Both the position numbers and the translations under genes were made by a program. Positions 1-15,291 of a stretch of 15,291 nucleotides of DNA are shown here, piece by piece; position 1 is the first letter of the stretch, and every line of letters begins with the position of its first letter. This stretch comes from Candidatus Omnitrophota bacterium (GTDB lineage: Bacteria > Omnitrophota > Gorgyraeia > JABMRG01 > JAFGKX01), in assembly GCA_020354945.1 (NCBI GenBank), contig CP070655.1, positions 257,465 through 272,755 on the forward strand, read 5' to 3'. The notes beneath the pieces are model-generated. The model saw only the letters and a program-made list of their open reading frames with translations, did no database searches and had not been told where the DNA came from.

Positions 1-1
1 A

Positions 2-1546
2 TATTTTGGAAGCGTTGATTATTTAGCTACCTATGGGGTTTCTGTTTATCCATTTGGCTATTTTCCGGTTATTTCTTGTGTTCTAATTTTAGCATACGCA
101 ATAGTAAACTACCGCCTCATGGATATAGAGGTTATCATACGAGAGACGGCAGTGTTTGCGGGGATATTTGGATTTGCGGTGGGGACATTTGTGGTGGTTA
201 TGCATGTAGGGCAGACACTGCTGGAGCCGTATATAAGGGAAAGTCATCCTTTGCTTTTTCCCGCAGTAGCATTATTTTTGGTGACAATAGCGGTGCGCCC
301 GATTGAGAAGCTTACCTATAATACAATAGGCAAACTCTTATTTAAAAAGAGGCAAAAATACCAAAAGGCCTTAAAAGATGCGGCAGTGGGTATGGCTACA
401 ATTCGAAAACCAGACAGGTTATTAGGCCTTATCACTTACATATTAAGTAAAAGCTTAAGGCCTACCAATGCTGCTGTATATATTTTTGATGATGAAGAAA
501 AATCCTACTCTCTTAGAGCAGCAAGATACCCCAGCAAGATTGATCAAAAAATAGAATTTTCAAGTGAAGAAGCAATAGTTACCTGGTTAAAGGAAAATAG
601 ACAACCCATTGTCCTTGAGGAGATAGAGCACTTCTTAAGAGAGGAACAGTTACGCCCACACAAGGAAGTGCTTGCCTCTGATTTAGAACAAATAAAGCGG
701 AGATTATTATCTCTAAATGCAACCGTATGCATACCGAGCTTTTATCATGAAGATGAACTCTTAGGTATTTTGGTATTGGGAGATAAAAAAAGCGGCGACC
801 TATACACCCAGGATGATTTAGAACTATTAAATTCATTAGCAGATGAGGCAGCCTTTGCCATACGAAACTCCATGCTTTATAGAAAACTTCAGAAAAAAGC
901 AGATGAAATATCCAAGATTTATGGAAAAGAACAAACCATGTTTGCACACGCTGCTACTGCTTTTGCCAATGCAATCGATGCCAGAGATCCATATACCCAC
1001 GGCCATTCCCAAAGAGTAACAGGTTACTGTCTGGCTTTAGCAGACCAGATGGAAGAGGCCAGATTCGGCGGCAAAGAAAGGTATAAGTGGCTTAAACAAA
1101 GATTACGTTTAGCCGCTCTCTTACACGATATAGGTAAAGTTGCAATTCCGGATAACATATTGCAAAAAAAAGGAAAGCTTAATGCCGAGGAATACAAGAA
1201 GATGAAAGAACACCCTGTTATCGGCGCTAAGGTATTAGGTTATGTAAGGGGCTTCTGGGATATTGTCTCCGCTGTAAGGCATCACCATGAAAGATATGAC
1301 GGAGGAGGCTATCCTGACGGCCTTAAAGCGGAAAGCATTCCTTTTATGTCAAGGGTAATGGCGGTGGCTGATACATTTGACGCAATGACGTCTAATAGGC
1401 CTTACCGAAAAACGATGACTGCAGAGGTAACAAAGCAGGAAATAAATAATAATTCAACCATCCAATTCGACCCTTATGTGGTAGGGGCCTTTATGAAAGC
1501 ATATGCAAAGAACCTGATTAAAAAGATTATGGGGCAAAACCGATAA
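2..1546 (+). CDS. Membrane-anchored GAF + HD-GYP c-di-GMP phosphodiesterase, 5'-partial (true start lies upstream of the window)
   Basis: The frame of ORF 119..1546 is open back to position 2 (YFGSVDYLATYGVSVYPFGYFPVISCVLILAYAIVNYRL-MDI, the typical end of a HisKA_7TM-like sensor). TM helices and a GAF (LLGILVLGDKKSGDLYTQDDLELL) follow. The HD-GYP motifs are intact: DPYTHGH, LHDIGK, HPVIG, HHERYDGGGYP, VADTFDAM, RPYRK. Confidence 0.9.
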   Translation, partial: YFGSVDYLATYGVSVYPFGYFPVISCVLILAYAIVNYRLMDIEVIIRETAVFAGIFGFAVGTFVVVMHVGQTLLEPYIRESHPLLFPAVALFLVTIAVRPIEKLTYNTIGKLLFKKRQKYQKALKDAAVGMATIRKPDRLLGLITYILSKSLRPTNAAVYIFDDEEKSYSLRAARYPSKIDQKIEFSSEEAIVTWLKENRQPIVLEEIEHFLREEQLRPHKEVLASDLEQIKRRLLSLNATVCIPSFYHEDELLGILVLGDKKSGDLYTQDDLELLNSLADEAAFAIRNSMLYRKLQKKADEISKIYGKEQTMFAHAATAFANAIDARDPYTHGHSQRVTGYCLALADQMEEARFGGKERYKWLKQRLRLAALLHDIGKVAIPDNILQKKGKLNAEEYKKMKEHPVIGAKVLGYVRGFWDIVSAVRHHHERYDGGGYPDGLKAESIPFMSRVMAVADTFDAMTSNRPYRKTMTAEVTKQEINNNSTIQFDPYVVGAFMKAYAKNLIKKIMGQNR

Positions 1547-3657
1547 TGCGAGAAGCCTATGCAATATCTTCATTGCTTACTATACTCATAACCCTGTTTT
1601 TAGGAAGCTTAATATATTTTCGCGGCAGGGGAGGCAGGATAGTCAAGTCTTATTTTCTGCTAATGCCCTTTGTCGCTTTATGGGCATTTGGAGTTTATAA
1701 TACGCTTAACGCTTCAACTGCCGGGCGGGCTTTATTATGGGCGAAATTATTTTTTGTTTCAGCCGCATTTATACCAATTTTTTATTTTAGATTTGTTATA
1801 AAATTGTTAGCAGCTGAGAGAAGATACAGATTTTTATTATGGCTGGGTTATTTTATATCTGTTTGTTTTGCTCTTTCAGTATTAGGACCATTTATGTTTG
1901 AAGGCACAAATTTGAAATTTGATATTTACTGGCCCAAGGCAGGCAATCTTTACTGGTTATACATTGTTTATTTTTTGTCATATCCTGTTCTTGCGCATAC
2001 GATCGCTTTTGCCAATCGCGGCGAAATTACAATTTTAGCAAAAAAGCAGTTAATGTATGTATCAATTGCCGCCGTTTTAGGTTTTGGGGGAGGCACATCT
2101 ACATTTTTGCCCCTATATGGCGTTTTTATACCAAGATTGGAATCAATGGCCATATTTTTAATACCATCTGCCTGCGCATTTATAGCAGTTGCTACTTATA
2201 CTGCAAGATTGATGGATACCGAACTTTTTAAAAGAAGAGCAGTTATATTTTCATTACTTTATGGTTTGTCCGTTGGTATATTTGTTAGCATTGTGTTTAT
2301 TGTGCAGAATATTGTTGATTTTCGGCAGGGCCTTAGTAGATTCTTCATACCTGTAGCAGCGCTTTTTATCATAACTATTTTTATAAGGCCTATCGAACAT
2401 ATCCTTACCCGCTGGACAGATAAATTTTTGTATCAGAAAAAATACAGTTATCAAAAAGTACTGGAAGACGCCGGAAAAGGAATGCTTTTTATAACCAATG
2501 TAGATAGATTGCTTAAACTTACTGTTAGAATACTTTCAAAACATATGAGGGTTACCAATACTGCAATCTATCTTTACGATAAGGACACCGGCACTTATAG
2601 GTGCAGGACAACTGGCAGGGAAAAAATAGAAATCAAAGGGGAAATAAAATCAACCAACGCGTTAATAGAATGGTTAAAAGAGAAAAAGGCCCCGCTTTTA
2701 ATAGACGATATAATAAATTGGGTTCAGAAGGAGGCAATGTTCCCGCACAGGATAGTATTAAAGAGAACCCTTGAGCAATTGAGGATAACTATGCGTTCTT
2801 TAAAAGCGGCTTTGTGCATTCCGGCATTTATAAGAGGGCAGATGATAGGCTTTTTGGTGCTGGGTAATAAACTTTCAGGTGCCGGTTATACCAGAGACGA
2901 TATTGCCCTTCTTGGCACTTTATCCAATTCTGCGGCAATTGCTGTTGAGAATGCCCGTATGTATGAAGAATTGCATAACAGGATAAAAAGAGTAGCAGAT
3001 TTATACAAGGGTCAACATGAGTTATTTATAGATACCGCAACAGCATTTTCATACGCTGTGGATTTAAGGGATACTTATAGCCACCAGCACGCCCAAAGGA
3101 TTATAGAATATTGCATGATTATTATTAAAGGTTTGGATAAAATGAATGCCGGATATAGCAAAGAACCGGATTTTCTGGAAAATTTAAAGATAGCTGCCCT
3201 GCTTCATGATGTGGGAAGAGTAGCTATACCCGATTCTATATTAAATAAGAAAGGCCCGCTTGCACATAAAGAACGCGAAGCGGTAAAGAAACACGTAGAC
3301 ATTGCGGTGGATGTCTTAAAACCGATAAAGGAATTAGAGCCAGTTATCAATATCATAAGATGCCACCACGAGTTTTATAATGGAGGAGGTTATCCGGAAG
3401 GCATAAAAGGTGACGAGATTCCTTTTGCCTCCCGCATACTCGCCGCAGCCAATGCATATGATGCTATGACGTCTGAGAGGCCTTATCGAAAAGCAATGAC
3501 TCATCAGAAGGCAGCAGAGCGGCTTAAGCAAGGTTCGGGTAAAGATTTTGACCCTTTAATTGTAGAGGGATTACTGGTCGGATTTGAAGGTATCGGCCCC
3601 GCAAGGAGTGGAGAGATCAGAACCCCCAGGGGAGAAGTTCCTCCGGTGCTGTATTAA
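1546..3657 (+). CDS. Multi-TM (HisKA_7TM-like) sensor + GAF + HD-GYP domain protein, possibly catalytically degenerate
   Basis: 703 aa ORF whose ATG overlaps the upstream stop (TAATG at 1544-1548). It has a hydrophobic N-terminal ~280 aa, a GAF (MIGFLVLGNKLSGAGYTRDDIALL) and HD-GYP motifs LHDVGR, HHEFYNGGGYP, AANAYDAM, RPYRK. It is clearly paralogous to the upstream gene. Confidence 0.9.
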   Translation: MREAYAISSLLTILITLFLGSLIYFRGRGGRIVKSYFLLMPFVALWAFGVYNTLNASTAGRALLWAKLFFVSAAFIPIFYFRFVIKLLAAERRYRFLLWLGYFISVCFALSVLGPFMFEGTNLKFDIYWPKAGNLYWLYIVYFLSYPVLAHTIAFANRGEITILAKKQLMYVSIAAVLGFGGGTSTFLPLYGVFIPRLESMAIFLIPSACAFIAVATYTARLMDTELFKRRAVIFSLLYGLSVGIFVSIVFIVQNIVDFRQGLSRFFIPVAALFIITIFIRPIEHILTRWTDKFLYQKKYSYQKVLEDAGKGMLFITNVDRLLKLTVRILSKHMRVTNTAIYLYDKDTGTYRCRTTGREKIEIKGEIKSTNALIEWLKEKKAPLLIDDIINWVQKEAMFPHRIVLKRTLEQLRITMRSLKAALCIPAFIRGQMIGFLVLGNKLSGAGYTRDDIALLGTLSNSAAIAVENARMYEELHNRIKRVADLYKGQHELFIDTATAFSYAVDLRDTYSHQHAQRIIEYCMIIIKGLDKMNAGYSKEPDFLENLKIAALLHDVGRVAIPDSILNKKGPLAHKEREAVKKHVDIAVDVLKPIKELEPVINIIRCHHEFYNGGGYPEGIKGDEIPFASRILAAANAYDAMTSERPYRKAMTHQKAAERLKQGSGKDFDPLIVEGLLVGFEGIGPARSGEIRTPRGEVPPVLY

Positions 3658-3684
3658 AAAGTTGTGCCAGGCACGACTTTTTAA
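3654..3684. repeat. REP-like palindrome copy 1 (AAAGTYGTGCC-A-GGCACGACTTT family); probable bidirectional terminator
   Basis: TTAAAAAGTTGTGCC-A-GGCACGACTTTTTAA: 15-bp arms with one mismatch (G.U on the + strand) and A/T runs on both sides. The same core recurs at 15218 and 15264. Confidence 0.9.
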
Positions 3685-3767
3685 AAAGACATTATTACGG
3701 TTGTACCTTTGTTGGGAGTACTTTTTATTTTGATATTTCCTTTATGTTCTTTTATTATACTATGGGA
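3681..3767 (-). pseudogene. C-terminal remnant of a histidine kinase HATPase_c domain
   Basis: The minus strand reads SHSIIKEHKGNIKIKSTPNKGTTVIMSF*, matching the HATPase_c end pattern (IVxxHxGxIxVxSxPGKGTTFxIxL). The G2 box (GLGL) expected just upstream is absent. Confidence 0.6.
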
Positions 3768-4023
3768 TTTAGGAGAATTAATCTGGAACGATGACCAGAC
3801 CAACATAGATGTGCGTTCTAAATTAATGGTGCAGTTGCGAGATGACATCTTAACAGATGTAACCACTTTGTATTTTGAAAGAAGAAGAATGCAACTTGAT
3901 ATAGTAAGCGGAAAGCATAAAGGAAAAGCGCAACACGTAACTATGTTGCGTCTTCAAGAACTTACAGCGAGAATCGATGCGCTCACTGGTGGTTGTTTAT
4001 CCAGGCGCAAGGAGGAATTATGA
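3709..4023 (+). pseudogene. Hypothetical protein, probably the truncated C-terminal helical domain (from W at 3763) of a larger conserved protein
   Basis: TTG start without an RBS; the first ~18 codons are the antisense of the kinase remnant. WDLGELIWNDDQTNIDVRSKLMVQLRDDILTDVTTLYFERRR...LRLQELTARIDALTGG looks like real conserved protein sequence (recalled from C-termini of larger envelope proteins, unverified). Its stop overlaps the next ATG (ATGA). Confidence 0.5.
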
Positions 4024-4217
4024 GGAACAAACCCAAAAAAGGCAAATCCAGGTTTACGCCAGAATATTACATAGAGACTATTATCCTTAAGTTAGACAGG
4101 ATAGAAGCGGAATTAGAAACGGTGAAGTCGGTTGTATTTGGATATGGTAAACAAACCAGCCTTTTAAACGACAGAATAGAGAATATAGAAGAGAGAAAGA
4201 AATTAGGTTGCCTATAA
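4020..4217 (+). CDS. Small hypothetical coiled-coil protein (65 aa)
   Basis: AGGAGG at 4010-4015 and ATG at 4020 overlapping the upstream TGA; heptad-like LDRIEAELETVK...LNDRIENIEE. Confidence 0.6.
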   Translation: MRNKPKKGKSRFTPEYYIETIILKLDRIEAELETVKSVVFGYGKQTSLLNDRIENIEERKKLGCL

Positions 4218-4247
4218 ATGCGCACGCAAAATAAAAATTACACCCCC

Positions 4248-4276
4248 TTGACTATTTTTACGGGGTTGAGTAAACT
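4248..4276 (+). promoter_or_regulatory. Sigma70-type promoter for the 4338 gene
   Basis: TTGACT (4248-4253), 17-bp spacer, TAAACT (4271-4276), with an A-rich upstream element. RBS-like GGGGTGA precedes the ATG at 4338. Confidence 0.65.
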
Positions 4277-4337
4277 TAATAATAGAGAGTATGGATGGTT
4301 TTTCTGAATAGGGACGCTTATAAGGGGGTGATAAGTA

Positions 4338-4682
4338 ATGAAAAGGGCAAGGAAACACAAAAGGACAAGGAGAAGAATTTACACGGGCACGTTTGTAATT
4401 ATGTGTGCGTTTTTGCTGACCTTTGCCAGTATATGTTATGCAGAATCGTATGCATGGCATAGGTTTGCCAGAGGCTTTAAAAACTGCGCGAGCGGCTGGA
4501 TGGAATTTCCAGCGAATATCTATGAGACATCTAAGGAATATAACCCGTTTGCGGGAATTACCTATGGTTCAGTAAAAGGGGCCTTAAAGACAGCTCACAG
4601 AACAGGCATAGGCGTATACGATGTTGGAGCATTCTTTGTCCCCGAAAAGAAACCACCCATAGAGCCGGAAGCATTATTTTAA
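4338..4682 (+). CDS. Exosortase system-associated protein, TIGR04073-like (secreted/membrane)
   Basis: Basic N-terminus, hydrophobic signal peptide ending CYA-ES. The pattern RFARGFKNCASGWMEFPANI...GITYG..KG....RTGIGVYDV.AF.VP...PIEPE matches the family as recalled. Confidence 0.7.
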   Translation: MKRARKHKRTRRRIYTGTFVIMCAFLLTFASICYAESYAWHRFARGFKNCASGWMEFPANIYETSKEYNPFAGITYGSVKGALKTAHRTGIGVYDVGAFFVPEKKPPIEPEALF

Positions 4683-4706
4683 GTAAACAATCAGTAATTT
4701 ATATGG

Positions 4707-4744
4707 ATAAAAAGGAGGGTTTTTAACCCTCTTTTTTATTTTTT
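4707..4744 (+). terminator. Rho-independent terminator (possibly bidirectional)
   Basis: AAAAAG-GAGGGTT-ttt-AACCCTC-TTTTTT, just downstream of the 4682 stop. Confidence 0.8.
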
Positions 4745-4747
4745 GGC

Positions 4748-4776
4748 TTGACATGATGCTGTTACTATTGTAGGAT
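4748..4776 (+). promoter_or_regulatory. Sigma70-type promoter of the fabG operon
   Basis: Perfect TTGACA (4748-4753), 17-bp spacer, TAGGAT (4771-4776), right after the terminator. Confidence 0.75.
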
Positions 4777-4790
4777 ACTGGCGAAAATTC

Positions 4791-4839
4791 ACTCCACCAT
4801 TCCTAGGGTATTTCAAATTACTATCAGGAATGGCTGGGT
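4791..4839 (+). promoter_or_regulatory. 5'-UTR stem-loop / inverted repeat upstream of fabG
   Basis: CCATTCCT (4797-4804) pairs perfectly with AGGAATGG (4826-4833), with an inner GGTA/TACT stem and an imperfect outer extension. Confidence 0.5.
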
Positions 4840-4854
4840 TAAAAAGATGTAATT

Positions 4855-5595
4855 ATGCAGTTAAAAGAAAAGACAGCTATGATAACAGGCGCGGCTCAGG
4901 GAATAGGCAAGGAGATAGCCCTCACTTTAGCCAGGGAAGGCGCCAATTTAGCTATCTGCGACGTAAATAAAGATGGTATAACCGAAACCCAAAAAGAGAT
5001 AGAATCTGCCGGCGTTAAGGTTTTAAGCTTTGTTGTTGATGTAACAGATGCCAAACAGGTCGAAGATATGGTCAACAAAGTCCTTGACAACCTCGGCAAA
5101 GTTGATATACTTGTCAATAACGCCGGAATAACCAGAGATTCTTTGATACTGAGGATGAAGGAGGCTGACTGGGACGCTGTCTTAGCGGTCAATTTAAAAG
5201 GGGCCTTCAATTGCATAAAGGCAGTTGCAAGGCCTATGGTAAAACAGCATTCAGGCAAAATAGTCAATATTGCTTCCATAATCGGCATAATGGGCAATCC
5301 GGGCCAGGCCAATTATGCAACCAGTAAAGCGGGTATAATAGGGCTGACTAAAACCGCGGCCAAAGAATTAGCATCAAGAGGTATTAATGTTAATGCCATT
5401 GCCCCAGGTTTTATAAAGACAACTATGACAGATAACTTGACTGAGGAGCAGAAACAGAAGATGTTTGGGGCAATTCCGTTAGCCAAATTCGGCGAAACAA
5501 AAGATGTGGCTAATTTGGTCCTATTTTTGGCCAGCGAGGCTTCCTCATATATAACCGGGGAAGTAATTAAGATTGACGGTGGAATGGCAATGTAA
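4855..5595 (+). CDS. fabG: 3-oxoacyl-[ACP] reductase
   Basis: SDR motifs [21 protein letters not shown] and a GGMAM C-terminus; adjacent to acpP and fabF. Confidence 0.95.
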
Positions 5596-5647
5596 ACCCC
5601 CACGCCAATTAGCACTTCGACATTTTTTATATAATTGGTGTGGGGGT
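5596..5647. repeat. 16-bp inverted repeat (long stem-loop) directly after the fabG stop
   Basis: ACCCCCACGCCAATTA (5596-5611) and TAATTGGTGTGGGGGT (5632-5647), one G.U pair, 20-nt loop, no U-tract. Confidence 0.85.
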
Positions 5648-5657
5648 AAATAATAAC

Positions 5658-5680
5658 CCCCGCTTTTTAAAAAGATGGGG
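5658..5680. repeat. Second short hairpin just upstream of the acpP RBS
   Basis: CCCCG-CTTTTT-AAAAAG-A-TGGGG, an imperfect palindrome. Confidence 0.5.
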
Positions 5681-5699
5681 CATTTTAAGGAGGGAAAGA

Positions 5700-5948
5700 A
5701 TGGCAACAGGAGATAAAATAAAGTCGATTATTGCAGAACAATTAGGAGTGAAACCGGAAGAGGTAACCCCGGAAGCATCATTTATTGACGACCTTGGCGC
5801 AGACTCATTAGACACGGTCGAGCTGGTAATGGCATTAGAGGAAGAATTTGGAATAGAGATACCGGATGAAGATGCCGAGAAGATGACCAAGGTGGCTGAC
5901 GCCATTAAATACATAGAAGAAAAAGTAGCAGCTAAAGGTTCAAGCTAA
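5700..5948 (+). CDS. acpP: Acyl carrier protein (82 aa)
   Basis: AAGGAGG at 5687-5693, ATG at 5700; [20 protein letters not shown] carries the phosphopantetheine Ser. Confidence 0.97.
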
Positions 5949-5979
5949 TTCCACCCACCCAATTTCCCACCAATATATA

Positions 5980-7218
5980 ATGGAAAAAAGAAGGATAGTC
6001 ATTACAGGCATAGGCGTTGTTACACCTGTAGGCAGCGGTAAGCGGGCATTCTGGGAAGCTGTTTGTCATGGTAAAAATGGTATTCATAAAATAAGCAGCT
6101 TTGATGCAACAGATTTTACATCTCAGATAGCCGGTGAGGTGAAAGATTTCGACCCAGCCGAATTCTTATCAGCAAAAGACATAAAAAGGACAGATAGATT
6201 TGTCCAGTTTGCCATGGTAGCCTCAAGGTATGCTGTCAAAGATTCAAATCTTAAGCTCGATTCTGTAGATAAGAACCGCCTTGGTGTATTAATAGGCTCC
6301 GGCATTGGTGGCATGAAGACAATAGAAAGGGAGCATAAGATTTTGTTAAAAAAAGGGCCTTCTCGGATGTCGCCCTTTTTTATACCAATGCTTATAGTAA
6401 ATATGGCATCTGCTAAAGTTTCAATGGATTTAGGATTAAAAGGTCCCAATACCTGCGTTGCAACTGCATGCGCTACCGGAACGCATGCTATAGGAGACGC
6501 TTTTAAGATAATACAACGTAATGATGCTGACTTTATGCTTTGCGGAGGCACAGAGGCTGCTGTTGCACCATTAGGCCTTGGCGGGTTTTGTGCTGCTCGT
6601 TCTCTTTCCACAAGAAATAATGAACCGGAGAAGGCCTCAAGGCCGTTTGACAAAGAAAGAAACGGTTTTGTAATGAGTGAAGGTGCAGGTGTAGTTATTT
6701 TAGAAGAATACGAACATGCCAAAGCTAGAGGCGCACACATGTATGCGGAGATAATAGGCTATGCGATGAGCGGCGATGCATATCATATGACTGCGCCTGA
6801 CCCTGAAGGGATGGGAGCGGTTTCATGTATGAAAAAGTGCTTAGAAGACGCAGGACTAAAACCGCAACAAGTTGATTATATTAATGCCCATGGCACTTCT
6901 ACTCAGCTTAATGATAAGATAGAAACTAAGGCCATCAAGGATGTTTTTGGCAAGCACGCTTATAAATTGGCTGTGAGTTCCACAAAGTCTATGATAGGCC
7001 ATATGTTAGGAGCAGCAGGCGGAGTAGAATGCGCTGCCACTGCTCTGGCTGTCGATAACGGAATTTTACCGCCTACCACAAATTACGAAGTTCCTGATCC
7101 TGAATGCGACCTTGATTATGTCCCCAATAAAGCAAGAAAAGCCAATATTAATGTAGCCTTATCTAATAGCTTGGGTTTCGGCGGACATAACTGCACCATC
7201 GCTTTAAGAAAGATATAA
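5980..7218 (+). CDS. fabF: 3-oxoacyl-[ACP] synthase II
   Basis: Cys-His-His triad ([21 protein letters not shown]), SRPFD, and NSLGFGGHN. Confidence 0.95.
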
Positions 7219-7222
7219 ATTA

Positions 7223-7288
7223 TAGTTCGTAGTTGGTAGTCCGTAGTCCGTAGACTACGAACTCATAACACATAACTACAAACTACCA
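7223..7288. repeat. Inverted heptamer tandem array 1
   Basis: TAGTTCG TAGTTGG TAGTCCG TAGTCCG TAG, followed directly by complementary-sense units ACTACGA ACTCATA ACACATA ACTACAA ACTACCA. Confidence 0.85.
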
Positions 7289-7306
7289 GAATAAAGGAGC
7301 GCAATA

Positions 7307-8461
7307 ATGGACTATCTACTTACAGAAGAACAGGTAATGGTACGAGACTTAGCCCGCCAGATTGCCGAAGAGAAGATTGCTCCTGTTGCTACCCAATATG
7401 ACGAAAGCGGTGAATTTCCCTGGGATATAATAAAGGTAATTGCCGAAAGCGATCTTTTTGGGATTTTTGTGGAAGAAAAATATGGTGGAACCGGCGGCGG
7501 AGTAACGGAATTATGTTTAGCAACCGAAGAGTTTTCAAAGGCCTGCGGCGGCATTGCTGTTTGCTATGCAGCCAGCGCATTAGGGGCATATCCTATAATA
7601 TTATATGGCAGCGAAGAGCAAAAACAGAAATATCTGCCCGATATAGCTCGTGGTAAAAAACTGGCAGCATTTGCATTGACAGAAGCAGGGGCAGGAAGCG
7701 ATGCAGGAGCAGTTGCTACTACTGCGAAAAAAAACGGAGATTTCTTTATTTTGAACGGCACCAAACAGTGGATTACAAATGGCGGAGAAGCTGAAATTTA
7801 TACTGTAATAGCAGTTACTGATAAGACCAGGGGGTCTCGTGGCGCAAGCGCTTTTTTAGTTGAGAAAGGCACCCCCGGTTTTGAATTTGGCAAGAAAGAA
7901 AATAAGATGGGTATTAGAGGCTCTACGACAAGAGAGCTTATATTTAATGATTGCAAAATTCCCAAGAAGAATCTTTTAGCTAAGGAAGGATTTGGATTTA
8001 TAATAGCCATGAAGACATTTGACAAGTCCCGTCCCGGAATTGGAGCACAGGCAGTGGGCATTGCTCAAGGGGCGTTGGACCACGCTGTAAAATATGCTAA
8101 AGAAAGAATCCAATTTGGTAAGCCAATTTCAAGTTTTCAAGGGATACAATTTATGTTAGCTGATATGGCTACCCAGGTTGAGGCCGCCAGGACTTTGGTT
8201 TATTCTGCTGCAAGATATATTGACTCCGGAGCGAAAGATATATCCAAAATTTCAGCCCAGGCAAAACTCTTTGCATCCGATGTATGTATGAAGGTTACTA
8301 CTGATGCTGTGCAAATTTTTGGCGGATATGGTTATATGAAAGAGTATCCGGTTGAAAAATATATGCGCGATGCAAAGATAACCCAGATTTACGAAGGCAC
8401 AAACCAGATTCAACGCAGCATCATCGCCTCCGAACTCATTAAAGAATCTCTGAAGAAATAA
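7307..8461 (+). CDS. Acyl-CoA dehydrogenase (butyryl-CoA dehydrogenase/CarC-like)
   Basis: FALTEAGAGSD, LNGTKQWITNG, QFGKPI..FQ, GGYGY, and catalytic Glu in IYEGTNQIQ. RBS AAGGAG at 7294-7299. Confidence 0.93.
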   Translation: MDYLLTEEQVMVRDLARQIAEEKIAPVATQYDESGEFPWDIIKVIAESDLFGIFVEEKYGGTGGGVTELCLATEEFSKACGGIAVCYAASALGAYPIILYGSEEQKQKYLPDIARGKKLAAFALTEAGAGSDAGAVATTAKKNGDFFILNGTKQWITNGGEAEIYTVIAVTDKTRGSRGASAFLVEKGTPGFEFGKKENKMGIRGSTTRELIFNDCKIPKKNLLAKEGFGFIIAMKTFDKSRPGIGAQAVGIAQGALDHAVKYAKERIQFGKPISSFQGIQFMLADMATQVEAARTLVYSAARYIDSGAKDISKISAQAKLFASDVCMKVTTDAVQIFGGYGYMKEYPVEKYMRDAKITQIYEGTNQIQRSIIASELIKESLKK

Positions 8462-8464
8462 ACG

Positions 8465-8535
8465 TAAGTTATAAGCTATAAGTTTTTTTGTTGCGCTTTA
8501 AGCTTACAGCTTACAACTTAAAACTTACAACTAAC
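8465..8535. repeat. Inverted heptamer tandem array 2
   Basis: TAAGTTA TAAGCTA TAAGTTT, a 15-nt spacer, then AGCTTAC AGCTTAC AACTTAA AACTTAC AACTAAC running up to the etfB ATG. Confidence 0.85.
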
Positions 8536-8537
8536 CC

Positions 8538-9329
8538 ATGGACATAATCGTCTGCATAAAACAAGTTCCTGATACGACTGACATAAAAATTGATCCTGCC
8601 ACCAATACCCTTATCCGCGAGGGAGTAGAATCTATTATAAATCCATTTGATATGTACGCAATAGAAGAAGCGATACGCACAAAGGGGAAACTCGGCGGTA
8701 AGGTAACGGTCGTATCTATGGGGCCTCCACAGGTTGATACGGCCCTTCGTGAAGCAATATCACTTGGATGTGATGAGGCAGTATTGCTTACAGACAAGGC
8801 CTTTGCAGGAAGCGATACATTAGCAACAAGTTATACCCTGGCTGTGGCAATAAAAAAGATCGGCTCATATGATGTAATCTTCTGTGGCAAACAGGCTGCA
8901 GATGGCGATACCGCTCAAGTAGGGCCCGGGATATCTGCCCATTTAGATATACCTCAGGTTACGTATGTTAAAAAGATAGAACAGATACAGAATGGTTTTG
9001 CCAGAGTGGAGCGTATGACCGAAGAAGGATATGAGGTTATAGAAACACCTCTGCCGGCCCTTTTTACAGTTGTTAAAGAGATAAATGAACCTCGCCTGCC
9101 TTCATTAAGAGGCAAGATAGCTGCGAAAAAGACAAAAATTACTACATGGAATGCCAAAGATTTAGTGGTAGATGAGAAACATATAGGCCTTAATGGTTCC
9201 CCCACACAAGTGATTAAGATTTTTGCCCCTCCACCACGAGCAGCAGGAGAGATATTTCATGGCGATACAGAAGAGGTTGTTTTAAAATTAGTTGAGCGTA
9301 TTAAAGATGAGTTAAAACCTAAGTTTTGA
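8538..9329 (+). CDS. etfB: Electron transfer flavoprotein beta subunit (bifurcating type)
   Basis: IVCIKQVPDT, INPFD..AIEEA, FAGSDTLATS, GKQAADGDTAQVGP, NEPRLPS, GLNGSPTQV. Confidence 0.95.
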   Translation: MDIIVCIKQVPDTTDIKIDPATNTLIREGVESIINPFDMYAIEEAIRTKGKLGGKVTVVSMGPPQVDTALREAISLGCDEAVLLTDKAFAGSDTLATSYTLAVAIKKIGSYDVIFCGKQAADGDTAQVGPGISAHLDIPQVTYVKKIEQIQNGFARVERMTEEGYEVIETPLPALFTVVKEINEPRLPSLRGKIAAKKTKITTWNAKDLVVDEKHIGLNGSPTQVIKIFAPPPRAAGEIFHGDTEEVVLKLVERIKDELKPKF

Positions 9330-9345
9330 ATATAGAGAGCTGTTA

Positions 9346-10194
9346 ATGAACTCGAGAGAACGCATCAAAACAATATTCGCGCATAAAACACCGGACAGAA
9401 TGGGCATTTTTGATTTTTTCAATGAGCTCACAATAATTAACTGGAAGAAACAGGGCCTTTTGCCAGATATAGAGCCTGTTGAATATTTTGATTTTGATTT
9501 AGATTTTAGAACTAAAGATTCTGCAAAGGACAAGTTTACATTGTTTTGTTTTAATGGGCCGTTCCAGCAGATGGTATCTACGAAAAACCTGCAGCAGTCT
9601 TTAATAGATTTTACTCGAGAGCCCAGGCACACAAAAGATTTTTTAAAAAGCAGCTTAAATAATATTTTTTCTGAATATAAAAGACAAAAAGAAAAAAGCC
9701 TGCCTGCAGGCAGACAGGGCCATAGGTTTTGTGGCGTCTGGATTTGGGAAGACATAGCCTATGATAACGGCCTTTATTTTTCTATTGAAAAATATAGAAA
9801 ACAACTCTTTGATTTTCATAAGGAGATAAGCTCCTACTTCCAAAATGAAGGGCTTTACGTTGTATTTCACTGCGACGGGAACATTGAACAACTAATACCT
9901 TTTTTGGCAAAGTCGAAATTCTGCGGAATACACCCTTTGCAAGAATTGAGCAATCCCAATATTATCCGAATTAAGAAGGATTTAAAAGGCGAAATAACAT
10001 TTCTGGGCGGAATAGGATTAAACCATCTAAAAGGCCTGCATCAGGATATTTTAGACAGAATAGAGGAACTTAAAGAAGCCGGCGATTATATATTTTGTTT
10101 TGACGGGCCAATACCGCAGGATACAGAATTTAAAACATACCGGAATATATTGGCAAGAATAGAGGCAAACGGGGCCTATAAAGAAAGTTCGTAG
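9346..10194 (+). CDS. Uroporphyrinogen decarboxylase / MtaA-CmuA-like TIM-barrel family protein, short and divergent
   Basis: MNSRERI...HKTPDR N-terminus, GPF, WEDIAY, VFHCDGNI, IHPLQ, ITFLGGI and GDYIF are motifs typical of the URO-D-like superfamily. It is 282 aa, shorter than the usual ~340-360. Confidence 0.7.
   Translation: MNSRERIKTIFAHKTPDRMGIFDFFNELTIINWKKQGLLPDIEPVEYFDFDLDFRTKDSAKDKFTLFCFNGPFQQMVSTKNLQQSLIDFTREPRHTKDFLKSSLNNIFSEYKRQKEKSLPAGRQGHRFCGVWIWEDIAYDNGLYFSIEKYRKQLFDFHKEISSYFQNEGLYVVFHCDGNIEQLIPFLAKSKFCGIHPLQELSNPNIIRIKKDLKGEITFLGGIGLNHLKGLHQDILDRIEELKEAGDYIFCFDGPIPQDTEFKTYRNILARIEANGAYKESS
9699..9718. repeat. 20-bp GC-rich palindromic element (LPAGRQ type) in-frame inside the CDS
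   Basis: CCTGCCTGC-AG-GCAGACAGG, 9-bp arms with one mismatch, in an otherwise very AT-rich gene. Confidence 0.75.
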
Positions 10195-10242
10195 TTGGTA
10201 TTTCGTAGTTGGTAGAAAGAATCTACAAACGACAAACTGACA
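10185..10242. repeat. Inverted heptamer tandem array 3
   Basis: AAGTTCG TAGTTGG TATTTCG TAGTTGG TAG ... TCTACAA ACGACAA ACTGACA. AGTTCGTAGTTGGTA (10186-10200) is identical to 7224-7238. Confidence 0.8.
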
Positions 10243-10263
10243 TGGATATGGCGAAGGTTATAA

Positions 10264-11457
10264 ATGACCGGAATTGAAGTAATTGCAGAGAAATGCGTCG
10301 GATGTAAACTCTGTATCAAAGCCTGCCCTTACAGTGCTATTTATATGAAGGGCAAACTTGCAGTTATTGATATGGCAAAATGCACACTCTGCGGCGCATG
10401 TGTAGATGCTTGTAAATTTGACGCCATTATATTACGCAAAGAAGAAGAACCACAAAAAGATATATCTGAATATAAAGGTGTGTGTATTGTCGCTGAACAA
10501 AAAAAAGGCGTTATCCAGCCTGTTACATATGAACTCTTAGGAAAAGGGAAAGAACTGGCAGATAGGCTTGATGTGCAGCTATCTTCCATATTAATTGGCG
10601 AAAATATGAAAGATAAAACAGACGAACTTATACACCGCGGCGCTGACAGGATATATCTGGTAGATTCTCCAAAGTTAGCCCATTATCAGGATGAGCCATA
10701 TACAAAAATTATAATAGAGCTGATAAAAGAATATAAACCGGAGATTGTACTATGCGGCGCAACTTCGACAGGGCGTTCTTTAATTTCCAGAGTTGCGGTT
10801 AGATTAAAAACAGGGCTGACCGCAGATTGCACCGGTTTAGATATAGATGAAGAAAAGCGCCTTCTGCTTCAGAACCGCCCTGCTTTTGGCGGAAATATTA
10901 TGGCTACGATAATGTGCCCGAACCACAGGCCACAAATGGCTACGGTAAGGCACAAGGTTATGAAAGAGGCGGAAGTTGACACCAGAAGAAAAGGCGAGGT
11001 AATAAAGAAAGATTATTCTGATAAGCTGCTCCAATCGAGGACGAAAACAGTAGATGTGGTTGAGGAAGAGAAAGAAAAAGTAAATCTTTCCGAAGCCGAT
11101 TTTATTGTATCAGGCGGAAGGGGCTTGGGTTGCCCTGAGAATTTTTCCGTTATACAGGAATTGGCAGATACCCTTGGCGCTGCTGTAGGCGCATCCCGCG
11201 CAGCAGTCGATGCCAGCTGGATTTCCTATTCACATCAAGTTGGCCAAACTGGAAAGACAGTCTGTCCAAAGATCTATATTGCTTGTGGAATATCCGGCCA
11301 GATTCAGCATTTAGCCGGGATGTCCTCATCGGATATTATTATAGCGATAAATAAAGATGCAGACGCCCCTATATTTAAGGTAGCAACCTATGGAATAGTC
11401 GGGGATTTATTCCAAATAGTGCCCGCTTTAGTTAAAAAAATAAAAGAACTCACCTAA
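10264..11457 (+). CDS. etfA: Electron transfer flavoprotein alpha subunit with N-terminal 2x[4Fe-4S] ferredoxin domain (CarE-like)
   Basis: CVGCKLCIKACP and CTLCGACVDAC; GLTADC, RPAFGGNIMATI, SGGRG, QVGQTGKTV, GISGQIQH, AINKD. Confidence 0.95.
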   Translation: MTGIEVIAEKCVGCKLCIKACPYSAIYMKGKLAVIDMAKCTLCGACVDACKFDAIILRKEEEPQKDISEYKGVCIVAEQKKGVIQPVTYELLGKGKELADRLDVQLSSILIGENMKDKTDELIHRGADRIYLVDSPKLAHYQDEPYTKIIIELIKEYKPEIVLCGATSTGRSLISRVAVRLKTGLTADCTGLDIDEEKRLLLQNRPAFGGNIMATIMCPNHRPQMATVRHKVMKEAEVDTRRKGEVIKKDYSDKLLQSRTKTVDVVEEEKEKVNLSEADFIVSGGRGLGCPENFSVIQELADTLGAAVGASRAAVDASWISYSHQVGQTGKTVCPKIYIACGISGQIQHLAGMSSSDIIIAINKDADAPIFKVATYGIVGDLFQIVPALVKKIKELT

Positions 11458-11486
11458 AATTTTCTTTTAAAATCCCATTTTTATGC

Positions 11487-11515
11487 TTGACGCCCCCTTC
11501 TATATATAATATAAT
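11487..11515 (+). promoter_or_regulatory. Sigma70-type promoter of smc
   Basis: TTGACG (11487-11492), 17-bp spacer, TATAAT (11510-11515). Confidence 0.7.
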
Positions 11516-11624
11516 AATTATATAAAATACGACGGAAAAGAGTAAATTTAGAAAAAAATCGGTGGTTTTTTTATATCCAGTTACTAAGTAAAGTTTATAA
11601 AGAAAAGAGAAAGTATTTATTATA

Positions 11625-14600
11625 ATGTATTTCAAGAAGTTAGAGCTTTTTGGATTTAAATCTTTTGCCAACAGGACCAGGCTTGTATTTGAACCAGGCA
11701 TTACAGCAGTAGTAGGCCCGAATGGCGTAGGGAAAAGTAATATTGCTGACGCAATCAAATGGGTGCTGGGCGAGCAATCTGCCAAAGAGTTGCGTGGCGG
11801 AAAGATGGAAGATGTCATTTTCAACGGAACCGATACCACCCAGCCAGTCAATATCGCAGAAGTATCATTAATCCTTTCCAATGAAGATAGGAACCTGCCG
11901 ATCGAATATGATGAAATTATTGTAACCCGCCGCGTTTTTCGCTCCGGAGAAAGTGAATACCTGCTTAACAAGACCCAGGTTAGACTAAAAGATATTCAGG
12001 ATTTATTTTTGGGTACAGGTATCGGCACTAACTCATATTCTATTAGCGAACAGGGTAAGATGCAGAAGGTTCTTGATGCCAGGCCCGAGGATAGACGGGG
12101 AATTTTTGAAGAGGCCAGCGGAATAACAAAATATAAAACAAAGAAAAAAGAGGCGTTGAGGAAGCTCGAACATACCGAAAACAATCTTATCAGATTGGCA
12201 GATATAATAAATGAGGCAAAAAGGCAAATAAGTTCGATAGAACGGCAGGCAAAAAAGGCTCAAAAATATCAGCAGGAGTTTGATTGCTTAAAAGAGTTAG
12301 ACACAAAACTATCGTTGCATAAATATAAAAATATAATAGAGCAAAGGGATGCAAAGGATAAAGAGTGCCAACAGTTAAAACACAAACAGAATGTAAATTC
12401 TTGCAAGCTGAATGCCCATACGCAAGGCCTTCGTAATCAAAGAAGGGAATTGACAACTCTGGAGCAGACCCTTTCAGATGCTAGAAACCGCCTTATGAAC
12501 ACCGTAGCTGCCATTGATAAAAATGCCTCTAAAGCGTCATTAAATGAAGAAAGGGTTAAAGAGATTACCTCGCGGCGCACTTCTTTAACTGCGGAAATAG
12601 AACATATGGAAGGCAGAACAGAGTCTCTTAACCAAAAGATAAACCAGATGCAGCAGGCCCTGGATGAATTTGGAAAGCGAAACGACGAGAAGCAAAATGT
12701 AGTCCGGCAGAGACAAAAAAGATTAGAAAAGATTGCATCCGCAACTAAAGAATGCGAGGTCATTATATCCCAGAGTAAGATAGATATAATGGATAATATG
12801 GCTAAACAGTCTAAGGCTAAAAACGAGCTCGCAAAGGTTTCAGCCAATGCCGCATCTTTAAGCCACAGACACAGAAGATTAGCAGCTGAGAAAGAGGCTA
12901 CCTGTAGTCAAATTTCTACATACACCGATAAATTTAAACAGTCAGAATCGGCGTTAAAAAAACAGGTTGAAAAAACAAAGGCCCACCGCGCACAGTTAAA
13001 ACAGTCCCAGGAAAATTTGCAATCGCTTAACAAAGAACATTCTTTGTTAAGCGAATCTATTGCCTCATTTGAGAAGTCGTTGGCGTGTTGTGCTTCCAAA
13101 CTCGAGATTCTTACAAACTTAACCGAGAAGAAAGAAGGTTTACCGGAGGGCGTTAAGGCTTATCTTGAAATGCTGAATGAATCCAAAGAGGCAAAAGATT
13201 CCTTCACTGGCATACTGGCTGATATCATTAAGATAAAACCAGGATATGAAAGGGCCATAGAGGCAGCCATTGGAGATGAACTCAAATCCATTGTGCTGAA
13301 GGACGAGGATGCAGCAATGAAAGCTGTAGATTATCTGGTAAATCAACAGAAAGGAAAAGCCTCATTTATTATTTTAGATAGATGTTCTCAGCATAAGAGA
13401 AGATTCAGTTTCGGCACTGCTCAACCGGCACAGGGGCTTGAGCAGATTATTGATATTGAAGAAGCCCATCAAGGGTTAATCTCTTATTTATTCGATGGTA
13501 TATTTTTTGCTAAAAATATAGAAGAGGCCTTTTCTATTATTAAAAAAAGCAGAGATAGGAATATAAAAGTGGTTACCAAAGATGGCAGCAGTGTTTCTTA
13601 CAACAAAATTGTCGGAGGGGGGCTCGGTTCGCAGGAATATACAGGCATTGCAGGAAGAAGGTTCAGAATAGGACGGTTATCTAAAGAGGTTGACGGCTTT
13701 AAGGGCAAAATTGGGCAGGCTGAACAAAGACGCGAAAGTTTAGTTAAACAGATAAATTCCTGCCAAAAAGATTCAGAATCGAAAGACGCAGTTTTAAGGG
13801 AAGAAGAAAAAATATTAGCTCGAAAGGAAACTGATAAATCCGGATTAGAAGCGGAACTTAAAAAATTAGAAGAAGAATTTAATCTTGTCCGGATGGAATT
13901 AGGCGAGATGTCGCAGCAACGGGAGGAACTTAAAAATACAGAAAACTCCCTCAAAGAGGAGTTAAATAGCTTTGAATCTGAACGCCAAAATTTGCAGGAT
14001 ATTATATCGGCGAAAGAAAAGGCCATAGCATCAAACGCCTCAGAAAAAGATAGCCTGCTAATAAGCTTTACCGAAGCCAAGACCGAGTTATCTTTGCTTT
14101 CCGAGAAATATGCTTCGCAAGAGAATACCCTTAATATGCTAAAGGACTCATTAGATAAGGATGAGCTTAACTTACAGAATAGAAAATCCCAGATAAAAGA
14201 AGGTGAAGAAAGGGTAGAATATTTAAATAGCGAGACACAAAGAATAACTCAGGAGAATGAAATTTTAGAGCAGCAGAAGGGACAATTAAATGGCAAAGTT
14301 GCAGAGTTAGAAAAGATGCGCTACTCAGTAGCCGCAGAGCTTGAAAAAATAGAAGAAGAAACTCAAACCAAACAAAAGGAAATAGATGAATTAAAGAATA
14401 ATACATCTGCTTTGCATATAAATATTACAGAATTAAATTACGAGGCTACCGGTATAAAAGAAAGAATCCGTCAGGCGTATAAGGCAGACCTTGATGAAAC
14501 AGATATAACTTTTACTGAAGATGAAGATTGGGAAAAGGTTGCTCAACAAGTAGAAGAGCTCAAGCTGAAAATTGAAAAGATGGGCCCGGTCAATTTAGTC

Positions 14601-15260
14601 GCTATTGAAGAACACAAAGAGCTACAGGAAAGGTATGATTTTTTGACTTCACAACAGCAGGATTTATTAGATGCCAAGGAATCACTGCACAAGGCAATAA
14701 ATAGAATAAATCGCACCACCCGCAAATTATTTATCGAAACTTTCGAAAAGATAAAGGCCTATTTTAAGGAGTATTTCAGGTTGCTTTTTGGCGGCGGCAC
14801 TGCGGATATATATTTAATAGACCAGGCAGATATATTAGAAAGCGGAATTGAGATAATAGTACGCCCTCCAGGCAAGAAACTTCAGAGCATATCACTTCTT
14901 TCCGGAGGGGAAAAGGCATTGACTTCGATAGCCCTGCTTTTTGCATTATTTAAGGTAAAACCCAGCCCATTTTGTATTTTAGATGAGATAGATGCACCTC
15001 TCGATGAAGCGAATATAGACCGCTTCAGCAGGATATTACAGGAGTTTATTAGTGCATCCCAGTTTATTATGATCACCCACAACAAAAAGACCATATCTAT
15101 CGCTGATGTTATGTACGGCATAACCATGGAAAAAAGCGGTATATCCAAGATTGTTTCCGTTAAATTCGCCCAGGAAGAGATTGATAGGAAGGAAAAAGCA
15201 GCAGAGCGGAAGCAAAAAAAAGTCGTGCCAGGCACGACTTTTAAGAAAGTTCGTTCCTAA
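11625..15260 (+). CDS. smc: Chromosome segregation protein SMC
   Basis: FGFKSF, Walker A GPNGVGKSN, long coiled coils around a hinge, GPVNL, signature LSGGEK, Walker B/D-loop ILDEIDAPLD, ITH; 1211 aa. Confidence 0.97.
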   Translation: MYFKKLELFGFKSFANRTRLVFEPGITAVVGPNGVGKSNIADAIKWVLGEQSAKELRGGKMEDVIFNGTDTTQPVNIAEVSLILSNEDRNLPIEYDEIIVTRRVFRSGESEYLLNKTQVRLKDIQDLFLGTGIGTNSYSISEQGKMQKVLDARPEDRRGIFEEASGITKYKTKKKEALRKLEHTENNLIRLADIINEAKRQISSIERQAKKAQKYQQEFDCLKELDTKLSLHKYKNIIEQRDAKDKECQQLKHKQNVNSCKLNAHTQGLRNQRRELTTLEQTLSDARNRLMNTVAAIDKNASKASLNEERVKEITSRRTSLTAEIEHMEGRTESLNQKINQMQQALDEFGKRNDEKQNVVRQRQKRLEKIASATKECEVIISQSKIDIMDNMAKQSKAKNELAKVSANAASLSHRHRRLAAEKEATCSQISTYTDKFKQSESALKKQVEKTKAHRAQLKQSQENLQSLNKEHSLLSESIASFEKSLACCASKLEILTNLTEKKEGLPEGVKAYLEMLNESKEAKDSFTGILADIIKIKPGYERAIEAAIGDELKSIVLKDEDAAMKAVDYLVNQQKGKASFIILDRCSQHKRRFSFGTAQPAQGLEQIIDIEEAHQGLISYLFDGIFFAKNIEEAFSIIKKSRDRNIKVVTKDGSSVSYNKIVGGGLGSQEYTGIAGRRFRIGRLSKEVDGFKGKIGQAEQRRESLVKQINSCQKDSESKDAVLREEEKILARKETDKSGLEAELKKLEEEFNLVRMELGEMSQQREELKNTENSLKEELNSFESERQNLQDIISAKEKAIASNASEKDSLLISFTEAKTELSLLSEKYASQENTLNMLKDSLDKDELNLQNRKSQIKEGEERVEYLNSETQRITQENEILEQQKGQLNGKVAELEKMRYSVAAELEKIEEETQTKQKEIDELKNNTSALHINITELNYEATGIKERIRQAYKADLDETDITFTEDEDWEKVAQQVEELKLKIEKMGPVNLVAIEEHKELQERYDFLTSQQQDLLDAKESLHKAINRINRTTRKLFIETFEKIKAYFKEYFRLLFGGGTADIYLIDQADILESGIEIIVRPPGKKLQSISLLSGGEKALTSIALLFALFKVKPSPFCILDEIDAPLDEANIDRFSRILQEFISASQFIMITHNKKTISIADVMYGITMEKSGISKIVSVKFAQEEIDRKEKAAERKQKKVVPGTTFKKVRS
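15218..15242. repeat. REP-like palindrome copy 2, inside the smc 3' end
   Basis: AAAAGTCGTGCC-A-GGCACGACTTTT with perfect 12-bp arms; translated within KKVVPGTTFKK. Confidence 0.9.
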
Positions 15261-15263
15261 TAA

Positions 15264-15286
15264 AAAGTCGTGCCAGGCACGACTTT
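15264..15286. repeat. REP-like palindrome copy 3, just after the smc stop
   Basis: AAAGTCGTGCC-A-GGCACGACTTT with perfect 11-bp arms, 45 bp downstream of copy 2. Confidence 0.9.
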
Positions 15287-15291
15287 CTCAT

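Follow-up and report, generated by a model that had tools for sequence, protein, structure and literature searches.

A candidate enoyl-ACP reductase of the acyl-CoA dehydrogenase-Etf type in the fatty acid synthesis cluster of Omnitrophota

Which enzyme carries out the last step of type II fatty acid synthesis (FAS-II) in bacteria that have none of the usual enoyl-ACP reductases (ENRs)? The question is raised by a locus of an Omnitrophota MAG (G000; 89% complete, in 130 pieces), where an acyl-CoA dehydrogenase family protein (ACAD) and both subunits of an Etf sit among fab genes. Because the usual enzymes are absent and ACAD-Etf lies inside the fab cluster, such bacteria probably perform this step in a new way. 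The initial annotation proposed ACAD-EtfAB as the ENR, and our analysis supports this interpretation: of the outcomes that the annotation had named as refuting, each one open to computation came out in its favour. On the evidence of gene content and synteny, together with phyletic complementarity and the homology to bifurcating complexes, we consider it fairly likely that ACAD, EtfB and EtfA together are the ENR of FAS-II in G000 and its relatives. Full-text literature searches returned no earlier description of ACAD-EtfAB in this role.

Gene layout and transcription signals

In the window (the whole analysed stretch of 15,291 nucleotides) gene calls and profile matches bear out the order fabG-acpP-fabF-ACAD-etfB-X-etfA, on one strand from 4855 to 11457, that had been read from the sequence. 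The features are:

4705-4741, + strand: terminator-like hairpin of the upstream gene (consensus scan and sequence)
4748-4776, + strand: promoter-like site TTGACA-17-TAGGAT, 5' of fabG (consensus match only, 10/12 positions)
4855-5595, + strand: fabG, 3-oxoacyl-ACP reductase (TIGR01830, 340.9 bits, cut-off 297.75)
5640-5663, + strand: terminator-like or attenuator-like hairpin in the fabG/acpP gap (8-pair stem with 6 G-C, then TTTTT)
5700-5948, + strand: acpP, housekeeping acyl carrier protein (TIGR00517, 117 bits, cut-off 70.45)
5980-7218, + strand: fabF, beta-ketoacyl-ACP synthase II (TIGR03150, 657.2 bits, cut-off 493.75)
7307-8461, + strand: ACAD, Bcd-like flavoprotein of the acyl-CoA dehydrogenase family (Pfam PF02771, PF02770, PF00441)
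8538-9329, + strand: etfB, small Etf subunit of the putative bifurcating type (PF01012)
9346-10194, + strand: X, 282 aa, shortened UroD/MtaA-like TIM-barrel fold (predicted structure)
10264-11457, + strand: etfA, large Etf subunit (two Fer4 stretches, residues 4-55; PF01012, PF00766)

Intergenic distances from fabG through etfA are 104, 31, 88, 76, 16 and 69 bp. The cluster had been described as standing behind a single clear promoter and as free of canonical terminators. The first description stands in part: the consensus match ahead of fabG exists, but the scan found 29 promoter-like sites versus 20.6 +/- 4.8 in shuffles, which is not a clear enrichment, and a stronger match (11/12) sits within fabG itself. 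The second is inaccurate, given the hairpin and T-run at 5640-5663. Co-transcription of fabG through etfA is only inferred, because the promoter is a consensus match and this hairpin separates fabG from acpP. For acpP, a GTG start at 5640 was rejected; the true start is the ATG at 5700 with an AAGGAGG ribosome-binding site ahead of it. AcpP carries the DSL motif with Ser36, and D35-S36-L37 is invariant in the alignment.

The missing reductase and its distribution across genomes

Besides the locus, where the only fabF of the genome is found, G000 encodes plsX-fabH-fabD, an LpxC-FabZ fusion (NF009667, 465.8 bits) and the ACC carboxyltransferase. Since FabH is present, the primer acyl-CoA once suggested as an alternative substrate of the module is not needed. 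The absence of an ENR, thiolase, crotonase and hbd from the window was confirmed by profile searches, and neither a canonical ENR nor an acyl-CoA pathway was found in the 89% complete genome or in its ACAD-bearing relatives. In G000 itself FabI, FabL and FabK were not found, and searches for FabV, run without a positive control, gave no match. FabG is the sole SDR found (one PF13561 match in the whole genome), and the matches of the NMO family are a GuaB3-like protein and PyrD. One Zn-ADH/Tdh-like MDR of G000 may be an alternative reductase and counts against ACAD as the ENR. So do NMO proteins that resemble FabK more closely in two other ACAD-bearing Omnitrophota, G029 and G168 (283 and 267 bits). 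There is no sign of a CoA pathway for ACAD to serve: neither crotonase nor thiolase was found in G000, and the pair occurs in just 2 of the 34 ACAD-bearing relatives, adjoining a separate 639-aa ACAD paralog in one (G030) and lying together on their own contig in the other (G035).

We then compared 151 Omnitrophota genomes, 67 with an ACAD ortholog and 84 without. FabI or a FabL-type SDR is present in 66/84 genomes without ACAD versus 0/67 with it, so that the anticorrelation expected for an ENR appears as complete exclusivity in this sample (Fisher p 2e-26, overstated since related genomes are not independent). A close EtfB ortholog shows the opposite pattern (65/67 versus 0/84); ACAD and EtfB are co-inherited as a module. 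It should be noted that FabI and FabL-type SDRs are both missing from 18 of the 84 genomes without ACAD, and therefore other unrecognised ENRs may exist. FabL-type genes of one large family (f38) are mostly located near second KS/ACP sets and therefore may not be housekeeping ENRs. Outside the phylum exclusivity fails: a Desulfobulbus MAG has ACAD-etfBA in its fab cluster together with FabL (350.8 bits, cut-off 328) and a FabI-like SDR.

Synteny, which had been named as a further check, is conserved. The fabF gene lies directly upstream of ACAD at 20/30 loci of the class, and other arrangements within fab clusters are found in other phyla, with fab genes within reach of ACAD at 29/80 loci of other lineages. 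Nitrospirota and Margulisiibacteriota have the order plsX-fabH-ACAD-etfB-etfA-fabD-fabG-acpP-fabF, and Desulfobulbia plsX-fabH-ACAD-etfBA-fabG-acpP-fabF; altogether the linkage recurs, in differing gene orders, in at least seven named phyla. All fab-linked ACADs (48/48) fall within a single 90-row clade (SH-aLRT 99) to which the ACAD of the locus belongs, and about half of the loci of this clade have no fab neighbour within the flanks examined. The genes crt, hbd or thl adjoin ACAD at only 4/110 loci, all below 60% identity. In the same class, all nine FabI genomes examined have the order plsX-fabH-fabD-(fabG)-acpP-fabF-fabI, and the slot of fabI after fabF is that of ACAD-etfBA here. Non-orthologous displacement of FabI/FabL by ACAD-EtfAB would be the best reading of these patterns. 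Orthologs of ACAD with 66-93% identity are present in 34/40 relatives, and such conservation throughout a class whose genomes measure 1-2 Mb suggests a housekeeping role.

ACAD and Etf subunits compared with known systems

The protein encoded at 7307-8461 is the only ACAD in G000. Its nearest solved relatives are the Bcds of C. difficile (5OL2_C, 428 bits) and A. fermentans (4L1F, 419 bits), with roughly 55-60% identity over the aligned stretch as estimated by eye, and the YEG motif with the catalytic Glu is retained at E363. It reaches the cut-off of no NCBIfam model. ACADs of the carrier-protein type are among its matches (RedW and PigA, prolyl-carrier-protein dehydrogenases, about 251 bits; MbtN, 82 bits; 4IRN), and no ACP-specific feature was identified in ACAD itself, which looks like an ordinary relative of Bcd. 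The Etf features reported earlier are all present: the GKQAADGDTAQVGP motif of the DGDTAQVG type in EtfB, and in EtfA the RPAFGG motif and a fused N-terminal 2x[4Fe-4S] ferredoxin domain, at about 10264-10460. The top solved relatives of the Etf are CarE, CarD, EtfAB of C. difficile and A. fermentans, and LctBC; these, including the five best solved matches of EtfB, we take to be bifurcating Etfs. The bifurcating character of the Etf at the locus is thus a prediction drawn solely from homology to CarDE and Bcd-Etf.

The closest parallel for the catalytic subunit is clostridial Bcd-EtfAB (5OL2, 4L1F, 4KPU), which shares the ACAD fold with the conserved YEG Glu, the same type of Etf (5OL2_A/B and 4KPU are among the five best matches) and the proposed chemistry, NADH-driven reduction of a trans-2-enoyl thioester. 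In contrast to Bcd, the partners here are fabG, acpP and fabF rather than crt, hbd and thl, which are not next to ACAD at any clade locus of at least 60% identity and were found nowhere in G000; EtfA has an extra ferredoxin domain; the two clostridial Bcds have one more residue in the segment aligned to ACAD residues 88-91; and the proposed carrier is ACP, with chains from C4 to C16-18. For the Etf, the caffeyl-CoA reductase-Etf of Acetobacterium woodii (CarCDE, 6FAH) is nearest. CarE (6FAH_A) matches EtfA over residues 3-394, ferredoxin domain included (459 bits), CarD (6FAH_B) matches EtfB (254 bits) and CarC matches ACAD (354.6 bits), but CarC is just 13th among solved ACADs, its substrate is another one and the locus has no caffeate-pathway context. 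AcrABC, the acryloyl-CoA reductase (propionyl-CoA dehydrogenase-Etf) of Clostridium propionicum, is likewise a complex of ACAD with EtfAB and the top NCBIfam match of all three subunits; its scores are under the curated cut-offs, however (479.7/640 for AcrC against ACAD, then 248.9/475 and 367/600), and lactate/acrylate pathway context is missing here.

With FabI, FabL, FabK and FabV the module shares the proposed pathway role and, with FabI, the slot directly 3' of fabF in same-class relatives, while the fold, cofactors and three-subunit architecture are unrelated to those of SDRs (FabI, FabL), the FMN TIM barrel of FabK, or FabV: the module has FAD together with an Etf that holds two FADs as well as Fe-S clusters, and would couple enoyl reduction to ferredoxin. 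FabX of Helicobacter pylori (7E1Q), an FMN/[4Fe-4S] acyl-ACP dehydrogenase/isomerase, is likewise a flavoenzyme within FAS-II and, according to the published account (PMC8626469), acts on the acyl/enoyl-ACP couple. FabX belongs to the NMO family, not to the ACAD family; its role, for unsaturated fatty acids, is oxidative, and H. pylori has FabI as well.

Proposed enoyl reduction, its alternatives and protein X

In the scheme that we propose, trans-2-enoyl-ACP would be made by FabZ (fused to LpxC here) and its double bond reduced by the flavin of ACAD; ACP as the carrier and the reductive direction are both presumed. Electrons would come from NADH via the two FADs of the CarDE/Bcd-type Etf, which most likely bifurcates each pair: one electron would go downhill to ACAD and enoyl-ACP, the other uphill to the fused 2x[4Fe-4S] domain of EtfA and on to ferredoxin. 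If this is true, reduced ferredoxin is gained in each elongation cycle. By its relatives, the complex is probably ferredoxin-reducing, and G000 does encode ferredoxin-linked enzymes, PorD and small 2x[4Fe-4S] proteins among them; the full combination, an ENR that also bifurcates, we put forward tentatively.

All comparative evidence for an ENR fits equally well an enzyme that does not bifurcate, in which the Etf passes both electrons of NADH to ACAD and the EtfA ferredoxin domain serves only as a relay or lets electrons in by an alternative route, for instance from reduced ferredoxin. This seems unlikely to us. It is favoured by the top rank of AcrABC, presumably a non-bifurcating ACAD-Etf complex, for all three subunits, and by the fact that neither Rnf nor [FeFe] hydrogenase, sought as sinks for the extra reduced ferredoxin, was found. 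However, every AcrABC match stays under its cut-off, EtfA and EtfB are nearest to CarE and CarD with the whole ferredoxin domain kept, and the motifs in common with CarDE are preserved.

It is even less probable that ACAD-Etf works at the CoA level, either as an enoyl-CoA reductase like Bcd, Car or Acr or as a dehydrogenase of some acyl-CoA, with its fab linkage due to genome compaction only and the true ENR being some unrecognised protein. The bona fide Bcds as nearest solved relatives, the lack of an identified ACP-specific feature, the fab-free half of the clade, the 18 genomes that hint at other ENRs and an Aas-like AMP-binding protein in G000 speak for it; the near absence of crotonase and thiolase, the conservation of ACAD in small genomes, the linkage in differing orders across phyla, the slot shared with fabI and the lack of FabI and FabL-type SDRs from all 67 ACAD-bearing genomes speak against it. 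Oxidation of acyl-ACP, as by FabX, MbtN or TcsD, with 2-enoyl-ACP made for unsaturated or modified lipids and the Etf as electron acceptor, would agree with the carrier-protein ACADs among the matches and with a fab context that suits any ACP-dependent enzyme. We think it very improbable, since 67 genomes would then have no enzyme for the ENR step, many of them already encode a dehydrogenase/isomerase that resembles FabX and has the 4-Cys cluster motif (15/67 versus 0/84 ACAD-less genomes), and the Etf belongs to the NADH-oxidising CarDE/Bcd type instead of the type that acts as a housekeeping acceptor.

Protein X has zero Pfam or NCBIfam matches and 18 homologs, the two with a named source being Omnitrophota hypothetical proteins. 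Its AF2 model (pLDDT 79.1, pTM 0.81) has uroporphyrinogen decarboxylase 1J93 as the top Foldseek match (E 7.9e-8; identity 9-14%). Found at only 6/30 loci of the class, X is a lineage-specific insertion of UroD fold between etfB and etfA, outside the core module.

A candidate flavin-based enoyl-ACP reductase

On comparative evidence, we regard ACAD-EtfAB, the Bcd-like acyl-CoA dehydrogenase family flavoprotein of the window together with its EtfA and EtfB, as rather probably an enoyl-ACP reductase (ENR), since the FAS-II set is complete apart from this enzyme, there is no CoA pathway for ACAD to serve, the linkage with fab genes is conserved and repeatedly reinvented, the module alternates strictly with FabI/FabL-type SDRs among 151 Omnitrophota genomes, ACAD-etf occupies the slot of fabI, and ACAD and its Etf are co-inherited. 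By function it would fall in with the ENRs, filling an empty FAS-II step and alternating with the known enzymes. On this reading, the complex would use ACP substrates, would run in the reductive direction and, by homology, would bifurcate electrons.

The 15,291 bases of the window are one entire contig of a metagenome-assembled genome, G000 (1,137,816 bases in 130 pieces with 100-N spacers between them; completeness 89.22%, contamination 1.62%), and every absence reported for G000 is an absence from an 89%-complete genome. The contig carries the following features.

2-1546, + strand, cut by the contig end: GAF/HD-GYP protein, first of a tandem pair (profile search)
1546-3657, + strand: GAF/HD-GYP protein, second of the pair, with a 7TM N-terminus (profile search)
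4338-4682, + strand: TIGR04073 exosortase-associated protein (67.8 bits, cut-off 50)
4705-4741: terminator-like hairpin upstream of fabG
4748-4776: promoter-like site 3' of that hairpin, upstream of fabG
4855-5595, + strand: fabG (above NCBIfam equivalog cut-off)
5640-5663: terminator-like hairpin in the fabG/acpP interval
5700-5948, + strand: acpP (above NCBIfam equivalog cut-off)
5980-7218, + strand: fabF (above NCBIfam equivalog cut-off)
7307-8461, + strand: ACAD (Pfam domains)
8538-9329, + strand: etfB
9346-10194, + strand: X, a 282-aa protein
10264-11457, + strand: etfA, with an N-terminal pair of 4Fe-4S motifs
11625-15260, + strand: smc

The gene anatomy and the Etf motifs quoted in the initial annotation are borne out by the sequence and by profile matches. 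Its statement that the cluster has no terminator fails, since the hairpin at 5640-5663 separates fabG from acpP. The module may be co-transcribed; the scan returned 29 promoter-like sites versus 20.6 +/- 4.8 in shuffled sequences, an enrichment that is not clear. Within the fabF-ACAD spacer (7219-7306), an inverted repeat of 10 bp, AGTTCGTAGT ... ACTACGAACT, is not followed by a T-run. Further upstream, the gene of the TIGR04073 protein directly precedes the fab promoter region, and the tandem GAF and HD-GYP (HD_5) proteins, the second with a HisKA_7TM region at its N-terminus, are likely c-di-GMP phosphodiesterases; the pair is kept at 84-89% identity in G001, a genome of the same genus.

Elsewhere in G000, plsX-fabH-fabD lie on a separate contig that ends just past fabD. 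The sole FabZ domain is part of an LpxC fusion adjoining lpxA (G000:C1:174244-175620, which is L169:245-1621; NF009667 465.8 bits, cut-off 465), and the same fusion of ~440-460 aa carries the FabZ match in most of 40 relatives. Two ACC carboxyltransferase matches are present, and ACAD, EtfA, EtfB, FabF and FabG are each single-copy. Neither crotonase nor thiolase was found in G000, so that ACAD is not set in the butyrate-pathway context of Bcd (crotonase, 3-hydroxybutyryl-CoA dehydrogenase, thiolase). Ferredoxin-linked proteins of the genome are PorD, a 71-aa 2x[4Fe-4S] protein and ShyB/AsrA-like and HycF/NuoI-like subunits; searches of G000 for Rnf and [FeFe] hydrogenase found neither. An 877-aa Aas-like fusion of an AMP-binding protein and ACP (G000:C1:343150-345783, L167:251-2884) has an internal ACP-like stretch. 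It resembles Aas and long-chain acyl ligases, and might load fatty acids from outside the cell.

Protein families of the module

ACAD has the three-domain architecture of its family, N-terminal alpha (PF02771, 124 bits), middle beta (PF02770, 97.3 bits) and C-terminal alpha (PF00441, 181.1 bits). Its residues 361-367 read IYEGTNQ and contain the C-terminal YEG motif of the MCAD/Bcd type, in which Y362, E363 and G364 are invariant among 48 orthologs; we take the glutamate to be the catalytic base. The nearest solved relative is Bcd of C. difficile (5OL2_C, 428 bits), with Bcd of A. fermentans (4L1F) at 419 bits and CarC at 354.6 bits. No NCBIfam model scored above its cut-off for ACAD, EtfB or EtfA, the top matches being AcrC, AcrB and AcrA. 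Also among the ACAD matches are the carrier-protein-dependent RedW, PigA, MbtN and 4IRN, so the fold has precedent for carrier-bound substrates. Modelling of two ACAD chains together with FAD and ACP gave scores of 0.13 and 0.11, where the mark is 0.32, and speaks neither for nor against ACP docking. The module, ACAD plus Etf in fold, shows no homology to FabI/FabL (SDR), FabK (NMO) or FabV, and an ENR role would have to place it in a new structural class.

By sequence, the Etf subunits are of the bifurcating type (group 2), their nearest relatives being bifurcating rather than housekeeping proteins. As signatures of the second, bifurcating FAD site in place of AMP, EtfB carries DGDTAQVG and EtfA RPAFGGN; in alignments these match CarD and CarE exactly or almost so, and they presumably mark bifurcating Etfs. 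The nearest solved relative of EtfA is CarE (459 bits, ferredoxin domain included) and that of EtfB is CarD (254 bits). For each subunit the five best solved matches, which span 226-459 bits, are CarDE (6FAH), 7KOE, the EtfAB of C. difficile (5OL2) and of A. fermentans (4KPU), and LctBC (7QH2), whereas the housekeeping Etfs of human and Paracoccus reach only 87-167 bits. By homology, electron bifurcation is the most likely mode of action, to judge from the type of Etf and its ferredoxin domain.

Protein X, encoded between etfB and etfA, has 18 homologs, of which the two with a named source are hypothetical proteins of Omnitrophota. A Pfam search gave no match at E <= 0.1, PF01208 (URO-D) included, and a profile search against solved chains gave nothing below E 0.15. 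In the AF2 model (pLDDT 79.1) X folds as a UroD/MtaA-like TIM barrel, which Foldseek aligns to UroD-like structures at E 7.9e-8, TM 0.58-0.68 and 9-14% identity. No known sequence family thus matches X, and its likeness to UroD appears in the predicted fold only. Since it occurs in only 6 of 30 loci of the class and is absent from most orthologous clusters, we treat X as a lineage-specific passenger or accessory.

Distribution of the module and of known enoyl reductases

Of 40 relatives in the same class, 34 carry an ACAD ortholog, at 66-93% identity; contig ends cut two of these orthologs. The fabF-ACAD-etf synteny on which the initial annotation had staked its reading is conserved: among 30 class loci compared with 1.5-kb flanks each, fabF stands immediately upstream of ACAD in 20 and etfB downstream of it in most. 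Such short flanks undercount the fab linkage, as seen from the pair L026 and L079, two loci with identical ACAD sequences. Only seven of the 40 relatives have both crotonase and thiolase, and five of those seven are among the six without an ACAD ortholog. Four of the seven, G023, G028, G030 and G039, also have an ACAD paralog of 620-640 aa; in G030 it lies directly beside crotonase and thiolase on one contig. Among the six relatives without the ortholog, G023 and G038 have FabI directly after fabF (334-355 bits on FabI models), G026 has a FabL-like SDR in the same place, G028 and G039 have FabL-like SDRs, and in G020 neither a FabI nor a FabL-like SDR was found.

The sample of the phylum comprises 151 Omnitrophota genomes, G000 counted. 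The ACAD ortholog (E <= 1e-120) is present in 67, FabI (E <= 1e-40) in 42 and a FabL-type SDR (254-321 bits) in 50, plus 2 in which it is truncated. The anticorrelation with canonical reductases that was to be expected from the initial annotation is found, with FabI or a FabL-type SDR in 0 of 67 ACAD genomes versus 66 of 84 without ACAD; the remaining 18 have neither type. The Fisher p of 2e-26 for this pattern is uncorrected and drawn from related genomes, and as these are not independent we rely on the family-level picture, where every Omnitrophota family in the sample is either ACAD-type or FabI-type. A close EtfB ortholog accompanies ACAD in 65 of 67 genomes and is found in none of the other 84, whose Etfs are only 36-50% identical, many of them within open frames of 580-700 aa. 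Many of these ACAD-less genomes, in the large family f38, have only a distant EtfB-like region (36-39% identity; for example G076:C11:4358-5152) within such frames, which may encode fused Etf proteins of another type.

Gene order in FabI genomes of the same class is plsX-fabH-fabD-(fabG)-acpP-fabF-fabI in all nine examined. Among FabI genomes of other classes, fabI stands apart from such a full fab cluster in 5/5 examined, one of them (L205) having distant fabG- and fabF-like genes ~2.6 kb off. FabL-type genes lie mostly near second KS/ACP sets and so may not be housekeeping ENRs.

Beyond the phylum, we examined the best 80 loci of a scan that matched 600 stretches, all but two of which (598) encode an ACAD relative. 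Genes of the fab set are within reach in 29 of these 80 loci from other lineages, on the same strand every time. The order plsX-fabH-ACAD-etfB-etfA-fabD-fabG-acpP-fabF was seen in Nitrospirota (L087, L097, L098) and Margulisiibacteriota (L088), and plsX-fabH-ACAD-etfB-etfA-fabG-acpP-fabF in 'delta' MAGs, Desulfobulbia among them (L105, L110, L126, L133, L135); KSB1, Spirochaetia, Acidobacteriota and others have fabF-ACAD or fabH-ACAD orders. Neighbouring crt, hbd or thl genes were met in four of 110 ACAD loci, each below 60% identity, and no crotonase or thiolase lies beside ACAD in clade loci of at least 60% identity. A tree of 104 ACADs places 48/48 fab-linked rows inside one clade of 90 rows (SH-aLRT 99), and the ACAD of the window falls within an Omnitrophota clade of 37 rows (SH-aLRT 98). 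Candidatus Omnitrophota is also the label of the closest contigs that bear a name.

It could be supposed that a known ENR is hidden in the ACAD genomes. In G000, PF13561, which detects FabI, FabL and FabG, matched fabG only; the two NMO-family matches are a GuaB3-like protein and PyrD, and the one MDR protein (ADH_zinc_N), a Tdh-like Zn-ADH at 193.8 bits, may be a candidate ENR of the MDR type. The FabV models PF12242 and NF010177 gave no match in G000 and were equally silent in control genomes, for which reason the absence of FabV is weak evidence. As for SDRs in ACAD-bearing relatives, the 14 tested out of ~35 extra matches were mid-scoring ones between ~135 and ~215 bits, the matches above that range being apparent FabG paralogs; all 14 were nearest to FabG, one of them (L179) in a tie of 114 versus 113 bits. 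In five genomes of other phyla with ACAD-fab loci, no FabI above 170 bits was found, and FabV had no match in a search run without a positive control. One of the five, a Desulfobulbus MAG, has FabL (350.8 bits, cut-off 328) and a FabI-like SDR (167 bits) beside its ACAD module, so exclusivity between ACAD and known ENRs is not universal. Two ENRs per genome are common in bacteria.

FabK as a hidden ENR is rejected for most genomes, no match exceeding the TIGR03151 cut-off among 41 relatives, 151 genomes of the phylum and 5 of other phyla. The NMO-like protein of G001 is far closer to FabX of H. pylori (7E1Q, 249 bits) than to FabK (116 bits). In PMC8626469, the Cys cluster of FabX is described as binding a [4Fe-4S] that takes the place of FabK's NAD(P)H motif; the enzyme is described as acting as a dehydrogenase/isomerase. 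The NMO-like proteins of G001, G041, G042, G043 and G044 all have a 4-Cys cluster, arranged differently in G041; the NMO proteins of G029 and G168, at 283 and 267 bits, stand outside the five so checked. An NMO-like match at E <= 1e-27 occurs in four of the five other-phyla genomes, with the Cys cluster in 4/4. Since the FabX-like gene of G001 (L072:1596-2759) is just upstream of the HD-GYP gene where the G000 contig starts, G000 may have one that is unassembled. FabX-like proteins occur in 15 of 67 ACAD genomes versus 0 of 84 without ACAD, in the 151 Omnitrophota genomes, which suggests that they and the ACAD-Etf module form a shared anaerobic FAS toolkit. A Margulisiibacteriota MAG has a FabX-like gene inside its fab cluster (L088:13197-14171).

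Implications and further lipid genes

Among the variable steps of bacterial fatty-acid synthesis, enoyl reduction has been studied best; it is a drug target, and four classes of enzyme are known for it. Tentatively, ACAD-EtfAB could be a fifth class, built from a Bcd-like ACAD and a bifurcating, ferredoxin-domain EtfAB, which might serve many anaerobes as the housekeeping ENR, with every elongation cycle regenerating reduced ferredoxin from NADH; as part of this same joint claim, its hosts might be most Omnitrophota and lineages of Nitrospirota, Desulfobulbia, Margulisiibacteriota, Spirochaetota, KSB1 and Acidobacteriota. A full-text literature search, subscription journals and supplements excepted, returned no paper proposing an ACAD-Etf as enoyl-ACP reductase. 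If true, a flavin/Etf-based class would be new and would account for the 'missing ENR' of a whole phylum and of members of several others. Routine annotation would then need correcting, because MAG studies call these genes acyl-CoA dehydrogenase and read them as fatty-acid degradation or butyrate fermentation. Should the complex bifurcate, anabolism would be tied to energy conservation in energy-starved anaerobes, and part of the large amount of free energy released by enoyl reduction would be kept as reduced ferredoxin, not lost as heat.

Other lipid-related genes were met in the survey of the phylum. The FabL-type SDRs of f38 (L209-L216, e.g. G046:C16 and G122:C1) lie a few kb from paired divergent KS genes and a divergent ACP, a neighbourhood that might form an additional lipid cluster, specialised and FAS/PKS-like. 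Some small Omnitrophota genomes have very long frames with ER-, SDR- or crotonase-like domains (2886 aa in G004:C4, 8517 aa in G028:C5 and 34487 aa in G028:C2), which are probably PKS- or PUFA-synthase-like.
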